DNA from: Perkinsus chesapeaki ATCC PRA-425
Taxonomy: Eukaryota > Protista > Perkinsozoa
Direction of reading: 5' to 3'
Assembly: GCA_013115145.1 (NCBI GenBank)
Contig: JAAPAO010000116.1
Span: 1-64,000, forward strand
DNA length: 64,000 nt
The translations under genes and the position numbers were made by a program. Of the stretch, positions 1 through 64,000 are shown one piece after another. Each line of letters opens with the position of its first letter. Positions within the stretch are counted from its first letter, which is position 1. The notes beneath the pieces are model-generated. The model saw nothing but the letters and a program-made list of their open reading frames with translations. It had not been told where the DNA came from and searched no databases.

Positions 1-450
1 GTGTGCGTGCGGTACTCCCTTAATCTCTGGAGATTTCACAGCCGCTACATTCGCAAGCTCAATCCGCTTATCAATAATATTCGATTGGTTGGCGAGAAAT
101 TCGAATTTGAGAATTCCAAAAAACGGTTTCAATGGAAGAGGTCAGATTTTCCCTTGTAACAATTGTTGCAACTCCAAACCTCAGGGTCCGAATCTGCGAG
201 TCAAAACCTTCGTAGAGTTAGTGCTCTCTATTTGTACTCTTGTGACTAGCTTCCGAGTCGGGACCTCCTACTTCAGGACCATTGTTACCGCTTCCACTCG
301 ACTCTGCGCGGTTAATCGATTATTACGTAGCTAATTCTCCCCCATAGCTGAAGATCGAATAGAAGCCTTTGTTGATCCTCCCTTGCTTTGAGTTCATGCC
401 CATGAGTGAACCACCAGCAACAACCATGCCGAGTCCTTGACGCTCTTATC
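1..450 (-). pseudogene. Possible decayed non-LTR retrotransposon (LINE ORF2) fragment running off the left edge
   Basis: One minus-strand frame, interrupted by several stops, ends ...IIDKRIELANVAAVKSPEIKGVPHAH. This resembles the K(A/S)PGxDG(I/V)P motif that precedes LINE reverse transcriptase domains. The motif match is weak and the RT core would lie outside the window. Confidence 0.3.
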
Positions 451-581
451 GCTGTTGGCAGCAGCAAAAGTTTGACAACTCAATAAAGATTGTATAAAGT
501 GCAGAGTAATAATGTTCTAAAAGTTCTAATCCTAAAGCGGTGCCATATACAAACGTGCACAAATATCATGAGAGCAGAGTT

Positions 582-1001
582 TCAAGCAATGACGTCAAGT
601 TGCACGCTGTAGAGGACCAAATAGAGCAAATGGTAGTCATAGCAGTCAAATGTGTAGAAATATATAGGCGTATCTGCAGGCAGTCCGATGTGCTCAAGCA
701 GTTCATGTTGGCACTCCACGTCACCACACTCCTTTAATTCGTACATCTTCATAGAAGAGTCATATTTGAAGCTACAATGTTGGCAGGAGTAGGGTGCCCC
801 CCGAACCGTGAAGGTTAGTTTGGCTAGGATGCTGTTTTTCGTCGCTTCCGGCACTTCAATAAGGTATGTAATGTCACCCTTCTTTCCTTTATAAGCCCCA
901 ATTTGAATAGGGCATGCGGGGTCACAACCGAGCACATATAAAGTCATCAGCCATATACCGGTAATCCAGACGGTTAGTGTGAGAATAGCCTTAGCCTTCA
1001 T
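582..1001 (-). CDS. Hypothetical secreted or membrane-anchored Cys-containing protein (~139 aa, single exon)
   Basis: Stop-free ORF from ATG at 1001 (MKAKAILTLTVWITGIWLMTLYVLGCDPAC...) with an N-terminal hydrophobic segment and several Cys. No family recognised. Confidence 0.45.
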   Translation of the reverse strand: MKAKAILTLTVWITGIWLMTLYVLGCDPACPIQIGAYKGKKGDITYLIEVPEATKNSILAKLTFTVRGAPYSCQHCSFKYDSSMKMYELKECGDVECQHELLEHIGLPADTPIYFYTFDCYDYHLLYLVLYSVQLDVIA

Positions 1002-1328
1002 GTGGCGAACCTTCATCCGCAATCTCAAAGAGAGCCTCACGTCACAATGGGCCTCGCCTCTCGGCGTCACAGGATAGGTTCACACGCAGTGGAAATGATC
1101 GGCGATCTCAGGTTCGCACCCTAGAGCTTCGTTGACCATTCGCTCTTTACTGTGCAGGTAGGTCTGTTTCTGCGTCGCAACTAACTAGTTATGATAACAC
1201 CGACGCCCCCACTGCCTCGTTTACCCATCGTCTCAAAAGCTTGTTGATTCGTCGAGTGGTTAGCGTTAAACTCCGCGTAAGAATGGCGCGACGCAACTTT
1301 GTGTGAGTAGCCTTCTAATTTAGAAGTT

Positions 1329-1774
1329 CACTATTAGAAGTTCTAATAGTGTATGTGAAGCACGACGAAGCTTGTGCTACCATACCAGTCTGTAGTACAG
1401 ACTACCCAGCCATATGCTATGGCCAACTCTCAGCCTGAGAGACCCGGGGCGACCTTCTCCCCCTTCGCTATCATACGCTCTGATGGGTAAGAGGCGCTCG
1501 TCGAGTGCATGCGTCAGACTTATGTCACGGTGTACATGCGTACGATAATCGGGGGGCCGCTGAAGGCGGTTGAGACCTTGAGTGAAGGTCTAAGAGTTTC
1601 AAGCTCGTTACTGCAGAGAGTCTGAGTGTCTCCTTGATTTCGAGGGCCTCGATTCGAGGTGGATCGCCTTAGGCGATCCACCTCAGGTGAGTCAGCTTCC
1701 CAGCAGGGCCTTCGCGAAAATTGGGAGTCCCAATTTGGGACCCCTCCCGAATATAAAATCCTGTATCATACAGG
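1329..1774. repeat. Cluster of short perfect palindromes
   Basis: Arm length/centre length: 1329-1351 (11/1), 1387-1403 (8/1), 1409-1423 (6/3), 1427-1441 (7/1), 1640-1652 (6/1), 1656-1684 (14/1), 1727-1741 (7/1), 1760-1774 (7/1). Read directly from the sequence. Confidence 0.85.
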
Positions 1775-2182
1775 CTGTATGAACCCCTGGCGCCGATCGG
1801 GGCCTTTATTCGGGGAAGAAGTAGTTCTTTCGTCGCACGTGCATATCGCTAGAATTGGCCAACTCTCAGCACAGAGCCGACGCCAATGTTGCTCCTAGTC
1901 GATCTCATAGTAACCCAACACTATCTTCTTAAGTGATAATGACGATAACAAAGGAGAGATCAAGGGGAAAAGGATTTATCCTATTCTAACCAACTAATCT
2001 ATGTACTTGCGTGCCCTTTAGCTACAAATGGGAAGTACAAGTAAACAAGTTGGATTCCGCGCACAGCAACACCAAGGCGCAAGAAAGAAAATGAACAATT
2101 GAAATAATTGAGTTCAATAAGTGGGTCCAATCATCAGCTCGAGAGTGGACTCTCCGCTTGAAAGCGGGGCTACTGCTTTTGC

Positions 2183-3425
2183 TTAGGAACCTGCCGATTC
2201 TCCGGTATTATTTGTTTCCGAAGCCATTGCATAAAAAAGAGAAGACTTATCCCAAGGGAAGAGATCTTGCGTCGAGGCGCTGCCACCTTCCAGCATGATG
2301 CCGCGCAACTTGTACTGCCGCGCCAACGCTATCTTATCAACGAGACGGGTCTGGGAGAAGAAGTAATAGCCACCCTGTATAGTTTTGTCGAGTATAACTG
2401 ATCCATTGCCCTTGGGGTCAGCGCCGAGGTCATACACCATATGAGAAAATCCTTCGCTGGGAGGGTATTTCTTCCTTGAGGGTGTTGCTATAGCGCTAAG
2501 AGGCACCTAAAGGTCGGGCAGAAGATGGTCGTCCAGCACGATAACATAACGTAAACGTTACTTGTAAAATCAAGCCCTCGAGTTTTGCTCCCGCGGATGT
2601 AGCATTCTTGATCGCCTCTTTCGCATGGTCATCCGTGTTGAATACCGGGACTTGATCACAGCTGGGCCATAGCATTACGATACTGAGGTCCGCTATCCTA
2701 GCGAGACCGCTGGCGTCCAGCACTTGCCACTCGTTGCATAGGAAGCTGAAACAAAAAATGTCATTATACGATAGGTATATATTCGTTCAGCAGTTCTCTA
2801 GGACTCAGAGTCTCAGTGAAGACGCATTACTAATGACCCCGCGATTCCGACTAGATGCTCACCTCAATGCAGATGTTAAATTCCATTTCTTCAAAATCGT
2901 GAGGACCTCCTTCAAACCCGTCATATCAGTTCGACTCCACACGGGACCCAAGACAAAGCCACTCACAGGATACTTTTTGATAAAACTTTGAACACGTGTG
3001 GTAAAAATCTTCTCGTTGAAGTGTCTATTGTCGGCAATCTCTAAACTGGCTAGGATTGACCCACTTTCGCTTTTCACCTTGTTGGAAAAGTCCAAGAAAG
3101 CCGTCTCATTCCAGGGTGCCTCGAAACGAGGCACGATACTACTATCACTCAAATGATATCCACCAAGAATGAAGCGTTGGCCTCCCATAGACAATAGCCT
3201 GTCGAAATAGGAGTCCCAAGTAAAGTCGGGCTCCTCTGGACACAACGTTTTGTTGGAGCAGAAGGGCGACTCCTTAATATTCCAAGGGTTGTAAATACCT
3301 TTGTAGAATTCTAGACGGCTAGCCGCAGCCAGTGCACTGACGGAAAGGACGTACGCAGTTGTGAGCATGATCTGGAGCCTCGCCGGATGAAGTAGCATGC
3401 CCTTGGTGAAAGACGGGAACTTCAT
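2183..3425 (-). CDS. GH18 chitinase-like secreted protein, non-catalytic, copy 1 (3 exons)
   Basis: Exons in ORFs 2859-3425, 2496-2723 and 2183-2506 with GT-AG introns. Signal-like MLTTAYVLSVSALAAA; ILASLEIAD and FIKKYPVSGFVLGP align to the GH18 SxGG and DGxDxDxE strands; C-terminal LVDKIALARQYKLRGIMLEGG..QD resembles the GH18 beta-8 region. Confidence 0.65.
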
Positions 3426-4640
3426 CGATGAGCGTTACTAACTCTACAGCTGATATGCTAGTCGCCTCACGCATGGCGGCGCAATGGCGCACGACTTCAG
3501 CCAAGGAGCGGCAATCCCGCTCCTGAGCTTCTCCGAAGCATATGTTGTTTAGAAGAACCCTAGAGATGGCAACGCTCAATTTGATGGTTGCGGTTACGAG
3601 TTATATTTGGTAACGATCAATTGCGAACTTTGTTGTTTAGCACCTTGACTGAGCCAGAAGCGATTGAGTGTCAAAGTCGTTGAGCGTTCCCCACTGAGCG
3701 CATCGCCTGTGGCGCCTTACCTAGAAGCCGATGTCTCCCTCGGCTCCAGATACTCCTGGCCTTTTAGAGAGGCCTGGATGGTCTTCCACTCTCCTGCGAT
3801 CCGTCGATTTTTCACGAGGCATTCGCATCATGCTCTCATGTTTCTTAAGGCATCGTGTTCGATTTAACCAAACTCATTCGGCTATATCACTTCAGCTCCG
3901 GTTGCCATATTCTCTCCTTCCCGTGGCGAGGCTTCTCGGGTTCCAGCGGCGTACCGCTCCACGTGCAGTTCATTTCGGAAGTGAACTGTGTGGAAGAATC
4001 CGCCACAGACCACAACAGCGACCTCGTCACGGGAGGATGAGGTGGGTAAAGAGAAAAGTCTGACTTGCCGTCTTTGTTTGAAAGAACACGCAGTGTTGTG
4101 CAGTGCAACTGTAATGCGGAATGGGAACAGTGTTATGGGGACACAAGTTGTGTTTGCGGTTCGGGGGGCCGTGGCCGACAGTTTGAGTTAATAACTCAGA
4201 GTTATGATCGGAAGGCGTTGAGGAAATACGAGGTACCCATATTGAATCACTGTGAATGCCCTCAGGCTCCAGGCATCCTTTGCGCGATATGATGGTTAAG
4301 CCAGCTGCGTTGCCGTTCAAGTGGAAGACTTTTAACCAAACCCACAACCACCCGGAGGTCCCACCGAGTGTTAGATGATCGTGAGAGTCCAAGATAGGCT
4401 TGAGGCAATTTTAGCCCTCACAAGTTGACAGTTTATACAGACTAACACTCGATAGGAGCATGATCGGATTTGATCGCCAAGGGAGGGAGAATTGTCTTGA
4501 CAATTCATTTGGGAGGGACTGGGAAAAGAAGCGGCAACAGTTGTATTGACCCGCTGCAGTTCAGCGGCATGTGCACTTGTTGAAATGGGACTGGGATGCG
4601 TAAGTTTGTACTCCACGGAGGAGTACCAGATTGATGTACA

Positions 4641-4701
4641 GGTCTACATGAAAGTCGTATTATATGACAACTTCTCATACAATACGACGTTCATGTAGAC
4701 C
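4641..4701. repeat. Long imperfect hairpin (~27-bp stem, 7-nt loop)
   Basis: ggtctacatgaa-a-gtcgtatt-a-tatga-caacttc-tcata-c-aatacgac-g-ttcatgtagacc, followed by the palindrome tgccgta-t-tacggca (4718-4732). Confidence 0.85.
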
Positions 4702-5557
4702 GGCTTCACCATAGGGCTGCCGTATTACGGCACGAAACTGAGCGTATCGAAAGAGCACACCTGAATCTAAGATAATCCACATATGTCACGTTATACGGTC
4801 ATCGATTTGGATGTAGTATCCACAAGCGTCACATCTTGAAAACAAAAGCAGATTCAAACACCCCAAAAGTTCGTAAATTCGTCGTGTCGTAGGCTAGCGT
4901 TAAACTTAGCGTAGGAATGGTGATACGCCACTTTCTGCGGTTAGTCTCATAATAGTGTAGTCTCCATCGAAAACAGTCTCGTGAAGGATTAGAACTTAGT
5001 GGCAGAAAACATACAGTGGCTAGGACTCGACTATTAACACTGTGCCCCAGATATATTCGGCACAAGAACAACGTCTATAGCAACGATATGACTAAGCTCT
5101 GATGAGGCCGGCGATACAACAGTGTTTCTTCGCTTCAGCATTCGTATCCTAACGCTGAATCGCTAAATCGCCTAGCGCTAATATCGGGGGTAGCCGTAAG
5201 AGAACTGTAAAAATTTTACATTTAATGCTCAGGTCACTTGGTCAAGTGGTCAAAAGAGTGGTTCTCGATGTTCGAGAGTTCTAGTTGGCGACGACAACTT
5301 GGCGTCGAATCCCAATACCTGGGCACCTCAAAGTCAGCTGGTTTAAGAAAGGTCGATTGATAGAGCGATTAAACAAACGAAGGAGGGAATCCAACGATGG
5401 TAACCGAGTCAAAGAAACAACCTGGAGCCATGATGGCTAGAGTCCATCACTATCTCAATGACTCACAATCTCAAAACAATCGTTTAATGAGCCCTACTAA
5501 GCTTTTCTCATCAACAAATAGTCATAATAAGCCTCTCCAAGCGGCAGTCCTTCACAC

Positions 5558-5672
5558 GCATAGTGGGTCACACAGCACCACAAAGAGGGTCTGCCAACAC
5601 CAAGGTCATTTTTTTTCAGCCACTAACAGCCAAAGACACTGCGGGCGGCCTACGGCCGCCCATAGGTCATAG
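5558..5672 (+). repeat. Left terminal inverted repeat (115 bp) of the MULE
   Basis: gcatagtgggtcacacagcacc...gggcggcctacggccgcccataggtcatag is the reverse complement of 12798-12911. Confidence 0.93.
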
Positions 5673-5698
5673 GTCATAGGTCTTTTCGTGGGGACAGC

Positions 5699-7487
5699 GT
5701 GATTATCTTCGATGAAATATCCATGCTCCATGATACCATAATTGAGGCCATCGACAAAACTCTGAGGTTCATCCGAGGCCAAGATGAGCTGTTCGGTGGG
5801 TGTTGTACCATTTTTGGGGGGGACTGCTTACAGCTGAGAGGGCCTGAACCTGCGAAACACGGAGAATTCGCGGAGCGTACCGTACGGCCGGTGTGGGAGA
5901 GCTCATTATGGAGGGACATGAACTTACAAGTTTACTACCTAACTCGCTTCCATCGAGGTATTCTGGGAGGATCTACTGCTACTAGGCCAGGAAGACGTGG
6001 GAGGCGGAAGCCACTCTTCAGTGGTAACGGCGTAGACGAAGATTATTTGAACCTTCTGGCTGAGCTGAGGAGCTGGAGACCAGACTCCGACTGGAATATA
6101 TCCAAACGGTCCCAGGAACTAGTCCATCATCTTGTCGATAAGGAGGGTCCACATGAACCTTCATGGTGCGCCATTACACTCTTCCGGGACAACTGCCGGG
6201 CTATCAATGATGAGCACTTAATGATCAATCCCGGCGAACTCATTAAATTTCACGCAGATGTATTTGATGATACCACCGGTGATGAAGATCTTCACAAGCT
6301 TACCATCAAGAAGAGTATCGGACTGAAGATCGGTTGCAGGGTAATCTGCAATACTAACGTTGAGCCATACATCCTCAATGGGGATATGGGAAGAGTTTCG
6401 GGATTCGTCGGTCTCACAAGGGGGCAGAATGAAGTTCACATTAAGCTCAAGCAGAGCGACTCGTTGCAGAATGTTGCGGTGCGGGTGAGCCTGGATAGAA
6501 ACTGCGAGGAGGTAGACGTTTATCCCGTGACTCAAGAAGTGTTCTCATCTGAAGGCAAGCTTCTATATGCATTAAGAAATGTACCGCTCGACCTTGGTGC
6601 GGCTATTACCTGCCATAAACTTCAAGGATGCACTCTCGACTATGCCGTCGTAGACTTGTCGCTTCGTGGAGGCCCCAATGCACCTAAGGCAGCTCACGCT
6701 GAGATCGAGAGATTACTAAGTCAGCCGTGGCTCCATGGAGCTTTGTACACTATGTTGTCGAGAGTGGGATCCTCGAGTCGCATATTTACGAAGTTTGTGG
6801 GAGATCTGGCCTTCCACAAGAAGGTTTTCTTCTCTACATCAGCTCTGGCCTTCGAGGATTGGTGTAAGCGTTCCAACGTTCTAACGCGATCTGCGTTGCC
6901 TGGAACGCCTCCATACCGCCGTCCGGTAGCGCAAGAGGATGACGACGATAATATATCCGCAAGTGTAGATTCATGGCTCGACGGACAGCCCAACCGTTCA
7001 GAAAGTGCAGGTGACCATCGTGTGATAACTCCGGAAGAATTATCAAGTATCCTGAAAGAGAGGGATGATCGACTTATCGAGTCCTTTGGAGGCATGGTTG
7101 CTAATCTACTGGTTAATTTCTCGCGAACAGGACTGCTCGGTTCGGCAGGAACGTGCCCCGTACCCCAAGCTAGCTTGAGCAACGTCGACGTAGCGACCTG
7201 CCACAATGACTCATTTTTTCGGATGGCACAAACTAATCTACCTTCATTCCACAGCCTCATGATGAATAATCCTGTAGACTCAATCCCATCTATTGATCGA
7301 ATGAAAGCGAGGGCCATGGCGGATGACAATCAAGGCTATCAGGGTTCCGATGAGACGGTCGAGCGCAGTCAAGAGACCGTGCCTTGCGAAGCACGGAACA
7401 GGAGCAGTGGGAATGATAATGATGACCTTCACGATGACACAGTGGACCGGGAAATCGATGGCTTGGACCTAAATGAGGAGCCTGACA
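5699..7487 (+). CDS. Pif1-family SF1B DNA helicase, 5'-truncated (motifs II-VI), followed by an acidic linker; inside the MULE
   Basis: IIFDEISML (motif II), FGGCCTIFGGDCLQL (III), YLTRFHR (IV), KIGCRVICNTN..LNGDMGRV, PLDLGAAITCHKLQGCTLD (V), GALYTMLSRV (VI). No GxxGxGK(S/T) Walker A upstream within the element. The frame stays open to 7687. Confidence 0.88.
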
Positions 7488-7521
7488 GTAATAAAGTTCT
7501 TCCCCAAGCTCACTACAGGGT

Positions 7522-10500
7522 ATGTCAGGTACAGAGGCTGGGCAACCAGACAACGAAGAACGATTCGCCCAATCCCCGTCCTCCAACGAAGATGAACCGG
7601 GCAGCAGCATCTCCGAAAGCAGCGGCATCCAGAGTTCTGATACAGAGGGCGATGAGATCAATTCCACTAGCGATTCCGCGTCTATAATGAGCACCGGCGC
7701 TAATCACTCTTCGAGCACTCAACGCAGCAGAGCCCCTAAAGGTCCAGGGGGCAAGTGGATGGAAGAAGCATTCCATGCGGTCAATGGGCCAATCGAAGAG
7801 GTGATAAAAGAGTACTTGGCAGGCAGACCATTTTTGACCCAAGTCAAGAGTGTTCACGAGAATCGTAAGAGACGTGAATTACGCTGCCTCCGGCGGCTTC
7901 CACCCGGTGAACCAGTAACTGGAAACAATGCTAAGCCCTCGTGGAGATTGTGGCCGAGCGATGCCTGCCAATTCTCATGTATTTTGGTGGTGGAGAGTGG
8001 CCCTCCGGGAGAGTTGCTCTGCAGCTTTTACGGCGTATGCTCAGCTGGCTCGTCTATTGATGCCTGGAAAGCACACGATCATCCTTACGATAGTCACCTA
8101 TGCAGGTAAGAGCAGCTTTTGAAGAGTTGCTTGACCACTGAGAATCAAAACATTGCCTGTTAGTTTTGGTTTAGAATCTAAATTTTAGATCTGTTACTGT
8201 TCCGCCCCCTCTGGTCGATCTAGCGGCGAGAGCAATAAGTAAGGATCCAACGCTCACAGCAGGCGACATCAAAGAACTGTGGAATGCCAAGCGTGATCGA
8301 GGGCTTCTTGGTAGTCGCGAAAGAGCATGGCTGGATCTGAAGGAAGATATGCCAGGCTACCCTGATGTCAAAGGTAGATCTAGGTAGAATGAAGACTCAC
8401 TCACGAACTGTCTTTTCCTCTCGTTAAACGGACTCAACCTAAGAGTCTCAGCCTGAGACTCTCAGGTAATATCAGGAATGTTGTCACATCAATAACTCGC
8501 CGTCGATTATATGGGCTGAAACTTGAACCTTTCCTAGAGAAGGTACAACGTGACATTGGCGAGAATCTTGCAGATCTTAACGTAAGTATGGAACAATGAA
8601 GGGCTTCCCCTGGGGTCTACGGCGAGAGTAAAGCCTACTGAGTAGACTAATGACGAACTCTTATCTCTTTTATCTACGCATGTCCAACGCCCAGTAGGAT
8701 ACTAGCCGGTTTAAATTTTGAGCGAGCCTTTGTCAATTCAATAATAAACACGGTATAATCAGCTATATCGACGACAAACCTTCATCATAACCACTGTTGT
8801 AGTATAGAGTCATAAGTATTGAGCTAGTCTCGTTGAGCACGAGAATCTATGTTCAAATAGAAGCTCGTAAACTCGCAAAAATTTTAGCCAATGTTTCTAA
8901 ATTGAAGTCCAATTGAAATATCACTAGATTTATATTATACAATATATAAGAGCTATTACACTATCACTAAAAATATAAAAATATAAGAATTACTAATGTT
9001 TAATTAATAAAATATTACTATATATATAGTATACAATAGTATAGTTATAATGCTATATTATAATATAATATTATGCAACTTATATTGTTCCTATCACTAG
9101 TAGTGATTCACTACTAACACTAATATAATAAGAATGATGCAAATGAAGGTATATAAATCTATATTAATAGTAAATATCTAAGGGAAATTTTGTAAAGCCT
9201 TGATTTCGCCGAGATTGATTGCAAATTGATTGCGATTGAATGATAACCGATTCTTACCGATAACCGATATTCAACCGATAACCTATTTGGATCGTTGCTA
9301 GGCATTTTTTGACCAGACTGCATCATATCATTATATAAACATATTATTATATAGACTATATGACTATTTTTCATGTGTGTTAAAAAACATAGATTTCCTT
9401 TTCGCTTTGTGACAGGTATCAGACATCATCGATGCTATAAAGCGAACAGGCTCAGAGGACGCCAGTGGGGTGGATGAGCACCTGCGGGATAAATCTAATA
9501 TATGCTTGATGACTCCAAATCCCACCTTGAAAGTCGACGAAGAAGGGAATCTTCTAGAAATGGCGATAGGGTTTACTTCACCCCGAATGGTGCATAATTA
9601 TTTGACTAGTGATGAGCTTGCTGCCGATGTGACCTTTAATCTGATAGCTGCGGAATGCTCGGTTTTCACCATGACCTCTATTAATGCTGCTGGAGCAGCT
9701 CGCCCAATTCTAGTAGGGTTGGTGAGAAGTGAAAACAGGCGCAGCATAGAAGATCTCCTGAAGTCTTTCCACGAGCTTATCAAGGATGCTGGTATCCGAG
9801 AATTACCTCGGATCACCCGCACCATTCAAGATGGCTCCAAAGCTCTTCATGGTGCCTTATCTACCAGCTTCGAACAAGCATCCACAAGTTGCTGCTACTT
9901 TCACTTCATGCAAGCCGCCAAAAGAAAAAAACCACCGGGGATAAGGGCAGGCTTGTGGAGTGCGCTGAAGAGTGACCTGAGGACAATAAGTAAAGCCTCT
10001 AGTCAATCGGAATTCACCTCTCTCGTCGAGCTCCTCTTTCGTAAATGGAACGAGAAAGGCGAGACAAAAGCCATTGCTTTTCTCGAAGCTATGGCAAGCG
10101 GGGAATGGTTTGATGGTGGTAGCTTCCGTTCCCGGTGGGCCGCTTGTCACAATGATGGCGTGGGTGGGAGAACGAGTAACGGCATTGAAGTATTCCACAG
10201 ATTCCTCAAGAAGACACTTCTCCGCTCTCGGAGGATGCGAACCTTATTGCAGTTTGCTTACGCCTTAGCAGGGGATGAGTGGAGATCCGTCTCGGCATAC
10301 AATAAGCATCGAGTGGATGGCAGGATTGTTCACCAGTCAGATAGGGTATCGGCTCTGACCACTGTCTCGTTCTCGCCTCTGCCGAGGACTCTTCCCCCAT
10401 CAGTGCGTGGTCCTTGTCAGAGGGCCTCTTGCCGCAGAGATGTCTGTTGTAAAGCATCTCATTACTTTGGTGTTGGTCAACACGTGTACGTATTCCGCGG

Positions 10501-11238
10501 CGATAAACCAAGTCGCGTTTCGGATTCCAGAATTGGGGTGGCTGACGACAAGCTATGTCTGAGAGTAACACAGAGCTACGATAACTTTGAGGTCGCGAAG
10601 AGGATAATGGACACCATATCACTTGTTACCTTTACTACTACTGCTGCTGTCACCCGGCTTCCCCGGGATGGAGGTCCAAGGTGCACATGTGAATCTTACG
10701 CAGCAAGAAGCAAGTGCCCTCATGTAGTAGCTTTGGGACGCCACTTCGGAGTTGATGACCAAGTAGCGTGGCAGAGAGCTGAAGCAAAACTTCAGAGAAA
10801 GCTTAGCAAAGGTGTAGCCGGGCCTGGTTTGAGGTTGAATGAAACTACGCGCTATGGAGGAACACGCCAGAGCCAGGCGCAGGCCCTCCGCGCCACCCAG
10901 TCCAGTATAAGAGCGAGAGGGCTCGATTGCTTCGATTGCCTCCGCATTCTATCCCTCTATCAGCTGAGCTACCTAAGATTAAGAAAAAAGAACTATCAGC
11001 GTGCTGTGGAGGCTATTTTGACTCACCCGCAGTATACTGCTCAACGAAGAAATGCGCCTCCACTGGGTGGTGGCATATTGACTGCGCTGAAGCTTGGTGT
11101 ATGGCAACGGGTTACCCATTGCCTGATCTGGCGAATCGCAGAAAGCCTTGGCACTGTCCGAGATGTAGACCTACCGGTAAAGATTCGAGAAAGAGGCGAA
11201 GGGATGAACTATGTTCCAGCTCAGAGTCCTCGCCCTAG
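7522..11238 (+). CDS. MULE transposase with N-terminal C..C..HxH Zn-finger-like region, DDE domain, SWIM and C-terminal PHD finger (5 exons, ~882 aa from ATG 7522)
   Basis: Exons 7522-8105, 8189-8373, 8466-8581, 9416-10904 and 10964-11238 join in frame across GT-AG introns with matching phases. Motifs: AADVTFNL (D1), TIQDGSKAL (D2), CCYFHFMQ (CxxH), TSNGIEVFH (E), SWIM CTCESYAARSKCPH, PHD CC...C.TKKC..WWHIDC...WHCPRC. Confidence 0.85.
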
Positions 11239-12182
11239 AATCTTTCATAGCGAGCTCTTTGGCAGTATATTTGCAGTATTTTGGGGGCTGCTACATCAAT
11301 AGTTAGTTTGTGAAGATAATGACAACTGATGATTCCATGCATTATGCACGACAGTATCATGATGACACTACCGATAAGTATGCATTATTTACTAATTCGT
11401 GAATTTTTAGTTTCGATCAGCGCGCTTCTGCTGTTGAGCTGCCCAGTGAGTCACTGATGATTGCCCCCGAGACCATATCCAAGGATGATTGATCTCCAGG
11501 GCTCTAGTAATTCGCCGGTTGTTCAATGTTACTCATTCAATGAATTTTACTGTTGCTCACTGAGCAATGCTCAGACTGCATGATCCGCTCACGATGTGAC
11601 TCCAGTTGGCATCCACCCCACGTGACACGACGGTGTACGCATTATGTCCTCTAATACCATCTATAGTATAGATTCTAATCTCGTGCTCTGGGGGGAGACT
11701 CTTCCCCTTTGCCGCATTCCGTCGCTCAATTTAGCATGTGCAATTTCGGGGAGTATAATTCATCATAAGAGACGAATAACCCGTAGGATTCGAAGCTTGC
11801 TGGGATGACTGGCACCCCAAATACCTTGAAAACTTTAAGTTGAAACGCGCGCAAAAAATGTGCTGCGGTACGGGTTTGAGCGGCGCCTAGGACGTTCCTT
11901 TGACTGACGAAGGCGACGAACTATTCCCTTGATTACATACAGTAGTGTTAAAACGACTACTAGCTCCTACTTCGCCTTAGCACGCTTGTCCTACCCTTGG
12001 TAGACTACTGGGTAGTACGACTACTACCCTTGGTAGACCGCAGTAGCTGCAGTTACTTGTTCAAGACTCTAACTTGAGTTACTCACGCTCGTGATGCTTA
12101 TCAGTGTCCTGGTAATGGTATTCTGATGACCCTCTTGTACCTTTGCGACAGTCGTCGACCGACTGTATACGATAGTCTATAC

Positions 12183-12640
12183 CTAGAACACCAAGTCTTC
12201 AACATCCAGCTTGCTCACCAAGCTTTTCAACAAGCCTTGTTGAGTACTGTGATCTGTTGCTATTGTCAATGCAACGATCCGAGAAACTAATTCTTCGAAA
12301 GCTCGTTTAGTCAACTGGTAGAGCTCCCGACAAGGACGCAGAACAACCCAGGTTCGATCCCTGCAATAGCCATATGAGAGAATGATTGGGAACGTAGCTT
12401 GCGGGTGGCTGGCTGGTATCGCTTAAGTAATGCCAAGGGGATAGCTGTTGTTGCCTTGGGAATCTTAGCCTACAAGCGCGACTCTCGGGCATACAGTATT
12501 GTTCATGCGCACACGTGCAGCGCGAAACGTTCGTGCAAGTGCAAGAAAGTTGAAAAGTGAGCACACAAAGGTAGATCCGGGCATCTCTTAAAGAAAGTCT
12601 CTTCCATGAGCTTCTAACTCGCGTGATGAAGTCCCGCAAG
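12183..12640 (-). other. Possible second, convergent gene or remnant in the right arm of the MULE
   Basis: Stop-free helical-looking frame 12360-12183 (DRTWVVLRPCRELYQLTKRAFEELVSRIVAL...LDVEDLVF*) behind a plausible ttgcag acceptor, with exon-like segments further upstream. No family recognised. Confidence 0.22.
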
Positions 12641-12797
12641 GCTCGATCATACTTCGAAGGGCAAGTCGTCGAGTGGACATTAGTATAGCAGCCTATTTTT
12701 GCGTCGACAAATACGACGGCCCTCTGTGGCCTCTGAGGGCAAGGCCGAAGGTGGCGAGACTTTCAATATTTCCGCATTAGGGCCTCGTCAGGTCATT

Positions 12798-12911
12798 CTA
12801 TGACCTATGGGCGGCCGTAGGCCGCCCGCAGTGCCTTTGGCTGTTAGTGGCTGAAAAAAATGACCTTGGTGTTGGCAGACCCTCTTTGTGGTGCTGTGTG
12901 ACCCAGGATGC
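12798..12911 (-). repeat. Right terminal inverted repeat (114 bp) of the MULE
   Basis: Reverse complement of 5558-5672; followed directly by the TSD CCTTCACAC. Confidence 0.93.
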
Positions 12912-13522
12912 CCTTCACACTCCCGAAAAGATGAACACCTCATCGCCTTCCCGTTCACATTTCGTGAATCACAAATGACTAGGATGTAGTCAATGGGCAA
13001 GTTGTCCAGGGTTCAAACTATCCTTGTTGCAGTCCGTCAATTGCTGAGGAAAAGGCGCCGATCGAGGGCCTTATTCAGGAAAGGAGCAGATCCTCCATCG
13101 CACGTCACGTGCGGCAGGTGCACTTCGCTAAAATTGGCCAACTCTAGCACAAAGCCTACATCAAGACGCAAGAAAAAAATTGAAATGACAATTGAATTCA
13201 ATGCATGGGAGTCGGCCGCCACGTGCTAGAGTGGCGTAGCCGATCTCTACGTGGCGCCGTAGAGCCTGGCCACCCCTACGATTGCGCTCTTAATTTAGCG
13301 CACGCCAATCTAATCTATTTACTACTTTGCGAGTTGAGTTAAATGAGACATGGGTCGTTTAACGGTGCAAGATATAAGTTAGTTATAGTTATAGGCCAGT
13401 ACCATCGTGTCCAGTGAACTAGACGATGAGTCTTGATATCTGTAACTGAGTTGAGCCCCGGCTAGGAACACTGGAAGTCTGACCGCTGCTTTTCTGTCAG
13501 CAAGATATAACTTCCTCCCCAA

Positions 13523-15452
13523 ATGTCATCAACTGTTCCAGAATCAGGGACTGCTGAGGAAGGTGTCGAACACATCACGGAGGAGACTGCAGTGGCGACT
13601 GATCCATCCCAGGTAGCCTTCAGACGATACAAGCCCTCAGGGAGTCATTTTAGGGAACCAACTCTCAAATTCCTGAGGTAGAAACCAAAGCAACGCCTGC
13701 CGCGGGGGAGAAGAGGCCGCGAGAGGATGAGCTGGAAACCAGCGTTGAGTCTTCTAATGAAGAGCCGCCTGCTAAAAAGGTCGCTGGTGAGGGAGAAGGG
13801 GAAGTAACTAAGAAAGATACTGAGGTGCATGCTTCAACCGCGGATACCACTCCCGAAATCAACGATCTGCCGACTGAAGCACCGGGGCCTGGTAGTACTG
13901 GCTGCTGATGAGGTACTCTCTACCGTTCGCCTTAGGAGCATCTCCAGCTGCCCCCATCGGGCCTTTGCCGAAGACAAGTGCCTCGCCCATGGCTGTTCCC
14001 ATTGGCCCAGCTGGGCCGCCGCCGCTCCCGTCCATGTCTCATCCTTCTCACATGACCAACCATCAATGGGGAGCTGATGCTGGACCCTTCCGTGATAGTG
14101 TGAAGGTCCCCCAGCACTGTGTGGCTCAAATCATCGGACGCGGTGGTGCCAATTTGATGAGTACTCGTAACACTACTAGATGCCACATTGAGGTGAGTCG
14201 CTGAGGCCACTAGGTGTCCGAAGTTTTACGTCTTAGTGCGATCAACGTACCAAAGATGAGGGTTACTCTTTCTTCCATATCGATGCGGAGACCAAGGACA
14301 GTCTGATGGTAATAAGGAATCATTCGCTGTAGCATCTTTGCTGACATTTAGCGTGGTGTTCGAGCCATTGAGCGACAGACTAAGCCAATGCACCCTCTTG
14401 AGGGGGAAGTGCAGCAAGTCGTCATTGTTCCAGACGAGCGCGTTGGTGACATCCTCGGGCCTCGGGGATGCGTTGTCAAGGTAAGCTTGGTGGAAAGAGT
14501 CGCAGTTGTTGTTGATGGCGTCCAGGTTATATCTGACCAGACCGGTGGTCGAATCGACATACAACAGCGTGGCCTCCAACGTGGCGAACCTCGCGAGTGC
14601 AGAGTGGTCGGAACGCCCGAGGAGGTTCAAGCTGGCATCCAGATGATCGAGGGCATCCGAGATGGGAGCATCGACGTCAAGTCTATAATCAGGGACTTTG
14701 AGGAGGCTAATCCAGCCTTCAGGCGCGAGCAGGAGATGCGGAACTCGGGAGGCGGGTGGATGTCGGGCGGCAAGGGGAATGGTCCTATGTGGGACAGCCC
14801 CTACGGTGCGCACAACTCGATGCCACAGCAACAGCAGCAGTCACACTATGGCTCTCAACCTGGCATGGATCAATGGTCACATCTCTTACCGGCATCAGGC
14901 CCGGTGGACAGAGCTGTTATTGATGTGCCTGCCGACTGCGCAGGGATGGTGATTGGTCGAGGTGGAGAGAATATTAAGGGTTTACAGGCTGAGTGTAGCC
15001 TATCTGAATGCCAGATAGAGAAGGGTATCGATCAGAGAACACCTCGTAAGATGACATTACAAGGCCCGGCAACTGGTGTGCAAGCGGCGCTCATGCAGTT
15101 GTCTATGAAGACCAACGGCAGGATTGTCACCATAGTCCAGCCGCAACACGGAGGGTATCAGCCTCAGCCGATGATGCAACAACAGCCACAACAACAACCC
15201 CAAGGGATGATGCCGCAAGGTTATGGTATGCAACAGCAGCAAGGCGGGTATAATATGGGTATGCCCTACCAGCAGCAGCAACAACCACAGCCGGCTCCTG
15301 CTCCTATGGACCCAATGGCTCAATACTACTCCCAATGGGCCAATTATCAGCAGCAAATGAATGTTAATAACCAGCAGAACGCCCAGGCGTGGAAGAACTA
15401 CTACGCTTCAATTGGCAACCCCCAAACGCCTCCATACCGTGGCGGCCAGTAA
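13523..15452 (+). CDS. Triple-KH-domain RNA-binding protein, FUBP/KHSRP-like (multi-exon)
   Basis: KH loops VAQIIGRGGANL, VGDILGPRGCVVK and AGMVIGRGGENIK; Q/P/G/Y-rich C-terminus with YYSQWANY. Exons join over short GT-AG introns from ATG 13523 to TAA 15452. Confidence 0.85.
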
Positions 15453-15549
15453 CTACGTCTCCTCTTCCTTCTTCGACTGCCGCTCGCATGCTCGGACATA
15501 CTGGTCCAGAGGGTAAGTCTACTAAAGCGTTTTATAAAATTTGGTGACT

Positions 15550-16130
15550 ATTATTAAGGTGACGGGCTGCTGCTGGTGTTGTTGTTGGCCTCCTCCTCGA
15601 TGGTGTAGCAGCCTCTTGTTGGCGTCCTCCTCCTCCTTGCGTCGCGCTGCGTTCTCATCAGGGTCTCCTCGGGTCGGCTTCTCACAAGTTTTCGCTCTTC
15701 CCTCTATGGTTTGCCCTCCGCGTCTTTCGCCCAAGCTCTCTATCTCTCGCGTCGTTCAGATCAGACTCCTTACAACCGACCGATCGTCTCGTGTCCAGCC
15801 ATGTAAGAATTCAGCTTGATCTCTCATCAAGTGAGTAAAGGGTCCACGACTGCTCATCTCGCTTTGTAGGACATCGCACCCGGTGCTGCTGCCGCTTGTC
15901 TTTGCGTTTCCGGCTTGTTCCGTGATGGTGCGTCTTGTTGCTTTTTCGCTGGTCATCGTTATGGTAAGGGCTCCTCCCCTCAATCTTCGCCGTGGACGAT
16001 ATCTTTCAGGTCCCCCTTATCGAGTTCGATCATTAATGTTTAGTCGGCTTTTGCCGAGCTGCCTGAGTGCCCCACTTTTCCTCGTTGCGTTGCATCAATC
16101 CGTCCAGTATCCTGTTCTTGAAGCACTCTC
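15550..16130 (-). CDS. Hypothetical small basic, low-complexity spliced protein, head-to-head with the succinyl-CoA ligase gene
   Basis: Exon-like frames such as GRSPYHNDDQRKSNKTHHHGTSRKRKDKRQQHR bounded by gt..ag. Gene model not resolved; boundaries approximate. Confidence 0.25.
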
Positions 16131-16225
16131 TGTGTGCTAGCTTCCCCGCTCTAGTCCTTCAACCTACCCCTATCCGCGGGCCCCCACCAATTCCCGTCAC
16201 TGCAGTTTTCCGACTTCCTCGTCCC

Positions 16226-17546
16226 ATGTTTTCCTCTGTGGTGCCGCGCAGCTCCGGTGCTGCCGCCGCTCCCCTGTCCCGTCTTGCCGCTCGGGCTTTT
16301 TCCTTCACTGCTCGCGTCTGGGTCGACAAGAACACCAAGGTCATCTGCCAGGTAGGATGCATTCATTGCATTTCAGCAGTCCGTCGGTTAGGGTTTGACC
16401 GGCAAGCAAGGAACCTTCCACACCGCGCAGGCGATCGATTACGGCACCAAGATGGTCGGAGGAGTTAACCCTAAGAAGGCCGGAACTACCCATAATGTTG
16501 GTGGAAAGGTAACCACGATTGGAGCTCAGGTTCGGCTTGGTGGTGGATTATATCACTTTAGGACTTGCCCATTTTTGCTAATGTGATGGAAGCGCGACAA
16601 GCTACAGGAGCTGACGCGACCGTCGTTTACGTTCCTCCTCCAGGTGCGGCCTCAGCTTGCTTGGAGGCCATCGAGGTAGACGTACTCTAGTCGTGGAAGT
16701 GGCTCATTTTGTTTCAGGCTGAGATACCGCTGTTGGTCTGCATCACGGAGGGCATTCCTCAGCATGACATGGTCAAGGTCAGTTGGTGACGCGAAGTTTT
16801 TCGGTAATTATCGCTATCAGGTTAAAGCGGCGCTGAAGATGGCTGGAGGCAAGACTCGGCTCATCGGCCCCAACTGCCCGGGCATCATCAAGCCTGGTGA
16901 ATGCAAAATCGGCATAATGCCAGGATACATTCATAAGAAGGGCAAGATCGGAGTGGTTTCCAGGTGAGCGCTTCGGAGAACTCGAAGGTGAAGAAGCTGT
17001 GTGTTTTTGACAGGTCCGGCACCCTAACGTATGAAGCTGTGAACCAAACGACTGAGGTTGGTTTGGGTCAGAGCACCGTCGTTGGCATCGGCGGTGACCC
17101 TTTCAACGGTACCAATTTTATTGATTGTTTGGAGAGGTTCGTAGAGGATCCTCAAACCGAAGGTGACCAATCCTTCACCTGATACCGTCTATCCTCTTCA
17201 TGTTCAGGTATAATTTTAATCGGCGAAATCGGAGGTGCTGCTGAAGAGGAGGCCGCTGAGTGGTTGAAGCAGCATAATAAGGAGAAGAAGCCCGTCGTCT
17301 CATTCATCGCGGGAGTAACTGCGCCGCCTGGACGAAGGTAGGTGTTCGAAAGCAAGTCTGTGGAATGAGAAAGTGCTCTTTAGGATGGGTCATGCTGGAG
17401 CCATCATTTCTGGTGGCAAGGGGACAGCTGCCACAAAGATCGCCGCCTTGGAGGACTGTGGAGCTAGCGTGGTGCGTTCACCTGCCGACTTGGGCGTTAG
17501 AATGCTCGAGATGTACAAGCAGCGTTACCCCGACAGATCGATATGA
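16226..17546 (+). CDS. SUCLG1: Succinyl-CoA ligase alpha subunit, mitochondrial precursor (multi-exon)
   Basis: Ser/Arg/Ala-rich presequence; [59 protein letters not shown] and active-site [11 protein letters not shown]; introns of ~50 nt. Confidence 0.96.
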
Positions 17547-17934
17547 TCGTTATATTCATCCCTACTTCATCATAAATGCTTATAATAACATTGTGTCTGA
17601 TGATGCTCAACAGCAATAGTTTTTAGAAAGTGCTCTTGTGTCTTTAGAGACTATCAAGGTTATCAAAGATCTCCATTGAGGTTGAGTTGTTAAGAGTGAA
17701 GGTTATCGTGACAGACATACAAGCTTCAATAAACATACGATAAAGAACGCGTACTGCGAACGTATTCCGTCTAAAACGCGATGTGCTGTCAACTGGCGAA
17801 TGCTTGCAAATTTCAATAACATATAGTGTGCGACGTGGAGGCCACATCATGCTCGCTAGCCATGAAAACAGTCAGGCTACACCTTACCGCTACCACCTTC
17901 AAAGTTGTCCCTTCTCCTGGAACCCTGATATATT
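17530..17934 (+). repeat. Block duplicated at 20809-21057 (copy A)
   Basis: 17530-17702 matches 20809-20981 with 2 mismatches in 173 bp; 17855-17934 matches 20981-21057. Confidence 0.92.
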
Positions 17935-18114
17935 AAAGTCCTTCTCGTCTGGTGTTTCGAAGTCACCAACGGTGACTTCAACGGTGTCACACATTTCGTC
18001 TACTGTCGTCGTCCAACCCTATCGCCTTGGGCTCGAATAGTCTCACGTGCTTTAAGAGGTATCCAACTGTCAGAGAGAATCTTGTTTAATAACGTCGTAT
18101 TCGAAGCCCTATAA

Positions 18115-18848
18115 ATGCTACCGAGCTTCAACCTGCTGTCGTTGGTCGTTCTGACAGTACTAGGCCGTACCAACGGTCAGGAACCCATTACCCAACCATC
18201 AGCAGATCATCCAACTTTCATGTCAATGAAGGGTAAGGCATTTCCAAACACGTAATCCAAATCCGACCATTACTGCATCTTGGTACTTTACGTTTTTTGA
18301 AAACCTTCGAGTTTTCTTCCGCCAGCATGGAAATAGGTGCTCTTCGATCCCTCATCATTTCTCAGTCCGGCCACCATATGCTCGCTGTTACCAATTTCAA
18401 GTATGTTACAGTTGTAGATAAAGTTCGCATGATATTCCTTTCAGCAAATTCATCAGAATTATCGCCCCATAGAAATTGAAGGACAACGAAGACACTGAAG
18501 ATTCGCATACTAGATCGTCACCGCGACCAGAAGAGACACCTGGAAGTCTTGGACAATCGCCAATTCCGGTAGTTGTCCGTATTGAATACAAGGATATGAG
18601 TATCAAAGCATAGTCCCAGGGAATAGAAGTTGAGATCTGCCATCCTCGCGACGCCGGTGACAGTCACTATTCGCCAACCATTGCATCCGAAGCTGAAGAG
18701 CACTCAGTTGCACAGGCTCAACAGACGCAGCATTCGACTTGTCCTTTTTTCTCTCCGCGCTAACTTCGATCATGAGATTTCACTACAGGATACCACCATA
18801 TCTAAAGATGTATCAGAGGTGCAGGGAGATGCCTTTATAAGCCATTGA
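18115..18848 (+). pseudogene. Possible disrupted secreted-protein gene
   Basis: ATG 18115 MLPSFNLLSLVVLTVLGRTNGQEP (signal-peptide-like) and a G|gtaagg donor, but the downstream frames do not join without stops. Confidence 0.22.
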
Positions 18849-19018
18849 CGATAAGACATAGCAACAAAACACGCAACACACATGAAAAAATATGAAGTTG
18901 GACGACCTTACTCTGAAAAGTGCACCGATGGGCAAACTGAAGTGATTCACCGGACTCTAAACTTGGACGTCAGCTCGTAGTGTTCTGGGAGCGGTCAAGT
19001 GAAAACACAAGGAAACTC

Positions 19019-20387
19019 TCAGTAGAGGGTCCGGCCCGACTTGGCTCGCGAAAGCAGTGCATAAAGTAGAGAAGACTTATCCCAAGGGAAGAGATCTTGT
19101 GACAAGCCGCCACCACCTTCCAGCATTATGCCGCGCAACTTGTACTGCCGCGCCAACGCTATCTTATCAACGAGACGGGTCTGGGAGAAGAAGTAATAGC
19201 CACCCTGTGTAGTTTTGTTGAATATAACTGATCCATTGCCCTTGGGGTCAGCGTTGTAATCGTAAACCATAAGAGAGTATCCGGTATCCGAAGAGAAATA
19301 CGTGGCTCTAGCGAGAAGGGGTACCTGAAGAGTCGGACGAAAAATGACCCTGAAGCAGAATTACTGTAGTTGAACTATATTGTAAGTTGACATACAAGTT
19401 GATCAGTAAACATATACACTCAGACAATTCTTCACCTGTAAAATAATGCTTCCAGGTTTTGCTCCAGCGATGGTAGCATTCTTGATTGCTTTTTTGGCGT
19501 AGGTGTCCGTGTTGAATACCGGGGTCTGGTCATCGTATCTGGGCCGTAGCGCAACGAAGTTGAGGTCAGCGATCCTAGCGAGGCCACTATTGTTCACCAC
19601 TTGCCAATCGTCGCATCCGAAACTGAAACCACACGATCGTTATGCAGTGAGCAGCGCCATTTGAAGTGCAAGGGTATCTCTGGTTGAAGACTCAATGACA
19701 CTGAGCAAGCGCTCACCTTAATGCAGATATCAAGTTCAATTTCCTCAAAGCCGGGAAGACCTTCTTCAAACATCTCAACTGGGTCTCAGTTAGCAGGGGA
19801 CCAAACGCGAAGCCGGTGACGTTATACTTCTTCAGAAAACTCCGAGCACTCCCCATGAAAATGGTCTCGTCAAAGAGTTCAGTATCAGAAATCTCTAGCC
19901 AGGCCAGAATAGACCCACGTTTGCCTTTCACCTTCTGAGACAAGCTAGAGAAAGCCTTCTCCTTCCAGGGCGGATCGAAGGGGAAATCTTGTATGATTCT
20001 ACTATCATTCAATGCATATCCACCAAGCATAAAGCTTCGGCCTCCAATGTCCAATATCCTGTTGAAATAGGACTCCCAGGTATAGTCCGGGTTCTCTGGG
20101 CACAACGTGCTGTTTGTGCAGAATGGGGCCTCCTTAATGACCCAGGGACTGTCAACACCTTTGTACACTTCCAAATGGCTAGCAGCCGCGAATATACTGA
20201 CGGAGAGGATGTACGCACTCATCAGCATTAGGAAGGGTCGCATTGGAGTGATGTGACAATTGTGCCGGGAACTCATCAGCCGGCATTGCTCTATAGCCAA
20301 TATGCTATTCCCCTGCCGCGTAGAGGCAACATGCGCCATAATGGCGCACAAACTAAGCGTAACAACTTTGCTTCTGAGTCTCATCAA
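19019..20387 (-). CDS. GH18 chitinase-like secreted protein, non-catalytic, copy 2 (3 exons)
   Basis: Same exon structure as copy 1; FLKKYNVTGFAFGP at the DxDxE position; last exon ~97% identical to copy 1 over 141 nt. Confidence 0.68.
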
Positions 20388-20808
20388 AACTGGGGGGAGT
20401 CACGGTATTTATAGCCATACCGTACTTTGAACCGTGAATCGTTTTTGAAACAGTTTTTAACTCAAGTCAATCAGTACTCCTCGGTCATTACTCTTTGTAC
20501 GCGCGCTTATCGCCTGGTTTCGAAGTCACAAGGGCAAACTGTCTCCCTCGGCCCCGCGTTCCTCAACAGTATTCACCCGTTTCCTCTTTTCTGTACAATC
20601 CGATCACTCGTGAAAGAGATCTGTATCGTGTTCCCGAGCCCCTGTTCCTATAATGCTCGAAAAGACGAGCTAGAACTAGATTTTCCTTCCATACTTTTGT
20701 AGCGCCGGCGGCCTCGAGTGTTCCCCGCGGGCACTTCGCCATTCTCTCCCCGTCCGTTACCAAGTACTCGATGCTGAGCTGCACAGTGCTGACGATGTAC
20801 AAGGTACT

Positions 20809-21057
20809 CCGACAGATCGATATGATCGTTATATTCATCCCTACTTCATCATAAATGCTTATAATAACATTGTGTCTGATGATGCTCAACAGCTATAGTT
20901 TTTAGAAAGTGCTCTTGTGTCTTTAGAGACTATCAAGGTTATCAAAGATCTCCATTGAGGTTGAGTTGTTAAGAATGAAGGCTAGCCATGAAAACAGTCA
21001 GGCTACACCTTACCGCTACCACCAAGGTGATGCCTTCTCCTGGAACCCTGATATATT
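20809..21057 (+). repeat. Near-identical copy B of the region 3' of the succinyl-CoA ligase gene, with an internal deletion
   Basis: Matches 17530-17702 joined directly to 17855-17934. Confidence 0.92.
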
Positions 21058-21475
21058 CGAAGGAATTAACTGGAAAGTTATACTTGTGATATAAATCCAT
21101 TGTCAAGAAGCGTGCGTTATAGATGATATGTACTGTAGCTCTCCTATTCAGAGAGCTTTCAGACAGTTTTTACGTCTCCATTCTGGTCAAGCTGTCGGTG
21201 CGACCCACGTTTCTCCGCAGAGAACTAGCCCGACACTACAGATTAATTCACGGCACAGGGTTCACTAACCACTAACAGTTAATTGACAACACGTTACTGT
21301 CGGGAGCTAGATACTAGGCTTCTGACGCTAGTAGCTTACAAAAGGCATGCCTTTATCTTCCACTGAAAAAACTGGTGTAGTTGTCACATAATCATTATGT
21401 GCCACGTTTTGTGGCTCGCACTTGTTAGATACTCCATATTTATCAGAGAGAGGTCAAGCGCGGGCGCTCATGAGT

Positions 21476-22718
21476 TTAGCAATGCGTGGACTCTGAAGCT
21501 CTCCTGATGTTCGTTGCCAGTGCATAAAAAAGGGAAGACTTATCCCAATGGAAGAGATCTTGCGTGAAGCCGGCGCCACCTTCCAGCATGATGCCGCGCA
21601 GATTATACTGCTGCGCCAATGGTATCTTATCAACGAGACGGGTCTGGGAGAAAAAGTAATAGCCATCCTGTGTAGTTTTGTTGAATATAACTGATCCATT
21701 GCCCTTGGGGTCAGCGTTGTAGTCGTATACCATAGAAGAGTAACCTTCATCCGAAGGGAAATCCGAGCGTCTAGCGAGAAGGGGTACCTGAGAGTGAGAC
21801 GCAAGATGCTCCAGGAGGGCAACGACATTATTAGTTAATGCACAGCGTACACTCGGCACATCTTTTACCTGTACGATCATCCCTTCAGGTTTTGCTCCAG
21901 CACGGGTGGCGTTATTGATTGCTTCTCTTGTGTAGCTGTCTGTGTTGAATACGCGGGTCAGATCTTCATATCTGGGCCGCAGCGCAACGAAGTTGAGGTC
22001 GGCGATCCTCGCGAGACCACTGGCCTCTACCGCTTGCCAATCGTTGCACGAGAACCTGGGAACCACGACTAATAAAGCTAAGCCACTACGCGGAAGCAGA
22101 ACTATGAGTAGGGCCGCAGAGAGTCCTCGACTACCAATTATATACTCACGCGAGTGCCGATGTTAAGTGCAATTTTCTCAAAGCCTCGAAGAACTTTTGC
22201 AAACTCTTCATCTCGATCTCAGCCAGAAAGGGGCCAAAAGAAAAGCCACTCACTGGATACTTGCTCACGAAGTCCTGAACGCTTTCCACGAAAATAGGCT
22301 CGTTGAAGTCCCTGGTGTCAAATATCTCCAAACGGGCCAGAATTGACCCCCCTTTGGCTTTAACCTTTTCAGACAAGCGCAAGAAATCGGTCTCGTTCCA
22401 GGAGGTGGAAAAAAGTTGTAAAATTCTGCTCTCGTCCAACGCATATCCGCCAAACACGAAGCTCTGGCCTCCCAAGTCTAACACCCTGTCAAAATAGGAA
22501 CCCCAAGTATAGCCCGGATTGTCAGGACAAAGCTTTTTGTTTGAGCAAGACGGGGACTCTTTCATGACCCAGGGGCTGTAAACATCTTTGTAGAAATGCA
22601 AGTGGTTAGCCGTAGCCAGTCCACCGACAGAGAGAATGTATGCAGTTGTCAGCATTAGTAACGGCCGCGTCGGAGGATAGAGCACGTTGTGGCCGAAAGA
22701 CTGGGAACTCATCAACAA
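21476..22718 (-). CDS. GH18 chitinase-like secreted protein, non-catalytic, copy 3
   Basis: ORFs 22146-22718 and 21476-22066 are paralogous to copies 1 and 2; FVSKYPVSGFSFGP at the DxDxE position. Confidence 0.68.
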
Positions 22719-23955
22719 TCAGTCTTCTATAGCTAATATACTAGTCTCCCTCTCGCATGGGGGGGGGGGGTGCGCCATAATGGCACGAACTTGGCAAAAG
22801 ATTAACCGACAATGTTGCTCCTGAGCCAAAGCGAAGGTGACACATGCTAGTTCTTATTATAAGTTGTGATTAAAGATTAGTTATCAGTTTTGGTAATTCA
22901 GCGTTCTTCCGGTAGTCCTCGCTGTACTTGTGCTCGTGGTGGCGCGCGGCCAAATCATAGAGCAAGCGATCTGTCTCCCTCGGCCAGGCGTTTCCCAACA
23001 GTAGTCCCCTGTTCTCATCTTTCTGCGCGATCCGCTCACCGTTCAAGGACAAGTGTATCGTGTTCTCGAGCCTCTGTGGCTTCCGTGCTCTATTTGAAGA
23101 ACTAAAACGAGATTTCCCGTCCATACTTTTGCAGCGCCGGTGGCTCCGAGTGTTCCTTGCGGGAGTTTTTTTCAATTCTCTCCCCATCCACGCCCAGATC
23201 TAACTCAACGGATCCGGCAGAAGTCGCGACAAAGTTTTTTGCCACTAGGCTCAGACGTTTATCTTGAGCTTATGCATACTAAATTATAACTCTTGGTAGT
23301 AACTCAACATTCAGGAAGTTCAAGTGAGAATTCCTATCTCACACAACAATCTTTTCAATCCATTTTTAAGTCAGCTATTATCAAACACTATCTACATCAA
23401 GTAAGAAAACAGATTACAGAGTTGGTGGTGGTGCAGGTGGTACATATCGCTGATTACACAACAACAACAGCGCCTGATGGGACTTCCCCCAAATTCTTGG
23501 GAAACATCCGAGGCAAACAACAACAATGATGATGATATGTAGCGCACAGACGGCCGACACAGGCCCGTGAAATGCAGTATTCAGGGGCCTTTAATAGTAA
23601 CTAGTAGTAGTCTATCATTAAGGCCAATCGCCATGTAAGGGAAAACACAAGATTAAAATATTCATCATGGTGGCTATATCGAGTGGTATATTCGACAGCA
23701 CCATAAACAACAACAACGAAGGAAGAACGACTGAGCCTGATATCACCACAACTTCTAAACACCATCGGCAAATTTATACAAGGGAGCATGCGCTCATAAG
23801 ATAGAATAGCATTAGCGATGCTATAAGGGAGGAGGAGGGCTGCCACCATCAACAGACAGTCGCACTTATCATCATTAGCATGATCACCACACGGACTCGT
23901 TCGAAAGGTAGCACTACTACCCTACATCAGGGAGGAGGTGTCATGTTACAGGCAT

Positions 23956-26481
23956 TCAGAAGGGTCGAGCGTTATTAGTATTTCCAGCTGGATTTGGGGC
24001 ATACAACTGACCAGCTCCCGCGCTAACTTGTCGTTGAACACCGGGAGGATTTGCAGCAGGCGCAGTATTGCCCATCATCATGGCTTGATAAGGATTAGGC
24101 ATAGCTCGGACGCCTCCAGCCGCCGCCGCAGCAGCAGCAGCATTCATCATTTCAAAGGACTTCTGCGAAGAGCCAGCTACAGACATGTCGCCTGTCGCCG
24201 ATGCTGCTGCTGGGACTGGTGGTGTGCGACTTTGGTACGCCAAGGGATCCATGGGGGCCCCATTCGGAAATGCAGGAGGCATGACGGCCATCGGCGGTGC
24301 AGTGAATGTAGCCGGAGGAGTTGCTGGGCGCTTGGGCACGGTATTGCCGAAGCCAACACGTACCGGTCTCGGCGGATGTCCCACAGGCCTGAAAGCGAAC
24401 AACATTCCCCACGCAACTCGAGCCGCGATTTCTTACTTCGCATGAGCACGGCAAAGCGTTTCGATAGCATTGTCCAGACTCACACACTGTACAATCGCCA
24501 TGTGATGCTGCTCGTTGAGGAAACGGATACCAGTGTACTGGCAACCTGACGCATCCAACAACTGACGGAGATCCTAAAACAAGAGCAGTGCTGCTTCCAG
24601 ATCCTCGAACTTCAGCGAAGAAGAGCCTACCTCTTCTGTGGTTCCATGAGGCATATTAGAAAAATACAAACTGGAGCTCGGAGGGAACGGCCGACTCGTT
24701 TGATCGGGGCGGTGACGAGCGTACAGGTAACTTTGGCTGGTATAGTCTCGGCTAAGTCGATCGGCTTCAGTCTGTTCAGCTCCTAAAAACACCAGCGATC
24801 ATCACCAGCGCCGGCCGCAACGACCGTCTCACCTGGTGGAGGGATCGGCGGCAACTCACGGCCACCTTTACTCATCTCCATAGTCAACTTGTTACCGTGC
24901 AGTCGGATGCCCTTCAAATGGGCAATAGCGGTATGGCACTCTCCAACGGTTTGCATTTGCACCTGAAATAAAATATAAAACATCATCTTCCACATATTCT
25001 CGATTTTTCTACCAAAGCACTGTTCCTCGCTTTATACATGATCTTAACCTTTACGACGTTACCGTAAACCGCGAAGAGCGCCGCAAGGTCATCCGGGGTG
25101 GTATCATTCTCATTCAAACCGAGAACAAAAACAACCGGTGTGGCGGCGACTGAATGAAACCAACACAAATGACATCGGTCAATTTACGTTTATATTTTCT
25201 TACCTCCATTGACACCGCGTTGCTGAGGACCGAGTAAACCAGATCCCGCCATTGCACCAGGAGGGCCACCTGACCGGAGAAGGAAATGAGCAATTACCAA
25301 GTTGAGCGCCTCTTACTTGGCAGGCTTGGATTGGTGTAGTCCCAAGAACGTTCATTGTTGTATTTAACCTCTAATTTGTTTAACTCGGAGAACTGCACGC
25401 GTATGGTGTTGCAGTGCGTGAAGATGTTCTGCCCGTCCAACTGGCTTTTGGCGGCCACTGAAAAATGAAAAACTGATAAAACGGCAACCCAGTGACGACC
25501 TACCGGCCGACTCGAGAGTGCTCATCTGGATGAGACAATGAGTGGCATTGCCGCGAGTGAAAATGACAACCTTCTCCAAAGCATTGTAGCGACTCATCAC
25601 CTGACGCCGAGGTAGAATAATACCACGGATGCGCATCTGTCTACTAACCTGTGCAATCATGGACACGTTCACAGGATAGACCACATTGGTGATGGTGAAC
25701 AAAAGGATGCGGTTCGGCGGGTGAAGATCGGGGTACTAATGGCAAAATAGGATAGCGAAATTACTACCACATCGTCCTTACTCTTCTGCCGGTGATCTCG
25801 GTAAAGCGAGATATCGCGAAGTCCAAGCGCTGGCCGTCGATGGTTAGGGGATTGGCGCTGTAGTAGGCGTGACATCGACGAGCCTCGGTCTCGTTCTCAA
25901 ACTCGATGAATCCATGTCTCTTGTCACGAAGAATCAGTATATTCGTAACTCGACCGAAGGACTGGCAGTAGGCGACGAGATTCTGCTCGCTGAGGGACAT
26001 GGGGATATTGCGGACATAGAGCACCTGACGAGATTGCCGCATCCAACGAAAACTAAACATATTCGAAATGCACCTTGCTGTTCCCGTGAGATGCCGCGGA
26101 TGAAGCCGGGGAGGAGGCAACTTGGTAACCCATGGAGCCATTCGACTGAAAAGATGCCACTCTGAAAAACACACATCGATCAAAGCTTACCGGCAAGGAC
26201 GCAGCGGCCATAGTGGGCGTGGCAGTGGTGTTGACGGTCGCATTGCCCGGAGTAGAGTTCGGCACAGTAGTGCTGTGCGGGGAGAAGTCAGCACCTGATC
26301 CTACCACCTGCTGCTGGTAGGCCTTCTGGTCATTCGCAGGCGACGAGGTCCCCGTCGCTATACTAGCGGGAACACCTCCCGCCGCAGATGGCCCAACCTT
26401 GGCTTGCTGCTGCTGCTGATCCGGAGACACAGTCGGGGTTGTGGTTGAGGATGATGATTGGTTATCAATGTTTGCAGACAT
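23956..26481 (-). CDS. Polypyrimidine-tract-binding/hnRNP-L-like 4-RRM protein, paralog 1 (multi-exon)
   Basis: RRM1 [15 protein letters not shown]; RRM2 [49 protein letters not shown]; RRM3 [23 protein letters not shown]; RRM4 [12 protein letters not shown]; low-complexity termini. Confidence 0.88.
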
Positions 26482-27489
26482 GAATATATAGTATGGTAAA
26501 TGTAGTCAAATAGACAATAACGGACTTGTTGATGTTCTTGTGGTTGGTAGAGTATAACTACTTCTTGATGAGGAGGAACTGGTACAAGTTACTGTGCACA
26601 ACGGTAAAGCGTAAAGTTAGTCGCAAAAAAATAAACAGCAGTTGTGACAGTGAATTCTGTTTGAAAAAAAACAATGACTCGATTCGAAGGCGCTTCTTCT
26701 TAGTAGTAGCGGCGATGACGAGGAGGAGGCAGACAAGAGTTTAGAGAAAGGAACCCAAACAGTCTGAAAAACGAATAACTGCTGCTGCTGCTGCCGCCGC
26801 CCAAAACCGACGACCCCCTGTTGCCACTAGCGCGGAGATTTGCCTTAGCTAAGAAAGAAAGCCTCGAAAAAAGGGGGCATCACACTCAACCGTATAAAGA
26901 CAACGAACGAATCGGCAGCAGCAATCGGAAGGAAATGCCAACGACCGCCCATCAAAGAGCGCGAACCTGAGATGTAAGTTACCAAAAGGAAGCCTACTAC
27001 TAGAACTACCAACTTTTTCTAGCACAACGGGGACAGAATGGCCAGGCGCAACACAATCGGTGGTTGAAACAGATAGCACAGCGACGCTACTGCCGTTAGA
27101 CAGTCCCACGCTAGTAAAAGATATCTTTTCAGCAGCACCACCGTAAATCGAATTGTCCTTGGGGGCGCAGGGTTGCGCTATTTTTTTGCCTGCACGCATG
27201 CGTCTGATGGGCAGATGTTTCTGCAGAGGTTAAATTCGGTAAACGCTCTTCGTACGCCACTTGTACTCTTTCCAACACACCATTCTTAAAAAGCTACTAT
27301 CAAATTACACTTGCTGCTCGAATGCTCCCTTCTGTCGCCTGCTCCGCCCGCGGTCGATACTGTTCGTTCATTAATATTTCACTATTACTCGAGCTTGCAC
27401 TGAGGCCGAAAGAGTAACCCTAGAGCACCTATCACTGACCAGTGGTCAGTGACCACTTCGGCGGCAGTAAGGTAATTTACAATGGCAGA

Positions 27490-28200
27490 TCATGCTACTT
27501 AACCCCTGATACTCTCATGCTTGACTGTCATATATCTCCTGCACAACGCAGCCAGGGACCGTTGTGTTCGAGAAGGAATGACTTAGACGTTTCTTTCTCC
27601 CTCGGCATTTGCCGAAATTCCCACTAGAGCTAGGCACTTGCAGCACCTTCCACGAGGCTAGACCTAGCCTGAAATGCGCAACACTCGCTTTCCAGCGGAA
27701 AACATGTATCTTCAAGAGTCATCCACGACTCGTAGAGTTCGGCTTGCAGCAACCAACGGAAGCAGCACTTTGAGTGCATCAACTGGGATCAACGAGTGCC
27801 TAGGCTGATCGATTAGCGTCTGAACATCAAGAATCAAGGTATCTGTGAATTAGAGCTAGGCTCAGCTTAGTATTAGGCTGCTGCCATTTCTCACACGATC
27901 ATCATCATCACTAAACACTACCATTTAGACCACCCCCTTTATTACATCCCTTTTCCCTCAACAATCGCTGTTCTATCAAACTAGCAACATCTCCACCATT
28001 CTGATCTGCCAATCTAATACTACCAGAACCTCCTTCGCCAACATAACATCGAGGACAAGACACGTTCCGAAGCATGCGCTGTAAAGCCCAGAGGTCCGTA
28101 ACATTATCCACTTTTCAGGAGTAAAGGCTGACCCGTCTCCAGTCAGCCGCTGCGCAATGTTGGGATATTATGGAGCCTTAGGCGACATCCTTTCCCTAAT
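27490..28200 (-). CDS. Hypothetical spliced gene between the two PTB-like paralogs
   Basis: Exon-like frames (YPNIAQRLTGDGSAFTPE.., TLILDVQTLIDQPRHSLIPVDALKVLLPLVAASRTLRV) flanked by gt..ag. No family recognised; boundaries approximate. Confidence 0.25.
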
Positions 28201-28901
28201 ACAAAGAGATACAATGCCCCTCCTCCTTCTCCCCAGTATATGCTTTAATTAACATGACTCAACAAAAGGCTTATAACCAGGCAGGTCCACAGACGAACTG
28301 GAGGAGATCAATTCGCCGCCATCATCATCAAAGTCTCACACTGGGTTGCCTCAAAATATCCTTACATCCTTCACAGCAGCATACTATAACTATTATTATT
28401 ATTACCGCCGCCACCGCGACATTACAGAGCTTGCCGAACTCCACAATAAACCTTGCAAAGGCTAACATCAGGCAAGGGCAACGATATAATAGTGAAAACT
28501 AACCGTAACACCACCGCCGCTGCAGCAGCCGCAGCAGCAGCAGGAGTAGAGAAAACGCTGGTAGAGAGAGTCTGACTGTAAATTCGTGCACTAACGAAGA
28601 CACGCTAAAGAAGGTATCATAGCTCCAAGCATGCATTTGTTAGCGCTAATACCTCATGTCAGAGTAAGAGAACGTCTTATTTTAACCGGCACCAAAATTA
28701 AATTCTCAACTGTCCTCATACAGCGGTATAGATATCATAACTGGTACCAGCTGTTATCGTCTTTTAATAATAAGATACTCTATGCGCGCCTTCTGTAACA
28801 AAGCGCTTATCACCATGTGACGTCTACAAATAATAAGGCAGCAAATAATGACCGATAGAGACAATATATAAAAATAACACCAGTACGGCGGCTGCCACCA
28901 G

Positions 28902-31726
28902 TTAGAAGTTCTGATTCCCTCCTGCTTGCTGTTGCCTAACGCTGGCGAGCAGCATCTCCGGCCCTACGCCACCCGAAGCCTGCTGCATATTGTGCTGAGA
29001 GTGAGATCTTCGACTGCCGCCGGGGCTCGGACCAGTCACACCATGGCCAAAGCCAATACGGCATGGTCTAGGAGGGTTACCAACCAACCTAATATCCAAC
29101 TTACACATCATCATCTTCATCACTCAACACTTACCTCCCGTGAGCCCGGCAGAGCGTGGTGATAGCATTATCAATTGTCAAGCACTGAACAATAGCGATG
29201 TGGTGCTGCTCGTCCAGAAATCGTATACTCGAGAACTCGCAGCCGACCGAACTCAGCACGTTGGCCAGATCCTGAGGGGCGTCATTTCCCAACACTTTGA
29301 ATAATCCGCCGGCTACTTGATCGCTGCAGTTGTCCGGCATATTGGAAATGTGTAGACTGGTACTTGGCGCGTATGGTTTGGTCATCTTGTCTGCTCTATG
29401 GCGACCGTAAAGATTCCCTTGAGACGAATAGTCCTTGGTAAGCTGCTCGACTCCAGCGCGGTTTGAGGGTGTACCTGCTGCTGACCCCATCCCGACACCA
29501 TCCCTGCTCCTCCTCCTCACTTGGCGGTATCGGTGGTATATTGCCTCCCTTGCTCATCTCCATGGTAAGTTGGCAACCAAACAGCCATACGTCTTGAAGA
29601 TAGGATATAGCTGTCCGGCACTGCTGCATATCTTGCATTTGAACCTGTTTCGCACTATACAGATAGGAAACGCGACCGAGTGTTGAGAGGTCACGTGGAA
29701 CGGATGGCAAGAAGATAAAGTCCTACTGATACGTGCCATAACAGCTGTGTGTTAAAAGGTCAAAAGCCTATACTATTATATATAATATATTATTAAGACT
29801 AATATCATTATATACGTCATCGATATTGATACTCAAAGATGGTGGCCTCAGATATGATACCAGGTACTATTTATAACAGGGACGCTTCATCCCACCACCA
29901 CCACTGCGACCACATTAGCCACTCCCTTACCAGAGCCGTATGCCTTGCCTTGAACATGATCTTCACTCTAACTACATTCCCATACACTGCAAACAACGCA
30001 GCCAGGTCATCAGGTCTCGTCTCCTGTTCGTTTAAGCCGTGTACAATCACCACTGGTGCGGCCCCTGACCAACACCGCATTAGTAGCACCAACATGTCGC
30101 TACGGAACTACCCGCAGCGGTCGGTGTTCCAAAGCCAGCAGCTGTAGCCAAGCCCGCATTCCCTCCAGCGCTCATACTCGCCTGAAGAGCCGCGGCGGCA
30201 GCAGCCATGGCAGCCGAAGGATTCTAAAAGAAGCAACGGTAATGGGCCATTTATTATATTATTATTAAGCGAAGCGTAGCAGGACCACGAGCAGTATTAA
30301 AGCTCGAATACGAACTGGCAAAGCGAAACTACAAAGAAAGATTTCCGCTTGCTCTTCCTCACGATGCTTGCCGAAAACGCTTGAAAACTATCCTATATTC
30401 GACGCGGTAAATTGATTCCAAATTGGCCCGTTTAAAATAACAAACCATCTAAAACTAGCGCAATAAGCCCGAAGATGATCAGGCCTCTCATCGCTTCCTT
30501 ACCTGCAGGTTAGCCTGGGATAAAGCATTCATCGCCTGTACGTAGTTAAAGTTGGCCATAAGGTTGGCAGGTGATTGTCCACCAGCCGCGCCGCTCAGCA
30601 ATTGCTGTTGGTGCGACGGTGTCAGCGTGCTCGGACCGGGACCGGCTGAGTCGGAAAACTGTCCGACATGGCCAAGAGGACCCAACTCACATATCAAACT
30701 GGGGTTTGTGAAGTCCCAACTTCTTTCGTTGTTCTGTTTTACTTCCAGTTGAGGCAAGGAGGAATACTGTACCTTTATAGTGTTGCAACCAGCGTATATA
30801 TTTTGCCCGTCTAACTGGGCCTTGGCGATATCTGACAATCGACAAACGACTGCGTTCTTTAGAATGCCACAAAGCCCCACTTGCGGTCTCCAGATCGGCC
30901 AGCTGCACCAAAGCCTGCACGGCATTGCCGCGATTGAATACAATCACCTTCTCGAGGCCACCGAATTTATTCATCACCTAGCAGTGAGGAGCTTCGGCTA
31001 CTCGGCATCGAAGTCTCAACTACTTGAGAAATGACGTCCACGGTCACCGGGTAAACGAGATTCGTTATTGTGAAGAGTAGTATATGATTGGGTGGGTTGG
31101 AGTCGGGGTCCTAAGAGCTCAATAACGCCTGCTACAACGAGCCTTCGTCTATACCTTCCGTGCAGTTATCTCGCTCCTACCGGAATAGGCGAACTCCAAT
31201 CTGTGACCGGTCACTAGAAGGGGGTTCGCATTGTAGTAGTTATGACACTTCACCGCCGAAGATTCGTCCTGACTTCCACAATCGATCGACGACGACCATG
31301 CGGGCCTCTGAACTCACCTCAAACTCGACGAATCCATGTCTCTTGTCTCTGAGCAGTAAAATGTTAACCACTCTTCCGAAGGTAAGGCAGTAGGCGATGA
31401 TATCTTGCTCGGTCACCGACTCAGGGATATTGCGAACATAAAGGACCTGCGGATGATGATGCGTCTGCGGTCTGAAAGGATTGAACTAATGACATGAAAG
31501 CTTACCTTGGATGGCTGGTGAGCAGGCTGGGATGGTGACGCACCGCCATCCTGAGAATGCAAATCACAGTGACCAGTGGCATCCTTAGGCTTACCCTATT
31601 GGGGCTCTGACCACCACCGTTGGCATCGAGCTCGTGCGTAATACTGCTAGTAGGCAACTGAGGCGGAGTGGATTTGGTAACATTCAATGGTTGTTGGTCA
31701 TCTTCGGGTTGTTGTTTTTCAGACAT
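28902..31726 (-). CDS. Polypyrimidine-tract-binding/hnRNP-L-like 4-RRM protein, paralog 2 (multi-exon)
   Basis: [103 protein letters not shown]; colinear with paralog 1. Confidence 0.88.
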
Positions 31727-31949
31727 GATTGCTTCACTTGTTCTTCTTTTGGTTATCAGACTGCACTTGGTACTTTATGGGAAATTAGAAATACCAAACA
31801 GATAACAATAAGTTAGTGGTAAGGAGGAGGAGGAGGAGTCCAACAAATGAAAGAAGGAAAAAGAGGAGCGTCTGAAAAGAAGGAAGCAAAAATCGAATTA
31901 ACTTGGGCCGATGAAATTATCGTTCCTTAAAGACATCCAATCACCATCC

Positions 31950-32636
31950 AACCCTCACTTCTGCCGCCTATCGGTCGAAAGCCAGCCTGGCTTGATAGCG
32001 TTCAAGACCTGCGCGCGAAAGGTGAACGCGAACACTGCATTGTTATTAGCGCACGCCCTTCTAATCGATTTGGGCTTCGAGCGACATAGTTGTCACCGAA
32101 ATGTTACTATAGATTATACTGCATAGTGGTAGGAAGTTATCTTCAGGTCGAATAGGGTGGTATCTTAGGTTGAAGCTAGGATTGAGTGGAAGTATGCAAT
32201 CTCTATTATAGTAACTTATAACATATAAAGGGGTCACCAGCGATGCAATTGCTGTGATATCATCCGATAGGACTATTCGGTGCAAATATGTCCCCCGCGT
32301 CTCTGCCACCGCTACCTGACATCACCTTACCGGAGCACGCCTTCGATGTTCGATTTCATCCAGCTGAGCAACTTGTAGCTTCGGCGACAATTTCAGGCGA
32401 CATTCTTTTCCACACGTGGGTGCACGCATCAACCTAAGATTCTTCTCAAGTCCGCAGATACGATCAAGATTCCCGCGAGGTCGAAAAGGTGGGGCACTTC
32501 CACACTCATCGACAAAGCTGTCGAACAGTTCGATGGCAGCCAGTGCGAGGCGACTGGATAATGACAGGATCGGCGGATGGAACGTAATAGTTTGCTCTAC
32601 CAACTTTCGCCTTGTTAAAGATACTGCATTAAACAA
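31950..32636 (-). CDS. Hypothetical protein (spliced), divergent from WDR55
   Basis: 104-codon ORF from ATG 32636 ending at a gtaagg donor, with a further exon VAVAETRGTYLHRIVLSDDITAIASL. No family recognised; 3' end uncertain. Confidence 0.3.
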
Positions 32637-32779
32637 GTAAACAATGATTATAAGGTGGATATGATTGCCCGACGGCCAAGTGTGAAAATGGGCAGATGAT
32701 CCACTGGAAGTCGGGGACCGATTCTCCGCTGCTGAATTTTAATTTAATCAGTTTTAGTGGCCAAAAAAGTCCTTCTCGC

Positions 32780-33941
32780 CCTCACCGTGTTTCTGGCCCC
32801 TCAGAGTAGCGCAGAACGATCGATCCGGTCAGCGACTTTGGCAGTCCTCGAAGATGGACGCTGGCGTCTCTACCTTCGAAGTAGTCAACGAAACAGGCTT
32901 AGCTGTTGCAGGATCGGACGAGGGTCAGATTGTAGGTTTTGATCCGAGAATAAAGGGGAAGAATAGTAATAAAGTGGTCGGGGAAATTACCGAGCCTACG
33001 GGCTTCCCAAGTTCATGTCTTCTGAGATATCGTCTTCGCGGGGCCTTTGTGAAATTGCGATTTAGACGTCTCGCGAGTAGCGTGTCTTGATGGATGAATA
33101 CCTATACTGGCACTGTGTGTGAGTCTATTCTTATTCTACTCTTCCGTGTGATCGGTCTTGGCCTGGCTTTCCGAATTCGCTTCTTCTAGGCGCGGTGGTG
33201 AAGTTCGGCGATGAGGATCGCCAAGAGGACTTCATCACTCAGTTGCTTGTCGAGAATGACGGGAAGTCGTTGCTGTCCACTTGCGGTGATGCAACCCTCG
33301 CCTGCTACGACTTAAGATTCAACAAGCATAAGTTGAAGGCTATGAGCGACTCCCAGGAGAGCGAGCTCCTGTCGATGTGCATTGTGAAAGAAGGCAAGAA
33401 ACTGCTCACTGGTGACCAAAACGGAGTAGTGGGCATCTGGAACTATGACTTCTGGGGTGATGTGCGGGACAGAATCACCCACATGCAGAATGTGACGTCG
33501 ATCGACAATATGATTGCTTTGGACGACTCGACGGTTATTTGTGGGGGAGGTGACGGATACGTTCGCGTTTTCACGGTTTTCCCGAACGCTGTCCGTGGGG
33601 TTCTGGGAGGGCATACGGAGGCTAGCACGGGCAAGGTGATGGCCGCAGAGATTGAGGGCATGCATGCTGACCTCGATGAAGGATTGGTGGCGACGGTCGG
33701 ACAGGATTACCGTGTGAAGTTTTGGAAGGTCGAGGATGCTCTAAGAATGGCGAGAGGCGAGGGGAAGGAGTCTGACAGTGAATCGGATGAGGAGGAAGGA
33801 CCGAAGGAAAAGCTGACGAAGGCAAAACGACAGAAACTTAAACGAAAGGCGGCTCAGGTCGGCAAGTTGAAAAACACGGCGAGCGTCAACGCGAAAAAGG
33901 CGAACACGAAGGCCTTCTTCCGCGACCTTGACGACCTTTAA
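32780..33941 (+). CDS. WDR55: WD40-repeat protein WDR55/JIP5 (ribosome biogenesis); 5' exons approximate
   Basis: QEDFITQL..LLSTCGDATLACYDLR..SDSQESELLSMCIVKEGKKLLTGDQNGVVGIW..WGDVRDRI, plus an acidic/basic tail ending FFRDLDDL, as in WDR55/Jip5. Confidence 0.8.
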
Positions 33942-34023
33942 CGTTCTCTACGTACTTTATACTGGAAGTGTTTGGTTACTCAATTTTAAGGGAGTTACGA
34001 CCGCAGTTGTTGTTTGGGCAGCG

Positions 34024-35252
34024 ATGACGTCGTTTAGTCCAGCGGGTGCCTCAGGGGTGACAGAAGGGGTGAAAGAATTCAGAGAACCGAGAATGATCTT
34101 GTCTTTGCGCAGGCCGTTCTCATACCTCAACCCAGTGCTCGAGATATTGTCAACCAGTCTATAATATTGCGGAGATCAATATCTCATACGGGCTTACCAC
34201 CGGGAACGTTCGGTGAGATACCGTGGAGTGTCGCAGGACGGCAGCGATAACGGTTTGAGGATAGGTCCGAAAATGGCGCAACGTCGAGTGACGGAACACA
34301 AGGAGACAGAAAGTAGACCATATCGTTCACGCAAAAGTAGGCGATTTTCGAAAGATCTCGGATCGATAGTCCGAGCTCAGGCTTGTCCAAGGACCCCCAC
34401 AGCGGAGCTGTTGATCACTTACTGTATCTTATCGAACCACCAGTAACCGCGCGCAGTGTCGAGGAGTTCAGGCTGCAGTTTGGTGTGTTACTTGACACAT
34501 TAAGGGAGCTGGAGGTAAGAGTCATCGAGGGAATGCTGGAGAATTGAGTTCAGATGAGAGACGAGGATAGATCGCAGGCTCTGCGGGAATGTAACCGATT
34601 GAAAGCTCGATTGAAGGGGGAGACGCTTTATAGGAAGGAGCTTGGCGCGGCACGGGAAGGCTTATGTGAAGAGGTGCAGTCACTGCAGGATGACGATCTT
34701 AGTGACGACCTGGCTGCAGTTGAGAAATCGACATGAACTCCTGAACAGTCGGTTGAGGAGTTTAGAGAAGGTGGAAGATGCCATACAGTCCGCAACAGAG
34801 TCGAACGAGAGGCTTCGGGAAAGTATACGGAAGACCGATGCCGAGATCGGAAAGACGCAGAAAATCGTAACTGCCAAGCTGACGCTGGCGTCGTCGAGGT
34901 TTCCTGGCAGGATGAAAGTTATCGCCGCCGAGCAGCCGAACTGTATAAGGAGATAAAGAGGCTGGTCGATAATGGGGATAGCGACGTCGCTTCAGCAAGC
35001 GGCGTCACGTCACGCTCAATGTGAGTTCACCAAATTTTGTCTTGTTATTCCTCGAGCACTGCTGTTCATCATGTGGCGAGTATCTGGTGCAGGTCCTCTG
35101 AGAAGAGTTCAGAGCCTCCCCGAATGAGCATCATCTCTAATATGCTTCTAGACGCCGATGGTGACTCAACTGACGGCCAGTCGTCCGATTATTCGGCGAG
35201 TGAAATCTCATTAGAGCTGGCGCCTCGTAAAGTGGAAGTCGTAAACTTGTAG
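34024..35252 (+). CDS. Hypothetical coiled-coil protein (multi-exon, boundaries approximate)
   Basis: Heptad-rich exons (MRDEDRSQALRECNRLKARLKGE..; HELLNSRLRSLEKVEDAIQSATESNERLRESIRKTDAEIGKTQK) separated by short gt..ag segments. Confidence 0.4.
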
Positions 35253-35284
35253 AACAGCAAGAAAGCAGTTGCGCTTTTCTGACC

Positions 35285-35983
35285 TTAATTGGTATCTTTT
35301 ACTCCGAGGCTTACGCCTTGATACCTTGTCGCTCCGTCATGTCGTCCATTCAACATGACATTTGTTGTCTTTTTTATTCTGTCCCGCTTTGTGTTATTGC
35401 AGTAGTGGAGCTGGTATGTTCGGCTAGGCCAACTATTCCTACCGGTGCCCCATGGTTTGCGCTGTGATCGCCACACAATTAAAACCGTGTAATGTTCTCA
35501 GAGGAGCTAATCAGTATTGTCGACCATGCTTGATCGAATGATCTATGTTAAGGCCTTCCATCGCCGATCTGTACGTTTGGTCGGCAGGGTTTACGCTGTG
35601 AAGTTGATGCTTCGGAACTCCAACGATTAGCTACGGCTTAATAAGCTATAGTGCTCTCGTTACCAAATACCCCTCACGAACCCAAAGTCTGAAAAGCGGT
35701 CTATTTCGCCACAAACTCGAGCCAAGCTCGTTGGTAATGTGATCGACGCGACTACCCACCGAGACTCGGTGGGTAGTTGCATTGCAAATGCAGATCTAGC
35801 ACGATCTAGCTTACACAGACATTTATCTGGCAACACGAGTGGACGAATGAGGGATCGACTCCGGCTCGAGCTGTACTTACAAGCACTCGGGCTTACCAAA
35901 TAACAAGTGAGACCACCTAGTGAGACGTATATCGAATTAAATTCGTATTCGCACATTTCTGACAGCGCATCGATCACATTCAC
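35285..35983 (-). CDS. Hypothetical protein or gene remnant
   Basis: 107-codon frame ending at a gtaacg donor plus downstream exon-like segments. No family recognised. Confidence 0.2.
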
Positions 35984-36271
35984 CTCGGTCTAAAGAGCTT
36001 AATATTGTCACCAGTGCTTAAGAAGCCACTTTTGGTTGCCTCCGTAATGTGAATGACTTCCACGCTCCATGAAGAAGCTACTTAAAGGGGACTCTCTAAA
36101 TCTGTTTGAGACCAGTCTGTGTGTAGGGTTCCCATAATAGGGACGTAAACGGTACGCAACTCTAATCTATTCAACAATACTATAACACAGGGAACATCAT
36201 ATAGCATGCTTAGACCACAACAGAATGGTCAACAAGCTCAGAATGATTGACTAAGTTGATAAAAAAGATCG

Positions 36272-37765
36272 TCAGTCTTCAAAGGCACCTTGACAAAAAA
36301 AGGAGCGAACAAGTGTGTCTCTGATCTTCCTTCTCCTCAGCCACGATCGTATAGGCTTGAACTGGGCTGAAATAGAGAAAGTGTGACATATTATAGTACA
36401 GGGTAATAACAACAGTCTGATCGTTATCATCCAAGCCCATATGAGGAGACACGCGATTGCCGGCTTACAGCACTTTATGACCGGCAGCTCTATGTCAGGT
36501 CCGTCTGGAAGGTGAGCACGGAAGCTTCTCATGGCAACGTTTTCGAAGTTAGCAGCGAAATGTTCGTCTTTCAAGTTGAGAATGACTTTTACGTCATTAA
36601 TAACACTATCTTTCACGTCGTCCACCACACTCGCTCTATATTCAGACGACTTGTACATAAAGGAAACACAAGCGTCTCTCAGTTGTTTGATAGTAATCTT
36701 CTCCTCGGTGAAGTCCGCGACATGTTCGCGGTTTCTAGCTTCAATATCGTACAAAGCAGTAGCGTTGAAGTTCCAGCTATATGGGTCTGAATCTTCTCTG
36801 AAAGAGCGGAGGAACCAATAAAATCGGTCTATCGGTGAGAGTCTAAACATGCCGACTCTTTCTTACCGATTTTGCCAACTCCTCCAGTAGGACTTAAATT
36901 CCATAGAAGATATCCTGAGACCTTCTGAAGGATATCTCATCGCCAAGTTGACTCTATACCGTGCTGCTTCCTGAGAGTTTATGAAGAATATCCAGTGATG
37001 GTCGTTCCAACAACAGCGGTGTTACGGGAAGCCACGTGGGCCGCTTGGCAATGGTAACTTACAATCTATGATACTTACTTCTGTCCTATGCACTCTTAGT
37101 GGGCCACCGTTGTTCACCATAAAGAGAGAGTCATTCGAGGTAGCTTCAAATGAGCAACCATAGCTTCGTCTTTCGGTTTCGTCAACTCTCTTCGCGAACA
37201 TTCCAAAGCTTGCATTAAATGCCAATTTTTTCCAATTCAGTGCCTATTTGTGTCACAGGTAAGACGCGGATGCCTCGCAGAGCATCTCTGTTCGTCAGTA
37301 CTAGTTGATGATACTGCAGATTCTCTTCGAGTGCCAGACTAATGAGATTACGAGACTTTAAAATGCACCAGTTGATTTCGACGGAATCAAAACGCTTAGG
37401 AAAATCGAGCATCAGCAGCTCACCTGGTATTATATGTTAGGCGACTTATGTCCGTATAGGTCGGCTGATTCGACTTACTAATTGTGTAACCAAACGTGAT
37501 CTGAAGAACCAAGCTGCATGGCTCGTCGGCCGCCATCAGTTTTCGTATCCTAGCCTTACCTTGTCAAAGCCAAAACGATCTATATTCTCGTACTCGTGCG
37601 TTCTGCGTTCAGGTAACTACGAGCAAGATGTAATCGTTCTACTCAGCGAAGATCGGGAAATGACACCTCCGAGTCTTCAAGTGGACTTGCAGAGATTCTC
37701 TCGCCTGTATAAGTTGAGATGATCAGACAGATACTTACAGATCGGGGAAGCGAATGATAGAGCAT
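36272..37765 (-). pseudogene. Lineage-specific signal-peptide gene family, copy A (in-frame stops)
   Basis: Homologous to 41638-42991 (SICLIIS..SASP.E.SEV; HQLVL.NRDALR; ERxSYGCSF; ACxSFxY; AMxxFxAHLP..PD.E.PV). In-frame stops near 37643 fall where copy C is open. Confidence 0.6.
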
Positions 37766-38089
37766 GATAGCGGAGCTAAAATCTAGATTGAGTCTTGCGT
37801 AGACACGGGTCTTTTCACTACTCATGGCGCGAGTTATCCCCATTGCTCTGTACACAGTAAAGACAATTAAGAGAAAGATACAAAGAGATACTTCCCGGAA
37901 GGGCGTGAACGCTATGGCAAATTCAACAACTCTTGTTTGAACTTCGTATTTGCTGGATGGTGATTCGACTTAAAAAGGTGCACAGTAGATACGCGACGTA
38001 GACCTGCGGACGGACCAACGCAGCAAACAGGTGTCCATATAAGAACCAACTTATGAGGCTCATCCTCTCAATGATACTAGTTCCTAATA

Positions 38090-38760
38090 TTATAGCTCAC
38101 AGTGCTCCGCAACAACTGCACGATCTCCTCTGTGTCTCGTGTCTTCAGTCACTAAATTGGCCCGCCGACTGTCCGTCTCGTCTCCCAAGAACGAGACTTG
38201 ACAAATGAAGGACTTGTTGGTTCTGATCCCGATGGCCAATGACACGGGTGCATCGGCAAAGTGTAACAAGTCAGCCTTATAAGAATCCTCTCCCACATCA
38301 GAGTGTTTGACAATTCACCTTAGATACAGTAGAATCTACTGGGTAGATAGCTAGAACAATGTCGCACAGGGCTGTACCGTCGAGGCTCCAGCGAATGTAT
38401 GTTGTCTCGGGAGGCGGAGTCGATTGAATCGGCCGAACGGTTAGGCCCTAACCGTTAGGGTCTAACCGATCCTTTGCCTTTCTCACCGATCTTCGTCATT
38501 CCTCCTGTAGGAATTGAGTTCCATAAAAGATCCCCCGAGTCTGAGACATTCTCATCGTAAATTTGATTCTACACCTTGCTACGACTCCCTGAAAGTTGAA
38601 GAAAAGATATCCAGTGATTACCAATTGGTAGGTTGAGTGAGAAGTAACGGTCAATCTTTTAAACGAAAGTTACAAAAGGACTACCATATTTCCTTGAAAG
38701 ACCCATCATTCGGCCGTTCTCTAGTGAGAACTCTGAACTCGATGAGACGGGAAACAAAGG
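38090..38760 (-). pseudogene. Partial, more decayed copy B of the same family
   Basis: 38510-38640 aligns at the nucleotide level with ~36885-37000 and ~42060-42170 (gtagga..ttccat..aaga..ctcatcg..ttga.tcta.acc..gatatccagtgat). Confidence 0.45.
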
Positions 38761-39560
38761 GTTCAGATGGATGCTCCTAAACTCAATTTTTGTTTATCTT
38801 AAAACTAAATTCGTTAAGGCTTTCTTTATCCCTCTCCCGTCTAAATAGCCAATTTTGAATAGAAGACACGTAACGAACGTCTTGCAGTAAGGCTCTTACT
38901 CCCTATTTCTCTCGTCTGTGTAGGCGAGTATCACTTACACCGTGTTAGTACAAGCCTCAGGAAAAGTTATTGAGGTGTAGGTTCTACACTGTAGACACGG
39001 AACAGCGGGGAGACTGAGGAATCGCTGAGTACTCCAAGTTGAAGTCCTAAGCGTGTCCAGAATGCATACTTTTAGTCAGAGGGAAGTTCGCGTGAGATGC
39101 GTGGAGTCTTTACACCTTCCAGCTCTACTTGCATTAGGGCCAAGACATGAAAAATGTGTCTTGAACAACTCCTGTGCGGACAGCTTTCTGAGGCGCTACG
39201 AAGAGGAGTTGCTGGCGCCAAGTGGCAACTCGCATATGATTGCGCTTCAGGTCACATCCAACGTTGCCCTACACCTTTTCCCATGCAATGTTATACGGCA
39301 GAAATAAACACCATGAATTTGATGCGCAAGTTTGATAATGTTATACAGTACGCATTGTAAACTACGCAAGAACGTCAACGTGCTACAGTGTAGCAGCTAC
39401 ACGAATGTAACTTCGCCGGAGTTGAATTCAGGTGAGGCACCACGCTGCAATGGTACGTTCAAGTTTGACACCTCCAGATTCTGGAGTCCAGAAGCAACTC
39501 TCATCAACTTTCTACATTGAAGAGTAAATATGTACAGTATGCAGAATACAGTAAACTTGA

Positions 39561-39977
39561 GTGTGTCTATACGAGCTCAAGTTTGTGCTGGAGAATCGGG
39601 CTCCAGTATTATGCGTTGCTAACTCAGTTAGCCAAACTACGGCCTTCCTTGTGGTAGCCCACAGTGGATCACGCTACATGCTTTACCATCGAGAGTCCGA
39701 GCATTTACTCAAGTATTCGAGGGAGCTTGCTTTCGCTCAAGACTTGTTTCTTGGCATTCGCTCAAGGCTATTGTTACTCATTGTACCGTGCTTGTACACG
39801 CGTATGCAGCTCTTCACCTTGCGAGTACTTGATCAAAATAGAAACAGTCCTCTCCGGCTTTTCTTTGAGTATATGAATATGGCTTGGCTAGACTATCCAT
39901 TCCCCATTGGCTGTCCTCTCGCCTTGGGCCTGCTGTTACTTACGAAGCGTGCGCGTAGTGGCCCGAAGGTCGCTTGA
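39561..39977 (+). CDS. Hypothetical ORF or exon (138 codons)
   Basis: Length of the stop-free frame only; no motif recognised. Confidence 0.18.
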   Translation: MCLYELKFVLENRAPVLCVANSVSQTTAFLVVAHSGSRYMLYHRESEHLLKYSRELAFAQDLFLGIRSRLLLLIVPCLYTRMQLFTLRVLDQNRNSPLRLFFEYMNMAWLDYPFPIGCPLALGLLLLTKRARSGPKVA

Positions 39978-41637
39978 AGACTTCTCATGTTGTTGCTACT
40001 AAAGCTGGTTATTGTAGTTCTTCAGAGATGAACGACAGGTTGAGATGTTGTCTTTTTCAGTCATTCAATTTCCACCCTTCGACTACGCTCTTCACTTCAT
40101 CATCTACCTTATGATCAATAGTCTTATCTACTTCGGTGCGGGTGAGCTTCTAAGACATCCCGAGTATGATAACACTCCTGGCATTCGTGCACTTACCCAC
40201 AGGAGTGACTGTGAGTTCTGTGCGGCCTGTCTTGGAGGCGCGGCTGCAGACCCTTTTCTATATGTGCCTTGCTTCTCAATTTTCGGAAAGTGTACCGTAA
40301 GATGTACAGATTGCTGTTCATCATAAGGACGGCATCTATCTCTATCAAAGAGTATCCCTTCTTCACTCATTATAGTTCGTTTAGTCGTATGCTTAGTACA
40401 ATGATGCTGCTGCTAGCATAGTAAGCCTAAGCTTGAGCCGTTACGAAGCACAGAGTGTTTATCGACCTTGCTAGAGCTTACACGGGTCTGGCGTCTCTAA
40501 CAATGAAAGCGCATGAAGAGATTGCTACAAATCTTACCTGTCCTTGATGTCCCTCTTCTTGATCATTCTCAGATTTCACGACATTTCTTCTCTGACTCAT
40601 TTTTGCGTTAGTAACGCAGCATTGCACTACCATCCATATATCCCATAGAAGACTAATTCTCCCCTATCAAGGCTCGCATTGACAATAGTGCATGCTGTGA
40701 TTGGGATGTCTCGGTATCTTGGTAAAAAATTGGGATGGGCCACAGAGCACGATACAGCCAGCATCAATAGCTCTCAGCGTCGGGCGATAAGCTTTCAAGA
40801 CTTTTGCAGCTTCAGGTGGCCGAAGAACAGTTCTTCCCAGCGATTTCAAACTTCAAAGCAACTTCATCATGAGGATTGGATTTACTAGCTAATTAGATAA
40901 CTAGTAACTACTAACTAATAACTAGTTAACAAGGCCTGCGGCGGCACACTGCACTTTAATACACGTGACTTGTAATCGTAAAAAAACAAATTGTAATTGT
41001 AAACAGTACGACCAGTAAAGCCAGTGGAACACCGGTTTAATCTAGTTGCTTTTCAGCTTTGCATTTGCATGATAGAAATAAATGCACCAACGTTATGCTG
41101 TAGCGTAGGTGAATTATAACGGTTTTATATTGTGCATGCTATGCGACGTAATGTATCGTGCGTAATGCTCATACTTCTCGGCCCGAGGAGCTCAAGTTAG
41201 TAGTATTGCCGGTCGAAGCAGGACCGTCGAAAATTGTGTCGGGTGAATATCTACATGTCTGAGCCAGTTTCTACATATTGGCCGCCGCCGCAACTTGACT
41301 CTCAACTCAATGACATTTCCGCTCTCTTGCCGAGGAATTAAGATGGGCAAATCCACAAAGGGCGGGTTAAGTTGGTTCAGTTTCGCAATTCGAAATTTCT
41401 TCTTAATTGCTCCATTTAGGCGATTAAGATAGAATTTGGTCGCCCCATTGAGTTCACTCCAACATTCTCGAATTCAAGTTGCGGACAATAGCGTTGATCA
41501 GGAATAAAAGTAACCAACACTGACTGAATATTACTTAGCACAACCATGGTATTTAACGTTTGGTGAACATCGTATAACATGGGTAAAGGTAATTAATAAA
41601 TTTGATATAAAGTGATGGCTGATGCTGTTGTTCCTCC

Positions 41638-42991
41638 TCACTGCCTCTTGTTCGATCTAGACCACTTTTTAAACATATCCAGTACTGGCACTTCATTGTC
41701 AGGTTCGTTCGGCAGATGTGCATGAAAAGTCTTCATCGCAGATTTCACAGTCACAGGGAGGATAGACTTGGATTCCAGATCAAGAACAGCTTCTATATCT
41801 TCAAGTATGCTATCTCGAACGACCGTAGCCCTATTGAGCCCCAAAGATGAAGAATATATGAAGGAAAGACACGCCTTCCTCAACTGCTCGAGGGTGATAC
41901 TTTCTTCTGTGAAATTCGCAACACACTGGCGGTTTCTTTTCTCAATTTCGTGCAGGGCTGTTTTGTTGAAGTTACTGTGATACCACCTTGCATTACGGCT
42001 GAGACAGCAGGATTGATCGAACCACTCAAGTTACATATTCTCTCACCGTTGTTCGAACCTATCCCAGTACGATTTGAATTCCATGGAAGATATTGTGAGG
42101 CCTTCTGGAGGGTGCGTCATCGTCAAATTGATTTTATACTGTGCCATGACTTTCTGAGGATCACACCACGAACACTAGGATATCTCAAGTCTGACAACAG
42201 CGCTGCAACGGGAAGCCAGGCGACCATTTCCTTGCCATCAACTTACGGTCACTGGCAAACATCCTTTTATACTTACTCTTGTATGTATAAAGCGTGGGCC
42301 GCCGAATAAGCCGTCGAAGCGCATAAGTTCTTGTCTGAGTTCAGCTGTAAAGGAGCACCCATAGCTTTGTCTTTCCTTTTCATTCACTTTATTAGTAAAT
42401 GTATCAGTAGACGCTCTCATTGTCGACGTTTCCGATGGCTTCCCTGTCGGAGTCAGCGGCACAACAGGAATGTCCCGCAGCGCATCCCTATTCACCAGGA
42501 CTAGTTGATGATAATGCAGCTTCTCCTTTGATGCGGATCTGATTTAATATTCCACAGGCTCTCAAGACAGATGGGAAAACGAGCTCGAATCGACTACCTG
42601 TTATAGATCCTAATTCGATCCATGTCCGTATAGGTGCGTTTGTCTGCAATAACTTGATAACCGAATGTAGCCTACCAAATAATAAATACAAGCAGTTCAC
42701 TAGATGCCATTCGTACCGTCTCGAAGGTAGAATCAGTATCATACTTGTACCCATACGTTCTACGTTCAAGTGTCTGACAAGAGCCAATTGCTTTACAACG
42801 TATTGATGGGAAGTTGGCACCTCCGAGCTTTCAGATGGACTTGCAGACATAACTTTGCTTGTGTGAGATGATATTATTATCAGACAGATGATGCTTACAG
42901 GTTGAAGATACGAAGTAAACATGATAGCCCCAAAGAAACTATACGGAATCTTCCGGGTGGACAAAAACCAGTATGATGGGTTATCTATCAC
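41638..42991 (-). pseudogene. Lineage-specific signal-peptide gene family, copy C (apparent frameshift near 42540)
   Basis: Homology to copy A switches frame between ..ACGILN and IRSASKEKLHYHQLV; otherwise colinear. Confidence 0.55.
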
Positions 42992-44050
42992 TCCCTGTCT
43001 GGAATTACAACCATTTTGAGACCCGGTCTTAAGATGGTTGTAACTGTAATACTGGTGACTGTAATGGTGCAGTGTTCTTATATGTACTCAACAGTGTGGA
43101 TAGCGTGAAGTAGGTAAATGTATAGAACACTTACAGGCCAGATGAAGAGATAGAACAAATATCCCGCGGGGAGCAATAGCTAAGCTAAGGTTCCGCGATG
43201 TTTACGGGACAACTATTGTAACAAATGCCTAACTGTTAATGCAGTCTATATTATGGACAGTGCAACGGTCCATGATATTTCCGTAAACGCTTGAGAAGTT
43301 CATTCATATTGCCGTATGATAATTAACGCTTGTCTACAAAGCTTAATTGCACTTAGACCCCATCAGGGGGGAAGCCTGGTAATCATATTGTTAAATGACG
43401 GAGAACAGACAGCTAGAAGGAGTAGTTCAGGCTTAATCAACGAGACAGTGGGGTCGTTCAATAAACCAATTTTGGATTCCAGAACTGCTTTTTACTCATA
43501 GAATGTGATGATAGAATCGATTCCGAATCCCAGAAGTGATTTAATGAACATGAAGAGTATATTCAAAATACCCCTCAAGCATCCGAGGAAAATATTTCAC
43601 GGCAAGCGAGGAAACTATAGATGCAGAGTCGGAATGAGTCTCATAAGCTCGACAGATTGACACTTGTTTGGTAAAAGCGGCCGTGTTTGTAGTATAAACC
43701 AAGCCCCCTGTGGGCTTACACACATTGGGACCAGCCCCACATCAACCCGACCGAGTGTCCTCAGAAAGGAGAGCAAATGATATCATCGGCTTTCGAAAAT
43801 CAGTACGAAGGCGTTCAATTATTTGCCTGTTTGTCAAGGAAAGTGTTGATCCGCACGAACCATTCTGGCCTCGCCCGAAAAAATAGCTAATCGATAGTTT
43901 AGCCATGACAGAACCTACCGAAAAAGCGAACAATCAAACCGCCCAGGTTCGATTCCCAGTCGCGTACTTTTTAATGTTATAACATCTATTGAACGCAACT
44001 GTTGTGTTAAAGTACTAAATGCATAATAATAGTTTCTCTTTCATTTCCTA

Positions 44051-47000
44051 ATGGAGGGAAGCAGTTTCCTAACGTCCTTGCACGGCAAGCTTTTGTCATC
44101 TTCGGATGATACTATCGAGTTTGCCATCCAAGGCTTCACCTCCCTTCCCTTTCAGGAAAGACGTGAACTATTCTCTGGTGTCTTCTCGGGCGAGCTTCGC
44201 CTTACGTATCTTTGGTTGATGAGTGCATTATTGGGATTGCCTTTTGCTAGAAGACGAGCTTTGTGGGCGCTGAGTGAGATGACGAGTTCACCGTGGGAAG
44301 GATTGGAAAATGATCCTAACGTAAATAACCTTATGTGTGATACCCTGTGGAGACTGGTGCACTCGTCGGCCTATGGACAATTAAAGGACAAATGGGACTG
44401 GGAAAAGATTCTAAAAAGGTTGGCTTGCACTAGTCCGGTTGCAGCACAGGCCTTGGAGACTGTTAGAGGTAATAATTAATAATAGCGGTTATTAGTTAAT
44501 GATAATAATAATTAAGAGTGGCACGAAGCTTGGGCTTCGTTAGGAAACTTTTTGGATTAGCTCTCACTTGAAGAAGTTTCCACGAAACTATATAGAAAAT
44601 CTACTTGTATTATATACAACAAAAGAAAATATAAAACATCATAGAAACGTTGAAGATTAAAATAGGCTAGTAGCAGTTATTATTCAGTGATAATAATAAC
44701 TAACGAATAGCTCTTCTCGAAAAGGAGACGGAGCTCGCATGAATTTATTAATCAGATATGTTTGACATTATTAGGTACTGAAATATCGTGTGGTAGAAGG
44801 CCGCTGGTGAAGTCTATTGAAGAGTATGTTATTGGTGATAGTGGTGATTGCCAAGAGGAGCAGATAGGCGCTGATGATTTGACTGTGGGCCAACAGAAGG
44901 CTTTGAATGACATGTAAGGCACTATTGATATACCTAGTTTACCATTTTTGGCATTTTGATAATATTGATCGCGAATCATAGGTTAAAGCGTGCATGATAC
45001 GAATGATCTCTCGGGATGATATTTAGTATTACTGTGAACCACAGTAATTAGTTTTTCAGATACACTTGGGTTAATGTCCTACCAACTCTATCATGCCTAT
45101 GTCTACATGGTCCTTCTGGGTGTGGCAAAACTACAGTTATTCATAGAGCTCATCAAGTGGCAGCAGCGGATAGGGATTTAGTGGTACTAGAGGGCAGTTC
45201 GGTTTGATATGTCGAGAAGACAATATGGCTAACGACTAGCAGTAACAATCGGAATACCTTATAAATTATAACTATGCGGAATTTAATTTGGTATCTTTTC
45301 TTTTACCAACGGCTACATAGATCAGCATGGTGAATGTTGTAATGTTATCTCGCTGCTTTTCAATTTTGAATACGGGAAATGCGCACGATTAACAGTATGC
45401 CGTTTTTCGACAGTTATGCGGATTTTAATTTCATATCTGTTCCTGTGTAGTACGTCCTAAGCAAACTTATTAAATGTTTTAGTTTCAGTTAACGGATTTT
45501 ATCGCTGATTTTGTAGGGGAGAAATACGGACGATTTTCCCAGCGATCGTTCGCCCTCGTTCGTTCGGTTTTGGGTCAAAGCTTGTCAGCTTTGTAGTACT
45601 TTTCTTTCAGACACTCCACATAGACGACTCCACTGATCCCAAATCACTAATTGGTGGCTTTCAACAAGTACCGAATAAACCTGGAAGATTTGAGTGGCAA
45701 ATGGGAGTACTAGCAAAAGCTATGGTAGCAACATTTACCGGGTTTTCGGGTTTCGGGTTTTGAGAATCATGGAAGACGATCCCAGACTGGGATTCCCAGT
45801 ATTGTGAAAGTAAATTAACCAAAGTTTTCTTGATAATATTTTTAAAACCTAAAAACCTAAAAACCACAAACTTTAAAAGCAGTGTGTAAAGATCGATGAG
45901 AATTGGCTGGTTGAGCTCTGGGTTTCAGGTTGAAGGATCCTGGGTAGTTATTGAAGATATCGATAAAGTATCCAGTGATGTGTTGGCAATATTACCGAGT
46001 CCAAGTGATAATAGTGATGCGGGATATCTCGTACTGGAACAAAATACAACACTGAGGATCCATCCGGACTTTGTTCTTATTGGTAGTAATGATGGGCGGC
46101 GAGGGGTCGGTGGTGATTACAAGTTTGAAGGCATGAATGACGATTGATTCCGAGTAGTAGTTCTTGTATCGATTGGTCAGTGTGTCGAAGTCTGCTGGTT
46201 TGTCTTAGTCTCTGTTCAATTTCTTCTCGAAATCGTATCGGTAATTTTTTTTATATTGTTCATATTTCTCGGCAAAAATGTCCATTATTAACTAAAGCAT
46301 TTGGTACCTTACATGGCAAGAGGTTTCCCTAGGTCTTTCCGTTCTGAAGATTTTCCTAGGAGCAAATCTGGGGTTTTCTGCCCGTTGCGCGTAGTATGGG
46401 AATGCCTAATAATCGATTAAAACAGTGCACAGAGGCAGTCAGTAGTTTCTCCGTAATTCTTCGCTCCTTCACTGGAAATAACGGTTCGCCGTCATTTCGT
46501 CAGTTCTTCGAAATGCTTCCGAATTTTCAGTCATTGTTCCTTCTAACATTGGTGGTTGTTCTAATAAGGGCAGGAGTGTTGAACCCGGCGTATCAGGTAC
46601 AGTGTCGAGCTGTAATCAATCCTCCACAATGGGGTCATCACTCGATCTTCTATTGGCGACATCTACATCATTACAGACTTGGACACACGTTGAGATGCCA
46701 TCAATGACTGGAGATGAAATGGAGAAGTATATTGCTGCGAAGTAATAAAGGATTACCAATGCTTTTCGCTGATCCATATTCGAACATTCATTTCCTTCCC
46801 GTGGCGGTTTACAATGGTTGTGAATCCGCAAGGGGCTCCAAGATTCCCAATAGCTTGATTCCTTAACAGAAGGTTAGTAAAATCGTTCGGGAAATGAGCT
46901 CTCGGCAGGTCACCTAAGCCGAGCTATTATAAATTGTGTGGTTGGTGGAACAACCCGAAAGGGGCATTCTTATCCGTGGAATTGTGATCCTTCTTCATGA

Positions 47001-50000
47001 AATTGATTTCCCTATCGGACCCCTACCGTTGAATTGATTGGGAAAAATTAACTGCCTCAAGCGCGAAAAAGTTTTCTGAAAGATATAGTTGCCATTCACT
47101 AAGGTGACATTCCGCCATAGTCGGTTTTGTGATAATTTTCATCAATAATTTCATGAGCGCTCCGTATTGGTATAGTGATATATATAAATAATAATACCAA
47201 TGAGGAGTGCATGGTATTTCAGAGTTCTCGCCTTTCCAGCGTGGGGTAAGGCAGTTTCAGAGGCTTACAGTAAAGTGAACGCTGCAATGGAGGATGAAGG
47301 GGTATCGAGGAAGCTAACTCCGAAGGACTTCAGTCGAGCAGTGGAACGTTTGGCGCCATTGTCGACGAGATGGCCGCATCGATGGCCGTTGGCCGAGAAT
47401 ACTAGAATGCGCATTAGCAGGGAGATGTATGCGGTTTGGGTGGCACACGTTTATGATGGGGACGCTCGACGGAAGATATACGGGGCTTTGAGGGAGGTAA
47501 TAATGGAGGATAAGGTGTCATTACAGAAGACGACTGTTGTCATTTGCCAGCGTTATAAAGGCTTTTTAATTGGGCAGTGTGGGCATACATTCATTTCGTT
47601 AATATGTAAAACCGAGTTCGAACAGCCACGATAAATTGATTTCTATATCTTTTTATCGTGAAGTATATTTCTGGAGGGTAATCTTCTGAAGACACGAGAA
47701 TGAACGTGTGGTTCCGCCGTTAATTTATCAATAATTATCCGCTTCTTTATTATTAGTCTCTCGGTTTGCCGTCCGGTGCTGCCGGCTCCGACAACGCTCC
47801 CGAGGTCACTCTCGACCGTTCCAACGTTTCTATCGGCACAGACGTCGAGCCGTTGCCAAGAAAACATTTGGATGATCTTGAAGGCGATGAAAGGGCCGTT
47901 CTAGAAGAATACTCTTTGACCAGTGTAAGATTTTTCTTGCAATTTTCTTGCATTTATTTGACCAGGTACATAGAAGGTTGTTGGAATTTCTTGCGAAATG
48001 TGTCGTTTATAACGAACCTGCTTTGTTGGTTGGTGATACGGGGTGTGGGAAAACAACAACAGTGCAATGTCTTGCACGCATGCTCAATCGGGAGTTGATG
48101 GTATATAATTTTTCGGATCAAAGTGAGGCGCAGGAGCTCATCGGTGGGCTGAAACCGTTGCCGATTGACGCGGACGATCTGATCAAGAGGTGGCACGTTT
48201 TGATGGACAAGACATTTTCGAAGAAGTCAAATGCGGCATTGGCGGCGCATGTTGATAAGGTTGCTAAGAAAAAAGGCGGAGCGAAGGCGCTGGGGATTAT
48301 TGCTGAGACCGCGAGGAAGGCCATTTCGGCTGGAAGGGAGGAGGAGGAATGGAAGAAGCTTGCACAGGAATGTAAAGCAGCTGTGGAGACTAAGGTAGAA
48401 GTGGGCTTGGTAGGGGATAGTGATGCGTGGGATTTTAGAACAAATCATTAAGGCACCTATTCAACCCTTTCACAGGAGGAGGAGAGGGTTGAATGGACTC
48501 GATAGAAAATGATGTGGTTGATAGGGGAGTTTTAAATAAGATGGCAACGGTGGGGTAGAAAAGTCTGATGAGGATAGAAGTGTTGGAAAGATTGATTTTT
48601 AGCAGATTTTAGATTATTAAATTATCATTGTCACATCAGTAATCGAGTCTACGTGGGAGTTCGGCATCGGGAACTTAATGGGGCGCAGATTTCTTGTAGG
48701 TATCCCTCCGGTTTGAGTTTGTCGAAGGTCAGCTCTTAACTGCCTTACGGACGGGTGCGTGGTTGGTATTAGATGAGATTAATCTTGCCCCTGGTGACAT
48801 GTTGCAGAGGATAGCAGGGCTGCTAGAGCAAGGGGCGAGCACTGAAGAGCATCCACTCTATTTCGACGTACATGAGGCTGGCGGCTCGGGTTTGAAGATT
48901 CCTATTCACCCTGATTTCCGTCTGTTTGCTTGTATGAATCCGAGCCATCTCGGCCCGGCGAAGAAACCTTTGCCGGCGGGGATAAGGGCGAGATTTTGCG
49001 AATATTATGTAGATGAAGTAGTGGAGGATGCGGACCTGATTCAGCTCGTTTCGGATGGGCTGTCGAGGAATTTGCCGAACCCGCCGAGCGAGGCTGTCGT
49101 TAGGGTGTATAAGACAGTGAGGGAGATGGCAGCAGACGGGCAACTGAGTGATGGGCAGGGCGGAAAGCCTGTGTTTTCGTTGAGGTCGCTGTCGAGAGCT
49201 TTGAGGTTTGCTCGGACGTTTGTGAGGAGCCCGAAGTATAGGCATCATGATGGGGGCATTGAAGCGGTAGGCAATGGGAGAGAGGACGGCTTAGAGTGTC
49301 GAGGGATGGCGCCAGGGATGATTCAATGGCTTTGACTCTTACTGGGGAGGTTATCGGGGCTAAGTGCTATTATATGCAACGTGCCGATTATGCTGCTTCA
49401 TTATTGACAATATAGTACTATAGTAATATAGTATAATATAGGCCGTATCACAGCGTGCTCGCGTCTACTGAAAAGTGAAGGATGAATTAATACGCTCGTG
49501 TTCGCGCGTTAAACCGCTGAGCATTGGGAGCTTGTAAACAGCTACGCCTGTGGGAAAGTTTGATGAGATTCTCCGTAGACACGTAAACGTGATTTTTCGT
49601 CATCCTTCAGGTTCGAGAAGGTCTTGCTGTGACCTTTGCGGGAGTGCTTTCGGAGTCCTCTGAGGCGAAGGTCATGGAGGAGATCAATCGACTTCTGCCG
49701 GGGCCGTCGAAAGTTGTTAAAAGGATTGGCCAAGCGGCCGGCAGCCTGGATGCTGTGGTTGAAAGGGACGCGGTGTGTATAGAAGGTTATTGGGTGGCGA
49801 GAGGGCCGAAGGAAATCGATGCCCAGAGGCTCTTGGCGGAGTTCTGCGTCACGGAATCGGCTAGAAGGAATCTTAGGAAGGTTCTGAGATGTGTGTCGGG
49901 AGGTAGGGAAGAATGGCGTTTGTGAGATTTGAACCTGGGTCGTCTGTAGGTAAGGTGGTGAGACCGCCCGTGTTGCTAGAAGGGCCGACGGGAGCTGGGA

Positions 50001-53000
50001 AGACATCCTTGGTTAAATTCGTAGCGGCTATGACTGGTCACGAATGCATCAGAATCAACAATCACGAGCACACGGATCTGCAGGAGTATCTTGGACAGCA
50101 TGTCTACGACCATGGTGTCCTGAAGTTTGAGGAAGGACCTTTGGTGAAGGCTTGTCGTAAGAGAGGGGAGGAGAGGGATAAAATACTAAATGAGAATATT
50201 TTAGTAGTGCTTTTGAGGTCGTAAGGGACTGTGTGATGGCTTGCCGTGGGGGAGGGGGATAGATAGGGATATCATTTGTTATGTAATTATTTCGTTATAA
50301 TATAAAAATTAGGTCTGTTTGTCTCTGGAAGGATGTGCCGTTATGAGTCGCATTGCTATTGATAGTGCTGGTGGGTTTATGGTCGTTGGGGGATTGCTGG
50401 CAAGGGAGTAGGCGGCTTCCAGTCAGGGGTTTGGGGGTAAATAGGATAGCCTATGAAACCTGATAATTTTATATACGAAAAGGAATTGGAAGGATAGGCA
50501 ACTGTGAGATGCATTGCTGGTCGGTTTATGGTCGCGGGAGAATTATAGGCAAATTCGGTAGGAACGATTTTGTTGGATGCTGAGCTTGTGCCGAAAATGG
50601 GAAGTGGTGAGTAGAAATTTGGAGGTGAATGTCGAATACAATTTTCTCGAGATTTTGAGATATTTTTCAACATGGTGATTGCTGTCAGGTTCGGGGGCAT
50701 GGGTGGTTTTGGACGAGCTCAATCTTGCTCCAAGTGAAGTATTAGAAGGCATCAACAGGCTGCTGGATGATAATAGGGAGATCCACATTGCGGAGACCAA
50801 CACAACGGTTGTCCCCGATCCGGACTTTGTCGTTTTCGCGACGCAGAATCCGGCGGGAGGAGACTACGGAGGGAGAAAGCAGCTGTCCAGGGCGCTTAGA
50901 AATCGCTTTACAACAATGTGGATCGACTCGCTGTCATCAGAGGAGCTGCGGGCAATTCTTCAACATAAGTGTCAGCTGGCGCCGTCGATAGCATCGGGGA
51001 TGGTGAAGGTTTACGAGAGCCTCAGGGCACATAAGAACGTTGATGCTTTACTGGCGGGAGGGGGGTCGGAGTTGATTACTATAAGAGATATACTGAGGTG
51101 GGCTCATAGACGGCCGGGGACTATGCAGGAATGTGGGCTGGAGGGATGGTGTCTGTTGGGGGAACGATTAAGGCACGAGGATCAAAGGGTAGAGGTGGCC
51201 AAGGCTCTTGTGACGCATTGCAGGACTTATGGCGTCACAGTCGAGAGCTATCTGGATTTGGACTACAGGGAGGACCCGTACGTGGCGGAGATCAAAAAGG
51301 GGCAGTGGGGCACGGGATTGGTGTGGACGGAAACGATGTGCCGAATGATAGCTTTGGTGAGCCGGTGCGCGAAGTATGGAGAGTCGGCGCTGCTGGTGGG
51401 TGAGACGGGAACGGGGAAGACCACAGTGGTGCAGACGGTGGCCGATTTCCATGGTATCAATTTGGAGATTGTCAACTGCCATCAGCACACTGAACCGGCG
51501 GACTTCTTGGGCGCCATGAGACCGGCGGCGGGGAGGAGGGATGTGAGGGGACTTATAATGGCGAAGGCGAGGCGGATGTGCGAGCTGGTCGGCAGGGAGA
51601 TGGGGGAGGAGCCGGCGACCACTGTGAGGAGCATCGTTGTGGATTACTCACTTGAGGACCAGGATGAGGTTGAGGAAAATGCCAGCCCGAAACGAGCTCG
51701 GGTGCGATCGGAGCTCAGGGCACTTTGGAGGGAAATTGGAGACCTTCGCGGGGAGGTGAATCATGAGACTGAGCATGACTTATTTGCCTGGCAAGATGGG
51801 CCGGTGACGCGGGCGATGCGAGGAGAGGGCCATTGGGTGCTCCTCGATGAAGCTTCGTTGGCGACCGATGCAGTGCTGGAGAGACTGAACTCGGTATTGG
51901 AGGCGGGCGAGCGGAGCGTGATGCTGGCGGAGAAGCCGGGAGGGGAAGTTGTGGTCGGAGGCGAGAAATTCAGCTTGATGATGACAATGAATCCAGGCGG
52001 TGACTTCGGGAAGAGGGAGCTGAGTCCAGCGCTGCGGTCTAGGATGACTGAGATATGGATTAAGGGCCTCGACTACAGCGATGAGAATGAGGATTCTGAG
52101 GCTAGCCGATTGATCAGGAATCTTCTCAGTGACGAGGCGAAACCGTTGGCTGGATCGATTCGGCGAGCAGTTGCGTGGGTGATGGAGGAGATTCCGGCGC
52201 AGGTGCTGCCGATGTCGATCCGAAATGTGGGACTGTGGGTGACGGCATGCAATGAGTTGGTGGGGATGAGTCTCGGAGAGAGGTTTCTACATGGCGGGAC
52301 GATGACGATAGTAGATGCCCTGATGGATTCGCCTGAACTGCAGCGGAAGGCTATGAGGATGCTGGAGGGGTATGCTCCGGAGGGCACGGATTTGGGGAGC
52401 TTTGGTGAAGATGGGTATGAGTGGGTGAGGGATGCAGTGCGTCGGAGTGACTCAGGTAAGAGAATGATCATTGCGATTTCGACTGAGTAGATTTTATTGA
52501 TAACCATTTTATGCATTTCTGTGACAAGATGATGACTATCATTAATAAATTATTAATAATAATATAGTCTGTCGGCCTCCGCACATGCCAATTGGTGAAC
52601 CCTATATATAACAGATTTGTCAGAATGTTATACAGTAAACTTGTATCATTTCTAAGGACATATTATCGTCGGGGTAATGGTACTGATCTTATTAGTAGCA
52701 GTTTGACCAGTTTACATCGTAGATTAATCTGGCTCAATTCACTGAACCAGCAGTACCGTCCTTCATCCCTTTTGGTCGAAGGGGAAAACTAAACGTGATT
52801 TTTTATCGCATCGTCCGCAAGGCATTACTTATGGTACTTTCTGTATCTCGAATCTGCGTATACCTTCCGCTCCTGCTGGTCGTCCTGTGATACTCCTTAT
52901 CGTATGTAGCTGGTGAAACTCCAATTAACGAATGCCGTTTGGTATTATCGTAAAATTGGTTGTTATGTTTTTCTTTTTAGATGGTCTTGGCCCGTTCCAC

Positions 53001-56000
53001 TTCCCTCCTGTGTCTTCCGGCTCAACAATCTCCCCAGTGGCCTTCGATTTCGCGGCACCAACTACAGCTCTGAATCTTGGTCGAATTCTTCGGGGCATCA
53101 CGGTTGGCAAAGGTATGGCGGTTCTGCTAGAAGGTCCTCCAGGGACAGGAAAATCGTCCATAATAGCAGCATTGGCGGCAAGATGTGGCCGCGAGTTGGT
53201 ACGGATTAACATCTCAGAGCAGACAGAGATTGCTGATCTGGTGGGGCAATTCCTGCCCACCGCTGGGCAGGGCGGCGACGGCGGCCATGAGGTGAGCGGG
53301 TGCTGTTGACCTTCCTGTTGCGGTATGCATTCTCCATGTCGGAGTGTGGGCTGATGCCTATCCTGCTTGAATCACCAGGGCTCCGCGTATGGGAGGGCAC
53401 ATGAGCTCAATTTAAGCCTTGGAAATAAGTTTTATTGATATCATTAATTTTTATTTATACTCATGTCGTTGGCAGTTTGAGAGGAAATGTCTCGGGGCTT
53501 CACCTGGTTGTGGTATGCATTCGACGGAGTATAAGTTACTTCCAAAAATGCTCCCATTGAGCCCTCAGCCTCACGTGCCTTCCTTTTTCAGGTATCATTC
53601 GCGTGGTCGGATGGTGTCCTCTTGTCGGCTCTTCGTCGGGATAACTGTTGGGTGCTCCTAGATGAGCTTAATCTTGCTCCTCAACCGGTGTTGGAGGGGC
53701 TTAACTCTTTGCTGGACCATCGCCGAGAGCTTGTTGTTCCCGAGACCGGCGAAAAGGTTCGCGCGAAGCCCGGCAGTTTCCAGCTCTTCGCCACGCAGAA
53801 CCGCATGGTCGACGGCGGTGGCCGCAAAGGTCTGCCCAAGTCGTTTCTGAATCGTTTTGTGAAGATTGCTGTATCCGAGCTCACCGCGAAGGATTCCGAA
53901 TCCATCTGCATGAGGCTCTTCGGTGAGGAGTTGTGGCCGGTGGTCTGCCAAGGCGCCGTTGAATCGGTTCGGGCCGCTGGGGAGATGCAGTTCAAAGGGG
54001 GGAGCGGATGGGAGTGGAATCTTAGAGATGTAGGCGGAGCGAAGCGTTTTTTGTTTTCATTTTTTGTTTAGGTGCTGAGAGTGTCATCATCGGTGCAAGC
54101 GGGCAAGGTCGAACAGCTATCCCCGGCTCTTCAGTGCTACCTGCTTCTATCGTGTCGGCTTCAGACGGCGGAAGACCGCGAGGCGCTTCGCTCGGTGATC
54201 TGGTCAGCCGCGAAAGACCCGAGGTGGACGGCGGGGTGCGATGTTGAAGATGTGGACGTTGGATCGATGCTCATTAGAGTTGCCGAGGCCTTCAAGAGCT
54301 CTGCGAAGGCTGGCTTCGGTGTGACCGATACTGATGTACTCCAGAGTCAATCATTTGGTCTGAGCGCTGGAAGCGCCGCTGTCCTGAACTCGTGGCCGGT
54401 CCTGATGGTTGGTGATGGTGGCACTGGACGGAGGAAGCTTGTTGAGGTGTTGGCCGCTGTGGCGGGAGTGAAGCTGGTGAGCATTAGAATGCATGCTCAG
54501 ATGGATGCCAACGATCTGGTTGGGCAGTTTGTTCAGCGTCCTGAGGGTGGCTTCCAGTGGGTTGACTCCCCGCTGGTCTGCGCGCTGAAATCGGGGGACT
54601 GGGTATTGTTTACCTCGGTCGAGCAGTGCCCCTCAGCGGTGGTAGATCGGCTAAATGCCCTCCTGGAAGTTGGAGGTAGACTGCAGGTCCCGGAGCGAGG
54701 CAGGGCTAATCCTGAGGATCTCACGGTGACACCGCACCCAGGTTGTCGGTTGTTCTTCACGGCAGATGCGCGTCATGCTCATCTGGTCTCGAATCCCTTA
54801 CGCAACCGATGCGTTGAGATATTTGTGGGCAGTTCGGCCGGAACTGCAGATCTGGAAAGAGTGTGCATGGCGGCATCTGGTGGGTTGGTCGATAGCGTTG
54901 AGGAAATGCAAGATTGCAAGAAATTTCAAGTTGTCGCTCGGGAAGCCAGCAGGCAGGCAGCTCTCGGTAGGGGTTTCCGTGGAGAAGCGTCTGAGATCGG
55001 GCAGTTGAAGCCTCTGTTCGCGGAGCAATCGATTGTCGCTAAAACAATTGGTGCGGCGAAGATGTGCGCCGAGGAGGGCCCGGAGGGTGAGTGTTATGCT
55101 TACAGATGGATGATCGAGAGCACTTTGGGGACTTCCTGGGACATCGAATCGCGACTGGAGGCACTTCCTGAAGAGGTTACGATCGATCCTGCGGTCTTGA
55201 GAAACATGAAGGCCATCTGTCCGAGCGACAGGCGATGGGTTGTGATGACATATATGAGAGTTGCTCCGAGAGAGGGATCGTTGCTGTACCAACTGGAGCA
55301 CCCTGAAGATGCTGCAGAGCTGGCCTTGTTGAGCGGCCGAAGGTTGCAGTTGATGAAAAGAGCTCAGAGGGTCGCTGGAGAAGTGCCGACAGATCCACGA
55401 GTGATGCCGTATTACTGTCGACTGATGAAGGTTTTGGATTCCTACGACCAGCTCAGCTCCCAAGCGGAGACCAGTCTCATAGTGTTCCTGGATGAATACG
55501 AGCGAACAGTGCGCTCTCCGTCTGATAGGTCGACGCGGCCACCGGAAGCCGCGGTGGCGTGTCCGGTTCATCTGCCTATGTTCGGTAGTGCGAGCGAGTC
55601 GGCCATGGAGCTGGTCCTCGAGGTTGCCATTCGAAATATCAGTCTTGCGTACCAGAGCACTTCGGGCGACCGTCGGGCCCAGACGCTTGGAGACATTCTA
55701 GCGCAAGTCAGAAGCCTTGCTGTGCTTAATCGGAGGGCCAGGAAGGGTGATGAAGATTCTCGAGAGAAGCTACAGAAGTTGCAGGTCGTTTTGGCCGAGA
55801 CCGTGGCGAGTATAGTTGATTCTGCCAGACAACACCGTGAGGAGACTGCTGTCGCGGACGAGGTCTCGAAACGACCTGTATGGCCGGCAGAGATACTGAG
55901 GTGCGCTGGAGAGATATCGGCCAGTCGCTTCGATGAACTCGAGCTACCGTGCCCATGGCCGGTGGTGGACGGCTTGGCAATGCAAACTGAAGCGGCTTGG

Positions 56001-59000
56001 AGCACCGGAAGCATTCCTGGTGATTTGGCAGCCGTCGAGGGGCTGTTCTCGAGGCTCGCTCAGAGAAGTCCGGAGGGTCTGATTCGAGCCCACGGTGGTT
56101 GGACGACCATTTTGGGCGCATCGGTTGCGGAGGCAGTCCTCCGATGGCCGATCAGTGACGTTCCGGAGGCGGCAAATCTGGCAAAGTATATTCGAGAAAT
56201 CGTTCCTAGTGCGGCGAAGTCTGAGGAGCAGGCGAGCGTGGAGTGCGCTGATGTTATGGAGAAGTGTTGCCGAGCTTCCGGAGACCTTCCACAGTTTGCT
56301 GGTTCGGTCGGCCGCTTTGGTGAAGCGCTCGAAGGGGAGACGGATCCGTACGCGAGGCTAGGGCTTGCTGCAGCTTGGCATCTGACGCTGGGCGCTGGTG
56401 TAAGCAACGGCTAGTGGAAAGTGAAATACGGTTTTTCTATCAGATTCTTCACCTTGAAACCGACCCTACCGAGTCTCGGTCAGCTTGGTGTATAAATGCT
56501 CATCGCTTTATAACCGACCTTGACAAGGAGCTGGATGTCCGTCAGCGTTGCTTGGACTTGGCCGCTGTCGGCGCTGGAGGTTAGTCACCGAATTTCTGGT
56601 CGCCGGTTTTATTCTCAGTTTCAGGAATTGCGTCGCTCCGTCGGGCAGTCAAAAAATTGAGCGAGTCTGTAGGAGAAGTTGAAAACACCTTGTGCGTTCG
56701 TGAAGTGCCCGAGACCAAGCCGGACGCCATCGAAGAGTTTGTCTGGGAGACCAGCGGCCTTGGAGAGATCAATCGTGACGAGGCAAACTACAGGGTGAGA
56801 TGGCGGCGCACTGTGAAGATTTTGGATTTTTGGTATCTTAGGAGTTGAGGACGCTCGTCCACGAGTTTGTTGACAGCGTTGTTGGGCCTCTGATGGCCGA
56901 CGACAGATGGCGGCAGGAAGGCTTAGAGCTGGACGAGGCCATGGTCCTGGCTCAGAGTGCTGCCAGCATTGCGGAGAGTTTAATGTGAGCTCAATAATGC
57001 AAGGGTAACTTGAAGATTCTTCCTTCAGGACTGGTTTCCCGGCCCATGGTGACATAACTCGGCCGTTGGCATTGGACTGTTTGGCTGTGGCGTCGAGTGC
57101 GGCGGCTATCACTATGAGGAATAAAGAGAACGGTCGAGGAGCTCCTCATGTTAAAAGTGAACTTAACAGGTGAGATTGAATGAATGCTTAGTGATGTAAC
57201 CTGGGTTTCGGGTTTCTCAACCGAAATGGGTCAAAACCCGAAAACCCGAATACTGTTCAATTTCCGAGTCCGCGCTTTCGGCATCGAAATTTCACTTGTC
57301 TGCAGTATTTCCCAACCAGCGCCGCCGGATTTCGGGTTTTAGGGTTCCCCAAAAAAGGCGTTTGTGCCTCCTTGTAAATTGTTCGATAGCTATTTGCGGC
57401 TGCGTAGAGATTGACGGAAATTTCTCGTGAATTGCTTTTCTGTGAATCCTCGAAAACTTTAGGATTTTTTCGCGAAAAAAGTGAACTTGATAACTTTTCA
57501 GGGTCCATTTGCCATTGAGAGCAGCCTCGCTCTCCACTGAAGAATCAGAAGATCTCGCCTACGACCCGACAACTGCCTCCCTCGCCCTCCGGGCATTCGG
57601 TGTTGCTCGATCCCAAAACAACCGCGTCGATGATGGGCGCTGGACGGCTATAGGGCATGTGGACGCGTTGGTGTCGGAGTTCGAGCGGCTTGAGGAGGAG
57701 GAAGCCGCGGCGAAGGATGAGGGCATGATAAGGCAGAATGAGGTTACTTTTATAGAGAGGATGCGAGAGTTGACGAGTGAAGATGACAACGATTTGGAGA
57801 AGCTCCAACAGGAGTACAACGTAAAGCTGTTCGAGGACGCCTCGCACAGTAGAGTGATAAGGCAGCTTGAAAGTGACGATGTCATGGCTGACATCGGCAG
57901 GCCGGTCGAGTCGGAAGCGACGGACGTAGAAGTTGAGGAGCAGGTGAATCGGGATGGGCTGGGGTCGACCGCGGATGCTACAAGAGCGCTTGATGGCATC
58001 TCTGGGTTGTTAGTGCAAGCTATTACGGATGATGATGGCACTGAGAGTGATGGGCTGATGGATGAGTTGATTGGGGAAGCCTGGAGGGACTTATTGGGGA
58101 GCCTGAAGGAGGACGAAGTGGTGACAGGCAAGAGCGGCGCCCCGGGGGGTGTCACCATCGGAAAATGGATCAACGATGATGGCATGCCGATCGTTTTGGG
58201 AAGATTGAACCGCCTAACGAGAGACCTCGACAAACGAGTGGAAGCCGAGGAGATGATGCCATCGGTTGAAAAGGAGGAAAAGGAAGTTGAGGATGCTGAT
58301 GAGGGTATTGAAGAGAATGAGGATATGAGTGTTGAGGAGTTGGAGGCATTGGAACGCAGGAGGCTTAAACGAGAAGGAGAGCTCAAGGTGAGCTGTTGGG
58401 TTGGAAGGTTCCGCAGGATTTCGCCCTATCGCTGGTGTGTGATGAGATTAGATGTTGAGAGTTTTCAATGACATATCTTTTTCAAAAATGAGCGGTTTAT
58501 ATTGAACAATGTTACTTACGAAAATCCTAATAGTAATATCGCGTGCTCTTCTAGGTAGCTCCCAGGCGGAAATATAAAAAGGGTATCTGGATATAGGTCG
58601 CAATGTTGTTTGATAAAGGCTAACCGTATCTGGATATAGGTCGCAATGTTGTTTGATAAAGGCTAACTGTATCTGGATATAGGTCGCAATGTTGTTTGNN
58701 NNNNNNNNNNNNNNNNNNNNNNNNNNNNNNNNNNNNNNNNNNNNNNNNNNNNNNNNNNNNNNNNNNNNNNNNNNNNNNNNNNNNNNNNNNNNNNNNNGGA
58801 TATAGGTCGCAATGTTGTTTGATAAAGGCTAACTGTATCTGGATATAGGTCGCAATGTTGTTTGATAAAGGTTAATTGCATCTGGTTTACTATTATTATC
58901 GCGCTAGCTTCCGTTGTGTGTCCATCTCATAATACTGTTATTTACTTTATCGGTATTAGAGAAGTCCCTTCATATCGACGTGAATACATTTCCTTCTTCA

Positions 59001-62000
59001 GGTTCGTCTGCGCGATGTTATCAATCGCAAGGGCGCTCGTGCAACAGAAAAACTGTCATTCTACCTCGAGTCTGCTGACGGCCGCGCGCTCGACCTCCTC
59101 AACAGCCACTTTGTCCATCCATTAACACTTCTCCTGCATCACCTCGAGGCGATCAATAGAGCAATCCCGGAAGGTCATCCTGCCGTCGACGCCTGCTTGA
59201 GGGCTGTCCGAAAGTTCTTGGACTCGTGCACTTTGGGATCGACAAGCCCTATGTCGGCACTACTGATGTTGGAGGAGTGCCTCGACAGATATGACGCCCT
59301 GGTTCGGGCAGTGCCATCGCATTTACTCAAAGCTGGCGCTGGTGCGGTGACGAGCGTGAGGCGGTCTGTGGCTACTTTCAGAGCCATGCAGGTGAGAGAA
59401 CGGCTTTGAACATTTATTACAATCGGTGGAGTGCTCGACAGCTGTCTTCGTAAAACATTTTTTGAACACCGAAGAAGTCTGCTACCCCCCTCGACAGGGA
59501 TCGTATCGAACGTGTTTTGGGGAGGCTGACGCATCCTTCTGAAGATAGCTCTGTTACTCTAGGGCCGCTGAATCAAAAACCAGTATATACGATGTTCGCT
59601 GCTTTTATTCCAGATTGCTTCCTGGCGCGATCTCCGAGCCTCTCGGGAAGCCTTCTGGCGCTCCAAGGCGCGCGGTCGGTGGTTTGCTCGGCTTTGGTCG
59701 GCAGCGAAGAGCACCAAGCTCGAGGGTGCTGAGGACAGGCTGAAGGCGGAGCTGTTTGATACAGGCATGAGGTGAAGTGTAACAGAACCGGGGAAATCTG
59801 AAATACGTTTTTTCTATCAGATTCGTGCGCACATCTCCGCTGGTGCAATTTTCGGAGCGTGTTGCTATCATCAAGACGGTTGGTGAGTTGCTAAATGTTC
59901 CTGTACTGCAGCATCTTCACGGTATGGCAATGGTGTGGCTGCCTTATGTTGATAAACAAATGGAGATACATCGTAAAGTGAGAATGATAGTGTGATCTAT
60001 GGGGAGACTAGTTGAGGCTAGTACAATGTCTCGAAAGCAGCAATAGATAACTTTTGTTTGGCTGTGGCGTCGCGTGCGGCGGCTATCACTATAAGAAATA
60101 AAGAGAACCACCAAAAGGTCAAAAAGTTTTGGGAATTCCGCGTGATTTGAATCTCCGCGACAAATTTTCTGAAATTTCCTGACAGCTTCCTTTGATGGAA
60201 GTGGGTGGTGTGTATGAGCCATGTGTGCTGCTGTGTTACTGAGTAGTAATAGAACTACCAGTTGCATCATCCACCGGCTTCAGGCGCTGGAGAAGGAAGT
60301 TAAGGAGCTTATACAGTGTGCTCGATGGGACTTGGGACCATCAGCGAATCATGCAGCGTTCCGAGATATGACCAAGCGAGCTCATAAACAACTGGCGAAG
60401 GCTGCCAGAATGTAAGCTGCTGTTCGCCTCCTTCATTCTTGTGACTGACGGCGCAAGCTTTCCGGGGAGAAGGGAACCGATATCGGATTGTGAATGGTAC
60501 ACTGAGGAAGAATTTGAGGTGCAAATTTCCCAGCAGTGAGGTTGTTGAAGAATGCAAGAAGATGTTCTAATGTTCCTCCTAAAGATGTCCTGAGGTTTGA
60601 ATTACTTGCTCAGGTTCGACTCGGCGGTATTAGCCCCGACAGATCCGATCTTGGCCGCTGTCACGTTGACGCCACCGTTGAGAGTCGGACAGGAAATGAA
60701 GTGTCGAGAGCTTTGTGAGGCACTGTCCGACACGAAGGCGTTCTTGATGGGGGAGAATCCTGCCCAGGCGAAGAGGAGACAAATGATACAGCTGAAGGAT
60801 TATATAGTTGAAGAGGTAGGGGAATTGGAAATCTAGAGGCCCCGCTGGAGAGTATGATAGAAGGGGGCCTCGGCTGGCTCTTTGCAAATTCATCGCGAGC
60901 TATTATTCAGTATATGGGCTGATCGAGCACTGATGGTGACTGTGGTCGGGAAGTGATAGAAGAATAGTTTTCCTTTCGGGTTTGGCCTGTAGATCCATTT
61001 CTAGTTTAAGTCTTCCGAGAAATACACTTTGTTTGGGGTAGATGATTTGCCTGTCGCTTCTCGCGTACACGTGCCGATGAGAAATCTGCTACATTGCGGT
61101 CGAACTTTCCAGAGCCATCAGTTGCAAGAATTCATACGGTGGAAATCCTTGGGTTTTAGCGCTTTGCTGAGGAGGTCGAAATTCAGGAAAAATATTTTTT
61201 ACATGCTGGTTTTCTCAGGTTCCGGTGCCCCCTGGCAGCCCAGCTACTATAGATTTGTCGACGGAAGTGATGGCAGGAAGTCCCCTCGTAAGGGAAGAAG
61301 GATCGGACATGAAACTCAGTCGAACCTTCAACGTGAGCCTTGGTGAAGTGTGAAGCGACCATTGGCGGTCATTTAGATATGTCTTCACGAATGGCTCAAG
61401 TTGTCTTCGTTGCACAAAGCTCCTCCTAGTATGGATTTGCCTATGGACCAACTGAACTGGTGGATGCAACGTAAGCAAGACACATAGTGATATTCTCTAT
61501 CGGAAGGTTTTAAGATGATTTCGGTACGGTGTCGTCCTACCAAGTACCTAGTACCTTTTGGAAGGAATAATTCGGATGAAATGTCTTTCATCCTCATCTG
61601 ACTTATAATTTTCATAATTCTATTTTCAATTTGTCTCTTATCATTTTTTAATAACTCCAGTCTACCCATCAGACGAGCAAGTATTTGTCAACCCCAAATC
61701 CACAAAAGGACATTAACTCGTACAATACTCATCATTACTGGACTGGGAATAATAGCAAAACCGATGGTATTATTCAGAGAAGCGTTTTATATGTGTACGG
61801 TAACATTTACTCGTAGAAAGCCGCTACTCCGGATTCCCGGATCGCCCCTTGCAAAAATAGGTTCAATGAGAAAGAGGAGCTTCGTGAGCGGCTCAGTAGA
61901 TGCAAAACCCAGTTGTTATTATTTCTTTGTGCCTTCAGGTGTGGTGCAACTCTTCCATGATACACTTAATACTGCTGGTCGGCGGCGCTGGTTAAAGTCT

Positions 62001-64000
62001 GTCGATGAGGCCATGAGCATTGTTGATGAGACTGACAGTATTGTTGTCGAGGGTCAGGCGGACGTCATCTCCTTGGTGACGCTGCTTGACTCGGCAGTGA
62101 ACGAGTCAGTGGTGAGTTTCGAGGGCATGCGGGGAGTTTGCTAAATACAGGAATAACACAGCCATTATGCGATTGGGAAAAACCTTGAAGTTCACGGCGT
62201 GGAGCCAGCATGCGATAATGAACTTTCAGGAGAACCACCACAGGAAAAGCACAATGTTTGATGAAAGAGAAATATGAAACTGAAGGATTGAAACGTTGAA
62301 TGTTGATCGGATACTTGTCGAGTATATTTTTCGTCAGAGCGAGAATTGATCTTCTCAAAGACATATCTGACATTCTGGAAGGGGTTCGTGTTATATAATT
62401 TCTATATCGTGCAGAGCAGACGAGTTACAGATGCCGTCACCGTCTATCAGCATGCTGCTTTCAGGCCCAGCTATCGGCTGTCTCGTCTAAGCCGCTTGCC
62501 CCAATCCCGACCGTTGTGAAGGATTCGCTGGATTCAATGTGCCCCGAGATCGAACAGATTACGTCACGACTGGACGGAGGTGAAGAGAGCAACTCGTTGT
62601 TGGTTAGGGGGGAGTGGATTGAGCAACTGAAGGGTGCGGCGAGGTAAGTAGGTTCCACAGCTTGTCGGATTGACGCTTTTACGAGTGAATATGATATAAT
62701 AGAAGTATTGTCGGGAAAAGGCTCCTAGCCTAATGACCAACACCAAGGTGCATTCCTTCTCGGTGACTGTGATGCTAGCAGCTTAGATATAACTGAATAT
62801 CCTTCGAGCCTACTTATGCCGATGACATGTTAGTCTTGTACTACTCTTTGTATTGCTTATTTTAGATTTTTAATGTTTTCATACTATTACCCGTAATTTT
62901 TAATAATAAATCAATTTCGTTGATCTGCTCTAGCTGTATACAATCATCCCTTCAACGGCTAATATTTTTTCGCAAAGGTCAAATCTTCTCGTTGACAAGT
63001 GAATACAGTAATCGCATTTCCTAGTTGTAAGTATCGCTGATCAGGTCCATGGTGGAGTATCTAAGGTCGCCCGCTTGCCTGTCGCTCATTCCAAGACTGG
63101 CTGAAGTCGCTACAGAGCTATCGTCCTGTGTTGACGCTCTCGTCATAAAGCTCTGTCCGATAGGATGTGACGAGGTCTCGGCTGCGGACCTTAGCAAGGC
63201 GATTAGCGGGGAGCTGCCCTACGATGGCCCACAGGCTTCCGAGGCGCTGAAAAATCTCAGAGAGGGCAGAATGTAAGATTCTGGATTTTTCGACTGAAAT
63301 TAGCTTTTTTCTTAGTTCTGGCGGGATGGCTATGACGCCGTCGTCGGAGCTGGATGGGGAGTTGGAGTCGTCGCTGATTGGTTTGCATGCCATGATTAAA
63401 TTCGTGTGTCATCTCCATCAAGAGGGGCTTAGTCTGTCTGAAGGGGAGGACGCTGAAGGAGGAGAAGGTCGTGAAGGTGAGGAAGGAGAGCTGATGTGGG
63501 ATAAGATTAGGTCATGGGAGTGGGAGGTTTCTGAGAATACTGCCGAGAAAAAAACCGTAAAAATTTTTTCCTTCAAAGGCATGCAGTTCTTGCGGAGATA
63601 CCCGGGATGGATTGGCCTTGCAAACTCAGAGGTATAGGATGAGAGGCAGCTAATAAGCTTTACCCTTTCACAGTAAAATCTTCACTCAATGTGCTATCGA
63701 TATTAAAGAGGAATTGCACTATTGCATGTACTTTCCAAGTTCGAAATTCTAACCTCATGTTTTTACGGTTGGTTTGCCTCTCACATTCAGTTAACTTCGT
63801 CCTTAACTTTAGATGGACGAAAATTTCCTGATCGATCGATTGATCGATTTTGGATATTAGCTATTGGGAGGCTGGATTTTCGTTCCCCGCTACGACAGGT
63901 ACAACAGATTGGCAGCAGGGCACCGGTCTCGGGGATGGCTCTGGAGCTCGAGATGTCAGTGACGAAATTGAGGATAAGAATATGTTTGATACTCTACAAG
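44051..64000 (+). CDS. MDN1: Midasin (dynein-related hexa-AAA+ ATPase of 60S maturation), many exons, 3' end beyond the window
   Basis: Six AAA modules in order: GPSGCGKT (45109-45132) with WVVIEDIDK; GDTGCGKT with VLDEINLAP; GPTGAGKT..RINNHEHTDLQEYLG with VLDELNLAPSEVLE..NRLLDDNRE; GETGTGKT; GPPGTGKS..RINISEQTEIADLVG; degenerate GDGGTGRR. A long helical linker follows. The MIDAS domain is not reached. The start at 44051 is inferred. Confidence 0.95.
45737..45866. repeat. (CGGGTTT)n / (AAAAACCT)n motif cluster in a midasin intron, possible MITE remnant
   Basis: ccgggttttcgggtttcgggtttt ... atcccag-a-ctgggat ... aaaacctaaaaacctaaaaacc. Confidence 0.4.
57078..57131 (+). repeat. 54-bp intronic repeat, copy 1 (copy 2 at 60055-60108)
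   Basis: tgtttggctgtggcgtcg(a/c)gtgcggcggctatcactat(g/a)ag(g/a)aataaagagaac; 3 mismatches in 54 bp. Confidence 0.9.
57201..57350. repeat. Inverted GGGTTTCGGGTTT / AAAACCCGAAAACCCG motif cluster in a midasin intron, possible MITE remnant
   Basis: cctgggtttcgggtttc...caaaacccgaaaacccg and later tttcgggttttagggtt; same motif type as at 45737. Confidence 0.4.
58583..58888 (+). repeat. 43-bp minisatellite in midasin intron 58388-59001, spanning an N gap (58699-58797)
   Basis: Unit gtatctggatataggtcgcaatgttgtttgataaaggctaac(c/t) starts at 58583, 58626 and 58669, and continues after the gap. At least 5 copies; no spacers. Confidence 0.95.
60055..60108 (+). repeat. 54-bp intronic repeat, copy 2
   Basis: Near-identical to 57078-57131, same orientation, in a different midasin intron. 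Confidence 0.9.

Follow-up and report, generated by a model that had tools for sequence, protein, structure and literature searches.

Among eukaryotic transposons, a Pif1 helicase is treated as the hallmark of the rolling-circle Helitrons, and the accessory domains found in MULEs are usually DNA-binding fingers, proteases or chromatin modifiers. Members of the MULE/MuDR superfamily (for example MuDR, Hop, Muta1 and Phantom) share with the element described here a DDE transposase core with a CxxH motif, a SWIM finger, long terminal inverted repeats (TIRs) and a 9-bp target-site duplication (TSD). The accessory domains known from the superfamily include SWIM, OTU/Ulp1 and SET, and a metagenomic relative of the transposase described here (P0102) carries an OTU domain. 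The word 'helicase' does not occur in a survey of MULEs (PMC6446971), and a survey of Pif1 proteins mentions neither MULE, DDE nor Perkinsus (PMC8788227). A DDE transposase together with a helicase has been described in KolobokH (PMC9587614) and, according to the account of Kojima, 2020 given in PMC10799480, in AcademH.

We analysed a stretch of 64,000 nucleotides of Perkinsus chesapeaki DNA (the window), in which positions 5558-12911 very probably represent a degenerate, single-copy element from a family of Pif1-bearing MULEs which spans the genus Perkinsus, goes back to one old fusion and has retained its helicase. The original prediction, made from the window sequence, did not count Pif1 among the standard MULE cargo, and we found no report of the combination in the MULE literature searched as full text.

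The copy in the window

The element is bounded by a left TIR at 5558-5672 (+ strand) and a right TIR at 12798-12911 (- strand) which are 97-98% complementary. Two pairs of arms (5558-5615/12854-12911, 58 nt, 97%; 5610-5672/12798-12860, 63 nt, 98%) make up what is one TIR of ~115 nt with a 1-nt indel. Identical 9-mers, CCTTCACAC, were read directly at 5549-5557 and 12912-12920 and abut the outer ends of the TIRs without a gap, so that both the ~115-bp TIRs and the exact 9-bp TSD originally claimed are correct. A 31-nt core of the TIR occurs at two sites in the window, both of them in these TIRs, where none is expected by chance, and this search therefore revealed no further copy of the element in the window. 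The left TIR begins with GCATAGTGGGTCAC and holds the palindrome GGCGGCCTACGGCCGCC at ~5646-5662; terminus and palindrome are both conserved in the ends of a P. olseni copy (L003) and a second P. chesapeaki copy (L009). Judged by their sequence, the ends of the window copy look competent for mobilisation in trans.

Public sequencing reads support the structure of the locus. Short-read contigs built from three public DNA runs agree with 5643-8970 and 8941-12827 at every position, read depth inside the element equals that of the flanks, and the reads reveal no second copy in the genome at or above 85% identity. Because the read contigs are identical and the depth is that of the flanks, the truncation and frame shift described below are real and the locus is single-copy. 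Assembly error was considered as a source of the 5′ truncation and of the frame offset at 7488-7528 and is ruled out by the same exact contigs and flank-equal depth. A multi-copy family at high identity is likewise ruled out, since the interior is single-copy and the outer ~40 nt of the TIR alone recur at other loci in the reads.

The 5′ part of the element encodes a truncated Pif1-like helicase (5684-7487, + strand), recognised by its Pfam PIF1 match and by homology to P. olseni P0001/L001. The stop-free ORF at 5699-7687 scores 40.2 bits against PIF1 (cut-off 25.9) over profile positions 106-188 of 223 only. Homology to the P. olseni helicase (51% identity over ~560 aa) starts at 5684, which is 12 nt from the left TIR, with the residues just before motif II (DEISM). 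The Pif1 signature that follows between motifs II and III (IIEAIDKTLRFIRGQDELFGGCCTIFGGDCLQL) aligns with that of ScPif1 via the P. olseni homologue, and is succeeded by HRG, TCHKLQGCTL and YTMLSRV as far as ~6870; beyond this lie a C-terminal extension specific to the family, reaching ~7321, and an acidic linker. The window helicase lacks motifs I (Walker A) and Ia and consequently has an incomplete Pif1 motif set; in the P. olseni homologue Walker A is found upstream as GVAGSGKT. The first ~130 helicase codons, with Walker A and motif Ia, have been lost by a deletion ending 12 nt from the left TIR.

The frames of helicase and transposase are offset by one base, with the transposase frame at +1 relative to that of the helicase. 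In the public annotation of the locus (P. chesapeaki KAF4672201.1, 1509 aa) PIF1 and MULE are joined in one model, by way of a predicted intron consisting of a 41-nt GT..AG segment at 7488-7528 (+ strand), which we placed using three-frame translations and the exon map of P0017. Its sequence is confirmed by the read contigs. If the segment is not removed as an intron, the helicase frame ends at a stop at 7687, and we consider it doubtful that the window copy joins helicase to transposase solely through this predicted intron. With its N-terminus lost and the two frames offset, the window helicase is dead. A stop-free Pif1 region with motifs II-VI is therefore present between the same TIRs, as had been predicted, but it is not intact, being deprived of its ATP-binding N-terminus.

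A Ser/Asp/Glu-rich linker and the N-terminal Cys/His-rich region of the transposase (PSWRLWPSDAC...HDHPYDSHLC) occupy 7529-8107 (+ strand), with 49% identity to residues 28-180 of P. olseni P0016 and collinear with P0100 of P. chesapeaki; this segment matches no Pfam family. An internal ATG lies within it at 7687. Two short exons (~8188-8376 and ~8466-8587, + strand), delimited by tblastn of P0016 and the P0017 exon map, are separated by an intron of ~90 nt, and a second, AT-rich intron of ~830 nt spans 8588-9419 (+ strand; sequence and P0017 exon map). In the reads, part of the latter (~8940-9270) shows up as highly repetitive (word depths reaching 16,900 versus 165 in run X2), and the read contigs break within this intron at 8941-8982 and 9267. 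The main exon (9420-11302, + strand) encodes the MULE DDE core and SWIM finger, is 59% identical to P0016 and is again collinear with P0100. Its ORF at 9470-11302 matches Pfam MULE (PF10551) with 37.2 bits (cut-off 27.6) and contains the catalytic D of AADVTF (9626-9628), the D of IQDGSK (9830-9832), CYFH (9893-9904) and the catalytic E of NGIEVFH (10187-10189), which align with the family consensus DxT, DGxxA, CxFH and TNNxxExxNxxxK. The predicted MULE DDE transposase with D, D, CxxH and E is thus confirmed, and a SWIM pattern (CTCESYAARSKCPH, 10682-10723) is found in addition. The DDE part still looks intact. A PF10551 match above threshold, the catalytic residues, a TSD within the 8-11 bp range (typically 9) and TIRs of at least 100 nt together place the element in the MULE superfamily. 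The 3′ end of the ORF is probably intron read-through. A PHD-like Cys4-His-Cys3 stretch, recognised by eye in another frame (11002-11172, + strand; ORF 10927-11238), gives no significant Pfam match and is probably, from its sequence, a last exon missing from the public model. The 3′ subterminal region (11303-12797) is non-coding; it has no ORF with homology and is of single-copy depth.

A Pif1-MULE family in Perkinsus

Fusions of Pif1 and MULE domains were found in three species (P. chesapeaki, P. olseni and P. marinus), where they form two lineages 24-32% identical to each other, all of the long fusion proteins being gene predictions. In P0100 (1485 aa), which starts directly with the helicase, the PIF1 match runs from profile position 2 and includes Walker A, MULE follows, and the protein is collinear with that of the window at 32% (helicase) and 24% (transposase) identity. 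In P. olseni the C-terminal tail of P0001 is identical to the N-terminal head of P0016 (VERDIGEGSPRIEAHSEDI) and the helicase ORF therefore runs into the transposase. Helicase and MULE are also joined in P0020, P0022, P0027 and P0038, the last from P. marinus, and tblastn mapped a full helicase and transposase in L004, L005 and L007. Of these, P. olseni L005 is a complete element with 579-nt TIRs (98%), a 9-bp TSD (CTGTTAAAG), all helicase motifs and the transposase. The full motif set including Walker A and Ia is present in L001 (Pfam PIF1, 80 bits), P0100, P0020 and L005. Both lineages have conserved motifs I, Ia, II, signature/III, V and VI; in lineage B, V or I replaces the Q of the motif V sequence 'HKxQG', a substitution that may alter helicase activity there.

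The original prediction asked whether Pif1 is consistently present and full length among copies, and the answer is mixed. It is full in L004, L005, L007 and P0100, but all or part of it has been lost in the window copy, L003, L008 and L010. Conversely, P. olseni L001, which holds the closest homologue of the helicase, is helicase only, tblastn and tblastx finding no MULE downstream. Helicase-less and helicase-only copies thus show that the two halves can decay independently. TIRs of 20 nt or more were not found in L004, L007 or L008 (L004 is a short contig and the ends of L007 and L008 may be degenerate), the L003 contig ends 8 nt beyond its right TIR, short of a full TSD, and no intact lineage A copy with both TIRs was retrieved from P. 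chesapeaki. The paralogues are many, truncated in different ways and flanked by different genes, and they are differently placed in the three species. Where they could be delimited, family TIRs are 115-580 nt long and target duplications are 9 bp. Intact members are expected to encode one long protein of ~1,500 aa, comprising an N-terminal Pif1-family SF1B helicase, the acidic linker, a Cys/His DNA-binding region, the MULE DDE core and a SWIM finger, with a PHD-like finger possibly at the C-terminal end.

An exhaustive HMMER search with the transposase returned 77 relatives, in which a helicase is found in the Perkinsus ones only; 59 of 78 relatives also match Pfam MULE. No fusion outside Perkinsus was seen among the HMMER relatives, an absence that is weak evidence given that metagenome gene calls are fragmentary, and the ESM Atlas yielded plain Pif1 clusters only.

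Phylogenetic trees of the two halves are congruent. In the MULE tree the Perkinsus clade, lineage A (which includes the window copy) and lineage B have support of 98, 99 and 97, respectively; the corresponding values in the helicase tree are 100 (clade), 95 (A) and 96 (B). The outgroup of the helicase tree was prokaryote-type Pif1 only, so that the helicase itself may be of host, viral, bacterial or Helitron origin. The same two-lineage split in both trees fits one old fusion, which we suggest arose once, before lineages A and B separated. The metagenomic OTU-MULE protein P0102 falls inside the Perkinsus clade at an unresolved position in the MULE tree, which implies either a single loss or replacement of the helicase or more than one gain of it. 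The helicase appears to have been kept under purifying selection since the fusion. In the sole comparable pair, differences per codon position are 0.38/0.30/0.66, and this asymmetry was used as the measure of selection since synonymous sites are saturated. The dN/dS analysis that had been proposed gave ~0.2 by LWL85 for that one pair with dS saturated, and no value by NG86 or YN00. With three species, two deep lineages and congruent trees, the data support the predicted existence of a distinct MULE lineage using a Pif1 helicase.

Possible roles of the helicase and other readings

Statements about the identity and evolution of the family are far more secure than any about what its helicase does. 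The DDE domain would excise and integrate the element as in other MULEs, and the target of the tethered 5′-3′ helicase would be DNA at the donor break or the ends of the transposon. MULEs leave a double-strand break behind when they excise, and in break-induced replication Pol delta-dependent migration of the D-loop requires Pif1. By analogy, the most likely course is that the helicase would drive long-tract, D-loop-migrating repair synthesis from a sister or homologous copy, which would restore a long (7-15 kb) element at the donor site and render transposition effectively replicative. We put forward this donor-site role only tentatively.

It is also possible, though not probable, that the helicase is integral to the family but acts in the chemistry of transposition rather than in donor-site repair: by melting the TIRs (for example extruding GGCGGCCTACGGCCGCC) for synapsis or hairpin formation, by stripping the transposase complex after strand transfer, or by preventing telomeres from being added at the break left by excision. 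Pif1 is known to displace proteins and to remove telomerase. In three elements from two species the spacing between TIR terminus and palindrome is constant, and the helicase is covalently tethered to DNA-binding and DDE domains; both observations suit such a role. However, other MULEs transpose without a helicase, and the window copy and L008 keep intact-looking ends despite having no helicase N-terminus, from which it follows that the ends need no helicase in cis.

We think it very unlikely that the Pif1-MULE genes are instead domesticated host genes, no longer transposons, with the window locus a pseudogene of one. The locus is indeed single-copy by depth and annotated as an ordinary gene, and the architecture has been kept in three species under apparent purifying selection. 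Against this, the genes of two species lie between TIRs flanked by exact 9-bp TSDs, the TIR termini are conserved, the paralogous copies are numerous, variously truncated and set among different neighbours, and other loci share the outer ~40 nt of the TIR only.

Less likely still is the one-off capture, in the manner of a Pack-MULE, of a host Pif1 fragment by the window element, which the original prediction had entertained. In favour of it, the TIRs here enclose just a 5′-truncated helicase fragment starting right at the TIR, in a copy without a counterpart of at least 85% identity elsewhere in the genome. Yet the same helicase and transposase lineages are fused across the family, which comprises three species and two deep sublineages and gives congruent trees, and the window element, unlike a Pack-MULE, encodes a transposase of its own. 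Identity to the nearest non-transposon Pif1 proteins found is 25-29%, with no host-like Pif1 closer than ~29%, and so the helicase was not copied recently from a host gene. Finally, chance juxtaposition or nesting of a MULE with a Helitron or other Pif1-bearing element, or an assembly chimera, would fit the otherwise Helitron-typical occurrence of Pif1 in eukaryotic transposons and the helicase-only L001, but can be set aside because one TIR pair and TSD enclose both parts, P. olseni and P0100 have an uninterrupted reading frame, the sequence is recovered without change from independent read sets, no copy has a Rep/HUH domain and Helraiser is a much weaker match than cellular Pif1.

Significance and comparison with known systems

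The family belongs to a genus of oyster and clam parasites, and the window copy itself is a decayed relic of it. It is conceivable, though we would not press the point, that the Perkinsus MULEs are the first DDE cut-and-paste transposons with a natively fused SF1B Pif1 helicase that is mechanistically required, whether for replicative resynthesis, end melting or complex disassembly. If true, DDE transposons would have recruited a helicase independently for the third time, and eukaryotic transposons would have taken up Pif1 a second time, besides Helitrons. A genus-wide MULE family that has kept a conserved Pif1 helicase through deep divergence would show that an SF1B helicase can be a necessity or an advantage for DDE transposons of the cut-and-paste type too and, taken with KolobokH and AcademH, would suggest that the movement of long DNA transposons has repeatedly called for DNA unwinding or repair synthesis. 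The family is a natural system in which to study the function of a helicase tethered to a transposase, and it bears on the debate over the origin of the Helitron helicase. More practically, a set of hypothetical proteins labelled 'ATP-dependent DNA helicase' or 'SWIM-type domain-containing' in Perkinsus annotations can be explained as transposon genes.

Relative to known MULEs, the Perkinsus family is distinguished by the N-terminal fusion of its transposase to a complete Pif1-family SF1B helicase. Pack-MULEs likewise hold foreign coding sequence between MULE TIRs, and that of the window copy is a fragment as theirs are, but they lack a transposase and contain recent fragments of host genes, whereas the Perkinsus helicase is ancient, family-wide, apparently under selection and accompanied by a transposase. 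Cellular and bacterial Pif1 proteins (ScPif1 5o6b, hPIF1 6hph, Thermus, Bacteroides) are the best solved matches and align over the whole helicase core, sharing Walker A, Walker B, the Pif1 signature and motifs V and VI; the Perkinsus helicase differs in its low identity to them (25-29%), in a lineage-specific insert after HRG, in a conserved C-terminal extension and in being joined covalently to a transposase. In the comparison with solved structures in the PDB, Pif1 helicases top all others, with yeast Pif1 at 6e-20 versus 6.5e-6 for Helraiser. Helitron and Helentron RepHel proteins likewise have a Pif1-family helicase as an integral domain of the transposase, but Helitrons use an HUH Rep nuclease and have neither TIRs nor a TSD, in contrast to the TIRs, 9-bp TSD and missing Rep of the Perkinsus element. 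The predicted lack of an HUH Rep domain was borne out in the window copy and its full-length relatives, Pfam giving no Helitron_like_N match in the window ORFs, P0017, P0100, P0020 or the L001 ORF. KolobokH and AcademH are the nearest precedents and, by analogy, the closest counterparts, with a likeness in function only, being likewise cut-and-paste DDE transposons with a recruited helicase in or beside the transposase protein. Their transposases, however, belong to the Kolobok and Academ superfamilies rather than to MULE, and their helicases are of SF2 (RecQ or DEAD/Helicase_C) and lie downstream of the transposase, whereas the Perkinsus Pif1 is of SF1B and lies upstream, so that its recruitment looks like an independent event.

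Ends, coding capacity and decay of the window copy

The element at 5558-12911 is bounded by two adjoining inverted-repeat pairs recovered in a repeat search, one joining 5558-5615 to 12854-12911 (58 nt, 97%) and the other 5610-5672 to 12798-12860 (63 nt, 98%), which together form a single TIR of ~115 nt with one single-base indel. A 31-nt core of the TIR occurs at two sites only in the window (one in each TIR), where none would be expected by chance. Direct reading places the 9-mer CCTTCACAC against both termini, at 5549-5557 and 12912-12920. The TIRs and exact 9-bp TSD of the original prediction are therefore borne out, as is its intact MULE transposase: the ORF at 9470-11302 scores 37.2 bits for Pfam MULE (threshold 27.6) and carries every DDE residue, the CxxH signature and a SWIM pattern. 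A Pif1 helicase region does lie between the same TIRs (ORF 5699-7687; Pfam PIF1, 40.2 bits, cut-off 25.9), with two features that had gone unmentioned. Firstly, the match spans only profile positions 106-188 of 223; similarity to relatives begins at 5684, 12 nt inward from the TIR and right before motif II, leaving neither Walker A nor motif Ia. Secondly, the helicase frame ends at a stop at 7687 and the transposase goes on in the +1 frame from ~7494-7529. A public gene model identical to the window, P0017 (1509 aa; KAF4672201.1, FOL47_000784, Perkinsus chesapeaki), was recovered by exhaustive HMMER searching from the transposase ORF, and it maps onto the window as five exons. The annotators' model spans the frame offset with a predicted 41-nt GT..AG intron (7488-7528), which we consider suspect because the gene's remaining introns measure about 80, 90 and 830 nt. 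Among the public sequencing runs recorded as containing this stretch, none is of RNA.

Truncation and frame offset alike are true features of the locus, and the copy is single, because contigs from three public DNA runs reproduce 5643-8970 and 8941-12827 with zero differences and word depth is the same over the element as over its flanks (114 vs 120, 165 vs 182 and 13.6 vs 13.4). This single-copy status applies at an identity of at least 85%; what recurs at other genomic loci is limited to the outermost ~40 nt of the TIR, with loose ends at 5604 and 12864-12865. Two neighbouring segments behave differently in the reads. Just upstream of the element, 5182-5450 is repetitive, with a depth of 2-6x that of the flank, and each of the three runs shows numerous alternative joints and loose ends there; the MULE probably inserted into or beside another repeat. 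Within the long transposase intron, an AT-rich segment at 8940-9270 reaches a word depth of ~16,900 vs 165 in run X2 (ratios in X1 and X5: about 4x and 2.7x) with contig breaks on either side, and may be a nested high-copy repeat or organelle-like DNA, conceivably a NUMT.

In the window copy, a deletion starts at the inner edge of the left TIR and extends into the helicase. Internal deletions of this kind are typical among DNA-transposon derivatives. Since no P-loop is left, the helicase is predicted to be dead. The transposase retains open, conserved exons, and the TIR ends and TSD are intact; given an internal ATG at 7687, the copy could in principle yield a helicase-less transposase.

The helicase-transposase fusion across Perkinsus

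The closest homologue of the window helicase is P. olseni protein P0001 (51% identity over ~560 aa), whose locus, L001, codes upstream for the N-terminus that the window copy is missing, with GVAGSGKT as Walker A and STTGLSA as motif Ia. For the transposase, the nearest homologue is another P. olseni protein, P0016 (59% identity). The same peptide, VERDIGEGSPRIEAHSEDI, ends P0001 and starts P0016, indicating that the P. olseni helicase ORF continues directly into a transposase. The L001 locus is itself without a transposase: its full-length window-lineage helicase (472-2868) stops soon after the peptide that it has in common with P0016, and the ORFs behind it (379 and 147 aa) are unrelated and match no Pfam family, so that the locus would be a derivative reduced to the helicase or else a copy that has been rearranged.

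Both parts do occur together in a second P. chesapeaki protein, P0100 (FOL47_000298, 1485 aa), which matches PIF1 from profile position 2 as well as MULE, and which is collinear with the window protein through the helicase (32% identity), a Cys/His region, the DDE core and SWIM (24%). BLAST with the helicase as query found N-terminal helicase parts in further MULE proteins of P. olseni (P0020/P0096 and P0022/P0099), P. chesapeaki (P0027) and P. marinus ATCC 50983 (P0038). Using tblastn, a full helicase followed by a transposase was found at L004 (P. chesapeaki), L005 and L006 (P. olseni) and L007 (P. marinus), and helicase parts have been lost from L003, L008, L010 and the window. The original prediction had left a choice between a distinct lineage and a one-off capture of a helicase gene; a helicase at MULE N-termini in three species disposes of the latter. 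Loss of the helicase N-terminus seems recurrent, judging from the copies compared; at L008 (2360-6238; P. chesapeaki, lineage B) lies a second 5'-truncated helicase of which only residues ~342-515 are left.

A complete element is provided by L005, which has 579-nt TIRs (98%) with a 9-bp TSD, CTGTTAAAG, and host genes on either side. It also carries subterminal tandem arrays at 3096-3265 and 16075-17330 (matches ~42 nt apart) and, between two helicase halves, a 440-nt hairpin-like inverted repeat (8944-9383; 182-nt arms, 93%) which may be an inserted MITE-like element or intronic sequence. Lineage-A TIRs from two Perkinsus species have in common the terminus GCATRGNGGG(C)TCAC and, at a fixed distance of ~88 nt from it, a perfect palindrome, GGCGGCCTACGGCCGCC, located at 5646-5662 and 12808-12824 in the window, 4572-4588 and 14012-14030 in L003 (P. 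olseni) and 4330-4346 in L009 (P. chesapeaki). The palindrome, around which the TIR sequence has diverged, is a candidate site for transposase binding or structure formation.

The transposase tree places every Perkinsus member in one clade (SH-aLRT 98) with subclades A (99, including the window copy) and B (97). The helicase tree, with prokaryote-type Pif1 as its only outgroups, likewise unites the transposon helicases (100) and repeats the split (A 95, B 96). Such co-divergence favours one fusion event that predates the separation of A and B, and the matching trees uphold the distinct helicase-bearing lineage. Motifs I, Ia, II, Pif1 signature/III, V and VI are kept in both lineages. Between the window and P. 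olseni helicases, differences at the three codon positions are 0.38/0.30/0.66 and LWL85 dN/dS is ~0.2, a value that is qualitative only because synonymous sites are saturated; in that qualitative sense, the figures point to selection on the helicase. A metagenome OTU-MULE protein, P0102, falls inside subclade B of the transposase tree, its exact branch not being fixed. P0102 and P0025 derive from JGI sample 3300059473, with the OTU-protease-MULE on an environmental contig, and the placement may mean that domains have been swapped at the transposase N-terminus or that Perkinsus has an unsampled relative.

Kind of helicase, possible role and known systems

Against all PDB sequences, the best matches of the transposon helicase are S. 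cerevisiae Pif1 (6e-20), human PIF1 and a bacterial Pif1 aligned across residues 5-444; the Helitron transposase Helraiser is a weaker match than these cellular and bacterial enzymes, at only 6.5e-6. As originally noted, there is no Rep/HUH domain, Pfam finding none in the window ORFs and their gene model P0017, or in the relatives examined (P0100, P0020 and the L001 ORF). The nearest database proteins outside the family are bacterial Pif1 of ~500 aa, often from Saccharibacteria, at 25-29% identity. We therefore reject both a Helitron identity and recent copying from a host gene.

MULE DDE chemistry would account for how the element is excised and integrated and for its 9-bp TSD. Our tentative preference is for the helicase to act at the donor break. 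During break-induced replication, cellular Pif1 drives the migration of the D-loop; long-tract copying from a sister or homologue might restore elements of 7-15 kb at the donor. Alternatively, the helicase might melt the TIRs at the conserved palindrome, disassemble the transpososome or block telomere healing.

Full-text literature searches found no MULE-Pif1 element; a survey of Mutator across eukaryotes (PMC6446971) makes no mention of helicases, and a paper on Pif1 and Helitron origins (PMC8788227) none of MULE, DDE or Perkinsus. Judged against this literature, we rate the Perkinsus elements as MULEs with a new, integral accessory domain. Helicases do accompany DDE transposases elsewhere, but KolobokH (PMC9587614) combines an SF2 helicase with another superfamily, and AcademH, in the part of PMC10799480 that cites Kojima 2020, likewise has an SF2 helicase in a superfamily other than MULE, whereas the Perkinsus elements pair Pif1 with MULE.

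Follow-up and report, generated by a model that had tools for sequence, protein, structure and literature searches.

The general view of eukaryotic cut-and-paste transposases is, to our knowledge, that they do not require a dedicated motor. Helicases have been the distinguishing feature of Helitrons, joined in more recent years by AcademH and KolobokH. The gene at 5699-11238 of the window (the whole 64-kb stretch of DNA analysed here, from the shellfish parasite Perkinsus chesapeaki) raises the question of whether a Pif1 helicase and a Mutator-like (MULE) transposase have been joined in a single gene, as a preliminary description of the locus proposed, and whether the copy found here could still encode both. 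No description of a Pif1-Mutator transposase fusion was found in the literature searched.

The gene is the coding region of a P. chesapeaki MULE DNA transposon at 5558-12911 (7,354 bp, ~7.4 kb). The left terminal inverted repeat (5558-5672, plus strand, 115 nt) contains a GC-rich palindrome, GGGCGGCC-TAC-GGCCGCCC, and pairs with the right terminal inverted repeat (12798-12911, minus strand), the two being 96.5-98% complementary by repeat search and alignment (blastn 96.5% over 115 nt). An identical 9-mer, CCTTCACAC, flanks both repeats as a target-site duplication (left copy 5549-5557; perfect right copy 12912-12920). Between the gene and the right repeat, the non-coding 3′ part of the element (11239-12797) has short ORFs only. 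In DNA sequencing runs the depth of the element equals that of its flanks, at single-copy level, and joints are absent. The terminal inverted repeats, the 9-bp duplication (about 9 bp expected, range 8-11 bp) and a PF10551 DDE match identify the element as a MULE, and with a SWIM-type CxCxnCxH pattern after the core they give it the likeness of MULE/MuDR transposons; the DDE domain, long inverted ends, a 9-bp duplication and a SWIM-type finger are tabulated among MULE-group features (PMC6446971). The difference is the Pif1 helicase attached here to the transposase N-terminus, and in the 50-group MULE survey the term helicase does not occur and neither Perkinsus nor Alveolata is mentioned (PMC6446971). 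Unlike several of the other copies, the locus places a fused gene model within one element whose two inverted ends and target duplication are all preserved. The publicly annotated FOL47_000784 (protein P0001, 1,509 aa) is best interpreted as a truncated gene of a transposon and not as one of the host's own.

The gene model itself was largely borne out. Its exons (5699-7487, 7529-8105, 8189-8373, 8466-8581, 9416-10904 and 10964-11238, plus strand, as are the introns) total 4,431 nt with a lone terminal stop, and the five segments removed between them are all GT...AG and leave a frame that is open throughout. The public annotation has the same first four introns, including the one of 41 nt, and P0001 is identical to the model over 1,377 residues.

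The transposase exons can be followed in a relative that is 36% identical (L006; Logan run SRR12548988), in which an uninterrupted ORF of 573 codons (1413-3134) takes in the C-terminal extension motif of the helicase, the acidic linker, the N-terminus of the transposase and its DDE core, and is colinear with model residues 505-1011 across the helicase-transposase junction and introns 2-4. This relative has defects of its own: its frame shifts near 1350, and its DDE core contains an in-frame stop. Exon 2 (7529-8105), which encodes the latter half of the acidic/serine-rich linker together with the N-terminal domain of the transposase, is colinear with the L006 ORF and with 9968-10423 of a decayed copy from P. 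marinus (L005). Removal of intron 2 (8106-8188, 83 nt) gives gap-free colinearity with the intronless L006 ORF, and exon 3 (8189-8373), the GT-AG intron 3 (8374-8465, 92 nt) and exon 4 (8466-8581) follow the same alignment, both exons joining in an open frame. Colinearity is likewise obtained by removing the AT-rich intron 4 (8582-9415, 834 nt), and on this comparison introns 2-4 may be taken as validated.

Exon 5 (9416-10904) encodes the MULE DDE transposase core and a SWIM-type CxCx9CxH. The Pfam match to MULE (PF10551), found in the ORF at 9470-11302, covers profile positions 4-98 of 99 (37.2 bits, cut-off 27.6, 4.2e-09). The core motifs, from which we infer the catalytic residues, are D at 9626-9628, D at 9830-9832, CYFH at 9893-9904 and E at 10187-10189; the first-D, E and (C)xFH motifs are kept in L006, and the E motif in a P. 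chesapeaki copy, L007. The SWIM finger of the preliminary description stands as a motif, CTCESYAARSKCPH at 10682-10723 fitting CxCx9CxH, but not as a Pfam domain (12.5 bits, cut-off 19.6, E 0.11). UniRef labels P0001 a SWIM-type domain protein.

The helicase half lies at 5684-7487, which by Pfam and the alignments of relatives encodes a 5′-truncated Pif1-family helicase, its C-terminal extension and the first half of the acidic linker. Its assignment to Pif1 is upheld by a PIF1 match above the cut-off in the first ORF (PF05970; 40.2 bits, cut-off 25.9, 3.8e-10), but the match runs only from profile position 106 to 188 of 223 and motif I is absent. Profile coverage begins at motif II in this copy (FDEIS at 5708-5722, with motif III at 5816-5836), whereas the relatives L002 and P0003 match PIF1 from position 2. 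Farther along, query ~150-340 aligns with ordinary Pif1 helicases that have PIF1 and Pif1_2B domains, and on this second stretch of alignment the C-terminal RecA-like 2A/2B half (motifs IV-VI) is taken to be present; no Pif1_2B domain was called by Pfam in this helicase ORF. The lineage-specific C-terminal extension has a conserved motif at 7211-7333. Against a close relative (L001, 84% identical), the helicase shows a dN/dS of 0.066 (dS 0.84, 138 codons), which points to strong purifying selection.

Homology to full-length relatives starts exactly at 5684, 12 nt past the left inverted end (nucleotide alignment, L001, 84% identity). Upstream of the point matching 5684, L001 has 342 nt of coding sequence that includes GIAGAGKTH, and alignment with this copy likewise places Walker A upstream in P0003, the L002 ORF and P0004. 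Motif I (Walker A) is missing from this copy and from the whole 64-kb window, in which no helicase N-terminal homology was found anywhere; in all, ~113 residues including the Walker A ATP site are lacking here. The inverted repeat and the first base homologous to the helicase are separated by the deletion junction (5673-5683), in which an extra ATAGGTC-type 7-mer repeat lies. These alignments indicate that the copy is an internal-deletion derivative, its left inverted repeat fused to helicase codon ~114, and that the deletion took away the start codon along with the 5′ region and, of the helicase, motifs I and Ia (the ATP-binding P-loop). Position 5699, once taken as the gene start, is a GTG codon 27 nt inward of the left inverted repeat, and the first ATG is at 5723, within motif II. 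Because the deletion took the start codon and Walker A, this copy is predicted to be unable to encode a working helicase-transposase. The 4.4-kb frame is still open after removal of the short GT-AG introns, and the deletion is therefore probably recent.

Comparison of the relatives suggests that the N-terminal joining of Pif1 helicase, extension and acidic linker to a MULE DDE/SWIM transposase, as one gene, is real in the Perkinsus lineage. The claim of a single helicase-transposase gene accordingly holds for the lineage, through the L006 ORF, L005 and the public model, but fails for this copy, with its start and Walker A deleted. The order helicase, extension, transposase N-terminus is the same in P. 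marinus L005 as here. Two further P. chesapeaki copies, one with the helicase N-terminal part (L004) and the other with the extension and transposase (L007), agree at 94% identity over a shared ~800-nt 3′ end, and their similarity stops at one and the same terminal base. This pattern suggests a single helicase-MULE family from which the two arose by complementary deletions, and the present locus is a clear case of the deletion derivatives that elements of this kind produce. In P. olseni (L002, L003) the full helicase with its extension stops within the linker; the ORF that follows is unrelated, and within 10 kb there is no transposase, so the helicase is found without its partner too. None of the relatives retrieved is an intact full-length fusion with both ends, and no ESM Atlas cluster among the nearest matches has both PIF1 and MULE.

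An ordinary Mutator element might have taken up a host or Helitron Pif1 fragment once, which would make the fusion an accident of this copy. MULEs are known to take up pieces of host genes (PMC6446971), and the helicase here is a fragment adjoining the inverted repeat. The edge of that fragment, however, is a deletion relative to L001 and not a capture boundary, the helicase bears the mark of strong purifying selection given above, no Helitron Rep domain was found in P0001 or in the ten nearest outside helicases, and the helicase-then-transposase order recurs in L006, despite only 36% identity, in P. marinus L005 and in the L004/L007 family. We regard such a Pack-MULE capture as highly improbable; recurrence of the arrangement in divergent relatives and selection on the helicase largely refute it.

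How the two parts are connected in this copy turns on the putative GT-AG intron 1 (7488-7528, 41 nt, GTAATA...GTCAG), which would carry the helicase frame into the transposase frame. The helicase frame is open to 7685 and the transposase frame from 7495. Among the homologues, L006 is continuous across the junction without an intron; L005 needs a GT-AG segment of 40 nt removed. The L005 frames do not overlap, so that at least 17 nt must go, and a 40-nt GTAAGG...CTAG in the same linker fits and agrees with the 270-residue annotated gene span.

An ancestor continuous like L006 could instead have suffered a frameshift in the linker here, leaving no intron at 7488-7528 and a pseudogene broken twice, by the 5′ deletion and by the frameshift. 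A single 1-nt indel would be enough, both frames being open over 7495-7684; the copy is already a deletion derivative, and L006 has no intron at the junction. Nor is an in-frame GT-AG join as remarkable as it first seemed, since enumeration of GT-AG pairs of ≤200 nt gives 39 open fusions in all, 38 besides 7488-7528, including joins to an acceptor at 7534. We nevertheless consider a frameshift unlikely: 7488-7528 has the best donor and acceptor locally (GTAATA...CAG) and resembles the validated introns 2-4, its 41 nt lie within the Perkinsus intron range of 39-1622 bp (PMC3101222), the rest of the 4.4-kb frame is stop-free, and in P. marinus L005, where 40 nt must be removed at the same place, a simple frameshift cannot work.

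Splicing at 7488-7528 also competes with a reading in which, for this copy and perhaps family-wide, two products are made: the transposase alone from ATG 7522, and the helicase remnant, which would be an upstream ORF, separate or untranslated, that runs to 7685. This candidate start opens a 195-codon ORF and could be reached by SL trans-splicing at AG 7517-7518 or 7527-7528, or from an internal promoter; Perkinsus mRNAs do carry an SL by trans-splicing (PMC3101222), the helicase part is already dead in this copy, and the P. olseni helicase homologue stands alone. Yet this reading leaves 166 nt shared between the helicase frame and the transposase ORF, read in different frames, L006 has extension, linker and transposase in one ORF without a break, and gene predictors in two species united the parts. 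Separate products thus strike us as improbable.

The explanation that we favour as a whole, and hold with good confidence, is a deletion-derivative MULE copy from a Perkinsus lineage with a fused Pif1-MULE gene. The frame remaining in this copy would comprise helicase motifs II-VI, the extension, the linker, the transposase N-terminal domain, the DDE core and the SWIM-type finger. Were a promoter, perhaps one in the inverted repeat, to drive its transcription, translation would begin at the internal ATG 5723, while a start at ATG 7522 would give the transposase alone. The resulting protein would lack helicase activity but retain a seemingly intact transposase, and full function would depend on help in trans from a complete member of the family. 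For the lineage our best guess, offered as conjecture, is that the DDE domain performs ordinary Mutator cut-and-paste and the fused Pif1 motor helps a DNA step, which may be the opening of the GC-rich palindromic ends or long-tract repair synthesis across the excision gap, the element being copied back from the sister chromatid. A bolder proposal, possible although we lean against it, is that the lineage represents an undescribed Perkinsus Mutator class whose transposase is a single Pif1-MULE helicase-nuclease polypeptide, with the helicase an obligatory motor of transposition or donor-gap repair; it would be the DDE counterpart of RepHel and a third independent helicase gain by DDE transposons after AcademH and KolobokH, this copy being mobilised in trans.

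Helitron RepHel has a Pif1-like SF1B helicase in one polypeptide with the nuclease of the element. There an HUH Rep lies N-terminal to the helicase, and inverted ends and target duplication are lacking, whereas here a DDE MULE lies C-terminal to the helicase in an element with inverted ends and a 9-bp duplication. The parallel drawn with Helitrons in the preliminary description reduces to an analogy, the element having Mutator ends, a 9-bp duplication and no HUH Rep domain (no Helitron_like_N in P0001 by Pfam). Bacterial DDE transposases with an NTP-driven DNA-binding partner are known from Mu (MuB), Tn7 (TnsC) and IS21 (IstB). These partners are separately encoded, unfused AAA+ target-selection proteins and not SF1B helicases, and the likeness is again one of analogy only. 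AcademH and KolobokH come closer as DDE cut-and-paste transposons encoding a helicase, and AcademH target duplications measure 9-10 bp (PMC10045372; PMC10799480); they differ in belonging to other transposase superfamilies and in having DEAD/Helicase_C (SF2) and not Pif1 (SF1B) helicases in one listing, where PIF1 is among the Helitron-derived domains (PMC10799480). A Pif1 motor on a Mutator transposase, kept by purifying selection across Perkinsus lineages, would be an independent recruitment of a helicase by a DDE transposon, and Pif1-MULE a testable system for the role of such a motor in end opening, target choice or donor-restoring long-tract repair.

Two features of the gene remain. A putative intron 5 (10905-10963, 59 nt, GT...AG) would lead into a putative last exon (10964-11238) with a Cys/His-rich tail at 10996-11166; the public annotation instead reads through to 11302. 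The spacing of the tail is PHD-like (C4HC3) apart from the first two cysteines, which sit side by side, and it would parallel Rehavkus, MULE relatives with a PHD finger, though PHD matches were not found. The PHD finger once proposed here drew no Pfam PHD match (the top match is another zinc finger, E 0.37), no PDB sequence match and no fold match with a low-confidence AF2 model (pLDDT 61); the tail is missing in L006 and L007, and no relative backs putative intron 5. Intron 4, finally, harbours a very high-copy short repeat at ~8930-8982, where word depth climbs as high as 12,800, compared with ~118 around it.

The gene under study lies inside a complete Mutator-like (MULE) element of 7,354 bp (5558-12911), in which a MULE domain, inverted ends and a 9-bp duplication, the features that define Mutator, are all present. 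The left inverted repeat (5558-5672, 115 nt) is 96.5-98% complementary to the right one (12798-12911), and both are flanked by a perfect 9-bp target duplication, CCTTCACAC (5549-5557 and 12912-12920). In the DNA runs of the species, word depth over the element (~115) equals that of its flanks; only the exact window copy was recovered, at single-copy depth, besides one diverged 357-nt contig at 10333-10558, and neither joints nor an empty site were found. Within the sequenced strain the element is fixed and present once. At 5564-5605, contigs from these runs agree with the inverted repeat over no more than its outer ~40 nt, beyond which their sequences differ (loose ends at 5604/5605), which suggests other genomic elements with identical termini and different interiors.

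The preliminary description had proposed a six-exon gene fusing a Pif1 helicase to a MULE transposase with SWIM and PHD motifs, and its arithmetic holds: the exons total 4,431 nt with a terminal stop only, and every removed segment is GT...AG. The public annotation of the gene (FOL47_000784, P0001; 1,509 aa), a gene prediction rather than transcript evidence, is identical to this model over 1,377 residues, removal of the 41-nt intron 7488-7528 included, the sole differences being its start at ATG 5723 and the retention of the putative last intron, 10905-10963, as unspliced sequence. Pfam matches were found for PIF1 at the start of ORF 5699-7687 (3.8e-10, 40.2 bits, cut-off 25.9) and for MULE in ORF 9470-11302 (4.2e-09, 37.2 bits, cut-off 27.6).

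Comparison with relatives bore out the fusion for the lineage, though not a working helicase in the window copy. One such relative is L006, a 4.7-kb contig from run SRR12548988 whose protein is ~36% identical to that of the window gene and in which the C-terminal half of the helicase is followed by an uninterrupted 573-codon ORF (1413-3134) colinear with model residues 505-1011. The alignment passes from a motif in the lineage-specific helicase extension (window 7211-7333, helicase frame) through an acidic/serine-rich linker and the transposase N-terminal domain into the start of the DDE core; it thus spans the proposed junction (7487/7529) and is gap-free at introns 2, 3 and 4, which validates those three introns. 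L006 carries one frameshift and one in-frame stop. The helicase and transposase halves of the window gene are each ~36% identical to it, an equal divergence expected of a unit evolving together. A decayed P. marinus copy (L005) retains the order helicase, extension, linker, transposase N-terminus. Elements on two further P. chesapeaki contigs, L004 (JAAPAO010000064; 215-2218) and L007 (JAAPAO010000097; 10810-14993), hold respectively the N-terminal 335 residues of the helicase and the extension plus transposase; they have ~800 nt of 3' sequence in common (94% identity) and diverge at the same base, which marks the element terminus. The pair probably derives from a second helicase-MULE family by deletions that complement each other. 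The helicase itself is under purifying selection (dN/dS 0.066, dS 0.84 over 138 codons, against the relative L001). A Pif1-MULE fusion, with a single gene encoding the helicase and the transposase co-linearly, is therefore well supported for the lineage by comparative sequence, and its recurrence in L006, L005 and L004/L007, together with the selection on the helicase, led us to reject a one-off Pack-MULE capture as very unlikely.

An intact full-length fusion copy with both ends was not retrieved among the relatives compared. Two P. olseni loci (L002, 472-2868, and L003) encode a Pif1 helicase that is full-length, shares the extension motif and ends in the acidic linker. The ORF that follows is an unrelated one of 412 aa lacking a Pfam match, and a search of 10 kb found no Mutator transposase. 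The helicase module thus also exists alone, and this lone P. olseni form could be an ancestor, a remnant, or a free-standing or domesticated gene. Adjoining the L007 element, on the minus strand at 15320-19785, an ORF of 1,472 aa encodes reverse transcriptase and integrase domains of the LTR-retrotransposon type.

The weakest link of the fusion model in the window copy is the 41-nt segment 7488-7528. The helicase frame stays open as far as 7685, and from 7495 onward the transposase frame is open too; consequently 39 GT-AG pairs of up to 200 nt, the proposed one included, would yield an open fusion, as would a single indel. A frameshift at the junction would for this reason suffice to explain the window sequence, but it is unable to connect the frames in P. 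marinus L005, where the frame on the helicase side ends at 9763, before the one on the transposase side opens at 9779. There, excision of a 40-nt GTAAGG...CTAG segment (9739-9778) in the same linker connects the two into an 811-nt open frame, in agreement with a 270-residue annotated gene spanning 9421-10271. L006, by contrast, encodes the junction continuously. The parallel P. marinus segment supports an intron in the window copy, as does the 166-nt overlap that the helicase and transposase ORFs would have if the segment were kept; of all site pairs in the region GTAATA...CAG is the best and looks like those of introns 2-4, and 41 nt falls within the range reported for Perkinsus introns (39-1622 bp, mostly <100 bp, with GT/AG ends; PMC3101222). 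We accordingly favour, with modest confidence, the reading of 7488-7528 as a putative intron, for which the acceptor at 7534 could equally serve as an alternative; the frameshift and a transposase separately initiated or trans-spliced from ATG 7522 share the remaining probability. As for programmed -1 frameshifting, inspection by eye of the sequence beyond the last stop in the -1 frame (7492-7494) showed no canonical slippery heptamer. The two RNA-labelled runs listed are tiny and have a word share of 0.00 with the stretch; one was aligned to it and yielded no contig. Intron 4 (834 nt), at whose position L006 has no intron, contains a short AT-rich segment (8930-8982) that reaches a word depth of ~12,800 in DNA runs against ~118 around it; this is either low-complexity sequence or a short repeat present in very many copies.

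The helicase of the window copy is truncated. Its PIF1 match begins at profile position 106 of 223, that is at motif II (FDEIS, 5708-5722). The start at 5699 put forward earlier does not hold, the codon there being GTG, 27 nt interior to the left inverted repeat; the helicase frame opens only at 5666, and its first ATG, 5723, directly follows motif II. In L001 (84% DNA identity, encoding P0003), base 713 aligns to window base 5684, and upstream of this point lie 342 nt of coding sequence that include the P-loop GIAGAGKTH; Walker A is also present in the P. olseni homologue (L002 ORF 472-2868, PIF1 profile 2-180) and in P0004, another helicase relative. No trace of the helicase N-terminal part was found across the 64-kb window. 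Together these observations show that the window copy has suffered a deletion, by which helicase codon ~114 came to lie next to the inner end of the left inverted repeat, with 11 nt of an ATAGGTC-type repeat between them. No product of this copy could hydrolyse ATP as a Pif1 helicase. With a truncated helicase and a splice that is putative, the locus gives no support to the claim of a functional spliced helicase-transposase of ~1,470 aa.

The transposase covers the MULE profile nearly end to end. From the family's known signature, D 9626, D 9830 and E 10187 are the candidate catalytic residues, and a CYFH motif lies at 9893; the first-D, E and (C)xFH motifs are kept in L006, and the E motif in L007 too. 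A SWIM motif had been proposed downstream, and its CxCx9CxH pattern is present but scores below the Pfam threshold, while the proposed PHD finger found no support in Pfam, in a PDB sequence search or in Foldseek on a low-confidence AF2 model (pLDDT 61). In the Cys/His tail the first cysteine pair is adjacent, and the tail is missing from L006 and L007.

The lineage-level Pif1-MULE fusion appears to be undescribed. Across 50 MULE groups, a published survey records the accessory motifs FAR1, PMD, SET, OTU and PHD (the last in Rehavkus); the term helicase is absent from it, as are entries for Perkinsus or any alveolate (PMC6446971). Helicase-encoding DDE transposons are known in AcademH and KolobokH (PMC10045372, PMC10799480); these belong to superfamilies other than Mutator, and their helicases are of the DEAD/Helicase_C type, in contrast to the Pif1 type of the window lineage. 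Our literature search found no description of a link between Pif1 or other helicases and Mutator, or of Perkinsus Mutator elements; Repbase or Dfam may hold a Perkinsus MuDR entry. The nearest helicases outside the lineage are ordinary Pif1 proteins (E 1e-14 and weaker). Pif1-type helicases are a hallmark of Helitrons, and this helicase type is common to both, but a Helitron origin was rejected because no HUH Rep domain was found in P0001. Protein searches for annotated fusions gave no hit at all in the 335-1067 aa range with the transposase ORF alone, matched only P0001 with P0001 residues 1-1400, and returned one P. chesapeaki protein (P0151) with the L006 ORF. The nearest hits in ESM Atlas were MULE-only or PIF1-only clusters, at lead-level scores.

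The DDE domain would carry out standard Mutator cut-and-paste at the inverted ends, with the Pif1 motor assisting a DNA step. Cellular Pif1 promotes long-tract synthesis in break-induced replication, and our best guess for this step is that the motor aids repair synthesis of long tracts over the excision gap, which would favour faithful restoration of the 7-kb donor copy; deletion derivatives such as the window copy, L004 and L007 would be the expected product of failed gap repair. Alternatively, Pif1 might open the GC-rich palindrome of the ends. The most that the window copy could provide is a transposase bearing an inactive helicase stub, and it probably depends on intact relatives. The palindrome, GGGCGGCC-TAC-GGCCGCCC, lies within the inverted repeats (5643-5661 and 12809-12827), and two copies of its core GGCCGTAGGCC, at a spacing of ~33 nt, are present in the 3' subterminal region common to L004 (2116-2161) and L007 (14891-14936), making it a possible transposase-binding motif conserved across divergent families.

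Rfam and tRNA scans of the whole window gave no matches. Just outside the element, on the minus strand at 5418-5441, lies a spliced-leader-like CTCTAGCCATCATGGCTCCAG followed by GT that matches PmaSL1 at 18 of 22 positions. DNA-run contigs overlapping this zone (repeated at ~5446-5504) carry a near-perfect SL, CTGTAGCCATCTTGGCTCAAG, then GT, and word depth in the zone is 2-5x that of the flanks; such SL RNA gene relics or repeats have been reported in P. marinus, and the sequence is probably one of them. Flanking the element region at a distance are two direct repeat pairs (2219-2658 and 19049-19532, ~16.8 kb apart; 234 nt at 89% and 99 nt at 75%), which are probably duplicated genes.
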